DNA of 64,000 bases from Blastocladiella emersonii ATCC 22665 (Eukaryota; Fungi; Blastocladiomycota): positions 1,984,001-2,048,000 of the forward strand of contig JANHCV010000003.1 in assembly GCA_025594325.1 (NCBI GenBank), written 5' to 3'. Shown here piece after piece: positions 1 through 64,000 of this stretch. Both the position numbers and the translations under genes were made by a program. The notes under the pieces were generated by a model. That model was not told the DNA's origin. It worked only from the letters and a program-made list of their open reading frames with translations, and made no database searches. Positions within the stretch are counted from its first letter, which is position 1. Each line of letters opens with the position of its first letter.

Positions 1-199
1 GCGAGGTGCACACGTTGAGTCGGCTTATGAAGTAGAATACATCACAGTTTAGCACCTTCGACTGCCTTCGTCACTCGACAGCTTGAATGTGGCAAAGTGG
101 GCGGTGCGAGACAGTGTCATTGACTAGCAATATAATACCCTTTCTTCGAGTGACTGTGTGACCGGCCTCGCTGGCACCCTCGTAGTCGCTGCCTTGAAA

Positions 200-922
200 C
201 GTTCTTGAGATAGTTCGAGCTGTGGTCGATGGCAAAACTCACGATCATCTACCGTTGGTCGACGCTTCGTGTGCGAAAATAACAAACGTATATGTACAAG
301 AGGTGTCACTTCGACTGCGGCGGCGCCTGCGCTGTTGCCGCGTTCGCGAGGACGAGGTCGACGCGCGGCTCAAGAAAGTCGAGCGCGAGGTGGACCGCGC
401 GGCTACGCATGCGCCGTTCGCGTGAGCCATGCACTGTTCCGGTTCAAAGCGCGCAACGTACACGTCCTCGTAGATGGCGACCAGTCGGTCGTTCAACGCG
501 TTTCCAAGCTCGTCGGCGCGGGCGACCAGTCCAGCTGCCGCTGCGCTTGGCGCTTCCACCCGCTGCACCGTGTCGACGGCGCCGGCATGAACGTGGACGG
601 CTGTCGCGTGTGCGGTCGCCGAGGCCTACTCATGGCGTCAGCGACGTCCGACCCGCACGGCTGACGATACGTGTACCTCGGCCAACTGCGCAGTCACATC
701 TCGCACAAGCGCCGCCAACGCACCTGAAGCGCGTTCAAGTGCTGCACTTAGAGTCCGCGCTTCGGTCGCGGCGAGCGCTGCAGCTGCGGCCGAAGCGGTG
801 CTCGCGACCGACGCCGCGCGCGTGTGATTTGTTGCGCGCGGCGACGTCGGCGTCTGCGGCGTCGAAGACATAACAGGAGCAGGGACGGGTTGCACCGACT
901 CGGTGTACCACGCGGGGTTCAT
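200..922 (-). pseudogene. Probable decayed Mutator-like transposase N-terminus (FAR1/WRKY-GCM1-type DNA-binding region)
   Basis: ORF 638..922 joins ORF 245..568 in frame through a GT-AG intron (676-626, with gctgac branch point). The product ends ...CMAHANG...RRRRRSRSDTSCTYTFVIFAHEASTNGR*. Restoring one G at about 247 gives ...NGRWIVSFAIDH, resembling the FAR1 'R..S.R.GC...W.V......H' pattern. No TIR found. Confidence 0.35.
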
Positions 923-1725
923 TCGCTACGTTCCTTCAGGTTAACAGAGAGCGCGGGCTAGACGCGTCGTGTGAGCCAGCCACCTCACGCGGCGTGCCGG
1001 CTCGCGTGCCCCCTTCCGTCGTGATCCAGTCGCTGATCGTCTTGTCCAGCGCCGCGGCTTCGACGAGACCTCTAAGACGGCGCTACGGCGAGTCTTTCTG
1101 CTGTGGCGAGTGAGGACGTTTGGGCAGGGCCCACGCCCTGATCGGCGAGTGATGCCACCGTGCTTGTATGCGAGAGCGCTCCCAAGCAGGACCCTGACGC
1201 CGCGGTGACGCTGAAAGGGCGAGGATTTGCACCACGGGAGCGCTTTTCACAGGCCGAGGCAGGGCAGTTCCCGTCGTCCCGGGTGGCGATGCACAGCTGG
1301 CCCCGCTCTGTTGTTCTTCCGGGCATCCAGGGGGTTGCGGGCGATGGTCCACGCGGCCCCAGTCCGCGACTGTGACGTGATGTGGCCGAGCCGGACCTGA
1401 AGTCGCGGCGCTCATCGCGCATCGCGGCGCCACCCGGGGCTTGCGCCCCCCCGACCTGCAGCCTGCTTGCGCTCCCGACTCTCGCTCTCCGGCACCGACA
1501 ACAAACAGAGTCGACCGACCAACTTGCTGCACTGCGAGGCACCCGCGAGACACACGCGCGCACCTTGCACTGTTGCGACCGTGGCATCAACAACGACACT
1601 CGAGGTATGCCGCTTCGGGCGCTCCTGTCGTATCGCAGCGAGGGCTCTCGACTGACCCGGGCGCCGGCGCAAGTACTAGACATACCCTCCCTACTACAGA
1701 CGACTAGACGACGACGACGGACACG

Positions 1726-4303
1726 ATGCTCGGCCAGTACGACATCGTTTACGCCATCCACGACTTCAAGGTGCGCTCCTCGCTATCGATGCGTGACTCA
1801 CAGAGCACTGACGCCCTCTCCAACAACTAGGCCGAGGACGAGGATGAGGTGAGCTTCAAGGCCGGCGAGGAAATCATTGTCCTCGAGCGCGACGCCGAGT
1901 TCAATGACGGCTGGTGGATGGTACGCCCTCTCATGCTTCCCTAACTTGTCAGAGCTCCATTAACCACATTCATGGTGTGTGTAGGGCCGCACGCAGGACG
2001 GGCAGATCGGCCTGTTCCCGGCCAACTTCACGTCGCCAACACCCGTGTCGCCAACGACGACCGAGACCTCGACCATGTCGACGTCCATGGCGTCCATGGA
2101 CCGCAGCAGCGCCAACGCGGGCGGCGCCGCCCCGGGCACGTCCAAGAAGCACCCGAACCACCGCGAGTCGGTGCAGTCGTTCGACGCCCTCGACCAGTAC
2201 GAGAGCCTGATCAGCGACCTGCGCAAGTCGATCCACCTCTCGTCCAACAAGCTCGCCGAGCTGCGCAAGTCCGAGGTCGGCCCCGAGAACGGCGCCGCGC
2301 CCGCGCTCCCGGCGCTCCCGCTCGACTCGATGCCGCTCACGGCCTCGCCCGCCGCCTCGGCCGTCGGCTCCAACATCGGTGGCGGCGCCCACTCGACGCT
2401 CTCGTCGCGCGGTCCGGCCGCTGGCGGCAGCACCGTCTCGCGCAACACCAACGGCGGCAACGGGCACTACGACGACCGCCTCGGCGTCTCTGGCCCCGGC
2501 GCGTCGCCGATCCCGCACCGCTCGCTGACGCCCGACTACACGTCGATCGACCCCCGCCGCGCGTACGGCGGCGGCGGTGCGACGCCGAGCCCCGGGCCAA
2601 ACGGGTACCGTTCGCGGCCGCCGCACACGTGGTCGGCGCGCGAGGTGGCCGACTGGCTGTCGAGCGTCGGGTTCGCCAACTTTGCCGACCACTTCCTGCG
2701 CAACGAGATCAACGGCGAGGCCATGCTGTCGCTGTCGCTGCCGACGCTCAAGGAGCTCGACATTCCGGCGCTCGGCAAGCGCATCCAGATCATGAACTCG
2801 ATCATCTCGCTCAAGGAGGAGTTTGGCCTGGCCGAGGACGGCGGTGCCGGCGGGGCTGCGCGTGGTCGTCTCGCGCGCTCGTCGACGTCCACGTCCGGCC
2901 AGCGCGGCCGGTCGGCCCACCTCAGCGTGTCCCCCGGCCCCGGCGGCCGCATGCCGTCGCCGCCGCGGTCGCCCAACCTCGGCGTGCGCGGCGTGTCGCG
3001 CGTGTCGTCGCGGTCGTCGGCGTCGGGCGCGCCGCCGTCGCCCAAGGCCGGGCCCATGCACGTGCCGTACGGCGCCGGTTCCTCGGACGCGCTCCCCGTG
3101 CCGCCGATGCCGACGCCCGCGCGGATCCCGACGCCGACGCCGCGCGATGCGCTCGACGTGTCGGCGGCAGACCTGTCGCCGGCGGACTGCGAGGGCCAGC
3201 TCAAGACGCTCGAGAACACGACGGGGTACGCGGGCAAGGACGGCGACTTCAAGCGGCGGTGGATGGTGCTCAAGGGCAACGCGCTGTACTGGTTCAAGGA
3301 CGCCAAGACGGCGGGCGCGCTGCACTGCATCTACGTGCACAGCGGGTTCAAGGTGGCCATGGACGAGTCGGTGCGGTCGGGCAAGCACGCGTTCCGCGTC
3401 ACGGAGCTCAACCCGGAGGCGGGCCCGCGCAAGCACTGGCTCTTCTACACGGACGACGTCAAGGAGGCGCGCAAGTGGATGCGCAGCCTGACCAAGGCCA
3501 CCATCTTCCACTCGCAGCACGAGGCGTCCAAGCGCGGCGCCGACGGCGTCGAGATCATTGGCGACCCGCGCGAGGTCATCTCGGCGATCCGCGTCAACGA
3601 CGACCACTTTGCGCAGTCGGAGCTCGGCCAGATCTCGCGCGACTGGATGGACCACGAGCCGCGCAACGGCCAGCAGCAGCAGCAGCTGTCGCCGCGCTCG
3701 CCTGGCGGTTCCGGCCGCCGGCCGTCGCTGCCCGGCCACCACTCGGGCAGCCCGACCGAGTACTACCCGCCGCTGCCGGGCAAGGAGCCGATCCTGCGCA
3801 GCAAGTCGACGGAGCCGTACGACTACGGGACGCGCGCGAGCACGAGCCCATCGCGGTCCCTGTCGCGGAGCGGGTCCTCCGGCGGCAACGGCGGCAGCAA
3901 GCAGCGCGGGTGGGACGACGGGCGCGAGCGCGAGATCACGCGCATGCGGCAGCAGCAGGCGCATTTCGTCGCGTACGTGAACGGCGCGCTGCCGCCCAAC
4001 GAGTCGATCACGGCGCTGCGCGACCTGGTGCCCGGCGTCGGGTTCATCCATTTCCTGTCCAACATTGCCCGCACGCCGCTCCCGCCGCACTACGCTCGCG
4101 CGGTGCGCGACCCCGCCGTGTACCGCATCGACTGGCTCGATAACTGGGACGTGGTGCTGTCGTGGGCCAGCGAGCTCGGCGTCGGCGTCCCGCCGCAGAT
4201 CACGGTCGAGAAGCTGGCCTCCGGCCGCGAGGACGCGCTCGTCGATCTCATCGAGGCGGTCCAGGCGTCGTTCGCGCCGCGCCCGCCGGCCCCCGCGGCC
4301 TAA
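1726..4303 (+). CDS. Boi1/Pob1-like polarity scaffold: SH3-SAM-PH plus a C-terminal calponin-homology-like domain
   Basis: Exons 1726-1770, 1831-1920, 1985-4303. SH3: VYAIHDFKAEDEDEVSFKAGEEI...DGWWMG...GLFPANF. SAM: WSAREVADWLSSVGF...EINGEAMLSL...LGKRIQI. PH: FKRRWMVLKGNALYWFK...ARKWMRSL. Confidence 0.85.
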
Positions 4304-4893
4304 GAGTTTTGTTTTGCCTTCTTGCTGTTGTCCCTCCCCTCTCGCATTGCCCCCGTTTGCTGTACTATATAGGATTGCGTAGTCTGTCCACATCGTGCCG
4401 CGCTCGGGTCGGGAGGGAGGAGATGGCACTGAGACCGATACCACCACCCCACCTATAGAACGAGGAAAAGTCACGTAACGAGGAATACACGCTTGTCATC
4501 ATAGACCCCATCACTCGCCCGGCGGAGTGGCGCATCGCGCGGGTCACCACGCGCCGGCGCCGCCTCCGTGACGTCAGCTGATGCGCCCGCCGCAGACTTT
4601 TCCCCCCTCGCCGCAGCGGCACCGACTCCTTGGTTGCTGGCCTCGCCGCCGACGTTGCTCGCGCCGCTCTCGCAACGCTAAGACGCAACAACCACCTTCG
4701 TGGCCTGCAGCAACACGATCGCTGCCGCCGCACCTCGCTACGCATCAACGCCACGGAACGGGAACCGGGATTGGGGGAGAGCCGAATCGGATAGCACGAC
4801 GACAAGGAGGATCAGCACTAGAACCTCCAGCGAATACACGGCAACTGCTGATTGAGGCTCTGGCAGTCTCTCACGACGCAACGAGAACAAACC

Positions 4894-5876
4894 ATGTCCG
4901 ACCTCGACCGGTACGGCGCCGCCCGCCCCGTGCCGAACCGCGCGCACGCACGAGGTCTCACCTGCCGTACGTCAATAGGCAGATTGAGCAGCTGCGCAAC
5001 TGCGAGCTCATCAAGGAGTCGGAGGTGCGCGAGCTGTGCGCCAAGGCGCGCGAGATCCTGATCGAGGAGGCCAACGTGCAGCGGGTCGATGCGCCCGTGA
5101 CCATCTGCGGCGACATCCACGGCCAGTTCTACGACCTCAAGGAGCTGTTCGCCGTGGGCGGCCCGTGCCCCGAGACCAACTACCTGTTCATGGGCGACTT
5201 CGTTGACCGCGGCTTCTACTCGGTCGAGACGTTCCTGCTGCTGCTCGCCCTCAAGGTGCGGTACCCGGACCGCATCACGCTGATCCGCGGCAACCACGAG
5301 TCGCGCCAGATCACCCAGGTCTACGGGTTCTACGACGAGTGCCTGCGCAAGTTCGGCAGCGTCAACGTGTGGCGGTACTGCTGCGAGATCTTCGACTACC
5401 TCGCCCTCGCCGCGCTCGTCGATGACCGCGTCCTGTGCGTGCACGGCGGTCTGTCCCCGGCCTTGACTACGCTCGACCAGATCCGCACCATTGACCGCAA
5501 GCAGGAGGTCCCGCACGACGGCGCCATGTGCGACCTGCTGTGGAGCGACCCCGAGGACATTGACGGGTGGGGCGTGTCGCCGCGCGGCGCAGGTTACCTG
5601 TTCGGCGCCGACGTGGTCGCCGGGTTCATCCACACCAACAACCTCGAGCTGATCGCGCGCGCGCACCAGCTCGTCATGGAGGGGTACAAGTCCATGTTCA
5701 ACGACTCGATCGTCACCGTCTGGTCCGCGCCAAATTACTGCTACCGGTGCGGCAACGTGGCCGCGATCCTCGAGCTCGACGATAAGCTCACCCGGACATA
5801 CCGCATCTTCGACGCTGCGCCCCAGGACACGCGCGGGATCCCGGCCAAGAAGGCTGCTCCCGACTACTTTTTGTAA
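4894..5876 (+). CDS. PPH3: Ser/Thr protein phosphatase 4 catalytic subunit (PPP family)
   Basis: Exon 4894-4910, intron 4911-4978. Start [22 protein letters not shown]; motifs GDIHGQ, GDFVDRG, RGNHE; C-terminal PDYFL, matching PP4C. Confidence 0.93.
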
Positions 5877-5965
5877 GCATGTCTCTGTGTCTCTCGTCGA
5901 TCGCTCCTCAATACGAAACCACTGCCCCTTCAGCTGCGTCCCATTCCGGTGTATTATGTATCATC

Positions 5966-8404
5966 TCAGACAGGCGCCGTGTAGTCCTTGGGGAACTGCC
6001 CCGCGGCACCCGTCCGCAGATTCCGGCCGGCCCACCACGCGTCGCTGCCCGTGCGCGTGCTGGTGACGGCGATCGTGTCGCCGACGGCCATGCTCATCTC
6101 GCCGTCGCACGTCGACGCGTACTCGAACAGCGCCGTCACGCGCATCTCCCCGCTGCTCCCATTCGCGCGCGGCGTCGGTAATGGCGGCACACTCGCCCCC
6201 GTACCCCCGGACCGCACCGAAGCCGAGTCGCCCGCAGTACTCATGCGTCGGACCGACCGCGTCGTCGACGACGCGCTGCGCGCACGCGGACTCGAGGCCG
6301 TTACGGCCGCCGTTGTCGTGGCCGCGGCCACGACCGCGTCCCACCCCTGCGTGAACACGTACGGGAACAGGCCCTGCTCGCCAGTGCGCGTGTTCTGGCC
6401 GAGCCACCACTCGGGCGTGGTTCCGCCCGACTCGTCGGCGGTAGCCCCGCGGTCGAGGACGCGCAGCGCGTCGCCCGCGCGGAAGGCGAGCTCGCCCGAC
6501 TCCTGTGGCGTATAGTCGAAGAGCGCGGTCACGGTCACGGCGCCGGGGGGCGGGGACGCGGCCTTTCGCGCAGCCGCTGCCGCCGCGGCGGAGGAGGCGG
6601 AGGCGTTGGTCGGGCGACGCGTCGGTGCGGGCGACGTGATGGGCGTGGTGTTGGTCGACGACAGCGTGACAATGTAGCCCGAGGGGACGAACCCGACGGT
6701 GCTGGTGCCGGGGACCGCGGCCTTGGTCCAGCCCTCGACGTCGGGCTCGAGCAGCGTCAGGACCTGGCCCTCGCGCACCGACAGCTCGCTCGGCTCCTGC
6801 GCCGTGTACGCGAACAGGACGCGCGCCTTGCCGATGCCCGGCGGGTCGCGCGGCGCGGTAGCGGTTCCCGAACGGGACGGCGTGGGCGGTGACGAGACGG
6901 GACCCGTCGCGGCAGAGAGGCCGGCGAGCCCGGCACCGACGCTAGTGGACGGCGAGACGAGCGAGTCCATGCCCGCCAGCTTGGCGGCGTCGATGGTGGC
7001 CGAGGTGAGGGTGAGGTCCGAGACGGCGGACGTGACCGAGACGCCGGCGTCCTCGAGGGCGGCGACCTGGGCCTCGATGGCCTTGAGCTGGACCGAGAGG
7101 TGGACGGCCTGGAGCTCGAGGGCGAGTTTCGAGTCGAGCGGGTTGGTGGCGTTGCCGAACTCGGGGTTCTTCTCGTACACTTTCGCCATCTGCTCGAGCC
7201 CGGCAATCTCCTTGGTGGTCTTGTCCCACTCCTTGGCGGCGATCTGGCGCCGCTTCTTGAGGTCCATGAGCGCGGTCGCGAGGACGACCTTGGACACCTC
7301 GTCGAGGACCAGCTCGGCGGGCGCCACGTCGCTGGCCGCGGGCTCGTGCGCGAACACGGCGGCGCCCGGGAACACCTTGGCGTGCAGGTGCAGGAACCGG
7401 GCCTGCTCGACGTCGCGGTCGATCTCGCCCGTCGCGTCAACGACCGCGGCGGCGGCGGCACGCGCCTGCTCGAGGGCATCGGCCTCGGCGCTCGCGCTGT
7501 TGGCGACGGTCTGGGCAAAGGTCGGGTGAAACTCGCCGTCGAGGCGGTGCATGAAGGCGGGCAGCTCGGTGGCCCAGTACTGTGCCTGGGCGGCGTTGTT
7601 GGAGGCGAGGGCGAGGAGGTACGCGTTGCGTGCGTCGACGAGCCGGCGCGCCGCGTTCTTGGCCTTGAGCGCCGACTTCGACAGCCGCTCCTCGTCGGAC
7701 ACGGACGAGAACGCGGCCTTGACGGAGCTCAGCATCGACGTCTTGCCGGCGAGCAGGTCGGCGTGTTTCCGGGCCGCGCTCTCGGCGTGCTTGGCCGCGT
7801 CCTCGTACTCGCGGCGCCGCTCCGACAGCGTGAACAGGGTCCCGACGAGCGCGTCCTGCGTGGTGCGCCACAGCTCGGCCGATTTCGCGGTCGCGGCCTG
7901 CTTCTCGCGCACGAAATCGCGCGCCGGGTCGACGACCGTGGACGCGAGCGAGTCGCACAGCGCCAGGGTGCGCTTGGCACGCGACTCGGACTCGGCGAGC
8001 AGCGCGTTGAACACGCGCAGCGTCGGCTTGATCTCGGGCACGCCGTCGCTCGCGGCATCGCCCGTCGCCGCGTCGCCCTCGTCGTTCTCGGCCGCAGCGG
8101 CCGCGACGGCGGCGGGACTCTTGCCCGTGCCCGCGCCGGACGCTGAGGCAGCGGCAGCGGCGGCGATCTTGTTGTAGCTCCGCACGAGCTTGTCGATCTT
8201 CTCGGCGGCGTCGCGCTCGATCTCGAGCTTGCGGCGCAGAAACTCCTTGGTGTGGTCGAGCAGCGCCGCGTCCTCGTCGGCCTTGGAAGTCAGCCGCGCG
8301 AGCTGCCCCGCGTACAGCGACTTGGCCGCCTTGGCGTGCGCGGGCGCGGCCGACGCCAGCAGCGGCGCGCCGGGTACGGGCGCGGCGGGTGGATGCGGCG
8401 ACAT
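5966..8404 (-). CDS. F-BAR (FCH) - HR1 - triple SH3 protein, Bzz1/CIP4/Nwk-like
   Basis: Single ORF from MSPHPP. FCH region (LLDHTKEFLRRKLEIERDAAEKIDKL), long helical F-BAR, HR1-like KEIAGLEQMAKVYEKNPEFG, and three SH3 motifs (ARVLFAY..EGW; ALFDY..PEWW..GLFP; ALFEY..AWW..GQFP). Confidence 0.85.
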   Translation of the reverse strand: MSPHPPAAPVPGAPLLASAAPAHAKAAKSLYAGQLARLTSKADEDAALLDHTKEFLRRKLEIERDAAEKIDKLVRSYNKIAAAAAASASGAGTGKSPAAVAAAAAENDEGDAATGDAASDGVPEIKPTLRVFNALLAESESRAKRTLALCDSLASTVVDPARDFVREKQAATAKSAELWRTTQDALVGTLFTLSERRREYEDAAKHAESAARKHADLLAGKTSMLSSVKAAFSSVSDEERLSKSALKAKNAARRLVDARNAYLLALASNNAAQAQYWATELPAFMHRLDGEFHPTFAQTVANSASAEADALEQARAAAAAVVDATGEIDRDVEQARFLHLHAKVFPGAAVFAHEPAASDVAPAELVLDEVSKVVLATALMDLKKRRQIAAKEWDKTTKEIAGLEQMAKVYEKNPEFGNATNPLDSKLALELQAVHLSVQLKAIEAQVAALEDAGVSVTSAVSDLTLTSATIDAAKLAGMDSLVSPSTSVGAGLAGLSAATGPVSSPPTPSRSGTATAPRDPPGIGKARVLFAYTAQEPSELSVREGQVLTLLEPDVEGWTKAAVPGTSTVGFVPSGYIVTLSSTNTTPITSPAPTRRPTNASASSAAAAAAARKAASPPPGAVTVTALFDYTPQESGELAFRAGDALRVLDRGATADESGGTTPEWWLGQNTRTGEQGLFPYVFTQGWDAVVAAATTTAAVTASSPRARSASSTTRSVRRMSTAGDSASVRSGGTGASVPPLPTPRANGSSGEMRVTALFEYASTCDGEMSMAVGDTIAVTSTRTGSDAWWAGRNLRTGAAGQFPKDYTAPV

Positions 8405-8937
8405 GGAGGGTGTGATCGGTGGCGGTGATGAGTTGCGGTAGAGGGTGAGGGGAGCAGCGGTGTGGTGGTGGCGCGGTCGGCCGTTGCGTTGCGCTCTCTC
8501 TCTAAGTTTAGCGGCGGTGCTCGAGCGGGAAGAGTTGCATGAGATGGCGGCGGTGAGCCGGTTGCATGAGATTCGATCGCGCGTGCCGGAGAGAGAAGGG
8601 AAGAGAGAAACCTTGCGCGGCACCGAGGAACACGGCGAGGCGAGACGGGAAGAGAAAGAAAAGAGTCAGCCGAGCGCCACGTGCCCGTGACCTCCGACGC
8701 GTCTCGCGTTGCGCGGGAGACGCGCGCGTTTGCGCTGCGCGATATACGGCCGCAATATTGCCCGCCCTCAGCCCGCGGACCGGTCAGTCGCCGCTTTGAT
8801 CCAAGCCGGGCAGCGTATAAATCTCGCCTGCCCGCCCGCTCCCGTTACTGACTCCCTAGCGTCCATCCCTGTCTCGGACACTACGATCAATCAACACCAC
8901 GCATCGACACCCCACTCTCTCTACCCGCAACAGCACC

Positions 8938-11182
8938 ATGACCGTCCTCAACGTCCTCGTCCTGGACGACTGCGGGACTCCGACCATCCCGACCACCTCC
9001 ACCGCCGGCAGCAATGCTGCGCCCACCGCGCCCACGACGGGCACCTCCTCGTACTCGTCCTTCGTCGGGTCGGACGAGGTCAACCTGTTCGTGATCACGT
9101 CCAAGGGCGGGCTGTCGGCGCAGGATAAGGCGCGCGCGCGGGCCTATGTCGAGCTCGACTCGCCGACCACGGACGGCACCGTCGAGCTGGTGGCGCGCGC
9201 GTGGCACGAGGAGTACACGCTTCACCGCATTTACACCAAGCAGGAGGACCTCGTCATCCGCGCCGCGTTCCTGCGCCAGATGTTCGGCATCCGCGAGGGC
9301 CTGCAGCCCGAGGCCGCCGTACGTTCTACTGCGTGCATTCCTCGCCGTGTGACTCGCGACTGATCTTGCACCTATCATCTAGATCGCGTTCCGCGACAAG
9401 ACCGTGATGAAGGACCTGGCCGTGGGCGCTGGCGTGGCGGTGCCCGACTACGCGCGGCTGCACTCGCCGACGTGCCTCATGTCGCTAGTCGACCGCGCGG
9501 GCCTGCCCGTGATCATCAAGCCGTCGCTCGGGTCGGCCAGCGTCGGCCTGCACGTCCTGCGCACGCGCGCCGAGCTGTCGTACTACCTGGCCAACGACTT
9601 TTTCGGGGGCGGCCGCATCGACGCGAGCGGCCGCGGCCAGATGGACGTGAGCGGCAGCGACGTGCTGGCCGAGGCCATGCTGGTCGACGCCCCCATGTAC
9701 CACGTCAACGGGCTCGCGACGCGCGGCAAGCTGACCCACGTCTGGGCGTTTGCCTACGAGGCGACCAACCTCGGGTTCACCAAGGGCAAGGCGTACGGCA
9801 ACGTCGGCGTCACGCCCGACGAGCCCATCTACCGCGACCTCGTCGGCGCCGCCGAGCGCGTCCTCGGCGCGTACGCGGCCGCCGGCATGATGCCCGACCG
9901 CCTCGCGTTCCACCTCGAGCTGTTCCACGTCACCAACCCCGCCCAGGCCGCGCGTACCCGCGGCGGTGGCAAGGCCGCCGAGACGCACTCGGACTTTGTC
10001 CTGTGCGAGATCGCCGCGCGCCGCCCCGGCGGGTCGATCGTGTCGCTCATGGAGAAGTCGCTCGGCCAGCCGTTCGCCGCGCTCGAGTTCCGCTACAACC
10101 TCGGGCTCCCGCTCACCCCCGTCACCGCCGCGGCCACGACCGGCAAGGGCAAGCAGCAGCCCGCCACGGCGCGCCCCAAATCCCCCACCCGCGCTGCCGC
10201 GCACGCTTCGGGCCTGGCGCACCCGCACCTTCGCGTGGCGGACCTGCTGATCCCGCACAAGCCGCACTCGCTGCTGGCCAAGATGCCGCACCCGGGCACG
10301 TTCCCGCTCGCCGACGCGGGCGTCACGTACCACCCGGTCGCAACTCCCTCGACGTCGCGCGTGTACACGACGTTCCAGGTCGGCACCCTCAACACGGTCG
10401 CGCGCTTCTCGCTGACGCACGCCAGCATGACGCGCGACACGGCCGTCGCCACGCTGCGCCAGGCCGAGGCGTGGTTCAACCGCAACGTCGAGTACATCTC
10501 CGTGACCCCCACCAGCACCACAACCGCGGCTTCGTCGGAGACGACGGCGCTCGCCAAGCAGCCCGCCGCCAGCAGCAACAAGCTGCCGTCGGCCGTGCGC
10601 CGCCGTGCGCACCGCACCTTCGCGCGCACGTCGCTCGCCGTCGTGCACGTCCCCGCGCGCCGCACCGCGGCCGCCGCCATTGTCGAGAAGACGCGCCGCC
10701 GCGTGTACGCGCGCCGCGCCGAGGGCATGGCGCTCGTCAAGTACTCGCCCGCGCGCGGCGCGGTTGCGCTGAGCCGCCGCCTTGCGTCGCGCGTGCTGAC
10801 GCCCGCCGCCGCGGGCAGCGTGACGCGCACGGCGAAGGGCGCGGGGCAGCTCGCGATCTTCCGCCGCACCCTCGGGCACACGCTCGTGCGCCGCGTGTGG
10901 ATGCGCAGTCGGTCGGTTGTCCCCGCAAATGCGGTGAAGACGCCCGCGGCGGCGGTACCGCTCATGTCGGCCGAGGCCACGGCCGCGCGCGCGCTGCACA
11001 ACAAGCAGGTCGCGGTGCGCACGGCGCCGCGCGGGCACGCAGCGAGCCACACCATCGTCAACAAGGTGGCCAAGAAGGTCGGCGCCAACACGGACCCGGC
11101 GACCGGGTGGTGGCAGGGCGGCAAGCGCGCGGTGCTCGTCGGTAAGGGCAAGGAGAGTGTGCGTCGCGCGAACGCAGTTTGA
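8938..11182 (+). CDS. ATP-grasp ligase, bacterial NikS/L-amino-acid-ligase-like, with a basic low-complexity C-terminal tail
   Basis: Phase-0 intron 9319-9382 joins ORF 8938 to ORF 9404, giving ...EDLVIRAAFLRQMFGI...AAIAFRDKTVMK...PVIIKPSLGSASVG...FHLELF...CEIAARRPGG, which are ATP-grasp motifs. Confidence 0.8.
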
Positions 11183-11249
11183 GCAGTTGGAGAGAGGGAA
11201 TTGGTGATTGTATATACCGTGAGGGCAAAATTGGACAAAACTTGAGAAT

Positions 11250-12719
11250 CTAGACCGAGTTGCGCTTAGCGGGGGCGGGACGCGGGGCGTCCTCGGGCTT
11301 GGGCGCGATAGCAATGTCGCGCTCCGTGGCCGCCGCGGCCGGCGCAGGAGCAACCTCGGTGGCCGTGGCCTGGCCCGCCTCGGCGCTCTCCGCCGCCTCG
11401 GCCTCGGCCTCCTTCTCCTTCTTGCGCTTGTCGTGGCGGATCGCCCACGCGATGAGCGAGAGGCACAGCGAGACGCAGAGGATCACGATCCGGACCGTGG
11501 TGCGGTCCATGCCCGAGGACGTCGACGTCGAGACGGGGACGTTGATGCGCGGGACCGTCGGGATTCCGCCGCCGACGCCCGACTCAGTGCTGTTCGTCGT
11601 GCCACGCGTGGTGTTGGTCGTGAGCCCGTTCCACCCCTCGCCCGTGAGGATCGTGTCGGGCCAGACGCGCAGGGCCTTGCCGGAGCACGTCATGGAGCCC
11701 GAGCTGCAGATCCCGTACCGGCACTGCGCCGTGTTGGAGCACTTCTCGCCGGGCAGCTTGCCGGCGACAAACTTGCGGGTCTCCGGGTCGCACACCACGT
11801 GCGACACCATCCACTTGAGCGTGCCGTAGTCGCGCTCGACGTACGGCTTGTCGTTGCCGAGCGGCGACAGCGTGGTCGGGTTGCCGACGCCGAGCCCCGT
11901 GGCGGCGGACGACGAGCTGGTCGAGACCTTGGTCGCCACCTCGAAGAACGGCTGCCCCAGCACGCCGACCGCCGCGCTCGCGCTCAACATGCCCGGCGGC
12001 CGCGAGAACAGGTACATGGACTCCTTGGCGGCCTTGGGGAACCCGGCGCCGTCGTACGTGCTCGGGTCGCACGGCGTCCCGATCGGCGGCGTCGCCACGC
12101 ACACGCCGAGCTCGAGCCGCGGCATGACCGTTGGCACGTCGTTCGTCCCGACGGTTCCGACCGTCGCGGGCGTCACGAGCGGCATCCCCGGGCGCACGTC
12201 GCGCTCGTTCGGGACGGGCAGGCCGCGCAGGGCGATATGGTCGCGGAACTGGCGCAAGAAGTCGGTCGAGTACGTCTCCTCGGGGATCCCCGGCAGGTAC
12301 ACGCCGGCGTCGACGAGCGCGCGCGAGGCGAGCGGCAGGCACAGGGTGCCGGCGACGGCGGCCCACGCGTTGGCGCACTTGGCCTGCGCGCACATCTCGG
12401 TGGTCACGGCGTTCTCGGTGGTCGGCTCGGCCGCCGCGGACGGACACGACTCGCGCACGCACTGGTTGAGGCGCTCGCGCGCGCCGACGCTCGGCGCGCG
12501 GCACCCACGCGCGTTGCTGCCGGACCCGTCGGCGAGCGAGCCGTCCGCGTTCAGGTACGCCGAGCACAGCGACGTGATGAAGTTGCCCGCGGGGACTGGG
12601 AACAGCTCGGGCGCCGGCTCGCCGGCCGTCTTCTCCTTGTTGAGCCGGAACAGCGGGACCGGGACCACGGGCCGCGAGGCGCTGCTGCTGCTGCTGCCGG
12701 TGTTGCTGCTGCTGCTCAT
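11250..12719 (-). CDS. Cys-rich (Dickkopf-N-like) single-pass membrane protein
   Basis: Many Cys, including LPGEKCSNTAQCRYGICSSGSMTC; Ser/Thr/Gly linker; TM segment VRIVILCVSLCLSLIAWAI followed by a basic stop-transfer. No clear signal peptide. Confidence 0.6.
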   Translation of the reverse strand: MSSSSNTGSSSSSASRPVVPVPLFRLNKEKTAGEPAPELFPVPAGNFITSLCSAYLNADGSLADGSGSNARGCRAPSVGARERLNQCVRESCPSAAAEPTTENAVTTEMCAQAKCANAWAAVAGTLCLPLASRALVDAGVYLPGIPEETYSTDFLRQFRDHIALRGLPVPNERDVRPGMPLVTPATVGTVGTNDVPTVMPRLELGVCVATPPIGTPCDPSTYDGAGFPKAAKESMYLFSRPPGMLSASAAVGVLGQPFFEVATKVSTSSSSAATGLGVGNPTTLSPLGNDKPYVERDYGTLKWMVSHVVCDPETRKFVAGKLPGEKCSNTAQCRYGICSSGSMTCSGKALRVWPDTILTGEGWNGLTTNTTRGTTNSTESGVGGGIPTVPRINVPVSTSTSSGMDRTTVRIVILCVSLCLSLIAWAIRHDKRKKEKEAEAEAAESAEAGQATATEVAPAPAAAATERDIAIAPKPEDAPRPAPAKRNSV

Positions 12720-13094
12720 CTTGGTCTTGATCGTCTAATGGTATCTCTATGGTGATCCGGGCGAGAGCGCGGCGCCGGCCGGCGGTTTTTGAAGTACACG
12801 GACAACAATCCCCCGGATCCAGGTGCCCAGAGTCACGTCGGGCCACGTCATTCGGGCGGGGGCGCCGCCCTGTGGCAGGCCGCGGGCGCACTCGTGGGCA
12901 GGCACACTGGATCGGACTTGGCGTTTCATCGTGTTTCAGAGTTTGTCCGCGCCATCATCAAAGTGTATCGGTCGGTCACGCGAGACGTGTCCGTGATGGG
13001 AACACTGATCTCGAGTCGAGATTCTCGACGCGCGGCGCCACGATTCAGCCCAGGCACACGCAAACGGTGAATTAATAGTCTCAATCCCAGCGCG

Positions 13095-16000
13095 TCATGA
13101 GGTCGATCCCGTCGACGACGTCCCCAGCAGCTCGTGAGGCGGCGCAACCGCGGTGCTCAGCACCATGTCGCCGCCGCCCGCGGCCGTCATGCGCCGGTTG
13201 AAGTTGAAGCTGAGCCGGCCCTCGCGCGAGGTGCGGCTCGAGTTGGACTTGATCCCGACGGCGCTCGACCCGGACGCGGCGCTGCCGACCGCGTCGACGG
13301 AGCTGCGCTCGGACCGGCCGAACGTCGACTCGAGGTCCGCGACCCAGTCGTCGGCCTCCTGCGGCGACTTGGTCTGCACCAGGTAGCTCGTGCCCGCGAG
13401 GCGCAGCATGAAGCAGCCCGCGGGGATGTCGTCCGAGAAGGTCGACGGGTCGATGCGCGCGGCCGAGATGCGCCGCGTGTGTAGCTCGCCGGACGCGTCC
13501 TACACGATGCATTTGTCAGTTGCTGGATCGCCGCCGCATGAGTACGAGCGAGTGTGCCTTCTCGGTCGGGTACGTGATCTGCAGCGAGAACACGGGCTCA
13601 TGGAGCAGCGCGATATTGATCTCGCGCCACCGCCGCGCGAGCCCGCCCATCTGCTTCATGGCGAAGTGCGCGCCGAGCCGGACCACGACCTTGCCGACGT
13701 AAAACTTCTTGGTCTCGAACAAATTCCCGCTTCCGCCGACGAGCTTGGCCGCGTCCTCGAACATCTTGGTGACGCTGCCGGGCTCCTGCTCGCCGATATT
13801 CGACTGCGCGCCGGCGTTCGTCTGGAAGAACGACTTGGCGCCGCCGCCGCCCGCACCACCGCCACCACCGCCCGACCCGCCGCCGTGCATCGACCCGGGC
13901 GCCGACCCTGCGGAAACGGCCGAGGCGCGGATCCGGACAAGCGCCTCGTAGACGGGGCGGCCAACGAGGACGAGGAGCACCGAGACGGTCGCGAACAGGA
14001 TCCCGACGGCGCGCACGATGAGCGTGACGCGGAGGTCGACGGCGGAGAGCAGGGACACGGGGACGACCACGGCGCACGCGCCCGCCATGCAGTACGCGGC
14101 GACCGCGATGAGTTTGGATTCGTTGTAGGTCGTCGCGACGCGCCGCACCTTGTACGCGAGCCAGCACGTCGCGAGGACCATGCCCGCGTGGTACAGAGCG
14201 AGGATCACGGTCGCGGCCGTGGCGCCGGGGCCCGTGGACGTCGAGCCGCACACGTTGCCGAACGTGTCGATGGACAGGTTCACGCGCTCAGCGCGCGGGC
14301 CCGTCGTCACGTCCCAGATGATGAGCAGGACCAGGTCGATGGCGGTCATGGTCACGACGGACAGGAGGAGTTTGCTGTTGCGGATCGACATGGAGATCAT
14401 CGACTTGTTGCCTAGCCCACGATCGCCGGTTAGCCGTGCCAGCTGCACGAAGAGAGCCCGCGGAGCGTACCGAAGAGGAGGTAAATCCGCGCCGTCTTAG
14501 CGATGATCGACGACAGCGCGATACATGTGCCGAGGGCGAGGAGGTAGATGTGGGCCTCGCATACGCTGGTCGAGATGGGCAGGACCTCGGTGAACACGGA
14601 GCACGTCACGAGCGCGGCGCCGATCGAGATGAGCGTCAGGAACGGCGGCGACGCCGACTTGATGGCAATGTGGCCGCCGAAGCGCGTCACGAGGCCCGCG
14701 AGTGCGCCGGCCACGGCGAGCACGATCGCGCACAGCACCGCGATGACGATGCCGATCGGGTGGCCGAGGTCGACCTGATTGATAAGCTTGACTGGGAGGT
14801 GTGCGAGCGGTTAGTGCGTGTGCGAGGTGAGTGAAAACGCGGGAGAACGTACTGTAACCCGGCGGCGGCGACGGGATCCACGACCCCCACAGCATCTCGT
14901 TGTCCTTGATCCACTGGCACGCGACCTCGGGGACCGTGACGCCGGGCGTCGACGACGCGTTGAGGAGGTTGTTGACGTCGAGGTCGCGGAAGTAGATGGT
15001 CTTGAGGTAGATGCCGACCGACGGGTTGGTGCGCGACAGCGACGAGGACGCGATCTTGATGAGCTGGTCCGAGTCCCAGTCACACGTCAGCGAGCTGCCG
15101 TTCGTGCCGACCTTGGGCAGATCGAACGTGTCGAAGCATGTGGACGTGTACTCGGGCAGGTGCACCATGGCGAGCTCGGCCGAAGCGGGCAGGACCTCGG
15201 GCCGCCAGTAGTACAGCAGGCACGCCGTGTTGCCCTGGGCCGCGCACGCGAACGCCTTGGGCACGAGCTGGTCGCCGAGGTATACGATGACGAGCTTGAG
15301 GTTCATGGTGATAATCCGCTGCTCGTTGAGGCCCTCCGAGTAGCCCGGGTCGACGTGCTATTTGATGCAGAGTCAGTAAGTCGCCTGAGCTGTCGTAGAG
15401 CAGCGATCGTACCCAGAACTCCTTGCACGTCGAGAACAGCTCGCCCTGGCACTGTGGCGGGACGAACATGCCGTTGCGGCAGTACGGGTACAGGGCCTGG
15501 TCGCACAGCCACGTTCCGTCGGCGTTCTTAGCCGTCGGCGTGGTCCCCGCGGGCGGCAGCAGCGCGAGCACCTCGGGCCGCGTGAACGACTTCCACGAGT
15601 CGAAGATGAGGTCGGGGAACCGCTCCGTGACCTTGCGGTTGATGAACCACGCGATACGGCCGGCGTACCCGACCATACCGAGGTCCTCGACCGTGCCCTT
15701 GTTCACGACAAAGTTCTGGTGCTCGGCGAGCGAGAACTTGGTCCAGATCTCGACGTTGGCGCGGTTCTTGCTCGCGCCCGCGCGAGGGTACGACCCGCGC
15801 GAGCCCGGGTGCTCGTACAGCACCGTGCTGACGCCCATCACGTCCTTGAGCAGCGTCGCCGCGACGTACGTCGTGAGGTTGGCGCTACAGGGCTCGGTGC
15901 CGTGAGCCAGGCGAAACGGCAGGTCCCGGAGGGCTTGCGTACCTAGCCCACGCGCCGTACTCGAACTCGACATCGTGCAACCGGCTGACGAAGACCTTGC

Positions 16001-16169
16001 CCGGGTCGGCGGCAGCCTGCGCGAGCGGCTCGGTCCAGCCGTACTTGTCGGTCCGTGCCCGTGTCAGGCACGACGGCAGGGTGCGGACGAGCTGGGCGTC
16101 GGCCGCCGGGGCCGAAGCGATCAGGGCCAGCCAGGCGGCCGCGAGGAGCACGCCTAATTGTAGATGCAT
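13095..16169 (-). CDS. Class C (7tm_3, GABA-B-like) GPCR with an N-terminal glycine-betaine/ProX(OpuAC)-type binding domain and a C-terminal PH-like domain
   Basis: Exons 16169-15943, 15884-15413, 15357-14853, 14791-14471, 14411-13558 (or 13546), 13499-13095. Signal peptide; WASANLTTYVA; seven hydrophobic helices with SPPFL, AKTARI and YNESKLI; PH-like end CFMLRLAGTSYLVQTKSPQEADDWVADL. Confidence 0.85.
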
Positions 16170-16498
16170 TGCAGTCGCTTAACTTGCGGATCGTGATCAA
16201 GGAGAGCCCGCGCGCGCGCCATGCGCCCCTTAACCCGGCGACGCGAATCCGGCATCGGCCCGATGCGGCTCGCGCGCACGGTGTGACGCGTTCCACAGTC
16301 TCCCACCTGGCGGCGCCTCGCGCGCTATGTGGCCGTGCGCAATCTCCGGTGTGGCCTGACACTTGCCGTGCTGTGCGACAAACGCGCCATCTCCACGGGC
16401 GCGCGCGCGCTGTCTCCCGACGCGACGCGCCGCGTCGCCGAAGGTGTCTCGCACACCTGGCGTGACGCCACGTGCCCTCGGTCGACGCGTTTCGATAT

Positions 16499-16549
16499 CA
16501 CGTGCGGGTGTCTCACACGTGCGGGTGTCTCACACGTGCGCGTGCCTCA
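16499..16549. repeat. 17-bp tandem repeat x3 (CACGTGCGGGTGTCTCA), each unit containing CACGTG
   Basis: Units 16499-16515 and 16516-16532 are identical; 16533-16549 has 2 mismatches. Confidence 0.9.
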
Positions 16550-16644
16550 CACGCGCGCATGCGGGCGCGCCGCGCCGCTGTCCCACAAGGCCAAGGCGGG
16601 CGCGCGTTCTATTGAAACCAGGCCCCGTCAGATGGTGTGCCTAG

Positions 16645-18585
16645 GGAGGCGGTTATTCTGCCCCCCAGTCGGTTATTCTGCCCCCCTCGGCTATTCTGCC
16701 CCCCAGGTTATTCTGCCGTCCAGACGCGGTCACATGATAAAAAAACGCGTGAAATGACCCAGCTCAACTCCGCGCACCACAACCAACTCCCTCGAAAAAA
16801 TGTGGCACGCTGCACGCACCGAAAAAAAAAGGTGACCGCTTCCCGCGTGAAATTTCCAACCAAAAAAAATTATTACGCGGATTCCTAGTGCCGTCGGCGC
16901 GACCGTCTTGACGCGTCGCTCACCACGCGTCGCGTCAAAGCAGATCGGACAAACACTGAGCGCGGCCGATCAAGGAGACCAGCATGTCGAGGGCATGAAC
17001 GGCCTCCTCAAGCGGTTCGGCCTCGACACCAACACTCGCTTGATGGGGGTCGACAGTGCGGTCGGCCGCGAGCTCGTTCGCGAAGCGGATCAGGCCAACA
17101 AGATGGAGGCCGTGTACCGCAATAATTTGGGTCGCTCGTTCAGCGACCTCAATGCGGACCTACGCGCCATTGCCAGGGCAATCGCGCAAAACTGCACTCC
17201 AAACGTCGCTAACGCGCTCTTAAGTAGTCTGCAAAACGTGCACAACTGCACTCCAGTGCGGCTGCAGGAGCGCGATCTCGCGGAAATGCCGTAAGACCAG
17301 TTCCGCGAGCTCGCCAACAACGAGTGCGCCCGATCGGTATGGCGGGTGGGCCTTCGGCGGTCGTCGCGCGAGCTGTACTACCTCATTGTCTTCAACGACG
17401 GCGCGATTCTCTGCTCGTGTCGCGTCGGCGTGACACATCCATGCGATCACGCGTTCGCCGTGATGTATCACGCCGGGGACGTGTGGTTCACGCTCAGCAT
17501 GATTGATGACGCCTACCTCATGGCCAAGGGCAAGAGCCTGGTCGACCGCGACTTCATTTTTCCTAGCGAACACGGCAGTCTGGGCAAGAACAGCAACGGC
17601 GGCGAAGTGCTGCCGCCCGAGCCTGTAGGTCCGGATTTCGGGCAGCTGATCCGCGAGCACATGCGGCCGACTACGCCCAGAGCTCTCGAGGAGGATCTCG
17701 ACGCGGCCGACGCAGACGTCCTTGTGCTTGACAAGGACGAGTACGACGGCGAGCTCCCGCCGGACGACGACGAGGAGCCTGGCCCAGCTGCAGGGAAGGG
17801 CAAGGCTCCCGCGGCGCGGCAGCCGGTGCAAGGACGAGCGGACAGCCTTCCTGACGTTCGCAACCCGCCCAGAAAGTACGGGAGCAACCGCGGCCGACCG
17901 CCGAAATCTCCTCCTCGTCCCGCAAGTTGCCCAAAAGACTTTGCAACGCAAGGTACGATTGGTCGCCGCGTTTGAAGAACGTTCGGATCTCACCATCTGG
18001 CGTGTAGCGAAGCGGAAGAGCTCCGCCAAGGCGAACTCGGGCCCCGCGCGCAAGCGCGCACGGCGCGGTACAGTCGAGTCAGCAAACGCAACTGATTCGA
18101 GAACTGCGGTCACGACTGCGGAGCTCGCGACCTTGTCGTCAACGACTGCCGCGCGCTCGACCGCCGCGACCGCCACGGCGACCACCACGACCACGCCCGC
18201 GGCGATCGCGAACGCGCCCATGACGTCCGGCGCGCGCGCGCTCCAGGAGCTGCTCAAAAAGAAGCACTAGAGTTGGATAAGAGCAAGAAATGTTGAGCCT
18301 GTCGACCCGTTGAATATAGACGCTTCCGTTTTTCATTTGGCAGCGACATCGCTTCGCGTGAGCTTTTCATTCAGCATTTTTCATCACGTTGCATGAACTC
18401 TTTTTTATGTGTGTGATTTTTTGCGGAGTCAGTACAAGTCGACGGGGCCGTGAGAACGGCGGCCGGCCGCGGGAAATCGACGCGTCGCGATATCATGTGA
18501 CCGTGGCTTGGGGGCAGAATAGCCGAGGGGGCAGAATAGCTGCGGGGGGCAGAATAACCGGCTGGGGGGCAGAATAGGAATCGCC
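16645..18585 (+). mobile_element. Non-autonomous Mutator-like DNA transposon (MULE)
   Basis: 95-bp TIRs at 16645-16739 and 18491-18585, each with four TATTCTGCC subrepeats and ending CGGTCACATGATA. Exact 9-bp flanking direct repeat TGTGCCTAG at 16636-16644 and 18586-18594. Internal transposase remnant present. Confidence 0.92.
16908..18270 (+). pseudogene. Truncated MULE transposase C-terminal half with SWIM zinc finger
   Basis: HVEGMNGLLK resembles the region around the catalytic E. An in-frame TAA at 17292-17294 separates it from YLIVFNDGAILCSCRVGVTHPCDHAFAV (SWIM CxC..CxH). RGRP motif and a frameshift near 17975. No N-terminal DD region. Confidence 0.7.
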
Positions 18586-18927
18586 TGTGCCTAGACCCTG
18601 CAGCCCGCTGACTGGACCAGTTAGTTCCAACCCCAGTAGATGCCGTTGCACGCTCGGCGTTGGTTGACGTTTTGTTGACCTCAGCGGTCGACACGGCTTC
18701 ACTTTTCTCGCTTTTAACTGAAGCGGTCGGTTGTGCATTACGTGGATTAATCTTTCATTGACGACTAGCACGCGGATGTCCGTGCGCGGCAGCGCCGCAT
18801 GTCGAGTTGAGACGAATCGTGAGCGGGAGCAGCGTAACCCGAGCCCGTGCCAGGACTCGCATCCAAAAACAGTGTACAGAGAGCAGTAAATGTGGGGTGA
18901 TATAAGCAAAGTGCGCACACGCGAAAC

Positions 18928-20070
18928 CTACGCGTCCGTCGTCGCCGACTTCTTGAGGTAGCGCTGCTGGAGCTCGTAGACGAGCAGCGTGATGCCGAAC
19001 AGCGGGGACACGATCATGCAGCGGGGGAGGATGCCCTTGAAGAGCGCGCTTGCGCCCTCCGTCTTGACAATGTCGCTACACGGCGTGGTTCAGGTCAATG
19101 AGCGGTCGCGGGGTTTGGGGGGAGTGCAGGATCGAGGGCGTACGTGAAGCAGTGGCGGATGCCCGTGTACGGGCTCCCGCTCGCCTGGAGGCGCGTCTTG
19201 ATCACGTCGGCGGGCTACACGCGATCGAAAGTTGGCACACCCCTCTGCGACGCCAAACGAGAGTAAATCGTACCGTGACGGCTCCCGCAGCGAGCCATCC
19301 AGCGAGAATCCCGGACCCGAACACGGACCCGAACCCGACATGCCCGTTCTCGTCCTCGCACAGTGACTTGAAGAAGGCGTGGGAGGGGAAGAAGAGGATG
19401 GAGAAGGGCACGTCGCGCATGAGGGTGGCGGCGGTGCCCTTGTACATGCCCCGCAGACCCAGGTTGCGCACGACTTGCATGAGCGACGGCGCGGCCTGTC
19501 CTGGCGGGGTGTTGAGGGCGGCGAGCTGCATCTGGATCTTGATGACCTCCATGGGGCACGTGGCGACGACCTGGCACGTCCCCGCGGTAGCGCCGGCGAG
19601 AGCGCCGAGGTGGATGGGGAGGTGGTCCGGGTGGGTGCCGGGGGCGGCGAGGGCCTCGCGGGCGAGATCGTTGACGGCGAGCTTGATGGCCTTCTCCGGG
19701 GTGATACCGATGAGGTTGGCGGTGATGCCGCGGTACAGGCCGCGCGTGCCCTCGGTGCGCACGATGGTGCGGAAGCAGTCGACGATGCCCTTGTACTGGG
19801 CGCCGCTGCCCGACTGCAGCCGCGTCTTGACCATGTCGATCGGGTAAATGCTACACAGGGGGGTTGTCAGCACGGCCGCGGATTCGCGGGCTCGGGTGCA
19901 ACGCACATGGAGGTGCCGATGATGCCGGCGATCGAGCCGCTGGCGAGCTTGGCGCCGATGCCCGACGACTTGTACGCGGCGGCAGTGCGTGGGGTCTGTG
20001 CCACGGCGGGGCTCAGGGCTGGAGCCGGGCCCTGGCCGGGAGCAGCAGCAAAGTGGGCCGGCGCGCTCAT
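18928..20070 (-). CDS. Mitochondrial carrier, glutamate-carrier (SLC25A22/Agc1-like) type
   Basis: Four exons (introns 19906-19851, 19273-19215, 19143-19076). Three PxD/ExxKxRLQ-type repeats (YPIDMVKTRLQ, CPMEVIKIQMQ, TPADVIKTRLQ) and GITPEKAIKLAVND. Confidence 0.9.
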
Positions 20071-21523
20071 GGGTCGGTCGTTTGCCTACGCGGTGCCGCA
20101 GGGTGGTGAATTCGGCGGTTTCATGGTGGTTGCGGGTAGCTTCATGTGGTCTTTACCAGAGTGTAAGCGGTCGGTCAAGAGGGAGGGAGGGAGAGAGGGG
20201 AAAGGGAGGGGACCGAAGCGGCGCGAGAACGGAGTCGCTCGCGGCCCGCCCCGTCCCCAAAAGAGCGTGGCGCGGTCCGCGGCGCGGCATCCGCGCGCTC
20301 GGGTCGGGCGGCACCGCCACGTGATCATCCGAAGCTCGCCTTAAGCGTGGCCGATGCGCGGCCCTGCATGATGCATAGGAGCGCATCTTGTTGTAACGCG
20401 TTACGCAAAGCGTCACCGAGCGAGGGCAGGGGGAGCGCCGACGGGCTTCCCATTTGCTCAGGCGACCTCCACTAGGAGTCGAGGCTGCCATGACAGAGCC
20501 GACCGCTTACACCCGCAGCGTGGCCGTTGCGCGAGGTTAGAGGTCGCCCGCTGCAGCCCACCTCGTGCTCTGCTGCAGCAAAGCATGGCGAGTACGGCGA
20601 GCGCGGCGAAGGCGAAACGGGACGCGCCGCGCGGGTGGCGCAATTCACGTGGGCGCAGGTGGGCTGATCGGTCGCGGCTTGGCCGCTTTCCTCTGCGCTT
20701 TTTCGTGCCTGTGTGGCGAAGAAACCAGTCCTTGACGCCTCCTCGAGCCCGTGCGTCCACTCGACCGTCGACCTCGCGCCTCCCCGCACGCTCTGTTCCT
20801 CTCGCGGGTGTACCAGACGCATCCTTCTCCCTCCCCTACAAGCTCGAAGGCGGCGTCGCAACCCCTTCTCCTCCCTCCCCCACCTCCGCCCTCTGGTACG
20901 CCACCGCCGCCCCACGCCCCGACTACCATGTATCTTTGCTCGACTGGCGGTGCGGTGCGGCGCGGTGTGCGAACGACACGACACGGACACTGCATGCTGG
21001 GCGGGTGTGCTACGGGCGCGCTAGACACGGGCAGCGTGCGCGCCGACGGCGGCAACCTCAAGTTCGGCACTCGTTCGTTCATTTCGGCCGGGTCCCTGGC
21101 CCGCGGCCGTGACTGGTCGGGGTCACGTCGCTCGCATGAGCCACGCCGACGCGCTCGCGGCGAGGTGCCACAACTGGGGCGTGCGAGACAGCGACCACGC
21201 GGACATGCGCCTCGCCGACCTCGCAGCACACGCGTAAGTGACTCGTCCGCGGTGGCGCATTCACGCGTCGCCCGCCGTTGCAGATAGCGATGCGACGCGC
21301 GCGCGTGTGTCTCCCGCGTCTAGCGCGGCATCGCGCGCCCTGCCTGCCCGGGACCCGTGCTCGTGTTCGTTCTCGCGCTCGCCCGCCAGCATGCTGCACC
21401 CGACCCCGCCGTGTCGCTCGTCGGACCCGCCGCACCCACACCATCGCGTCGCACTCGCTCGCCCCGCCACGAGGCCCGCACGCGCTTAGCTGTTAACCCG
21501 GCCCCTTGCCCGCCCGTCCAGAC

Positions 21524-22441
21524 ATGACGCACATCGAGCTCCCGACCGCGGGCCGCGAGGGCCACCTCAACGAGCAGCAGCAGGAGGCGCTGGCGCAGCT
21601 GCGCGCCGAGCTGGTGGCCGAGTCCAAGTTCCTGCCCGCGCACCACGACGTGTACCTGCTGCTGCGGTTCCTGCGCGCGCGCCGGTTCGACGTGCCCAAG
21701 GCCAAGGCCATGCTGCTGGCGTGCGACGCGTGGCGCGCCGAGAACAAGGTGGACGAGCTGGCCAAGTCGTTTGAGTTCCCCGAGGCCGACCAGATCCGCG
21801 CCCTGTACCCGCAGTACTACCACCGCACCGACAAGCTCGGCCGCCCCGTCTACATTGAGCACCTCGGCGGCATCGACATCAAGAAGATCACGGCCATCAC
21901 CACCATGGAGCGCATGCAGCAGAAGCTCATCTTCGAGTACGAAAAGTCCCTCGACGAGCGGTTCCCCGCGTGCTCGCTCGCCGCCGGCACCCACATTGAG
22001 CAGTCGTGCACCATCATCGACCTCGCGGGCGTCTCGCTCATGTCCTTTTCGTCGGTCGCGTCGTTTGTCAAGCAGATCACGCAGATTGGCCAGGACTACT
22101 ACCCGGAGCAGCTCGGCACCATGTTCATCATCAACGCGCCCATGCTCTTCTCGTCGGTCTGGTCGCTCATCAAGCCGTTCCTCGACGAGGTCACGGTCAA
22201 GAAGATCCACATTCTCGGGGGCTCGTACAAGCGCCAGCTGCTCGAGTACATTGACGAGGCCAACCTCCCCGCCCGCATCGGCGGCAAGTGCAAGTGTCCC
22301 AACGGGTGCGAGGTGGCCGACCCCGGACCCTGGAACTCGGTCGACCCCGCCGCCCTCGCCGCGCGCCGCGCCGACTCGCTCAAGGCCAACACCGAGATCA
22401 TGCACAAGCTGCAGGCTGCCGCCGCTGCGCCGTCTAGCTGA
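21524..22441 (+). CDS. SEC14: Sec14 phosphatidylinositol/phosphatidylcholine transfer protein (CRAL-TRIO)
   Basis: LLRFLRARRFDVPKA, YPQYYHRTDKLGRPVYIE, QDYYPEQLG, IINAP...WSLIKPFLD, ADPGPW. Confidence 0.92.
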   Translation: MTHIELPTAGREGHLNEQQQEALAQLRAELVAESKFLPAHHDVYLLLRFLRARRFDVPKAKAMLLACDAWRAENKVDELAKSFEFPEADQIRALYPQYYHRTDKLGRPVYIEHLGGIDIKKITAITTMERMQQKLIFEYEKSLDERFPACSLAAGTHIEQSCTIIDLAGVSLMSFSSVASFVKQITQIGQDYYPEQLGTMFIINAPMLFSSVWSLIKPFLDEVTVKKIHILGGSYKRQLLEYIDEANLPARIGGKCKCPNGCEVADPGPWNSVDPAALAARRADSLKANTEIMHKLQAAAAAPSS

Positions 22442-22618
22442 TGTTCTTGATCCCTTCTAGTTGTACCATCTCTCCCTTTTCCTCGCTGCTCCCTCGTCCC
22501 CTCTCTGTTTGAAATAAGACCGATCTCACGAATAGTTTCTTTCTCATTCCTTCGCGTTTGCCGAGCAACTACGGTGCGTCTATAGACAATACGTCACGGA
22601 AACCGCCGCAATCCCTTC

Positions 22619-23269
22619 TCACTTGCGCGCATAATACTCGGCGAGCCGCGCCTCGAGCCGGCGCACCGACTCCCGGACAAACTCGCGCGTCGTCTCGACC
22701 TCGACCGACGTGGCCGCGTCCAAGTCGACGGGCACCCGGGTCCCGTCGTCGGCCACGGTCGTGCACGCGTCGTCGAGCGCCGCCAGGTACCCCTTGAGCT
22801 GCAGCAGCTGGAACGCGCGCGCCGCCGGATCGAACCGGTGCAGGTTGACCGTCGCCGAAAGCGTCAGGTCGCCCGTCGCCTCGAGCGCGAGCCGGCGCGC
22901 CAGGTGTGCGGTGTTGGGCCCCAAACCGGCGTCGTCGACCACGAGCGTCGCGCCGCCGTCGAGCTCGGTCCCCTCGGCCTTATCCTCGCCTGCGTCGTCA
23001 TCCTCGTCATCGTCGTCGTCGGGGACGTACGAGAACAGGCCCGTCGCGTCGAGCGCCTGCGACAGGCTGACGGCGGCGAGCGAGCCGGCGCCGATGCCCA
23101 GACCCGTCACGAGCACAAGCCCGGCCGCCGTGCGCAGCGACACGCGCGGGGCGTGCGACTGGCCCGGCTGCGGCGGCGGGAGGAAGAAGGCGATGGACCG
23201 GCGCGAGGCCGACGGCCGGGCGCGGGTGGTGGCCGCGGTGGCGGCGCGGCGGAGTAGGGTGCTTGACAT
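22619..23269 (-). CDS. Hypothetical protein, probably mitochondrially targeted, one TM segment
   Basis: Arg/Ser/Thr-rich presequence-like N-terminus, hydrophobic AAGLVLVTGLGIGAG, acidic linker, helical C-terminus; coding-like GC3 bias. Confidence 0.6.
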   Translation of the reverse strand: MSSTLLRRAATAATTRARPSASRRSIAFFLPPPQPGQSHAPRVSLRTAAGLVLVTGLGIGAGSLAAVSLSQALDATGLFSYVPDDDDDEDDDAGEDKAEGTELDGGATLVVDDAGLGPNTAHLARRLALEATGDLTLSATVNLHRFDPAARAFQLLQLKGYLAALDDACTTVADDGTRVPVDLDAATSVEVETTREFVRESVRRLEARLAEYYARK

Positions 23270-23485
23270 TGCAGTGAGCGAGCTTCTTTAGATGATATGC
23301 ATGAGCGTATGAGTGATTTGAGGGAGGGAGAAAGGAAGGAGGGCGACGAGGGAGACACGCGAAGTGGCGCGGCCTTCCTCGCGCCGCGGTCGCCGTTCTC
23401 GCTGTTCCGGAAGGAGGGGCTTCCTTTAGGTCCACTTTTCCAGCCCGTGATCGATCAAAAAATATATTCCGTAAGCATCCCGAAC

Positions 23486-24543
23486 CTAGACCTGGATGTA
23501 CCCGCGCTGGCCGCCCGTCAGCTTGGCCTTGATGGCGAGGAACAGGTCCTACACGACGCGTCATGGTCAGTCGTCATGTCCAGCGGCGGTGAAGGAGCAG
23601 GAGAGCGTACGATGGCCATGCCGGGCAGCTCGGCAAAGAACTCGTAGTGCGGGATCTGGTCGGTGCCCTCGAGGCGCAGCGCGAACCGGCGGTACAGCGT
23701 GCCGATGAGCATGTACCCGCAGAACAGGAGGAAGATGCTACACCGTGATGCGTCAGCTTCGCCCCCCTCACACACCGGGCCCGACGTACGTCAGGACAAA
23801 CGAGCCGAACCCGCCGCCGCTGCTGGGCGTCTCGGGCGTGGTAGCCGGCGGCGCGTCGGGCTTCTTGTCACCGCCGCCGTTCGCGGGCGCGCCGGCGGCC
23901 GTCGGACACCCGGCCGCGGACCGGACACCCAGCACGAGCTTCTCATCCGTGCGCTCCTTGATCTCCCACGCGCCGGCGCTGCCATGGTTACACTCGAACC
24001 GGAACGCGGTCGCAAACCCGCGCCCCTCGGCGGCCTTCCCGTCGAACGCGAGCGTGAGCACGCCGCCCTCGCCGTCGGTCGCCGACGACGCCGCGTACTC
24101 GATGCGCGGGAGCACCGCGTCGCCGCCCGCGACCAGGTTGACGACCTCGGCGACCAGGTTCACGTTGCCCTTGTCGATGCGCTTCGTCAGGCACGTCCAC
24201 GCGCCCGCGTCGCACCGGTCCTCGGCGGGGATGCTCGTGTCGGACGGCGAGGCCAGCGCGCGGCACGCGTTGGCGCGGTACGTCAGCGTCGTCTTGGACG
24301 GAGGCGTCGCGACGACTTGCGAGATCTCGGCGTCGCTACGGGTTGGGCGGGACGTTAGCTCTTGATGGGGTGTGCGGCGTGTGGCAGGACGCACGACTTG
24401 AAGGCCAGCGACACGTCAAAGTGGCGGCCCTGGAAGTCGATCTTGGAGCAGTCAAAGGCCGCGAGCGCGGCGCCCGGCACCACCGCGAGCAGCGCCGCGG
24501 CGACGAGCAGCAGCATGGGGTTGTTGGACGTGGACGGCTTCAT
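23486..24543 (-). CDS. ATG27: Atg27 / mannose-6-phosphate receptor-homology type I membrane protein
   Basis: Signal peptide; spliced ...TPPSKTTLTYRANAC...FEC...VRSAAGCP; TM; cytosolic YRRFALRLEGTDQIPHYEFFAELPG; ends GYIQV. Several short introns. Confidence 0.75.
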
Positions 24544-24756
24544 GGTAACAAGGGTCGGCTACGTCGGATCCTGTCTGGGAGCAAGAGGGAGAGGGAGAGG
24601 GGAAGGTTGGCGGAGGTCGCGGGCGCGCGACTTGCCGTGCTTCAGAGACCGCGCGACGATCACATGGGCCGCCGCCGACGCGCTCGCGCGGCAAGACGTG
24701 TTGCTCGCCTCTCTCGCTCTCCCCTCTCCCCACCCAGCAAAGAAGAAGAAGCCGCA

Positions 24757-25239
24757 ATGACAAACAACACCCATGCACGCACCGAGGCCGCGCCCGAGCC
24801 CGAGGAGGTCGAAGTGATGCCGGGCGTGTTCCTGACGGCGCGCCGGCCTCGCGCGACCGAGCCCGCCCCCGCCCCCGCCCCCAAGTCCGCCTCCGACACC
24901 CTCGCCGCCGAATGGTCCGCGTACATCACGGCGCTGCACGACCTGAGCACCGAGTCGGTGATCGGCGAGTACCGCGCCGTCGATCTGGCGGCGACGCAGC
25001 TGGTGCGCAGCAACGCCGAGCTCGCCGAGTACGCGGCGGCCGACCCGGACCCGGTGCTGACCGAGGCGATCCGCGAGAACGAGGCGGTGCTCGTCCGGTT
25101 CGAGGCCAAGAAGAAGCTCGTGCTGCAGCTACTGCACAAGCGCGGCGTGGATACCCGGCACGCGGTCGGTGCGGAGCTGGTCGAGCCCGCGGAGGAGGGG
25201 AAGGAGGAGGAGGAGGAGGAGGAGGGCGTGTTCCTGTAA
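24757..25239 (+). CDS. Tma17/Adc17-like small coiled-coil protein
   Basis: QLVRSNAELAEY...LTEAIRENEAVLVRF resembles yeast Tma17 (HLQRSNARL...VRENEIVL); acidic tail ending GVFL. Confidence 0.55.
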   Translation: MTNNTHARTEAAPEPEEVEVMPGVFLTARRPRATEPAPAPAPKSASDTLAAEWSAYITALHDLSTESVIGEYRAVDLAATQLVRSNAELAEYAAADPDPVLTEAIRENEAVLVRFEAKKKLVLQLLHKRGVDTRHAVGAELVEPAEEGKEEEEEEEGVFL

Positions 25240-25322
25240 CCGTGAGTGTGTATCAAACAAGGGTCAAATTATATGGAAGCATGTGGGGGACTAGAAGAGA
25301 GGGAACAAAGGAGAGGCCGCGC

Positions 25323-26345
25323 TCAGTTCTTCTTGCCGCGCGGACGGCCCTTGACGACCCACCACGTCGGCTTGGACTTCTTGCGGGTGCGGAACCCCTT
25401 GGTGGGCACGCCCCAGGGGGTGACGGGGATCTTCCCCTTGGTGCGCGACTCACCACCGCCGTGCGGGTGGTCGCACGGGTTCATGGCCACACCGCGCACC
25501 TTGGGCCGACGCCCACGGTTGCGGTTCGCGCCCGCCGACCCGAGGATGCGGTGCATCCAGTCCGGGTTGGACGTGGCGCCGATGGTCGCGGCGCACTCGA
25601 CGTGGATCAGGCGCACCTCGCCCGACTGCAGGCGGATCTGCGCGTAGCCCTCGGTCGCGTTGGAGATGATCTGGCCCGAGGTGCCGGCGGACCGGCACAG
25701 CTGCGCGGGGCCCCACCGGCGCAGCCCGATGGCGTGGATCGTGGTGCCGACGGGGATGTCCTTGATCTTGAGGCAGTTGCCGACCTGGATCGTGGGCGCG
25801 GCGGTGCCCGGCTCGGCGTTGGCGAGGTCCGCGGGCACGCCCGTGCGGTACGACAGCACGGTATCGCCGGCCTTGAGCCCCTGCGGCGCGAGAATGTACG
25901 ACAGCTCGCCGCTCGCCTCGTGCTTGAGGAGCGCGAGGAACGCGGACCGGAACGGGTCGAACTCGATGCGCACCACCTTCTGCGGGCCGGGCGCGCGCCG
26001 CGTGAAGTCGACGGTGCGGATCACACGCAGCGGACCGCCGCCGCGCCCGCGCGCCGTGATGCGCCCGTGGTTGTTGCGGCCGCCCGTCCGCTTCTTGATA
26101 ATGGTCAGCTTCGTCACGGGCTCGCCCTGGTACACGCCCAGCGCGTCCATGTCAATGTCGCGCTTGTGCCGCAGACCGCCCGTCACCGGCTTGTACGTGA
26201 TGAACCGGCCGTCCGAACGCGCCAGCGCCGACTGCGTCGACTGCGCGCGGACAAACTGGTGGGACTTGAGCGAGAGCAACGGCGCCGGCTTGGCACCGGC
26301 CCGCGCCAGGGCACGGGCGGCGTGGAGGCGCAGTCCACTCAGCAT
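25323..26345 (-). CDS. RML2: Mitochondrial ribosomal protein uL2m
   Basis: Presequence; GGRNNHGRITARGRGGG; RIEFDPFRSA; VRGVAMNPCDHPHGGGE. Confidence 0.93.
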   Translation of the reverse strand: MLSGLRLHAARALARAGAKPAPLLSLKSHQFVRAQSTQSALARSDGRFITYKPVTGGLRHKRDIDMDALGVYQGEPVTKLTIIKKRTGGRNNHGRITARGRGGGPLRVIRTVDFTRRAPGPQKVVRIEFDPFRSAFLALLKHEASGELSYILAPQGLKAGDTVLSYRTGVPADLANAEPGTAAPTIQVGNCLKIKDIPVGTTIHAIGLRRWGPAQLCRSAGTSGQIISNATEGYAQIRLQSGEVRLIHVECAATIGATSNPDWMHRILGSAGANRNRGRRPKVRGVAMNPCDHPHGGGESRTKGKIPVTPWGVPTKGFRTRKKSKPTWWVVKGRPRGKKN

Positions 26346-26733
26346 GAGGTTTTTGGGGGTCGATCGAAGAGCAGGCGCGCGGGTGGGAGGAGCGCCGGGA
26401 CGTCGCGGGGGAGGGCTCGATGCGTCAAGTTACGTTGCTTCGTGCACGCCGCGGGCGTCGTCAATCGTCGTCGTCGTCCTTTCGTAAACGGCCGCAACTC
26501 AGCGGATCGCTCGCCGGCGAGGGCTGTTGTCGCCGCGGCTGACTGCACGTGACGCGAGCCGGCGCGGACTCTGACGCGAAACGGCGCCCGGATTCGAGTT
26601 GCTCTGCTCCATCTCCATCGCGTCGCTGTATGCGCCCCATGAATCCATTGGCTGCGGCCCCCCGCGATATACCACGTAGCTGCAACGCATCAACCACGCC
26701 CATTCATCACCACCATCATACCCACCGACCCGA

Positions 26734-28216
26734 ATGACGAGCGCCAACGATCCCGCAGGCGGTGGCGGGACCTCGGTCGCCGAGGTCGAGATCCGCGAGG
26801 CGATTGAGCGGCAGGACCTGCCCAAGCTGCGCTCGCTCGGCGCGAAGCACGGGTTCCTGACGAAACCGCTGCGGCAGCGCGCGTGGCCGATCCTGCTGCG
26901 GTGCACCGAGTACAAGCTGCCGACCGACAAGGAGTACGCGGCCATGGCCACCACCTACGAGCACCAGATCCGCCTCGACGTGAACCGGTCGTTTGTCCAC
27001 TTCACGGACCAGCTCGAGGATTTGGTGGCGATGCAGCCGCCATTACCGCACTCGTCGCCGTCGTCGCCCGGTGGCGGGTTTGGGGCGGAGGAGGACGACC
27101 TGTTTGTCCCGCCCGCGGGCGCCGGCGCACCACCACCACCAAGGCCCGACGCGCCGCCGCCGTCGCGGCGCGACCTGCTCAAGCTGCGCGGCAAGGCCAT
27201 GCTGCAGCGCATGCTGGTCCGGCTCGTGTCGCGGTACCCGTTCCTCCACTACTACCAGGGGCTGCACGATATCTGCACGATCCTGCTCCTCGTGCTCGGC
27301 GAGCGCATGGGCACGTGTGCCGCCGAGGTGCTCGCGCTCTACTACCTGCGGTGCGTACGCGTTTTCGCGGTGGTCGCGGCCTCGACGGAGCGCTAACGAT
27401 TTTGGGGGACACAGCGACGCGATGCACAAGTCGCTCGAGCCCGTGATGCAGCAGATGCGCGTGGTGCTGCCGCTCATCAAGATGGAGTCCAAGCCCATCT
27501 ACACGCTGCTCGAGGAGTGCGAGCTGCACCCGTACTTTTGCCTGTCGTGGGTCATCGGCTGGTTCTCGCACGACCTGACCTCGTTCGACGCCGTGTGCCG
27601 CCTCTTCGACTTCTTCCTGTGCTCAAACCCCGTCATGCCCGTGTACCTGTCGGCGGCCATCGTGCTAAGGCAACACGACGACCTCATGGACCTCGACCGC
27701 GACTTTGCGCTCGTCCACTCGTTCCTGTCCAAGGTGCCGCGCGACCCGGACGCCGTCGACGGCTGGATCCACGACGCGGCGCGCCTCTACTACCGGTACC
27801 CGCTCGACACCGTCGCGGGCATGACCGGGTGGCGGTTCGACCCCGGGTGCGCCGCGGTCCGGTTCGACCGCGATTTCCCGGGCACCTTCAAGCGCCTCCC
27901 GCTCGCCCCGTCCGAGATCGAGGACCTGATGCACTCGGGCGCCGCGCTGCAGCCTGCGGCCACCGGGACGGGGGATGGCGACGACGGCATCTACGCGTTC
28001 AAGCCCCTGCCCATCACGAAACGCATGGGCCGCGCGTACGTGCCCGTCGAGGGCGACGCGCCCGCGCTGATCCTCATCACGGCGGTCGCGATTGGCGTGC
28101 TGTCCATGAGCATCGGCATCCTGCAGCGCGGCGGCGGCGGGGCCGCGGACGCGGCGGCCGCCGCGCAGGGGATCGACGTGCTCGGGCGCGTCCTGGTGCT
28201 GCTGCTGCGGTCATGA
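26734..28216 (+). CDS. TBC-domain Rab GTPase-activating protein (TBC1D20/Gyp8-like) with C-terminal TM
   Basis: IRLDVNRSF (IxxDxxR), YYQGLHDI (YxQ), one intron near 27351-27413, YFCLSWVIGWFSH, C-terminal hydrophobic segment. Confidence 0.85.
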
Positions 28217-28479
28217 CGACGACGACGAGGACGAGCAGCGCAATTTTGTCTATACTATCCAGCCACTATTCAACTCAACGAGGAACCGTGATCCAACAGA
28301 CGTGTGTGATTTTGTATGTTTTCGGGTGGGAGACACGAGGGGAAGGGGGGAATGACAAACAGGGGGGAAGGGTGGATGGGGAGAGAAGACTCGGCTCGCG
28401 TTGGCGGCGGCCCCAGACGGGTGTCTGGGCGCCATCGACACCGAGTCGAGTCGAGTAGAGTCGAGGCGCAGCGCACCAC

Positions 28480-29092
28480 TTAGCGGTCCTCGGCCCACTC
28501 GTTCTCGCGGCGGATCTGCTCCTCCTCCTCGGGGGTGAAGTCTGTTGTTGGGGGAGCGGAGCGGGTGTGAGTGAGGGTCGGCGCCACGGTCGAAGCGAAG
28601 CAAGGCGTACCGTTCTGGATGCCGAAGGTCTTGCGGATCTCCTCGGTGGTCTTGCCCTTGATCATGTTGGCGACCGTCTTGCAGCCGAGGTCGAGCAGCG
28701 GCTTGATGTCGAGGTAGTTGGCGGCGAGGATGATCTCGAACAGCATCTCCTGCTCGACCGTGATGTACTCCGAGTCCCACTCGTCAATGTCGTCCGAGCG
28801 GCGGCGCTCCTCCGTGTCCTCCTCCTCGTCGGGGTTGGGCAGCGGGTCGTTCTTGTGGTGCTCGCAGTACTCGATGACCTGTTCCACAAACCGTTAGCAC
28901 CACAGGCCGGACACGTCGCGAGCGCACGGAACGCACCTTCTTGAGCACGCGCGCCGTCACGTTGGGGATGGGGATCTCCGTGTCGGCGTCGTCACCGACG
29001 TCCTCGAGCATGTTCTTGAGCAGGACCGACCGGTTGGCCACGTCGAGCGACACGGTGAGGGTCTCGCCGTCGGAGCTGGTGAGCTTGGGCAT
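28480..29092 (-). CDS. SKP1: Skp1 SCF ubiquitin-ligase adaptor
   Basis: Three exons: [22 protein letters not shown]...[62 protein letters not shown]. Confidence 0.96.
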
Positions 29093-29436
29093 GGTGGTGT
29101 TACAGGGCGGTGGTGCAGGGGGTAGCAGTGCGGCAAGTCCGGCTGACGGGAACGAGATGTGGGGAGCGGGGGAGGGCGCGCGTTAAGAGCGAGGACGGCG
29201 CGAGCGTGGAGCGTGGCGGGCAGCGTGCCAGGCCGGCCGAGCGAGCGGAACGAGCGGTGCGCACCAGGGGGGCTGCCCTGGTGCGCACGGCGCGTGCATG
29301 CTCGCACTTTTCTCCCCGTCACCAACTTCCACATGTCGTCTCGCGTCTCCGTCGACTCACTTCCGCTCGCCGCGTGACGCGTCCTCGCGCGTCGCACTCT
29401 GACTTGGCAGTGACACGCACTTATATTCCTCGGCTA

Positions 29437-31585
29437 CTACATGGGCCGCGCGAGCTGCACGAGCCGCATCGCACGCAGCCGCGACACCGCAGCCAACACG
29501 TCCTGCGGCCGCGCGCGCGCGTGCCGGCCCTCGAGCCGCGCCGCGACCTGGGCAAGCTGCACGTCCGTCCCCGCAGTCCGCACCACCGTCTCGGCGAGCG
29601 ACTCGAGCCGCGCGTGCTGCTGCTGCTGCTCCTGGCACCGCCGCTGGATGCGAGCCACCGCGTCGATGGCGAACCGCAGCTGCCCGGGCTCGACGATCCC
29701 GCACACGGCGGCGGGACCGAGATCCCACTCGCCCAGCTCCCCCAGGTTCGCGCGCCTTGCCGAGTCGACGCGCGTCTTGAGCAGCTCGAGCGCGGGCGCG
29801 CTGGCGACGGTGCGTGAGCGCGGTGGGGCGAGCGGGGACGCTTTCGCGGCGGCGGTGGCGGAAGGCCCCGCGGGCGTCCCCGCGATCGCCCACGCGCGCT
29901 GCGTCCAGTCGTGCGGCGTGTACGCGACCATGCCGAGGACCGCGTCGGCGAGCGGGAGGTAGTCGCCGGACGCGCCAACCACCAGCACCACGGAAGTCCC
30001 CGCGGCGACGAGCAACCGCACGCGCGACGTGAAGGGCGCGATCGGCTCGGCGGAGATCAGCGCGTGCATGCGCGCGTCGCGCACCATGAAGTTGGTCGCG
30101 CACGTGTCCTCGTCCAGCAGCAGCGCGCGCGCGCCCGCCTCGCGCGCCTCCTGCACCGCGGCCGCGAGGGACGTGCTGCCGGACGCGTTGGCCGTCGAGA
30201 AGTCGGCCGACGACCGCGGACCCTGCGCCGACGGCAGGTCGCCGATGAACGGCGATATGTCGACCCGGTGCACCGCGCGCCCGTCCTCGCTCTGCACGTG
30301 CATCGCCGTCGGGTCGATCACCAACCACTCGCGCCCGTCGCCGGGGACCTTGCTGTACACGCCCGCGGCCAGGGACTGCAGCACGGTCGACTTGCCGTGG
30401 AACCCGCCGCCGGCGATCAGCAGCAGGCCGCGGCACAGGCCCGTGCCCGAGATGGGCCCGTTGTGCGGCCGGTGGAAGGTGACGCGCAGCGACGGTGGCG
30501 ACACCCACGGCACGGCGCCCGGCGCGGGAGCTTCCGAGTCGCCCGCTGCGCGAGGCAGGATGCTGCCGTCGCCAATGAACCCGACGAGCTCTACATTGAC
30601 GGTGGTGAGCGGGACATGGATTAGAATTAGGGGCCATGAGTAAAAGCGTACCGTCCGACATGGCAATCTGCTCGCGCAGCCACTCCTGGTCCTCGACGTT
30701 CTTGACAAACTCCTCGGCCTTGCGCAAGTCGACGCCCTGGCCGCCGCCGCCGTTCCCGCGCGCCGCGACCAGATGCGCGGCCACGATCTGCGGGAGCACT
30801 TTGCACAGGAGCTGGGTGCACACGGCGCCCATGATCGTGCGCCCACGCGCCGGCAGCGACAGGGTGAACCGCGCCGTGACGCCCTCGGTCGTGACCTGGA
30901 CGCTCGACCGCTCGAGGACGAAACAGCTCGGGACCACCATGCCCCAGGCGCCGCCCTTGGGCCCGCTCCACCCGGACCCGCGCGGCGTCAGCGACTCGGC
31001 CGTCAGCGCCACGGCGAACCGGCGGTTTAGGTGGTCGGCGAGGGCCACGCGCCGCGTCTCGTTGTCGAGGAACCACGCGGGGAAGCCCGCGGCGGCGTGG
31101 CCGAGGGTTACCTCAATGGACGACGGCGGCGCGTACGAGTCCGACTGCACGTGCAGGAAACGCAAAGTGAAGGTCTCGCTCGTGAACGTGTGCCCCAGCA
31201 GGTCCTTGTACGCCCCGTACTGCTTGTCGTTGATCCGCTTCAGCCGCGCGCGCAGGTCGTCGAAGGTCGAGATCGGGCTATACCGTGCAGGACAATGTTA
31301 GGTAGGCTCCCGGTCACCCGCTCTGACATGGACGTCGTACTTTTCGTTGCTCACCTCCATCGGCCACTGCGCCGCCTCGTCGCTCGGGACCGGATCCGCC
31401 TCGCGCTCCTCTCGCAGGCGCCGCGACGCTCCGCCGCCGTACTTTTCCTTGTAGTAGGCGCCACGACCGCGACCGCCTCCGCCGCGGCCTCGGCCGCCGC
31501 CACGGCCACCGTCGCCGCCGCGCTGGCCGGCCCACTGCTGCTGCTGCTGACCTTCTACGGATCCCGAGAGTTCATTCAGCTCTGT
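29437..31585 (-). CDS. ABC-class ATPase of the COG3044 / ABC_ATPase (MRB1590-like) family with an N-terminal RGG region
   Basis: Spliced: RGG box; KQYGAYKDL...FLHVQSDSYAPPS; GFIGDGSILPRAAG; Walker A GGGFHGKST; SEDGR; FSTANASGSTS; LLLDEDTCATNFMVRDARM. Confidence 0.85.
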
Positions 31586-31777
31586 GCGTTGCGGCAAGTT
31601 GATACATGGTTCGGATCACACCGTTTGACATGGTAGGGGATTCCGTGGAGGATCGTCGACGGCTGGTCCGCTCAGCTGACGCAGCGCCGCGGCCTGCAGG
31701 TCAAAACCTTCGCGTGTTCTCCGGCGCGCTCTCGCTCTCCCCCCTCGGCACGCGACGCAGCACAACGCATCAACACC

Positions 31778-32438
31778 ATGGTCCTCGGCCTTATCATGAA
31801 CTCGTATGACCCGGCGCTGGTCCACGGCGCCTTTGCGCTCGTCACCAAGCCGCGTACGCATCGCCGCTGCTGCTGTGACCCGTGCGCGTCGCTCGAGCTT
31901 GACGGAACCGCCCTCGTCTAGTCATGCCCGCGTGGCTCCTCGCCCTCTTCTTCCCGCGGGCGACCCTCACGCGCCGCCTCCTGCTCGCGTACCAGGCCGT
32001 GCTCGCCAGCGTGTACATCTGGCAGGCCGTGTCGCTCATCTTTGAGGCCGGTACGGATCGCCCGCCCACTTCCCCTCCCTTGCTCGGTTCCCACGCCTGA
32101 CCCGCACCCAATCTCTAGCCCCGCCGGGCGTCACCGGTCTCCTCGGCTCGAGCTACGTGCTGACGAGCATCGACCTGTTCACGCTGCCCGGGATCGTGAG
32201 CTTCTTCCACGTCGCGGCCGACCACCAGGTGGCCGCCGCGTGGCAGCACTACCTGGCGTTTGACCTGTTCGTCGGGTGGTCGATTGCACGCGACGCCGAG
32301 ATCGTCGGCATCTCCAAGTTTATCGTCGCACCGTGCATGTTCTTCACCCTCATGCTCGGGCCCACGGGCGTCGGCATGTACCTCCTCGCCAAGCTCGCGC
32401 TCGGCAAGTTTGGCGTCAAGGGGCAGGCGTTGTTCTGA
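31778..32438 (+). CDS. ABA4-like (DUF4281) membrane protein, copy 1
   Basis: Three exons with two phase-1 introns; ...AWQHYLAFDLFVGWSIARDAEIVGISKFIVAPCMFFTLMLGPTG. Confidence 0.85.
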
Positions 32439-32703
32439 GGAGTGAGGTGCGCGTAGCGCGCGGCTCGAGTGTAAAGTACAACTGTTTCTTGTATCACACG
32501 TCGTTCGCGTCCCGTCGCGTTCCTAGAACGGCAGCTTGTGTACGCGCTCAGCCATGCTTGCAAACCAGGGCACGATGCCGAGAATCCCGAGCCTGAGGGC
32601 CGGGTTAGCCGACCGCGAGGCGGCGGTCTTGGCAGCCATAAGGGCGCGTCGACCTGCGCATCCAGTGCTCGCTCCCCATCCTCATCGCACCCGATCCTTC
32701 ACC

Positions 32704-33342
32704 ATGGTCCTCCACTACATCATGAACTCGTACGACCCGGCGCTCGTGCACGGCGCCTTCAAGCTCGCGTCTAAGCCGCGTACGTCGTGCTGGGGGACCT
32801 CGTTTCCTCCTTCCGAGCTGATCCGCGATGCGATGCAGTCCTCCCGTGCTGGATCATCGCGTGCCTCTTCCCGCGCGCCAAGGCCACCCGTGTCGCGATG
32901 CTGCTGATGCAGGCCGTTCTCGCTGTCCTGTACATGTGGCAGGCGATCTCCTTCGTCTTCGCCCCCGGTACGCACGCCACACTCCGTTCCGAGTGATCCA
33001 ACAACTGATCCCCTCGCCCGCGTAGCCCCTCCCGGCGTCCCCGGCCTCCTCGGCTCCAGCTACGTCTTGGCCAAGCAAGACCTCACGCTGCCCGGGATCG
33101 TCAACTTCTTCCACGGCGCCGCGGACCACCAGATCGCCGCCGCGTGGCAGCACTACCTCGCGTTCGACCTGTTTGTCGGCTGGGCGATTGCGCGCGACGC
33201 CGAGATTGTGGGGATCTCGAAGCTGATTGTGGCGCCGTGCATGTTCTTCACGCTGATGCTGGGCCCGAACGGGTCCGGAATGTACTTGCTGGCGAAGCTC
33301 GCGCTGGGCAAGTTTGGCGGGCCCGGCGCGGCGCTGTTCTGA
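32704..33342 (+). CDS. ABA4-like (DUF4281) membrane protein, copy 2
   Basis: Same exon layout as copy 1; AWQHYLAFDLFVGWAIARDAEIVGISKLIVAPCMFFTLMLGPNG. Confidence 0.85.
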
Positions 33343-33656
33343 AGCGACGACCAGGAGCCGGTGAGCGTGGCTCGCGCAGGACGAATTTCGTAGGAGCGCC
33401 GTTTCCACGGTTGAGTAGAAATATATGGCGTCTATCGCTTCTCCTATCCTTGATCATGGGGAGAGGGGGAAGCGCGTGAACCATGCGGACGAAGCCGCCG
33501 CACGAAGCGAGTAGCGCAATGACGCGTTGTTCATGTGCGCGCGCGGCGTCGCGTGGGCCCGCTGGCATTTCGCGTTTTCAACGAGGCGGCCGCCGCTTCA
33601 CTTCGGGCCGCGACCCGCGTTCCCTCCCGCTCTCCCCCGCATACCCCCAACCTGCC

Positions 33657-34287
33657 ATGCATCTTCTATCCGCGCTCATCGAACTGGCCACGACCGACCA
33701 CGACCCGGTCCCGCTGCGGGTCGCCCTCAACAGTCTCGGTACTTTGAAGCACGACGTGCGCCCGAAGTGGAGCTAAGCGTTTCTATCCAACCAGTCCTCG
33801 CATCGTGGCTCCTCGCCTTCATCGCGCCCAACGGGTCCGTCACACGCTGCATCGTGCTCGGCACCGAGGCCGCGCTCGCTGCCGTGTACGCGGGCCACTT
33901 GCTCGCGACGTCGTTCCAAGTCCCAGGTACGCACATCCCACCCTCTCACCTCACCCGTCTTCGTTCTCACACTCTTCCGTAGCCCCACTGAACCTCGGCT
34001 GCGGCAGCGGCGCAAGACTACCCGCGCTCGTCGACTTCTTCCACGCCGCGTCGCCGGTGCAGGTCGAGGCGGCGGCGCACCACGCGGCGGCCGCGGGCCT
34101 GCTGGTCGGGTGGATCATGGCGCGCGACGCGGCGGCGCGCGGCGTGCCGAAGGTCGTGCTCGCGCCGTGCCTGTTCCTGACGTACGCGATGGGACCGCTG
34201 GGGCTGCTCGGGTACCTCGCGGCGCGGGTCGACTTTCAACCCGCAAGAAGCTCGGCGTGTGGTGGTGGCGAGAAGGTGGGGCTATGA
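33657..34287 (+). CDS. ABA4-like (DUF4281) membrane protein, copy 3 (divergent)
   Basis: Same two phase-1 introns. LPALVDFFH...AAHHAAAAGLLVGWIMARDAAARGVPKVVLAPCLFLTYAMGPLG; the WxHYLAFD motif is lost. Confidence 0.75.
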
Positions 34288-34349
34288 GAGGATTGAGGAG
34301 ACTATATAAAAAACTGTACGAGTAATAGACCATCACAACGAGCGCCAAC

Positions 34350-36175
34350 TTAGCGCGACCACTGGCGGCCGTCCGTCGACTTGCGCCCTGGGTCGGTGCG
34401 GTGCTTGGCGATCTCGCCCTTGGTGCCGGTCGGGGCGCCGTCGACGCCGCGTTTCCGCGTGTAGTCAGCGGTGCGGGACTCGACCTTCTTCTTCTCCTTT
34501 TCGGCCTTGCCCGACCAGTTGAGGTTGAGGTTGACCTGTGGCGGCACCTCGAACCCGTACGACTTGCCGATCGCGGCCAGGTCGAGCGCGTTCACGTCAA
34601 AGATCTGCTTGAGCGAGTGCGACGCGTACGCCTGCAGGTAGCTGCGGTACCCGTCGCGCGCCGACCGGTTGAGGTAGTAGTTCTTGGCCACCAGCTTCTC
34701 GAGCTGCGTCTGCACGTTGGCGATCTTGGCGTCCGGGAACGAGTACTCGTTGAGCGGCACCTTGGCCTGCTTGAGGTACCGCAGGAACCCGAGCTCCGTC
34801 GGCAGCAGGAACAGGAGCGCCTTGCCGCGGCCGCCCGCACGCGCCGTACGGCCCACGCGGTGAATGTACTCGCGCGGGTCATCCGGCGGGTCAAACTGCA
34901 CGATCCAGTCGACGGCGGGGATGTCGAGCCCGCGCGCGGCGACATCCGTGCACAGCAGGATGCCCGTCTCGGCGTTCATGAACTCGAAGAAGGTGTTGGT
35001 GCGCTTGGTCTGCTTCTGCTTGCCGTGCAGGTCGAGCACGGGGATGTCAATGTAGTTGAGCAGCTCGGCGAAATACTTGACGGCGTTGCACGACGACATG
35101 AACACGATCACCTTCTTCTTGAGGTTCTTCTTGAGGAAGGTGAAGAGCAGGCGGAACCGCTTCTCCGAGGGGCACACGACGTAGCCCTGCTCGAGGCCCT
35201 CGGCCGTGGCGTGCGTCTTCTGCTCGTCCACGTTGATGTACAGGGGCTTCTTGCGGAAGGCGACGCGGGCCAGGTCCTCGACCTTGGTCGTCTGCGTCGC
35301 CGAGAAGAGCAGCGTCTGGCGCTCCTTGGGCAGGATCCGCACAATCTGCTGCATCTCCTCCTCGAACCCGACCTCGAGAATGCGGTCGGCCTCGTCGATG
35401 ATCAGCGTCTTGAGGTTCTTGATGATGAACCCCTTCGTGTTCTGCAGGTGGTCGAGGAGACGGCCGGGCGTGGCAATCAGCAGGTTGACGCCCTTGGCGA
35501 GCTTCTCGGCCTCGGCCTTGCGGTTGGCGCCGCCCATGACGATCCCGAACGTCTGCTGGTGGTACTTCATGAGGTCGCGGGCCACACCAAAGATCTGCAG
35601 CGCCAGCTCGCGCGTCGGCGTGATGATGAGGGCGCCCGTGCCGTTGCGCGGCTTGAAGCTGCTGGCAACCATGAGCTCGAGCGCGGGGAGCAGGAACGAC
35701 AGCGTCTTGCCCGACCCCGTCTTGGCCGCACCGAGGATGTCGCGGCCCGTCAGAGCAGCGGGGACGGTGCGCGCCTGGATCTGCGTCATGCGCGTGAAGC
35801 CCATCTCGGCGATGGCGCGCTTGGTGTTGTCCGACACCTCGAGGTTGGCGAACGAGTCGTCGACCGCATCTATGGGGTTCCGGGGGTGTCAGATGGGGGT
35901 CGCGAGGTTTGGAGCGTGTGGCGTAGCGTACCCTGGGGCGAGGCCTCGTTCTTGAGCTGAGCGGAGAGCTCATCCTCCTCCTCCTCAGTGGCGGCGGCGG
36001 GCTCGGCAGCCTCGACCTTGGCCTTCTTGGCGGCGGGGGCGTCGGGGTGGGCCTCCTCCTTCTGCTCCGTGGCGGGGGCGGCGGTGGTCGCGGCGGGGAC
36101 CTCCTCGGTGGAGGCCTCCTGCGCGGTGCGCTTCTTGCCCCGCTTCTTGCCCGCGGCGGCGTTCTGCGCGGTCAT
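34350..36175 (-). CDS. HAS1: DEAD-box RNA helicase Has1/DDX18
   Basis: Q motif [38 protein letters not shown]; [11 protein letters not shown] in the C-terminal extension; one intron after the low-complexity first exon. Confidence 0.95.
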
Positions 36176-36763
36176 GGTGGTCGAGTGGGCGTTGATGCGT
36201 GGCAGTGACGTTCACTGAGTGTCTCGTCGATGGCCGGGTCTACGATGGTGAGGTCGGGGCGGCGGCGGCGGCAGGGACGCAGGGCAATGGAACGAGAGTG
36301 GCGTGGCGGGGCAGGTGGGCGCACGTGCAGCGTTGCCAGGGAGCTCGGGTCAGGTGGACCTTGCATCCATCGTCGCTATCGCGCGCGTCCCTGCTTTTCC
36401 CGAGTTTTGCCCGGTTTCACCCTATGCCGGCACGAGACAGGTGCGACCAATTTTGCTGCGAGCGGCTTGACGGTCGTTCGTCGTTTGCGGCCGGCCCTCT
36501 GCGAACGGCTTACGCTCTCCCCAGGTCGCTATCCATACGTCCTCGGGCCCCTTGTATGTCCGTATCATGCTATGCTATCATCGCCCTGCTGCCGTCGTCG
36601 TTGTTGCGACGGCGCCGTCAACAGCAACCGCGCCACCATGCCATGCATTCTGCTCTCCGCGGCCACGGCCATGGCCACCGTCGCCGTGCTCGTCCCCCTG
36701 CGACGAAGACACAACGGGCTGACATCCCGACGCACGCCCCGCTAGCCCCTCTTCTCAACAACC

Positions 36764-38380
36764 ATGTCGCCCAACGTCGCCGAGGTCCACGCCCAGTACG
36801 ACACGATCCTGATCCTCGACTTCGGGTCGCAGTACTCGCACCTGATCACGCGGCGTGTGCGCGAGTGCGGCGTGTACTGCGAGATGCTGCCGTGCACGAC
36901 CAAGCTGGCCGAGGTCGACTTCAAGCCCAAGGGCATCATCCTGAGTGGCTCGCCCTACTCGGTCTACGACAAGGACGCGCCGCACGTCGACCCGGCCGTG
37001 TGGGAGCTCGGCGTCCCGATCCTCGGCATCTGCTACGGCCTGCAGGAGATGGCCTGGACCAACGGCGGCGAGGTGGCGCCCTGCGCGCACCGCGAGTACG
37101 GCCACGCCACGGTCCGCCCCGCCGTGCTCCCCGCCGGCTCCCCCGCGCACCTCGCCAAGCTGCTCGCCGGCATGGGCGAGGAGATGACCATGTGGATGTC
37201 GCACGGCGACCAGCTCGCCAAGATCCCCAACGGGTTCCAGGTCCTTGCCACCACGTCCACGTCGCCCTACTCGGCGATTGCCCACTCGGAGAAGCCCGTG
37301 TTCGGCCTGCAGTTCCACCCCGAGGTGACCCACTCCAAGAACGGCACCACCATCCTCAAGAACTTTGTCATTGACATCTGCGCCGCCGCCGCCAACTGGT
37401 CCATGACCTCGTTCATCGACAAGGAGATTGAGCGCATCCGCGCCATTGTCGGCCCGACGGCCCAGGTCGTCGGCGCCGTGTCGGGCGGTGTCGACTCGAC
37501 GGTCGCGGCCAAGCTCATGTCCATGGCCATTGGCGACCGGTTCCACGCCATCCTCGTCGACAACGGCGTGATGCGCCTCAACGAGTGCAAGAATGTGTAC
37601 GAGCGCCTGCGCAACAAGCTCGGCATCAACCTGACGCTGGTCGACGCGTCGGCCCAGTTCCTCGGCCTGCTCGCCGGCGTGTCGGAGCCCGAGAAGAAGC
37701 GCAAGATCATCGGCAACACCTTCGTCGACGTGTTCGAGCACGAGGCCGAGCGCATCGACCGCGAGACGTCGGCGTCGGGCCACGGCAAGATCGAGTTCCT
37801 CCTCCAGGGCACGCTGTACCCGGACGTGATCGAGTCCATCTCGTTCAAGGGGCCCTCGGCCACCATCAAGACGCACCACAACGTCGGCGGGCTCAAGGAG
37901 GACATGAAGCTCAAGGTGATCGAGCCCCTGCGCGAGCTGTTCAAGGACGAGGTGCGCGCGCTCGGCATGCTCATGGGTCTCGACCGCGAGCTCGTGTGGC
38001 GCCACCCGTTCCCCGGACCCGGTCTCGCGATCCGCATCCTCGGCGACGTGACGCCCGACAAGGTGCGCATCGTGCAGCAGGCCGACAACATCTACATTGA
38101 GGAGATCCGCAAGGCGGGCCTGTACGACCAGATCTCGCAGGCGTACGCGGCGCTCCTGCCCTTCAACTCGGTCGGCGTCATGGGCGACCAGCGCACCTAC
38201 GAGAAGACCATCTGCCTCCGCGCCGTCGAGTCGACCGACTTCATGACGGCCGACTGGTTCATGTTCCCCTACGACGTGCTCAAGCGCATCTCCAACCGCA
38301 TCATCAACGAGGTCCGCGGCGTCAACCGCGTCATGTACGACGTGTCGTCCAAGCCCCCTGCCACCATCGAGCTCGAGTAA
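36764..38380 (+). CDS. GUA1: GMP synthase (glutamine-hydrolysing)
   Basis: [56 protein letters not shown]. Confidence 0.97.
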
Positions 38381-38793
38381 GTTCGTTTTGCCTTGACTCG
38401 TGTGTGCTCTTGCACCCTTGCGTATTTCGGAATATAGTTTCCCCACAATCCTAGTTTCTTATGTGATTCTCTCGCCTCTGTCTCGCACCCTGTCTCCCGC
38501 CGACCTGGCCCGGCTTGGCAACCGGATCCCGCACTGTATCGCACGCAGCCATGCGCTTGGCGGCCGGTGCACCTTCTATCCGAGGAGAGGAACGAGCACT
38601 TGTCGAGTGAGCGAGCGCGGATGAGCTGATAATTTGATCCGTCGCGAGCGAACGAACACACGTGCGAGCGGCAGCAGCACCGAACGCGACGCGCCACACT
38701 CGCACGCGTTCGGATTTTGTCTCCACACTCGGCCCACGTCGCGCCCGCCGCCCTCGAACTCGCCTCCGCCTCCGCTTCCGCCGCACTCGGCAG

Positions 38794-41700
38794 ATGGGCG
38801 TCCCCTCGTACCCCCTGTCCACCACGTCTGCTGCACTCGCTGCCTCTTTGCCGCTGGGCCCCGCTCCCCCGAACCACCTCCCCCTGGTCCCGGATCGGCC
38901 GCCCTCCACCGCCGCTACCGCGCACCCGCCGCCCTCTCCCGGCACTAGCAAGTCGGGCATCGACGACTCGCTCTCCCTCTCGCGCTCGCGCTCGCGCAGC
39001 AACTCGTTCAGCCGGCGGCCTTCGCGGTCTCCCTCCGTCTCGCAGTCGCCCTCGTTCACCAACGGGCTCGCCCAGATCCTCGACAACTCCGAGGCGTCGG
39101 CGCTCGCACCCAGTACTACCAGCATGGCGGACCACGCGCCCGTCACCCCCGCGGTCGCCGCGATGAAGGCGATCGTGCACGGCGCCGCCGCCGCGCACCA
39201 CGACGACGAGTCGGCGACAGATGCGTCCGTCCCCCGCGGCACCACCACCGACACCACCGACACCACCACGATGGCGGCCAACATCGCAGCCAACCCGAGC
39301 ATCGCCAACGCGTCGCCGTCCGTGTCGCTGTCGCGCGAGACGTCGTACGTCGCGTCGACGCTCACTAGCGTCGAGACGGTCGTCGAGCAGGGCAAGCGCG
39401 CCCGGTCCATGTCGCGCACCAAGCGTACCGGCGAGCTCAAGGAGCTGCAGGAGAAACTGCAGAAGGTACGCCGCGTGGCCCGCCCAGGTCGCACCTTGGT
39501 TCTGACACGATCGTGGTTCGTAGGAGGCCGAGGAGAAACGCCGCGCGCGCCTAATCCAGCGCGGGCTCGACCCGGACACGGTCGGGCTCGACAACTCGGC
39601 GGGCGTCGACAGCGTCGGTGAGCCCGAGCCCGAGTCGGCCACGACCGCGTCGACCGAGGCCCTCGCATCCCCCAGCTCGACAACGCAGCCGCTGTCGCAC
39701 CCGACGGCCACGCGTCCTGCGCCGCCCAAGAATCGCCGCCCGGGATCGCGCCACGGCTCGCTCAACAACCTCGCGAGCCCGACGTCGCCCGCGTTCCCCG
39801 GCAACACGCACTCGGAGCTCGCTGACCAGCCCGCGGTGACGACGCCCGCGGACCACATCCCGGGTCTCGCGCAGGCACCGGTGCCGGCCAAGCCGAAGCT
39901 GCCGCACCTCGAGCTCGACGCGTCCGCGACCGCGACCGCGGGCAGCAACAACAGCAGCAGCGGCGCGTCGGTCCTGTCGCAGCTCAAGCGCGAGCTGCAC
40001 ACCAAGCTGCCGGCCTCCTCGTCGCCGTCGGGCGGGCTCAAGTCGCCGCTACCCGGCGGCAACTCGCTGGGCTCGAGCCTCGGCGGCGGCGTGACGCTCG
40101 CGCCGTCGCGCCCGCGGAGCCGGTCGGGGTCCATCTCAGCGCGCCCGACGCCCACTCTCCCCACCCCCGTCGCGCAGGTTCCGGCCCTGTTCCGCGCCGT
40201 CGGCAGCAACCGGTACACGGTGCTCGCGCTGCCGGCTGTCGACCGCGCGAACCTGCGCGCCAACGACTCGCACATCCTGGTCGTCCCGCAGCCCGTGACC
40301 GCGCCCTTGGTCCCGCCGACCATCGACACGCTGACGCAGCAGGGTCCGGGGGCCGCCGTCACGGCGCCCGTCCCGTCCGCAACCATCGTCGTCTGGCACG
40401 GGCCCAAGTCCGCGAAACTCAAGCGCGTCAAGGCCATGGAGTTTGCGCACCGCGTGCGCGACGTCGAGTGGGCGGGCAAGGCGGCGATCGAGGAGGTCGA
40501 GGGCCGCGCGGCGACCGGCGCGTTCTGGAAACCTCTCGGCGTGGCGTCGGCGGCCGACGTCGCGGCGGCCGTCCAGGCGCTCCCCGAGGAGTCGGTGGAG
40601 GTCGTCAGCGTCGCACTGCACGCGCCCAACGCGCTCGACGACCCCGTCATGGCGGCGCCGCGGCTCCCGGCCTCGGCGCTCGACACCAACGGCGTCTGGG
40701 TCGTCGTCGCCAAGCTCGCGACCGACGAGATCACCGAGGACAAGACGCTCGCGTGGGTGTGGATCGGCCGCGGCGCCCCCGCTGCTGCCATCCATGGCCA
40801 GTCCGAGCTCGGCGACGCGCACCCGATCTGCGCCGCGGTCTGCTCCGCGTTCGGGGTTCGACACGTCACGGTCGTCCGCGAGGGCGCCGAGCCGGCCACG
40901 TTCAAGGAGCATTTCGGTGAGCTCGGCCGGTCCAACAGCTTCAGCGGCGGGCTCGGCGGGCTCAGCCGCAGTAACTCGTTCTGCCGCGAGCGGTCCGGGA
41001 GCAACGCCGGCGAGACCGCGGCGGCGGTGCCGGCGGGCCGGTCGCCCGTCACCGTGTCCATGATTCCGAACACGCTGCTCGCGTCGTCGGGTTCGCCTAC
41101 GTCGACGACGTCCGCCGCGGTCCCGTCGACGAACTCACCCGCCCCCGTCGTGTCGCCCATCAAGGTCACGGCGGCCGCATCCACCCCCGAACCGCTCATG
41201 CAGGCGTGGACGCACGTCTCGTCGACGTCACCGCTCCTCGCCGCGGGCAACCTGACGCTGGGCGCCGTACAGGGCGTGTGGGCCGTGTCGGCATCGGGCT
41301 CGACGGCTGCCGAGGTAGCGCACCCCGGCGTCTTCCACTCGGCGACCACCTACCTCGTGCAGACGGGTGCTGGGTACGCCGTGCACTGGATCGGGCACCA
41401 GGCCGAGGAGCGGCCGCTCGGCACGGGCACGGGCCAGGTCACGGCGGGCCGCAAGGTCGTGGTCGTGCACCAGTACCGCGAGTCGGACGAGTTCTTCAAG
41501 CTGTTCGACTGGGTCGTGTACCGCGCGGGCGCGCATAGTGCTGTAGCGCGCGAGACGGTCAAGGCGCACCTGTACGGCCGCGTCGGGGCGAATGTGCTTG
41601 AGGAGCTGAGTCTGGTACGCTGCGGCGATACGCTGCGCGGCGTGCACATTTACTCACTGCGCTCGTGCCATGTAGGATCCGCTCAACGTGTGGAACGCGG

Positions 41701-42576
41701 ATGGCGCGGGCTACGTGCTGTCGGTCGGCCAGACGGCGTACTCGACCATCAAGGACACCACCGCCGCCGCGGCGCTGCCCAAGGCCGTGTTCGGCCAGGT
41801 CACGGCCGTCGGCCACCAGCACCTCGTCAACACGCTCGCGCAGGCCGCCGACCTCCCGGCGCCCCGCGAGCTCGCCGCCCCGCACCTGTCGGTCGCGCCG
41901 GCCCACGACGGAACGAGTCTCCGCGTCTTCTCGGTCGCCCCGGGCGCGCCCATCAAGTCGCTCGTGCACCCGACGTGGCTCGACGCGCACGACGACAACG
42001 TCGTGTTCTTTGACGTCGCCGGCGCGAGTCTCCTGGTCTGGATCGGGCGGCTCGTCTCGGACCAGGCGTTCCTGGTTACGGTGTTCAAGCTGGCCAAGGT
42101 ACGTCTTCTGTCCCACTCGCGTGTGACACAGAACTGACCAAATATCGTTGCAGGATTACAACCCGTCCCTCCCCGCCGACCGCATCTTCGTCTCCAAGGC
42201 GGCCGCGCTGCCCAACTACCTCAAAGTCCTCCTTCCCGGCGCGGCCTCGTTCGACTCGCTGCGCGGGACGGCCGCGGTCCCCGTGCACGACGTGGCGACG
42301 CTGGCCGACTTCACGCACCAGTCCAAGGCCAAGACGTACACGGTCGAGCAGCTCAAGAAGCGCGACGTGCCGGGCATCGACACGACGCACCTCGAGACGT
42401 ACCTCAGCGACGCGGATTTCGTGGCCACGTTCGGCATGCCGCGCGACGCGTTCGGCGCGCTGCCCAAGTGGAAGCAGCAGGATCTCAAGAAGAAGGGTAC
42501 GCGGTGGTCGGAGCGATGGCCATGGACGACGGCGCGGTTGCTGACTCTTGTCGAACGTGTAGCGGGTCTCTTCTGA
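38794..42576 (+). CDS. Villin/supervillin-like protein: long low-complexity N-terminus, divergent gelsolin repeats, villin headpiece
   Basis: Spliced. Gelsolin-like segments ([11 protein letters not shown]...IVVWHGPKS; LDTNGVWVV...VWIGRGA; [12 protein letters not shown]); headpiece [38 protein letters not shown]. Confidence 0.85.
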
Positions 42577-42654
42577 TCTGGACGGTCCAGTTCTATCCTA
42601 TGTCAGTTGTGCTTGCCAATCGATTATATCAAGTTGTCTTTAGCCTCCCCCTCT

Positions 42655-45600
42655 CTACACGGCCGCCGCTCGTTCGCCCACAGCGCTCGCCGCGCCGCCA
42701 CGGTTACTCATGGCCGTGGACGCGAGGCTGCGCTTCTCAGCGAGCTTGCCCGCAATCGACGAGCTCAGGATGGCCGTCATCAGTTCGCGCGACGGCGGGT
42801 CCGTCGAGTTGATCTCGAGCGCGGCCTCGAGGCACTCGGTCGCTGCCTTGCTCCGGCCCTTGCGGTGCAGAGCCATGGCGCACGAGCTACGACGATGGTC
42901 ACGCTGGTGAGAAACGCGAGGGGTAAGAGGGTGGACCAGGCGTACCGAAGCAGCGGGACATGACGGCACCCGAGGTGCAGCACGTAGCTGACGGCCTGCT
43001 CGCCCTCGAGGATGCGGTCGTGGCGGAGGTGGAGGAGCGCGAGCGCGGCCCAGCCGGTCGATTCGCGCGGCGCGGATGCCGTCGCGTGCTACAACCACGA
43101 TGGTCAGAGTACGTCGCACTGCGACGGAAGCCAAAAGCGTACACAGAAACTCGCCTCGGCCTCCTCCATCTGCCCGAGCGCCATACACGCGAGCCCGACG
43201 CCGGCCCACGCCTCGGACTTCACGTACAGCTCGCGCGCGGCGCGTATCTGGTCGGCGTCTTTCGCGGGCGACCCCCAGTCGTTCCCGTCCTCGAGCGCCT
43301 CGACGAAGTAGATCTCGCCGAGCCGCGTGCCGACAACGCGGTCGGCCGAGTCCGGGTGGAACGCGAGGAGCGACTCGTACGCGGCCTTGGCCTGCGCGGG
43401 TTTCCCGAACTGGCGGTGCAGGTGGCCGAGCCGCGCCCAGACCGCCGCGTCGTCGAGCTGCCGCTGCAGAGCCGTTTTCAGGCACGCCTCGGCGACATCA
43501 TGCCGGCGCATCTGCGCGTACAGCGTGGCGCGGAGCATGAGCGCGGCGGTCGGCGCGACGCCGCCGCGCTGGACGAGGTCGTACCCGAGCAGCCGCTCGG
43601 CGAGCGCGGCGCACCCGAGCCCGACACACGTCTCGGCGGCCCGCAGGAACATGTCGGCGTCGCCCGCGCGCGCCGCCTCGGCCTGGCAGCTGTCGGCGCG
43701 GTCGTCGTCGCCGACCACGGCGTAGTGCGCGGCCATCAGCGCGAGCAGCGTCGACCCCATGGCCCCCGAGTCCGCCGGGTGCGTCCGCATCGCGCTCATC
43801 AGGCACGTCTCGGCGAGCGCGTGCTCGCGCTCGTTGGACCCGGCGCTCGCCAGCACGCCGAGCGCGATGAGCGCCGGCACGTGCGACGGGTGCCGGCCCA
43901 GGATCTGCTGCAGCAGCGCCTTGGCCCGGTCCGCGTCGCCCGAGCGCGCCAGGCTCGCGGCGAGTGCGTACTGCGCCTGCAGGTTGTCGGGCTCGCGCAC
44001 CATGCGCTCCGTCAGCCACCGGTGCGCGCCCGCAAAGTCGAGGTCGGCCTCGCACGCCTCGGCGAGCTGGACGAGCTCGGCGTCCGACGCCGTGGCCGTG
44101 GCCATGGGCGAGGTCGACGCCGTCGCGCCGGCGCTGCCTGCAGACGAGTCGATGGGGTGGATCCGGTACCACTTGGCGAGCTCGGCGTTGAGCGTGTCGA
44201 CGAGCTGCACGTAGACCTGCGCCATGAGCGCCATGCGCTGCGCCGGGTCGTCGAAGAAGTGGCGGTACTGCTCGCGCAGCAGCTGCACCACGGCCACCTT
44301 GAGCCGCTCGTGCATCTTGTGGTACAGGCCCGACAGCTGGACGTGGCGGAGAAAGTCGGCGCGCGAGGTCGTACCGGAGCCCGCTGCGCCGGCATCGTTG
44401 GATTGCTGCACGCGTACGAGGCCAGCACCACCGGTGCGCGCCTGCGCGAGGACATCGTGCGACCCGCCGCCGGTCGCGCCGGGCCCGCTCGCCGGCCGCG
44501 CGCTGACGGCGTGGAACTCGTGGGCGAGGTCGCGGATCAGCTGCTGCACGACGGCGCGGTACTCGGACTGGGCAATGGCGACGCGTTTGGTGTAGATCTG
44601 CTGCGGCGGGAGCGCGCGGCGCGGGATGAAGTCGAAGATGCTGCGGTTGCTGATCGTCAGCCGCTTCTTGTCGAGCAGCGGGCGGTGCAGCTTGACGGCC
44701 ATGGTGAGCTTGGCCTCGCACGACTTGTACTGGGTGATGCGCGCCTTGAGCTGGACCAGGCTCGCGTCCTTTTCGTCCACCTCGACGTTGGTCACGGCTC
44801 CCGACACGGTCGCCTCGACGGCCTCGGGCAGCATCAGCATGCTCAGGTCCAGCGTCGTGCGCCCGCGGTACCGCGACGCCAGCGGGTCCGTCACCCCCGC
44901 GTACTTGGCCTGCGGGACGCGGCACAGCTCCACGTCGAACGGCGTCTTGGACAGGATCCGCTCGCGCAGCTTCTTGAGCGCCACCGAGCTCAGCAGCGTG
45001 CGGAACGGCTGCTGCCACTGCACCTTCTTGGTGCAGCTCGGCCCGCCCGCGGAAGCCGCCGGGTCGGCGGTGGAGGAGGCGGCCGCGGGCGTGTTGGCCA
45101 CGAGGCAGCCGAGCGGGACCTGGAACGGCCGGTCCTGCTGCGCATCGAGCGGGAGCGTCATGGACAGCGTGTAGTTGAACAGGTCTACACTCGGCGATGC
45201 GGGTCAGCGCTCTTCGCGCAGCGACCACCGCGTAAACGACGTACTCGAGTTGGGATCCTTCTCGTTAACCTCCTTCGGGTTCCACTCGTCGGGGACAGGC
45301 GCGAGCTCGACGGGGCAGAACTGGACAATGTTGGCCGTCTCGAGCTCGGCCCACGGCACGAGCGGGCGGTTGACCGAGACCTCGATGGTGACGGCGGGCT
45401 TGACCTGCTGGTCCTCGGACGGGCCGAGCAACTTCGGGTTCTGGTACTCGATCGGGATCGTCACGGTGCCGCCCATGTTGCGCGTCGCGGCGGCCGCCGG
45501 GTCGTCCTCGGCGAGCTCCTTGACGGAGAGGAGCAGGTCCGACAGACTCGCCTCGCCCGAGCCCAGGACCGCCGTCTTGTCCTTGGGCAGCACCTCGAAC

Positions 45601-46000
45601 ACGGACACGCTCAGGCGGTAGTTGAGCACCGTGTCGATCAGGCCCTCGGTCACGGGCAGCTCAAGCTTGTGCGTGTGGTTGTACGCCGGGTTCGGCGTGT
45701 CGGGAACCGGCGGAGACTAGACGGGCGCCTTCGTTAGATGGGGAGCACGCGGGGATGTGCGACGAACGTACGTCGTTCTCGCCAAAGTCGGCAAACTGGA
45801 CGCGGACGAACGTCGACACCTTCTCGCCCTTGGACCCGCGCAGGTTGACTGCATCCTTGACCAGGATCTACGTGACAGGGCGATGAGTTCGGCTCGTGTG
45901 CATCGTTCTCGCTCGCACCCACCGAGAGCGCGAATGGGTCAACCGCGGCGACTTGGTCGGCCGAAGCCGATGCAGCGGCGGGTGCTGTTCCGGGCGTCAT
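42655..46000 (-). CDS. CFAP70: CFAP70 (TTC18)-like flagellar protein: C2-like N-terminus plus TPR array
   Basis: Multi-exon. AVKLHRPLLDKK, AQSEYRAVVQQL and SGLYHKMHERLKVAVVQLLREQY resemble CFAP70 blocks; TPR repeats follow. Internal exon boundaries are only approximately resolved. Confidence 0.7.
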
Positions 46001-46240
46001 GGCTTCATGGGTTTGCGTGGGTATGCTTTGCAGTGAGAGAGTGCGCGAAGGCCGGGCGATCTCTCACGAGCCCCGAAAACACGTGCCGCGACGCGTCTCG
46101 CGGAACGGCAACGTGACCGCGTACGGGTCACTTGATTTCGCGTCGCGTCTCTTCTTCCCTTCCCTTCTCGCTGTGCCACAGCCACACGGGGAGCGTAACT
46201 AATGAAGTGTACACATGTAGATCAATCTCCCTCGCAGCCT

Positions 46241-47254
46241 TCAGAACATGCGCTGCTTCTTGTTCTTGGCGGCCTTGGCCGTGAGCGGCTTCCCGCTCCG
46301 GTTCGCGCTGCCGGTGCGGCGGGTGAAGTCAAACGCGGGGCGGCCGGTCAGGCCGTGGGACAGGTTGGTGGAGACGGGCACGCGCCGCTTTTTGCTCGAC
46401 AGGGCGCGCTGCGCGAATGCCATGGCCGTCGCGGACGGTGCTGGTGGCGCGCGCTTCTGGTCCAGGGCGACCACCTTGACCACTTCGTCGCTACACGCGG
46501 GGAGAAGGGGGGCGAGTGTGAGACCGCGCGTCGGAGGGGTGGTGAGAGGGGGTGAAAAGCGTACCGCGTAGCCATCACCTCGTCGCTGCTCATATCCTCG
46601 TCGTCGTCGCCGTACATGTCGGCGAGCTCGCCGGCCAGGCCAGAGTAGTCGAACTCGTCGTCGTCCGAGTCGAACGTGGTCAGGTTGGCCTTGCGCTTGA
46701 GCGGGTTGGTCGAGCTACATAACGCAGACGCACGCGTCAGATCGACCGGTGCGCGCGTTCGACGCGAAGAACGTACGCGTCCTCGTCGTCACTGTCCTCG
46801 TCGCTCTCCTCGTCCTCGCGCTCGGCAAGCGCCTGCACGAGGGACGCGGGGAGGGCGTCCTCGTCCTCGTCATCCGACCCCGCCTCCTGCTCCTCGTCCT
46901 CGTCATCGCTCGCACCGGACGCAGCATCCTCTTCCTGGGCTTCCTCGGCATCAGAACCGTCATCGGACGCGGGAGCAGCAGCCGGGGCGAGCTTGCCCTT
47001 GGCGCTGCCCGAGGCCTTGGCCTTCTGCTCCTTGAGGGCCTTGTCGCGGGCGCGGTTCTTTTCCCGCTTGGCCTCCTGGATCCTATGGGCCGCGGTGTGA
47101 GCCACCACCGTGCTATCGAATAACAGGAAGCGCCCACTTACTTCTTCTCCACGTCGCGCTGGGCCTTAATGCGCTGCTGCGAGGCGGCCTTGGCCGTGGA
47201 CAGGCCGACGGCCTCGGGGGCCTCGTCGTCGGAGCTCGACAGGTAGGGATCCAT
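46241..47254 (-). CDS. Nucleolar U3-associated protein, Utp16/Bud21/NOL7-like
   Basis: MDPYLSSDDEAPEAVGLSTAKAASQQR...KREKNRARDKALKEQK; acidic runs; basic C-terminus; several introns. Confidence 0.5.
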
Positions 47255-47553
47255 TGCAGTGTGTGTGGCGCTTGTTGACGTCAAGATCGCGTCGTCACGG
47301 TCGCGGAATCGGTGTGGCGCCAGTCGCGTCGACGACGGCGGGAGAAGTGCGATTTGATGTCACATGACGCCGGGTGACCCGTCTCCAGGCCGAACGCTGA
47401 AACGTCTCGCGTCGCGACGCGACTCCTTAGTGTTGGCGCTGAGGAGTTGAGGCAGTGCGATAAGAAATGATACTGATGCATTGAGAAACATGAACCCCGG
47501 AGACCCCTCTCACACGCGGGCCTCCCACTCACAAACTCGGTCACAGCTCACAG

Positions 47554-48518
47554 CTACAGCTCGGCAGTGGTGGTCTCGGTGTAGTGGCTGCGTACCCACT
47601 GCTCGGCCTCCATGACGGGCGGGTGAGGGAGCCCGCGCGGCACGTCGCTGATGTCCTGGACCTCCTCGAGCAGGGCGGCGTCAATCGTCTCGTTGCCCGT
47701 CGTCGACCGGTCATGATGGTGGTGATGATGGTGGTGCGACGCCGACGTCGGCCGCGCAATCGGCGTGCCGTACCGCTCGAACCCGGCACCCGAGTCGGCG
47801 TGGCGCACCGAGACCATGGCCTCCTCGCCCGGGATCAGCGTGGTGGCGGCCGACGACGCGGCGCCCCCGCCCTCGGTCGTGGTCTGCGTCACCGTGATGG
47901 TCGTCGACGACAGGTGCTCCATGTCGAGCGCCTCGCCGGCGTGCGCGCCCGCCTGGTGGATCGACGTCGCGTGCGGCATGTGCGGCTCGCGCGGCGGCAC
48001 GACTTCGTGCGCCACGTCGGCCGCGTGCGGGATGTGGTGGTGCGGGTGCGCGAAGGCCGGGTTGGTCTCCCAGCTCGGGCGGTCAAACTAGGTCGCGGGG
48101 AGGGGGAACGAGCGGTCAGCCGACGTCGGGTCGGTAGCGCGAGAGAGCGAGGCATGCGTACCTCGTACAGGTGGTGCGTCGGGCGGCCGAACAGCGTGCG
48201 GTGGGCCTTGGACGGCACGTAGCGCAGGTGGTGCGTCTCGGCGATGACGTGGTCGTCCTGCATCGGGCTACGCACAGGCACGGTGCGCGGAGCGCGAGTG
48301 TCAGCGCGCACCGTCACGTTCGCGAACCGCGTCAACGCGTACTCGGGCAGGCCCTCGGGGAAGCGGTGCGGGACCGGCGTGATCATGTCGCCGCCGGCGT
48401 GATGCGGTTCGTGATGATGGTGGCGGCCCGAGTGCGTGGTCGTGGTCGCGGCGGCGGCGGCCGCGCGCTCGCGCTCCTTGGTCTTGGAGCGGCCGAACGA
48501 GCCCGGGAAGTGATGCAT
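47554..48518 (-). CDS. Hypothetical His-rich protein
   Basis: Two exons (intron 48161-48088) joined in frame; poly-His tracts; coding-like codon bias; no family recognised. Confidence 0.6.
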
Positions 48519-49037
48519 GGTGGTGGTGGTCGCGGTGGTGCGTGTAGGCGACGCAGCGGAGCGAGGGCAAGAGGGGCGGCAGAGGGCGCGCCAGAGCTTT
48601 ATACGCGTGCCCGAGCGGGAAGGTGCGCCTCTAAGCCGATCGCGGCCGAACCCGTACGGTGCGCAGCGTGGCCGCGCCGCGGGCGGTGATGGCCGCGAGA
48701 CCCCGTGCGCGGTGTGGCCGGATCGGGGCGGGGTGGCAGGGCGTGGGCGCACGCGGTCACGCGGTCACGCGTTTGAGCGACGCGTCTCGCACTTTTGCCC
48801 GCCAAGCGTGCGAGACACGCGATGCCTGGGCGACTAGGACAATACACGCTGCGTGATGATGGAGCCAACCATGATAATCAAGTGTTCCCACCTGCTGCAA
48901 CCGCTCAACCTGCATGGATCCTCCTCCGTGTCCCCCACGGCCGAGCACCGACGCCGCCACTCGCTGCTGCCGCTTCGAGCGATCCTGACGCGGACAGGAG
49001 ACCAACCTCTTTGTCCACCGACACCGACATCGTCACC

Positions 49038-51438
49038 ATGCACACCGTCGTCGTCGCTCGCGCCCCACCACCACCCGCCTCGCGGCCGCTCCTCCCGACC
49101 TCAGCCCCGCTCCCGCCCTCGCCGCACCGGCCGCACCTGCCCGCCATCGCCATGGAGCTGCACCCGACGATCCTGCGGCCTGCGCTCGGCGCCGACCACG
49201 TGCACCGCGTCGAGGCTGCGTCGTCGCGCCTCCCCGTCCCGCTCGCCCAGGCCATGCGCGCACGCCTGCCCGACCTGACCGCCGCCGACCTGTCGTCGCG
49301 CAGCCTGCGCCGGCGGGGCCGTGGCGGCGACGGGAGCGTTGACTTTCTCGGGATCTGCCAGTCGTCGTCGTCGCTCCCGCCGCCCGCCGCCGCGGCCACA
49401 GACCTGCGCGGCGTCACCGAATACGTCCAGCTGCCGTCGCTCATCCCCGTCACCCAGCCGAGCGCGCTGGCGATGGCAAGGCTTCGGCTCGGTTACCAGT
49501 CGCGGTCCGTCGCGGCCCCGGAGGCGGGCACGACGGCACCGGTCTCGCGGCGGAAACGCAGACGGTCGCGCCCGCCCCCGACGCAGCAGCCGAAACCGAC
49601 GGTGGCCGACTCGGCAGCGGTGGCCGCCGAGGCCGAGGTCAGCGAGGTACAGCCGGCATCGGCGGGCGACGTCACGGCCGCGCTGCGCGAGGTCCTCCCG
49701 CTCGACAGCGGGCCCGACGCGGCGCCCGACCCGCCGCGCGCTGACGATCCCGCTGCCGACGCACCACCACCGTCCGGCCCGTCCACGGCCTCGGTCGTCC
49801 CCGTCCCTGGTCTACCCCGCCCGACGTCGGCCTCCGCGTCGCGCCTGCTCGGCACCTCGCAGTCCAAACTCGCCGCCGTCGCCGGCAGCTCGCGGCCATC
49901 GAGCGGTGCGGCCCGCCCGGTCCCGCTCAGCCGGCCCGTCTCGGCACGGCACATCCCGCCCGCCGTCATGGCCGTGGCAGGCTCCGCGTCGCACCTCCAG
50001 TCGCGCCCGCAGAGCGGGTCGGTCCTGCGCCAGGTCTCGACTGCCGCGGCCGATGTCGATGTGCTGCCGGTGCCTGTGGGCGAGGAGTCCATCGTTGCGG
50101 CGGTGCCCTCGCCCTCACCGCCGCCACCTCCGCCGCAGGTGGCATCCCCGCCGCTGCAAGCGCCCAAGACGCTCAGCGTGTACAACGTCCTGACGAACCA
50201 CGGGTGGCAGAAGAAGCGTACGCTCCCCACACCCACCTCCTCCTTTCCCTTGCCTTTACAACTAACCCTCTCCCGACGTAGTCCTGACCCAACCCCCCTC
50301 CGCGCCCGCGCCCGGCATCGCCGTCGAAGCGACGAGCGTGCGCGTGCTGCAGGAGATGGCCAACGGCGGCCTGTCTGGCCCGAACCTGCCCGCCATGGTC
50401 CCGCTCCCGCTCTCGCGCGCGACGCGCCAGCGGTACACGGCGCCCGCCGACACGCCCTCGCTGCGCGCCGCGTACCGCGCGGCGGCGCGCGGGCAGCCGA
50501 GCGGGATGATCGGGCCCGCGGCTTCCGCTGACCCTGACCCCCTACCAACGCCGCCGAACCCGGCCCCGCGCTCCTTCACGATCCCCGTCGCCCGCGCCCC
50601 GCACGCGCGCCCGCACGAGCTGCCGGCCCCCGGCGACTCGCCCGTCCCGCTCCCCGGGACCCGCCCGCAGCGCGTCCGCGCGCTCCGCATGCACCACTCG
50701 GCGCTCGTCGCGGCGACGCTCCAGCCGGCAGTCAATGTCGGCGCGCCAACGGGGGCGGCGGCCGCGGCAGCGGCGAGGGTGCGCGACTTTCACGGCGTCC
50801 CGCTCGTCGTTAACGCGATCAATGCGCGGCTCGTGTGGGAGTCGATCGGACAGCGCGAGGGGATGGTGCTCGCGGTGCCGCCGGGCGAGATGGCGGCGGC
50901 GGAGGGCGCGGTGGAGCGAGGCGAGGCCGTGGAAGAGAGGGAGCGGCCGCTCGCGCTCCCGGCCGAGGTGGCGGCCAGCGACCCGAGCCTGGTCCCGGCC
51001 ACGGTGGCCGTGTTCGCGGTGCCCGCGATGGCCATGGGCGCGCAGGCTGCGGCGGCGACGGGCGCAGGGACGCGGTCCAGGACATCATCAACACAGCACC
51101 ACCCTCCCGCGCCGCACCACCATGACCACGACGTCGAGGTCCCGCACCGCGACGACACGCCCACACCACCACCCCCGGCCGCCGCCCCCTCGCCAACGGG
51201 CGCCGCCGACGAGGACGGCGAAGTGAACCTGCACGAGGTGCACTTTGGCCCGGTCCCGCCGGCCTCGACACCGGCAGCCGCTTCGCGCGTGGCCACGGCC
51301 GCCGCCGCTGGGGCCGCGTCTCGCATCGCGTCGTCGTCGGTGAGCCGGCCGGTCACGCGGCAGCGGGCCATGGTGGGTTCCGCGCTCGCGGCGGCGGCGG
51401 CGGGGTCGCGGCCGAGTTCGAGGCAGCAGCCGCAGTAG
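49038..51438 (+). CDS. Hypothetical Pro/Ala/Ser-rich protein
   Basis: Intron gtacgc...actaac...gtag (about 50218-50281) joins ORF 48795-frame to ORF 50338-frame. Confidence 0.6.
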
Positions 51439-51666
51439 ACGGAGATGTAAGAATGGAAAGTACATAATGAAATATCGAGGCAGCATCGGCGGCGGCGGGC
51501 CGGCGGGCGGGGCGGGTGATGGTGGTGGAGGGCAGAGATTTACACAAGAGGAAGGTCGGCACCGACCCACGGCGTGCGCGCGCGCGTGCTGCGTGAGGTA
51601 CAAGAGAAAGACACCCTAGGAGAGACGAACGAGAGAAGCGGCAAAGAGATAAGGAAGGGAGAGGAA

Positions 51667-52104
51667 TCAGGGCTTGGCCTGCTCGGAGCTGCTGCCGCCC
51701 GTGACGAGCGGAACTAGATGGTGATGATGGCGCGCGTGATGCGTGAGCGTGTGCGGAACACCCGTAGCGAGCTAAGCGAACATACGGATGATGGCGAGCA
51801 GGACGGCAATGACGACGAGGGCGATGATGATCTTGAGCTTCATGTTCTTCCACCACATCTGCTTGCGGACCTTGGTGGCGCCGCGGCGGAACTGGCCGGC
51901 CGAGTGGTTGAGGTCCTCGGTCTTGTTCTGCAGCGTGTCGAGGCGCTCGCCGCGCTCCATGACCTTCTCGATGTTCTGCTGCATGATGCCGACCACCTCG
52001 TTGACCTGGTTCTGGATGGCCGACGTCTTGCCGTTGCCGGCCGCGCCGCCCTGCTGCTGCCCGCCCGCGGGGCTCGTGTTGCCGGCAAAGGGGACCGAGG
52101 ACAT
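51667..52104 (-). CDS. SNC1: Synaptobrevin/VAMP R-SNARE
   Basis: QVNEVVGIMQQNIEKVMERGERLDTLQNKTEDL...F...ATKVRKQMWWKNMK plus TM; an intron within the TM end restores IILPLV...*. Confidence 0.92.
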
Positions 52105-52604
52105 GGTGGTGGTGGTGGCTGAAGGGGTTGATGGAAGCTACACGCGCGCGGCACGCTGCGTGTGAGCCAACGGCCTAGGGCGTGTGGGGTGCGATGGTTG
52201 CTGCAGCACGCCAAGGACGAGCGTCGCATGCGCCGAGCCTTGGCGCGCAGCAGCAGCAGCAACCGCAGAGTGCGCAAGAGGAGGGGACCGACCTCGCGAG
52301 GCGTCGAGTGCGTGGGAAGCGGGTGTGCGGCGAGGCGTTGCACACAGTCGGGCGGATGCTACGGCGTTATCCGAGGCGCGAGATACGTCGTAGTGGGTGC
52401 GTTGGCGGGAGCGCGGATGGGCGGCGGAAGGGACCGCCGTTCAAGAAGGGGAGCAGGAACGCCCAGCCCTGCCGCCCCTTCATCGCGTCACGCGCGCGCC
52501 ACCGCCGCTCCGCTGCGACCGCGCCCGCCCGCCCTCTCTCCTCCCCGCCCCCTCGCATTCGAGACAGACCACGCACTCGCCCTAAACGACTCGATGCACT
52601 CGCC

Positions 52605-55188
52605 ATGGACTCTCCCAAACCACCCACGAGCGCCGTAGCGGACCCCGTTGCGCCGGCGCGCGCGATCACGGACCACGCCGTGCTCTCGGCGAGCCTGCCG
52701 GCGCCGCCCGCCGTGATGCGCGCCGAGGTCGTCAAGGCGCTCGACAACCTGCACCGCACCGTCACCGCCTTCCGCAAGTCGTACGCGAAGCGCGCCCCGC
52801 TGGTCGCCACCATCCTCGCCACCCCGCGCGGACCCGGCGCGGCGGGCCCGCCGCTGCTCGTCCACGCGAGGTCGGTCGAGCTGTCCTTCTCGCGCCGCCA
52901 CCTCTTCCCCGTCCACTTCGCCGCCGCCCTCGCGTCGTGGTTCTGGTTCGCGTCGCTGCTGCCGCTCCCTGCACCCGCCGCCGCGGCTGGGTCCAGCTCC
53001 ACGGCACCATTGCGTCCTGCCGCGGCAGTGGACGACGCGTGGATCTCGGTCAAACCGGACCCGGCGCAGACGGTTGGGCTCGCCGCGGACATCATGGTCC
53101 GCGACGCCAGCGGGTGGACCGTGCTGCACTTTGCCGTCCTCGCCGACGTGCAGGAGTGGACCCGGTTCGCAGCCACGTATCCCGCCGACGCGCACTCCCG
53201 ATACGTGCCGCGGTTCACGCAGCGCGCGCTCGCCGCCGTCCCCGCGCCGCACCGCCACGGCCTGCTCCACGCCAAGACCAACGACCTCGACCGGCTCACC
53301 GCGCTCGACCTCGCCGTCATCTTCGACTGCCTGCCCGTCGTGCGCCACCTGCTCGGCTTCAAGTCCCTCGTCGCCGCCGGCCCGCCGCCGCACCACGCCG
53401 TCTACTACGCCCAGTCGCGCGAGATGCTCGGCCTCCTCCTCGCGTGCCCGACCATCGCCGACGCCGTGAAACCCTTCACCTGGCTCGCCCACCTCCAGGC
53501 TCCGCCCGCCGCCGCGCCCGACATGCTCGCCCGCTGGATCGACCGCGGCGCGCTCGACGGGCTCGACCACCCCGAGGTCGTCGCCGTTTACCTCAGCCGC
53601 CTGTCGCGGCGCGCCAAGTCCGACGACCCCGACGAGGCGCGCGCCGCCGCCGCCATGTCGATCCAGATCCTCACCGCCACGTCCACGGCGCTGTGCGCGG
53701 CGGCTGCTGCTGCTCCGCCGGCGGCGGTGCCTGCATCGAATATCCCGACCCCGCCGCCAGTGAGCCAGCCGTCGTCGCCTACCTCGCCGCAGGCGCAGGA
53801 AGGGCAGCAGCAGCGCCCACCACCCGAAGCCGGGTCCGCGCTCGCGCCAACAACGAAGTCGCCGCGCCTCCGGCTCCGTCTACCCCCTGCCGCACCAGAA
53901 CCGGCACCAACCGTCGCTCCAGCGCCCACGTCCCCACCGCCAGCAGCGCACGCGCACGCTCACCCGCACGCGTACGCCGCCCTCTCGCCAGACACCCCCG
54001 CGCCGCTCGCCATCTTCGCGTGCCCGGTCCCGGCGTGCGTCGGCCGCACCTGGATCTACACCACCTTCATGCAGCACCTGTACGGGCACTGCCACCCGCC
54101 CTACAACGACCAGCCCCTCAACTGCGCCCAGTGCGGGACCCGGTTCCCGGACATCTCCGCGTTCCTGGCCCACGTCGCCAACCAGCACTTTGCCGCCCGA
54201 TGCGTCGTCTGCAACATCAACCTCGACTCGGCGGCCGAGGCGGCGGCCCACGCCAACGCGCACGCGAGCGCCATGGTCCTGGCGCCCGCACACGCTCCCG
54301 CGCACGCACACGGTGGGGTTCAGTCACCTCCGCGCGCGCACGCGCCCGCTCACGCTCAAGCGCACGGCGGAGCTCCACCACCCCCACACCCGCACACGCA
54401 CGCGCATGCGCCGTCGCCGCGGCTCAACCCGACCGTGCCTGACGCTGCTCCCGCCCCTTCGGCGGGCGCCGCAGCCCAGCCGAACAACGTGCGTTTCCCG
54501 GTCCCGCTGACGCGGCAGGCGACTCTGTTCGCGGCGCTCGACGCGTGCCACGCCGAGCTCGCCACCCTCGACAGCGCCATGGAGCACTACCGCAACCAGC
54601 CCGCCCTGCACGTCGCGCAAGCGGACGAGCACGAGCGCATGGTGCAGCGGTGGAAGACCTATGTACGCTCACGCCCGCGTCTCGTGTCGTCGCGCCATGA
54701 ACTGACCCGGTGACCTCGTGTAGCACCACACACTTGCCAACCAGGCCGAACTGCTCAAGGAGTCCATGACCAGCCTCAACGAGAGCCAGATGGAGATCCT
54801 CCGCGACGCGATCCGCGCGTCCGCACGGGCTGTCGAGAACATCATTGATACGGGCCTCGAGCGTACCGCGCAAGCGCGAGCGGCCCAGGCGGCGGCAGCG
54901 GCCCAGCAGGCGGCGGCCCAAGCGGCTGCAGCTGCACCATCATCACCACCACCTCTGCAGCCGCCCGCCGATCCGCCGCGGCAACAACAAAGGGCGTCGT
55001 CCTCCGCCGTCGAGGTCATCGTGGTCGATAGCGACGACGAAGACGACGAGGTCGAGGCGATGGACCAGGACGCGCCGCCGGCTGTCACAGCACCCGTCGT
55101 CGCGGAGGAGGATTCCAACTCGGACGACGAGATTGTGGTGATCGAGCGGCCCAATCAGCACAGACGACCCAACCGCCGATATGACTGA
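52605..55188 (+). CDS. Ankyrin-like repeats + three C2H2 zinc fingers + coiled coil + C-terminal SUMO-interacting-like motifs
   Basis: RDASGWTVLHFAV and DRLTALDLAV (ankyrin-like); CPVPAC..HLYGH, CAQC..HVANQH, CVVC..HANAH (C2H2); one intron near 54663-54723; VEVIVVDSDDED and DEIVVIE. Confidence 0.75.
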
Positions 55189-55878
55189 GATACACGCGCA
55201 TAATTTACTGCTGCAAGGCTGCGTCCGTGACGGGTTGAGGAAGGTGCGGCGGAGGAGGAGGTTCCGGCCTGGCGCTTCGACGCGTTTCGAAATCACGTTT
55301 CGAGAGACATCGCGCGAGGGCTGCGCCCTCCGTAGTCAACCGCGTCATGCTGCACAGCAGCGACCGTGCTTGTCGTGCCTTGAGGCGCGAGCGAGGGCGA
55401 GACAAGTCGCGACGCGCACGCCGACCGACCCCGCCGCCGTCGCTGCGGAGCGGACGTGCCTCCCGTCCTCCATCGCGCCGCGTCGCTCGCAGCGTGGACC
55501 TGTCGTCAACGCTGGCGCCGACTCGTCTCAGCCACGAGCGACCGTCGTGGCGCTGGGCGCCGGGGGAGACACAGCGAGGACGGCCAGCAGGCCGAGGATC
55601 AGAAGCTTCATGGTTTACGTCGTCGTGTTGCTGAGGAGCGAGGGCCGTTGACGGGCAGCGGACCGCGTCTTGGGCTTCGCTGGGTCGGCGATCACGTCAC
55701 CGCGTCGACGCGACCGGATCACGCGAGGCAGTCTTCCGTCTCGCCTGCGGGCGCCGTCGCCCAGCAACCGGTCACAGGACCGCCCGAAACCCCCAACACG
55801 ACCCTCCCCCCACTGCGCACGTATCAGCGCCGCTGCCCGCGACCCACCCTCGCATTCCATCCATCGCCATCGTCCGCA

Positions 55879-56268
55879 ATGTTAAACGCATACACACCTA
55901 CGGAAGACTACCACCCCAAGCTGCTGACCCTGGGCACCCAGGCCTACTACCGGTCCCTGCCGACGGCCGGGCTCACTCCTGCCGCACACGCCATCATGCG
56001 GCGCGCTTCCGACCACACCGCCCAGTACCTGCGCGCACGGGCCGCTCAGCGCGAGCGCGAGCACCCGCGCCTACCCGCCGACCGCGCGCGCCCTGCCGCC
56101 GCCGCCGCCGTTGCCACCGCCGCCGCCGTCGCTGCCGCCCCATCCGCGCGCACCAAGGCCGCGACCGAAAAGACCAAGAGGACCAAGGCCAAGGCCCGCA
56201 CCAAGGCGAGAGCAAGGCGTCGGCTGCGGCGCCTTGCTCTCGCAACGCTCTCCCCCCACTCCTCTTGA
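55879..56268 (+). CDS. Hypothetical small basic protein
   Basis: ORF from MLNAYTPTEDY with a Lys/Arg-rich tail; no homology recognised. Confidence 0.4.
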   Translation: MLNAYTPTEDYHPKLLTLGTQAYYRSLPTAGLTPAAHAIMRRASDHTAQYLRARAAQREREHPRLPADRARPAAAAAVATAAAVAAAPSARTKAATEKTKRTKAKARTKARARRRLRRLALATLSPHSS

Positions 56269-56718
56269 CCGCAATCGAACGCATGCATCTGATGAACTGA
56301 CTTGCCGCAACGGAGTAAATCTTGCATTTCCTCAACTTTGGCCAGCCCTGCGGCTGAATGCCGATCAAGCCTTCGCTCAGCGGTGACTTGCCGATGAATT
56401 GAACGAGCGTGCATGCCTTCGCCGCGGTGCTGCAATGCTTGTGCGCCTCCCCTTCTCTCACCCCGCCGCGACTTTCACGCAATGAAAGTTCAAGTACACG
56501 TGACCGCGTTGCGCCACAGTCACCGGACGTGTGCGACCCCGCCCGCGTCACGCGCGTCACGCGCACCGCGCCGATCTCCTTTGTCATCGCCGCGGACCGC
56601 CTCACCTCACCGAGCGACGCGTCGGCCCGCTCACATCGGACGACGCGCCTCCGCATCCCCTCTCTCTCTTGTTCCTTTGACCAGTTGCTAGTATTAGCCA
56701 CCACATACAGCCTGTTGT

Positions 56719-56793
56719 CCTCTCGTGAACCTCCTCACCGTCTCCTCTTGTGAACCTCTTCACCGTCCCCTCTTGTGAACCTCTTCACCGCCT
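56719..56793. repeat. 25-bp tandem repeat x3 with internal palindrome GTGAA-CCTC-TTCAC
   Basis: cctctcgtgaacctcctcaccgtct / cctcttgtgaacctcttcaccgtcc / cctcttgtgaacctcttcaccgcct; no spacers. Confidence 0.9.
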
Positions 56794-56894
56794 CGATCTT
56801 CATCTCCGCCAAGATCGCACGTCAATCGTGCCGAGCTTCCTCCCAGTCGAGTACGCTTCAACTATGAATAGCTCTACGAATCATTTCTCGCAAG

Positions 56895-57730
56895 TCGCCT
56901 AGTTTCACATTGCCTCTCGAGGTATATGAGTCCATCCTCAAGTTTGCGGCCCGCTCGCTCGTGTCCAAACTCCCGCCAATCCCGCCTTCCTGCACATGCA
57001 TCGACGCTTATCAAGACGTTGGATTTGGTCCTCCTCCCGTGTCCGGTCTCGTGTGAAGAGGTGGGAGTACGTGTCCGTGTCCGCGCAGCTACGTCAGTTT
57101 CTGAACGTATCACGCGGGTTGCACCGGGTCCGCCGTATCGTCATGGACTACACGCCGGAGATGCAGCTTTTCCACATTCTCTACAACGATCAGCTTGACA
57201 GGCTCAAGCTGTACTTGCAATTGCCGACGCTCCGTCGGCCGGCGGACGAAGTTTACATTTTTTGCAAGGGGATGTTGACACTTTGCAGGCGCCGAGGATC
57301 AACCATCCCTGTCTTCCTTTTCAACAATCCGATCGCAATATTCCCGAGAGCGATACTGCGAGTCCTGTGCGCTTCGCGTCCTCGCCTCGCTCATTGACAC
57401 AGTGAGCGCGCAGGGTCATACCGATGTCCTGCGCTGGCTTTTCAAGTACTTTCCAAGTACTCTCCAAACTCGCTTCGGTAAAGCACAGACGCCCTGGACA
57501 ACGCACTTATCTTCGGTCGGAATGGAGTGGTCAGCTGGTGGCTTTTCGAATCAACTCTGCCGCTCAAGTACAATCACATCGCCATTGATGTCGCCAAGTG
57601 CACTGGGCGCTACGAAACGCTCAAGCTGTGGGCGAAATTTCGCGCGCAACCGGCGCGGCCACGCCTTGGATGAGCCGCGCGCGCGCGTCTTGCAATTGTC
57701 GTGTTTTCCGTGGGTCGGATACGGATAGCC
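56895..57730 (+). pseudogene. F-box-like + ankyrin-repeat family pseudogene
   Basis: FTLPLEVYESILKFA (F-box-like); then, across stops and frameshifts, SAQGHTDVLRW and DALDNALIFGRNGVVSWWLFESTLPLKYNHIAIDVAKCTGRYETLKLW. The region is visibly more AT-rich than its neighbours. Confidence 0.6.
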
Positions 57731-57794
57731 CTCCAGTACCTCGCACACGATACATATAATACTCAGTTTCATGAATTCCTCCTTCGTTGCTCGC

Positions 57795-59304
57795 TCAAAC
57801 CACTACGGCGGAAGTAGCGCACGCGTCGACCGCCAGGTCCACAATCGGGCGCCCACACTCGCGCAGCCACACCTGGCGCTGGACGTACGCCGAGTACGTC
57901 GACTTGGCGGTCCCGATGAACCGGGTCCCGGCTCCCGCAACCAGCCCGTCGACGATATCTGGCGAGAAGTTCAGCGACGACGAGGTGCCGGTTTCCGCGG
58001 TTCCCGCTGCCGCTGTTGTTGTACTCGACGCGGGCGCCGCGGCCTTGCGCACCTGGTCGAGCGTCCACGTACACGGGTACCGCGCGAACAGCGGGCCGAG
58101 GACCGACGCGGACTCGGGATGGCGCAGGTCCGTGGCGAGGTAAATGAGCTGCCGCCGCTGGCCGACCGATGCGTGGACGGGACGAGGGCACATGGAATCG
58201 AGCGCTACAAGGGTTGCGCGCGAGCGAGTCAGTTCTGCACGCGTCGCGTCCCTGTCGTTGCGAAATTAACGCACCTGGTCCGCTTTCGGGAAGCGCGTCG
58301 AGCTGCGCGATGATTGCGGTGACCGTCGAGGCGAGGTTGTCGTCGAACCCGCCGTCGCCCGCGCGGACGTGAACCCCGATGTACGCGCCTGCGCCGCCGA
58401 GGAACTGGATCGCGGAATCTCCTGCAGCTCGATTCGCTTCACTACATCGCGTCGGAGAGCGTCAGCACCACAGTCAAGACAACCGGAATCGAGTCGAACA
58501 AACGAACCTCACAACGCGCCGCGACGTGAACTCGAGCACCGTCTCGCGCAGCCCCACATTCTTCGGATCACGGAGCGCGAGCCGCTTCGAGCCGAACATG
58601 GACCCGAACACCATGACCGCCTCATCGCGCTCCCGCATCGCCTTGGCGCTCAAGAGCGACGCGAACTGCGGGTCGAGCACCGCCCCATCGACCGGCCCGT
58701 CCGTGATCTGGTACTCGTACCGCTGCACGTCCGCGACGAGGACCACGCCGCTTGCCGGCCGCGGTTGCGCGACGGGCATCCGGCGCGGCGGGAGGGGCTG
58801 CGGGACGGGTTTGAGTCCGAGCCACGGCTCGAGGTACGTGAAGTTGGCCTGGAACGAGGCGACGCGCACGCCCGTGTCGCGGTGCAGCTTCGGCCAGTCG
58901 TACTCGGCCTCCCACGACGTGAGCTGGTCGGGCGGGAGCTCGCGGAGCTGCTGCAGGAGGACCGGGAACGACCGGTGCGGCAGCGGCGAGTGCGCGACGA
59001 TGCGCGGCGGGACGACGAGGTCGCGGTCGAGGAGGTGGGCGAGCACGATGGCGTTCTCGAGCGCGATCCGCTGGTTGTGGTAGCCCGAGTGCGGGAGGTA
59101 GGACACGGTGCGACGGTGGCGCGGATGGTGACTCGCTGCGCGGGGCGCATGTGGTGGAGGCGTGGATTCCTGAGCGTCGGCAATCGAGCTGCCCATGCCC
59201 GAGAGCAGCTGGAAGACCACGAGCGTCGTGATGAGCAGGAGCGCGACGGTCAGCCACCGCGGCAGACCGGTCCGACGGCCGAGGAGGGCATAAGCAAGTT
59301 TCAT
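57795..59304 (-). CDS. GDP-fucose O-fucosyltransferase-like (O-FucT/CigA-like) type II membrane glycosyltransferase
   Basis: N-terminal TM; YLPHSGYHNQRIALENA; spliced YIGVHVRAGDGGF; LIYLATD; FIGTAKSTYSAY; two introns. Confidence 0.8.
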
Positions 59305-59689
59305 GGTGTCTAGAGCTGTACTGCTTGCATCAAGTGGGGGCGGTGTGCGGTCGTTTGCTTGTCCGAAACGAGCAGGTGGAAAGTGATCGTCGCACACGCG
59401 TGGGCGCAGGCGCAGGCGCGGTGCAGCGGGAGACGCGTTCCGCGAGAACGCGCCCAAAACGCGTCAAGAGAGGACGCGTCAGATATCACGTGACCGGTGC
59501 GAGACACGCGAGACAGTGTCTCCAGCTGCAGCCCACACGCTCAAAGAGGTAGGCATGGATCCCGGCGGAGTAAGAGGATCAAAGAGAACGCAGATGATAC
59601 GTCGCCGCGCCCATTTGACGCGAATCGCGCCATGGTCAAGATGTCGCAGCGGCAGCCCGTCCACCCCCGAATGCAGTCCAGCGGAAACC

Positions 59690-61015
59690 ATGGAGTCGGA
59701 TGAAACGAACGACCTTGAGACACTGAGTCTCCAAACCCTCCCGAACGATGTCCTGTCGGTGCTCTCGTCGTACTGGCCACTCGATGCATCGCTTTCCGTA
59801 ATCGCCGCGTTCCCGGAGCTCGAGACCACACTGACCACGGCTTTCGCGTCGCGTCTCGCGCTGCGCGCGCGGAGTCGATCGGGCACGCTTGCGCTCCTCC
59901 CCTGTCCGCCGCCTCCTGATCCGGGATCCGATGACCACGTCCCCCTCGTGTCGTCCGCGGAGGACTTGGCCTCCATGTGTCACGTCTCGCCGTGGGCACT
60001 CGGTGTGCCGACCTCGCTGTCGTCGTGGTCTAACCCGTTCGATCCGCTTGGCGCTGCGCAGCGGGCCACTTTGCACCGAATCCTATGGGCCGCCCCGCTC
60101 CAAGCGCACGCCGCGGCGCTCCGCGTCCTCGATGTGAGCGGCGGCGTCCTGCCCGGCCCGTTGATCGCGCACCTCATCGCGCAGTGTCCGACTCTCGCTT
60201 CCGTCTCGCTCCGACTACCGGACCCCGTGGGCTTCTTCCGCTGGTGCGACGACTGGCCGATGCGCGCCGTGCTGCCGACCCACGACGTCGATATCTTCCG
60301 GTTCCGCGTCCAGTGGCGCCGCACGGCTTGGGCGACGTGGGTCGACGATGTGCTTGCAGCGGCTGGCAGCGAGGACGATGCTGCGAGCCTGCTCAGGGAC
60401 GCGCTGACGTGCTGCCGGCGGCGTCGGCGGGGCGGGTCCAGCTTTGGCGGTCAAGACGGCGGCGAGTCTGCGTCGGTTCCGTGGATGGCCAGCGGCGCTG
60501 ACACGCGCGGTCGGTCGTCGACGGCGCCCGCGGACCTCGCCCCGCTCAGGCTTCGTCGCGCCACGGTGTCGGCATCCTCGGCGCACCTGCCCGAGGCCGT
60601 TTCCGACTCGCTCATGCTCCACGCGCCTCGCCTCGGCGAGCTCAAGCGGTCGCGGTCCATGGACCTGCCAAGTGACCCGGACCTGCGCGACACGCTGCTC
60701 GCGACGCTGCGCCGGACCCCCTCCCCACTCGTCCCGCTGCACCTGTTCGACCTTCTCGTCGTGAGCCCGCTGCGCATGCGCACCATCTCGACGACGGCCG
60801 CGCGGGTCCTTGCGCTGCGCGACGCGGGCTGCCGGCGGTGCGGCGTCCCGCTGTCCGTGTTCGAGGAGCGCGGGACGTGTGCGGCGTGTGGATCGGTCCT
60901 CGACGTGTGCGTTGGAAGGCGGCAGTGCGCGGCGTGGGGCCGGCCGTGGAAGGATCTGATTCTCGGGATCCCGACATGTCTCGCGTGCCAGGTGACGGGC
61001 GAGCCGGCCGCGTAG
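59690..61015 (+). CDS. F-box-like protein with an LRR-like segment and a C-terminal Cys-rich zinc-binding region
   Basis: LQTLPNDVLSVL; LRVLDVSG...IAQCPTLASVSL; CRRC...CAAC...C...C...CLAC. Confidence 0.6.
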   Translation: MESDETNDLETLSLQTLPNDVLSVLSSYWPLDASLSVIAAFPELETTLTTAFASRLALRARSRSGTLALLPCPPPPDPGSDDHVPLVSSAEDLASMCHVSPWALGVPTSLSSWSNPFDPLGAAQRATLHRILWAAPLQAHAAALRVLDVSGGVLPGPLIAHLIAQCPTLASVSLRLPDPVGFFRWCDDWPMRAVLPTHDVDIFRFRVQWRRTAWATWVDDVLAAAGSEDDAASLLRDALTCCRRRRRGGSSFGGQDGGESASVPWMASGADTRGRSSTAPADLAPLRLRRATVSASSAHLPEAVSDSLMLHAPRLGELKRSRSMDLPSDPDLRDTLLATLRRTPSPLVPLHLFDLLVVSPLRMRTISTTAARVLALRDAGCRRCGVPLSVFEERGTCAACGSVLDVCVGRRQCAAWGRPWKDLILGIPTCLACQVTGEPAA

Positions 61016-61082
61016 CTCGAGTAATCGCGGCCTGTACGTTGCTGTTATTCGTGTTGTTCGAATTAATGACAAGGTATATTGG

Positions 61083-62097
61083 TTACAAAAACGCATACGT
61101 CTCATCCGAGTCTGGCGCAACACCAGACGCGGCATCAGAGCGGGTGACCACGGCCCTCGAGCTCGGCGCCGGCCCGCCGCTCGCCACGAAGGCCGCGCGG
61201 TCCGCGTCGATGGGCAAGTACGTCTGCCGGCTTCGCAAGATACGAACAGGAGAAAACACGTCTTGATGGTCCGCGGCCGACGGTCCTCTTCCAGGCAACA
61301 GGTTCCGAGTCGGGAGGGGTCGAATCGTAGCATCAAGCGGTCCGTCTTGCGGCTGTTGGTTCACGAGCCACGTTCGACTGACCACGTCGTACGTCCGGTT
61401 CACTCGACCCCGCCACGGCCCTGTCACATCGTCGTCGTCGCCGGCCGTCGCCATCCCGCGTGACACGTTGCGACGCTCGAGGACGGTTGGAGCAGGATAC
61501 ACGTTCGTCGACGTCGCGAATGCAGCGTAGTCTCGCGCATGCGGGGTCACCGCGTAGCGGGCCAGTTCGCGCGGCAGGTCACGGTCCCGGTGTGACTCGG
61601 GTGTGCTGTTCGGCGAGACGTGGCGAATGTACAGCGGCTCGGATTCGGCCGCGCGTCGTTCTTCGTCGATGTTGACGGGGCTTCGGGCTGAGATGAAGTT
61701 GAACTCTACATCGTCAAGTTGCCGTCAGCTGTCGGTACTGGCGAATGCTATCGCCAAGGCGGGACGTACCGACTGGCGAGGTGCTCTGCGCCGCGCTCGA
61801 GACGGTGTCGGGGTTCAGACGGAGCAGGAGCGCCGTCGACAGCGCCCGTCGGCGGCGCGGTTCAGGCGCCATAAAGAGCGAAGCGACCGCTGAAGTTGAC
61901 GGCGGACGACTATCATCATCGTTCGCGGCGGCAGAGCCTGAGGTTTGGATGCTTCGCTCCCTGCTCGGACTGCTGAGCTCTCGTGCGCCTGGTTCGAGGT
62001 AGTCGAGGTACTCTTCGTAGTCAAGCATCAGCGAGTCGTCGGCGGTCGCTGCGGTCCGACGCGGAGATGGGGATGCATTCAAGACTGGGTTTCCCAT
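61083..62097 (-). CDS. Hypothetical protein
   Basis: An intron (gtacgt...ctgac...gtag) joins ORF 61714..62097 in frame to ORF 61083..61550. Confidence 0.55.
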
Positions 62098-62266
62098 AGT
62101 TGTTGCAGAGACAGTTGCATAAATTGAGTGAGGGGAGAGTGAAAGCGTCGGGGACGGGCGACTGACGAGTGCATCGAGGGCCGGTCGCGGCTTGCGTGAT
62201 GGGAGGAATGATGTGACGCACGCGGCGTATCGAGATACCGTTTACAACCGCCGAGCAGACGTAAAA

Positions 62267-62635
62267 CTAACGGAAATACACTGTAAAATCTTCGACCGGC
62301 CCGCGTTGCAGCCGGTCTGGTCGATGCGCCGTCGCCGGCGGAAGTACGCCAGCGGGCGGCGGCGAGGGGGGCCTATCCTGTTGCCGCTGTCGCCGCCTCC
62401 GTCTCCTCCTTTGCGTTGTCGCTCCGGACGTCGACGAACTTGGAGTTTCAGACCCGAGGGTCATACTATCGACCGGATCAACGGCGCTCCTTGGTAGGTC
62501 AAGATCATGCAGGGACGGGGCGTCTGTCCATAGAGTCCAGCGAGCCCATGCTGGCGAAGGCGGCGGAGAAGGCCAGGACGGTCTGCGGATTATGAATACA
62601 TGGGGCGAGTCTGCTGGGATTACCGGGTTCCCCAT
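62267..62635 (-). CDS. Hypothetical small protein
   Basis: ORF starting MGNPVIP; shares its first five residues with the neighbouring gene. Confidence 0.3.
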   Translation of the reverse strand: MGNPVIPADSPHVFIIRRPSWPSPPPSPAWARWTLWTDAPSLHDLDLPRSAVDPVDSMTLGSETPSSSTSGATTQRRRRRRRQRQQDRPPSPPPAGVLPPATAHRPDRLQRGPVEDFTVYFR

Positions 62636-62814
62636 CGTCGGTTGTTATCGCAAGAGGTGGAGGACCGAGCGGCTCCGCGATCCGCGCGTTGTTCATATAG
62701 CACGCAGCGGGTTTACTGTCGCGGATGTGCGGTGATGCGATGCGGCGCACACGTGTCGCCCCAGTAAGCTCACCAGGACACGGTCGTGATTGGAATAGAT
62801 GGCTAGGTTATAGT

Positions 62815-64000
62815 TCACAATGTGTTCATACTCGCGCTCGAAGCACCCCGCGGCGCGGGCACGGCTTCCGACGCGTCGGTCGTCGCTGGCTGCCGTGGGA
62901 CCGCGTCCGCGCGAGCCGGCTGCCCGCCGACAGCGACGTACGCGGTGCTGGCGGGCTGCGGCGGGAGCACGGTCCCGTTGTCGAGCGTACGGGCCTGGGA
63001 CCGCGGGTGGCGCGAGGACGTGGGTGCGGGATCGGTTGAGGTACCGCGCGACGCGGTCGTCGCCGATGGCGTGGGTGCAGGGCGGTCGGTGAGCGGCGTG
63101 ATCCCGATGCGCGCGTACTCGATGGGCGACGGGGGACACTGCTGCGTGTTGGGCGTCGGGGTCGACGCGCCGGACGCGGCGGGGGTCGGGAGTGAGAGCG
63201 AGAGCTGCTCGGGCGACGTGACGAGCGGGGTAGCGAGGGCGCGCGGCGGTGGGACCTGGCGGTCGAGGGTGCGGTAGGGTGGCGGCGGCGCGTTCGTGAA
63301 GAGGCGCGGGTGGTAGACGACGCGGACGTCGTCGTCGTCATCGTCGTCTTCATCCTCGTCGTCGGCGTCGAGGATGTCGGTGTAGGTGATGAACTGGAAC
63401 GGGTGGTGCGGTGGGTTGAGGATCAGCGGGAGAGGCAGACGCGGCGGGTCGAGGGTCCCGGTCGAGCCCGTGGCGCTCGCCGTGTCGCTGTTGGTATCGT
63501 CGTCGTCGGCGGCGGCAACGGCGAGCGGCGGGCGCGAGGCCATGAGGAAGGTAAAGGCGGGCGGTGGGGCTAGAGGATCAGGCGGTAGGTTGGATGAGGG
63601 ACGCGATCAGGAGCTGCCGTCGCGGGAGGGTTGAGACAGGGCAGAAAACGTACTCGGCGAGGACGAGTCGCTGCTTGACGAATCGCGCGCGTTGTTGCCG
63701 GGCGGGCGCGGCGGGGGCAGCGGCATGGAGCTCGGCTGCCCGCTGCCGCCGGTGCCGGGCATGCCAAAGTAGAAGGGCCGAGACATGCTGGGCGGCGCGA
63801 GGAGGTGGTCGCCCGTACTCCCGAACGCCCCCGCGCCGACGACGCCCTGGTTGGTGCGCGTGCCCGCTGCGGCCTGGACCACGCGCTGCAGGGCGGCGTG
63901 GCGCTCCATGTTCTCGCGGGCGCGGTCTGCGCCACCCGCGGCGCTGGCGGCAGACTCGGCGCGGTCGAGGTTCTCGCGCAGGGCGGCGTAGCGCAGGCGG
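62815..64000 (-). CDS. Hypothetical low-complexity protein with PPPY motif (5' end outside the window)
   Basis: An intron near 63652-63572 joins ORF 63607-frame to ORF 62815..63543; acidic run and APPPPY. Confidence 0.6.

Follow-up and report, generated by a model that had tools for sequence, protein, structure and literature searches.

A predicted class C receptor of Blastocladiella emersonii with a ProX/OpuAC-type ectodomain and a PH-fold tail

Blastocladiella emersonii ATCC 22665 carries a predicted receptor gene on the minus strand at positions 13095-16169 of the window, the 64-kb stretch of DNA that we analysed. The encoded protein combines a ProX-type head, a GABA-B2-like seven-helix domain and a PH tail, an architecture that was confirmed at the level of sequence comparison and structure prediction. 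We consider it probable (about 0.7) that this is a three-part receptor in which the head traps an onium solute and the protein signals through a G protein.

Results

The receptor is encoded by six exons that join in frame (16169-15943, 15884-15413, 15357-14853, 14791-14471, 14411-13546 and 13499-13095, minus strand). The spliced translation of the coding region (13095..16169) is open over 931 amino acids and ends with a TGA at 13095-13097. The five introns measure 58, 55, 61, 59 and 46 nt, and all are of the GT..AG type with GTAC donors. The initial annotation had proposed this six-exon structure, and it was upheld: the public protein H9P43_003522 (P0001), from the same strain, is identical over residues 1-909, and each of the five intron positions has a counterpart in the gene model predicted for a paralogue (P0152) or for a homologue from Catenaria (P0153). 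Introns 1-4 share alignment column and phase with these models, which are predictions and not transcripts; intron 5 (13500-13545) lies within two alignment columns of its counterpart, in a gapped loop. The in-frame TGA that had been noted inside this last intron is indeed present, at 13516-13518, and each of the motifs on which the initial annotation relied was recovered in the spliced protein (WASANLTTYVA..LLKDVMG, NVEIW, GMVGYAGRIAWF, ACQWIKDNEMLWGSW, SPPFL, AKTARI, YNESKLI and RRWREINIAL...CFMLRLAGTSYLVQTKSPQEADDWVADL). Run searches turned up three sequencing runs, none of them RNA: all are genomic DNA of the source sample, which confirms the sequence of the DNA, though not how it is spliced. 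Read joints in these runs were rejected as splice junctions; their sides were 20-21 nt long and fell in low-complexity sequence. We conclude that the gene is confirmed as intact in sequence, with a splice model that is predicted.

The protein opens with a putative signal peptide read off the sequence (aa 1-26, MHLQLGVLLAAAWLALIASAPAADAQ; 16092..16169, minus strand), and the alignment showed hydrophobic N-termini in full-length homologues too. The ectodomain follows at aa 27-402 (14790..16091, minus strand, with introns 1-3 inside). Pfam, profile searches, AF2 modelling and Foldseek all identified it as a two-lobed ProX/OpuAC-type binding domain, here with a eukaryote-specific Cys-rich insert (~aa 195-232). 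The Pfam match to OpuAC (PF04069) was marginal, at 25.1 bits against a gathering cut-off of 21.2; single exons gave colinear matches of 11.6 and 13.3 bits, and homologues reached 44 bits. A profile of the ectodomain family matched the PDB sequences of DmpX (7yle, 1.2e-15) and TmoX (4xz6, 2.7e-11), as well as OpuAC and ChoX. We obtained an AF2 model of pLDDT 85; three of the five models were poor, at pLDDT 47-56. When searched against the PDB by Foldseek, the ectodomain matched TmoX (E 2.8e-17, TM 0.81) and DmpX (6e-17), and the best 50 matches all belonged to the ProX/OpuAC family of betaine, choline, TMAO, DMSP, carnitine and ergothioneine binders. The initial annotation had called for a check that the ectodomain is not a type I flytrap or an unrelated fold. 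ANF/LIVBP folds were absent from these best 50 matches, which led us to reject the type I reading, and ANF_receptor had no Pfam match on the receptor. The predicted fold is that of a type II ProX/OpuAC protein, as had been proposed.

Ten conserved cysteines, predicted to form five disulfides, and three N-glycosylation sequons fit an extracellular location of the ectodomain. It is joined to the seven-helix domain by a short linker that is rich in proline, and no cysteine-rich domain lies between the two. Both are in one reading frame, an arrangement that does not correspond to substrate delivery to an ABC importer: the ectodomain would act as the binding step does in the ProX/OpuAC family, but it is no subunit of a transporter. 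A profile search for stand-alone relatives of the ectodomain found a single 258-aa protein, and because of this lone relative we do not name the nearest bacterial lineage from sequence.

To the pocket we assigned a predicted aromatic cage (codons within 15205..15950, minus strand) comprising W74 (15948-15950), W123 (15743-15745), W233 (15413-15415), Y282 (15211-15213) and W284 (15205-15207). In an HMM alignment, W74, W123, Y282 and W284 stand opposite W35, W84, Y200 and W202 of DmpX, which line the DMSP pocket of that protein (PMC10030565). W233 was paired with DmpX W152 by spacing alone and not by a residue-level structural alignment. The predicted cage positions are kept in full-length family members, with the divergent paralogues P0004 and P0013 as exceptions. 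Several paralogues vary at the cage, with Y, H, Q or G at position 282 and W, Y or T at 284, which suggests diversified specificities. At the level of alignment, the protein thus has the aromatic cage expected of a binder of quaternary ammonium or sulfonium groups, and this conserved tryptophan cage supports a ligand of the betaine or choline type. The osmolyte ligand proposed in the initial annotation stands as far as this chemical type is concerned; its role as an osmolyte is not required, and any methylated cationic compound could serve as the ligand.

The seven-helix domain (aa 409-658; 13963..14771, minus strand, with intron 4 inside) matched Pfam 7tm_3 (PF00003) at 125.9 bits against a cut-off of 33.5, over profile positions 2-248 of 251. 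Among solved structures it comes closest to GABA-B2 (E 1.3e-13), and in the alignment AKTARI stands opposite AKTWRV and NESKLI opposite NDSKYI. By sequence, the domain is GABA-B2-like and belongs to class C, the class to which it had been assigned earlier. C479, K500 and C563 are invariant in the family, and E606 is found in all members but P0009, which has D. We take C479 and C563 to be the TM3-ECL2 cysteine pair, K500 to be the TM3 lysine (KT.R) and E606 the TM6 glutamate (NE.K), the roles of which were established elsewhere. In TM7 the receptor has an R-P motif; animal class C receptors have P-K-x-Y there. Animal class C members also typically bear a type I Venus-flytrap head, which this protein lacks and which the Pfam 7tm_3 family does not demand.

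Beyond TM7, a Gly/Ser-rich low-complexity cytosolic linker is seen in the sequence (aa 666-748; 13693..13941, minus strand), and its length and composition differ between family members. The tail proper (aa 749-862; 13305..13692, minus strand) is interrupted by intron 5 and had been described as PH-like from its sequence pattern. Pfam PH (PF00169) aligned over positions 11-102 of 105 with a sub-threshold score of 18.5 bits (cut-off 25.1), and relatives scored 13.7-23.8 bits. A profile of the tail family retrieved 97 PDB sequences at E<=10, and the best 60 of these 97 are PH domains (best 2.9e-8). The AF2 model (pLDDT 85.3, pTM 0.77) has seven strands and a C-terminal helix (model residues 109-135). 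Its best Foldseek matches were PH folds, almost all annotated as such, with probability 1.0 and TM scores by target of 0.55-0.68. Queries of the ESM Atlas with the tail, or with the seven-helix domain and tail together, retrieved clusters that were generic for PH or for 7tm_3 and scored below the reliability limit, none of them with both domains. Two tryptophans, W770 and W849, are invariant in the family, and W849 sits on the C-terminal helix. The AF2 model, Foldseek and the family profile agree, and by modelling the tail is a PH fold.

The initial annotation had further suggested that this tail couples the receptor directly to phosphoinositides, and here the sequence argues otherwise. The beta1 lysine is present (K761), but the beta2 arginine of the DAPP1 WKTR motif stands opposite I773, and relatives have V, I, H, A, F or C. 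The position is hydrophobic in the tail family, and the basic K...(K/R)-x-R motif of beta1-beta2, which defines a lipid-binding subset of PH domains and not the fold, is incomplete. Classic phosphoinositide binding is unlikely because the beta2 arginine is absent, and canonical binding of PIP3 or PI(3,4)P2 was rejected on this missing signature residue.

Full-length homologues were found in A. arbusculus (E 1.6e-198), Catenaria (7.7e-174) and A. macrogynus (AMAG_19447, P0156; 4.8e-97), the last with the same PH tail, so that the architecture recurs in other zoosporic fungi, where the initial annotation had advised looking for it. OpuAC-headed receptors comprise at least six B. emersonii paralogues and members from Allomyces, Catenaria and B. 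britannica, and form one blastoclad clade in a tree of seven-helix domains (SH-aLRT 99). Homologous PH tails are also carried by receptors of the ANF_receptor + 7tm_3 type in Blastocladiomycota and Spizellomycetales (among them P0012, P0016, P0058, P0070, P0128 and P0150), and the tail is common to dozens of class C receptors from two phyla of flagellated fungi. By sequence, it is not specific to this gene. Starred branches of the tree force at least three changes in the history of the tail, with the backbone unresolved and a single origin still compatible. In the AlphaFold DB, many class C-like proteins of eukaryotes likewise bear OpuAC-like ectodomains. The view of this receptor as a unique chimera was abandoned in light of the flytrap-type receptors with the same tail and of these further OpuAC-like heads.

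Earlier surveys had catalogued part of this architecture. Krishnan et al. (2012; PMC3251606) listed OpuAC + 7tm_3 receptors of the 'Glutamate family' in Allomyces macrogynus (AMAG_01750, 04252, 14324, 14326, 15836 and 17562), and de Mendoza et al. (2014; PMC3971589) called the combination conserved in distant eukaryotes. Both surveyed N-terminal domains only and mention neither a C-terminal nor a PH domain. The Allomyces receptors have no reported ligand, structure or function. The system had been put forward as undescribed. Because OpuAC + 7tm_3 is listed in Allomyces, this no longer holds for two of its three parts, and the pairing of head and seven-helix domain is already known in related fungi; of the PH tail on class C receptors we found no description in the literature searched.

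Discussion

In the model that we favour, the ectodomain would trap a small quaternary-ammonium or tertiary-sulfonium solute between its two lobes, within a four-tryptophan cage. Glycine betaine, choline, carnitine, TMAO, DMSP or similar compounds are the candidate ligands. Closure of the lobes would be relayed to the seven-helix domain, probably within a dimer of the kind that other class C receptors form, and the seven-helix domain would then activate a heterotrimeric G protein. As for the PH domain, it lacks the arginine used in classic binding of 3-phosphoinositides and would more likely dock a protein partner or keep the tail in loose contact with the membrane. The pairing of seven-helix and PH domains extends across zoosporic fungi with differing ectodomains. 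A broader proposal, which we regard as doubtful, is that class C GPCRs of zoosporic fungi bring along a PH docking module of their own, for G-beta-gamma or for a non-canonical lipid or protein, and that those of blastoclads combine it with a betaine/choline head. The PH domain of GRK2 binds G-beta-gamma in trans. If the built-in module were real, receptor and first effector would be one polypeptide, and swimming zoospores would gain a direct chemosensory route to methylated onium compounds.

This model presumes that the gene ends where we placed its stop, and the public annotation differs. The P0001 model is 1403 aa long and uses a 429-nt 'intron' (12735..13163, minus strand) to bypass the receptor stop and join a downstream ORF of 489 aa (11250..12719, minus strand). 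Were it correct, 494 more residues, with an additional membrane helix at the C-terminus, would follow the PH domain. The proposed intron does have a GT donor and an AG acceptor, and the downstream ORF, which is rich in Ser/Thr and has a single hydrophobic helix at its C-terminus, lacks a signal peptide of its own; a homologue search found none for it as a separate protein, and Pfam gave no significant family, with a sub-threshold match at chance level only. However, the proposed intron is 7-9 times as long as the other five of the gene and starts with GTGCTG where those introns of 46-61 nt have GTAC, and two homologous genes have introns of 59-88 nt. An in-frame stop follows 22 codons past the proposed donor, after which GC content falls as in a 3' UTR, and all 13 aligned homologues end ~30 to 110 residues past the PH helix. 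The public annotation was apparently made without RNA data, the genome paper reporting a funannotate annotation and making no mention of RNA-seq. We therefore consider the 1403-aa protein quite unlikely: the 429-nt 'intron' is probably an annotation artefact and the downstream ORF, which has its own ATG, is probably a separate gene outside the receptor. The public annotation of B. emersonii thus probably fuses two genes in error. That the receptor gene is instead an unexpressed or decaying paralogue is very unlikely. Redundancy is possible given at least six paralogues in the genome, but the frame of 2796 nt is intact, every splice site is canonical, and the family-invariant residues, cage tryptophans and cysteines have all been kept.

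If the gene is accepted as drawn, its output and its ligand can still be read differently. The seven-helix domain might anchor the protein in the membrane, and the output might be the PH domain, which would recruit a partner directly with no G-protein signalling. GPR158/179 and some other class C-like proteins lack classical signalling and provide a precedent, the P-K-x-Y motif is absent from TM7, and the PH tail has been kept beside the seven-helix domain in two fungal phyla. Against this, nearly all members retain the lysine of TM3, the glutamate of TM6 and the TM3-ECL2 cysteines, and the solved structure nearest to the domain is that of GABA-B2, the subunit through which GABA-B couples to G proteins; we think an anchor unlikely. 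A more serious possibility, if still a minority view for us, keeps the ProX fold and G-protein coupling and departs from the favoured model in ligand and physiology only. Here the ligand would not be a compatible solute but some cationic nutrient or signal (choline, acetylcholine-like esters, ergothioneine, or polyamine-like or methylated amino-acid cues) that guides zoospore chemotaxis or encystment and not osmosensing. The fold family accepts choline, carnitine and ergothioneine along with TMAO and DMSP, the paralogues differ at the cage-lining positions 282 and 284, and zoospore-forming fungi are enriched for class C receptors (PMC12842992); we counted nothing against it.

Either ligand leaves a receptor that departs from the usual class C description of a Venus flytrap and a seven-helix domain, as the class C membrane module is here paired with a different and well-understood bacterial binding fold. 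For an orphan receptor it is unusually tractable, because the tryptophan cage narrows the ligand class and the ectodomain folds confidently; a short list of candidate ligands could be screened on the ectodomain. The PH tail offers a concrete handle on chemosensory wiring in flagellated fungi, and a receptor with a built-in adaptor may be of use in biosensor design.

Among known systems, the nearest kin of the ectodomain are bacterial TmoX (4xz6, TMAO) and DmpX (7yle, DMSP), followed by OpuAC, ChoX, ProX, OpuBC and EgtU. The TmoX/DmpX-type proteins share its two-lobed fold (TM 0.77-0.81), domain order and aligned tryptophan cage at an identity of ~15%; they work with ABC importers, either as soluble proteins or on a lipid anchor, whereas the receptor ectodomain is fused to a seven-helix domain, contains a Cys-rich insert and is predicted to form five disulfides. 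The membrane domain resembles GABA-B2 in its AKT.R and N(D/E)SK motifs and in a direct joint between ectodomain and seven-helix domain without a cysteine-rich domain, but where this receptor has a type II ProX/OpuAC head and a PH tail, GABA-B has a Venus flytrap of type I (ANF_receptor) and a tail that forms a coiled coil. The catalogued OpuAC + 7tm_3 receptors of Allomyces have the same head and membrane architecture and come from the same phylum. The ANF_receptor + 7tm_3 + PH receptors have a homologous tail at a roughly equal distance past TM7 and come from the same fungal groups, yet they bear a type I flytrap head and fall in a separate part of the seven-helix tree, the deep branching of which is unresolved. 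The tail itself resembles the PH domains of DAPP1, TAPP and ORP11 in fold and in the tryptophan of the C-terminal helix (profile E 3e-8 to 1e-6), and, with weaker scores, those of GRK3 (9e-4) and GRK2 (0.014) in the same two features. In DAPP1 the beta2 arginine touches the phosphoinositide, whereas the receptor tail has a hydrophobic residue there. GRK2 carries its PH domain on a soluble kinase that is recruited to receptors, whereas in B. emersonii the PH domain lies within the receptor chain.

Gene structure and boundary

The receptor gene on the minus strand (13095-16169) is intact and conserved and encodes the three domains proposed in the initial annotation: an OpuAC-type ectodomain, a class C seven-helix (7TM) domain and a PH tail. 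Its six exons (16169-15943, 15884-15413, 15357-14853, 14791-14471, 14411-13546 and 13499-13095, all minus strand) splice in frame, as had been read from the DNA, into an open frame of 2796 nt and 931 codons. The peptide motifs quoted earlier were all found in the spliced translation, and the in-frame TGA lies within the last intron at 13516-13518, where it had been placed. The introns measure 58, 55, 61, 59 and 46 nt, and all five are bounded by GT..AG with GTAC donors. Exon 5, used as the query of an exhaustive HMMER search, recovered a 100% identical public protein from B. emersonii ATCC 22665 (P0001, H9P43_003522; annotated 'hypothetical protein') that matches the splice model across residues 1-909. 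Support for splicing comes from conservation, because the sequencing runs that carry the receptor locus are exclusively genomic DNA of the source sample, with reads continuous across the introns. In column and phase, introns 1-3 agree with those of the paralogue P0152 and introns 3-4 with those of the Catenaria homologue P0153, and intron 5 falls no more than 2 alignment columns from a phase-0 intron of P0152; both partners are predicted gene models rather than transcripts.

The public model of H9P43_003522 is 1403 aa long. At 13163 it leaves the receptor frame by way of a 429-nt 'intron' (donor GTGCTG) and enters the next open reading frame (ORF; 11250-12719, minus strand), which encodes a Ser/Thr-rich stretch of 489 aa with one C-terminal helix. 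The affected region spans 11250-13163 on the minus strand, and its 429-nt intron is atypical of the receptor gene. We think that this model is a fusion error that joins the receptor to an unrelated downstream ORF, because the remaining receptor introns measure 46-61 nt and the introns of two homologous genes 59-88 nt, all 13 aligned homologues end ~30-110 residues past the PH helix, a stop occurs 22 codons past the proposed donor, and the genome paper reports annotation by funannotate with RNA-seq unmentioned (PMC9730499). For the downstream ORF, Pfam gave no significant family (the sole match is sub-threshold and at chance level) and a homologue search detected none, so homology cannot decide the gene boundary.

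An OpuAC-type head with a predicted aromatic cage

Single exons gave weak, colinear Pfam matches to OpuAC (PF04069), and the spliced protein scored 25.1 bits, above the cut-off of 21.2. Searched against PDB sequences, a profile of 13 family ectodomains retrieved the bacterial binding proteins DmpX (7yle, 1.2e-15) and TmoX (4xz6, 2.7e-11), followed by OpuAC and ChoX. The AlphaFold2 model of the ectodomain reached pLDDT 85 and pTM 0.77, with three of the five models poor. Its best 50 PDB fold matches were all ProX/OpuAC-family binding proteins, as the initial annotation had anticipated, with TMAO, DMSP, betaine, choline, carnitine or ergothioneine as ligands (TmoX: E 2.8e-17, TM 0.81). A type I flytrap was considered and rejected, as none occurred among those 50.

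The DmpX pocket comprises W35, T64, W84, E113, W152, A153, Y200 and W202 (PMC10030565). HMM alignment pairs W35, W84, Y200 and W202 with receptor W74, W123, Y282 and W284. From its spacing, and after allowing for a eukaryote-specific Cys-rich insert, W233 is probably the counterpart of W152. When OpuAC (2b4l) is aligned, its two tryptophans, which we take to be Trp178 and Trp225, share columns with W74 and W123. The four tryptophans and ten cysteines of the ectodomain are conserved family-wide, the exceptions being the divergent B. emersonii paralogues P0004 (H9P43_003500) and P0013 (H9P43_004764), which are changed at 282 and 284 (Y282/W284 replaced by H/T and Q/Y, respectively) and may have an altered ligand or have lost binding. 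P0004 shares its 2.64-Mb contig with the window; its 7TM motifs deviate and, in the public model, its N terminus is truncated.

Seven-helix domain and PH tail

The class C assignment was borne out by a Pfam 7tm_3 match of 125.9 bits to the spliced protein, spanning nearly the whole profile. Among solved sequences GABA-B2 is the closest (E 1.3e-13), with its AKTWRV and NDSKYI aligned to AKTARI and NESKLI of the receptor. All 14 family members keep the TM3 cysteine, ECL2 cysteine and TM3 lysine, and all but one keep the TM6 glutamate; the NCD3G cysteine-rich domain is absent from the receptor.

Pfam scored PH on the tail below threshold (18.5 bits, cut-off 25.1), yet the match covers 11-102 of 105 positions. 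A 26-sequence tail profile matched 97 PDB sequences, of which the best 60 are all PH domains, led by PLEKHA (1v5p, 2.9e-8), ORP11 (1.3e-7) and DAPP1 (1.5e-6); GRK3 (9e-4) and GRK2 (0.014) also matched. In the AF2 tail model (pLDDT 85.3), a long C-terminal helix caps a beta sandwich, and the model's best Foldseek hits are PH-fold domains, almost all of them annotated as PH domains. The PH fold suggested for the tail is thus upheld. The direct phosphoinositide coupling suggested with it is not: in the alignment to DAPP1, the lysine of LTK is matched by K761, whereas the arginine of WKTR, the key 3-phosphoinositide contact, aligns with a hydrophobic column (I773 in the receptor, and in its relatives V, I, H, A, F or C). 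Because of this replacement, canonical lipid binding by the tail is unlikely.

Distribution of heads and tails

At least six proteins of B. emersonii (H9P43_003522, 003500, 006426, 001971, 004764 and 005106) combine OpuAC, 7tm_3 and PH domains, as do proteins of B. britannica, Catenaria and three Allomyces species; these receptors form a single clade in the 7TM tree (SH-aLRT 99). Three OpuAC-7tm_3 genes stand in tandem on one strand of Allomyces arbusculus contig JADHYV010000098.1 (41270-47306, locus L002), a sign that receptors of this type have duplicated locally in Allomyces. An HMM of the tail sequences detected the tail on 36 of ~160 class C representatives, among them receptors with ANF_receptor, SBP_bac_1 and EGF/NCD3G heads. 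Judged from these matches, the PH tail is not bound to the OpuAC head and is a lineage-wide feature, not one peculiar to H9P43_003522. All named sources are Blastocladiomycota (including Sorochytrium and Paraphysoderma) or spizellomycete chytrids (Powellomyces, Thoreauomyces, Spizellomyces, Fimicolochytrium and Gaertneriomyces). An environmental protein of ~1080 aa (P0110/P0159, JGI metagenome) combines an OpuAC-like head and 7tm_3 with three cage tryptophans and different cysteines; it lacks the PH tail and sits on a long branch apart from the blastoclad clade.

Among AlphaFold DB cluster representatives, the PH-tail model also matched other fungal 'family 3' GPCR models, and OpuAC-like heads occurred on many eukaryotic class C-like proteins. 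Some matches of the ectodomain model are auto-named GABA-B receptor subunit (K1PT05, A0A2B4RYI8 and A0A164NKV5), and others carry a guanylate-cyclase domain (A0A6A5C9I8) or a protein-kinase domain (A0A7M7KHN9) in the same chain; on these models, the OpuAC-like fold seems to have been reused across several kinds of eukaryotic receptor. The C-terminal end (residues 551-682 of 822) of the uncharacterised A0A0D2X5P6, which is not one of the named fungal GPCRs, matches the PH-tail model. Should this protein have a 7TM domain, the design with a PH tail may reach beyond zoosporic fungi.

Discussion

The initial annotation proposed an undescribed signalling system. This holds for the PH tail and not for the pairing of OpuAC with 7tm_3: Krishnan et al. 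2012 catalogued six Glutamate-family receptors of Allomyces macrogynus that carry OpuAC heads (PMC3251606), and de Mendoza et al. 2014 described the configuration as conserved in distant lineages (PMC3971589). A PH domain, or any C-terminal domain, goes unmentioned in both studies and in a 2025 census of fungal GPCRs. Nothing relevant came up when full texts were searched for 7tm_3 together with 'PH domain', or for pleckstrin homology in class C GPCRs of chytrids; most subscription journals lay outside the scope of these searches, and absence is not proof.

We propose that a methylated onium solute would be caged between the two ectodomain lobes, whose closure would drive the GABA-B-like seven-helix domain and, through it, a G protein. 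The PH module, lacking the classic lipid site, might dock a partner or loosely tether the tail. The likeness to GABA-B extends to the junction of head and membrane domain, which in both receptors is a short proline-rich linker.
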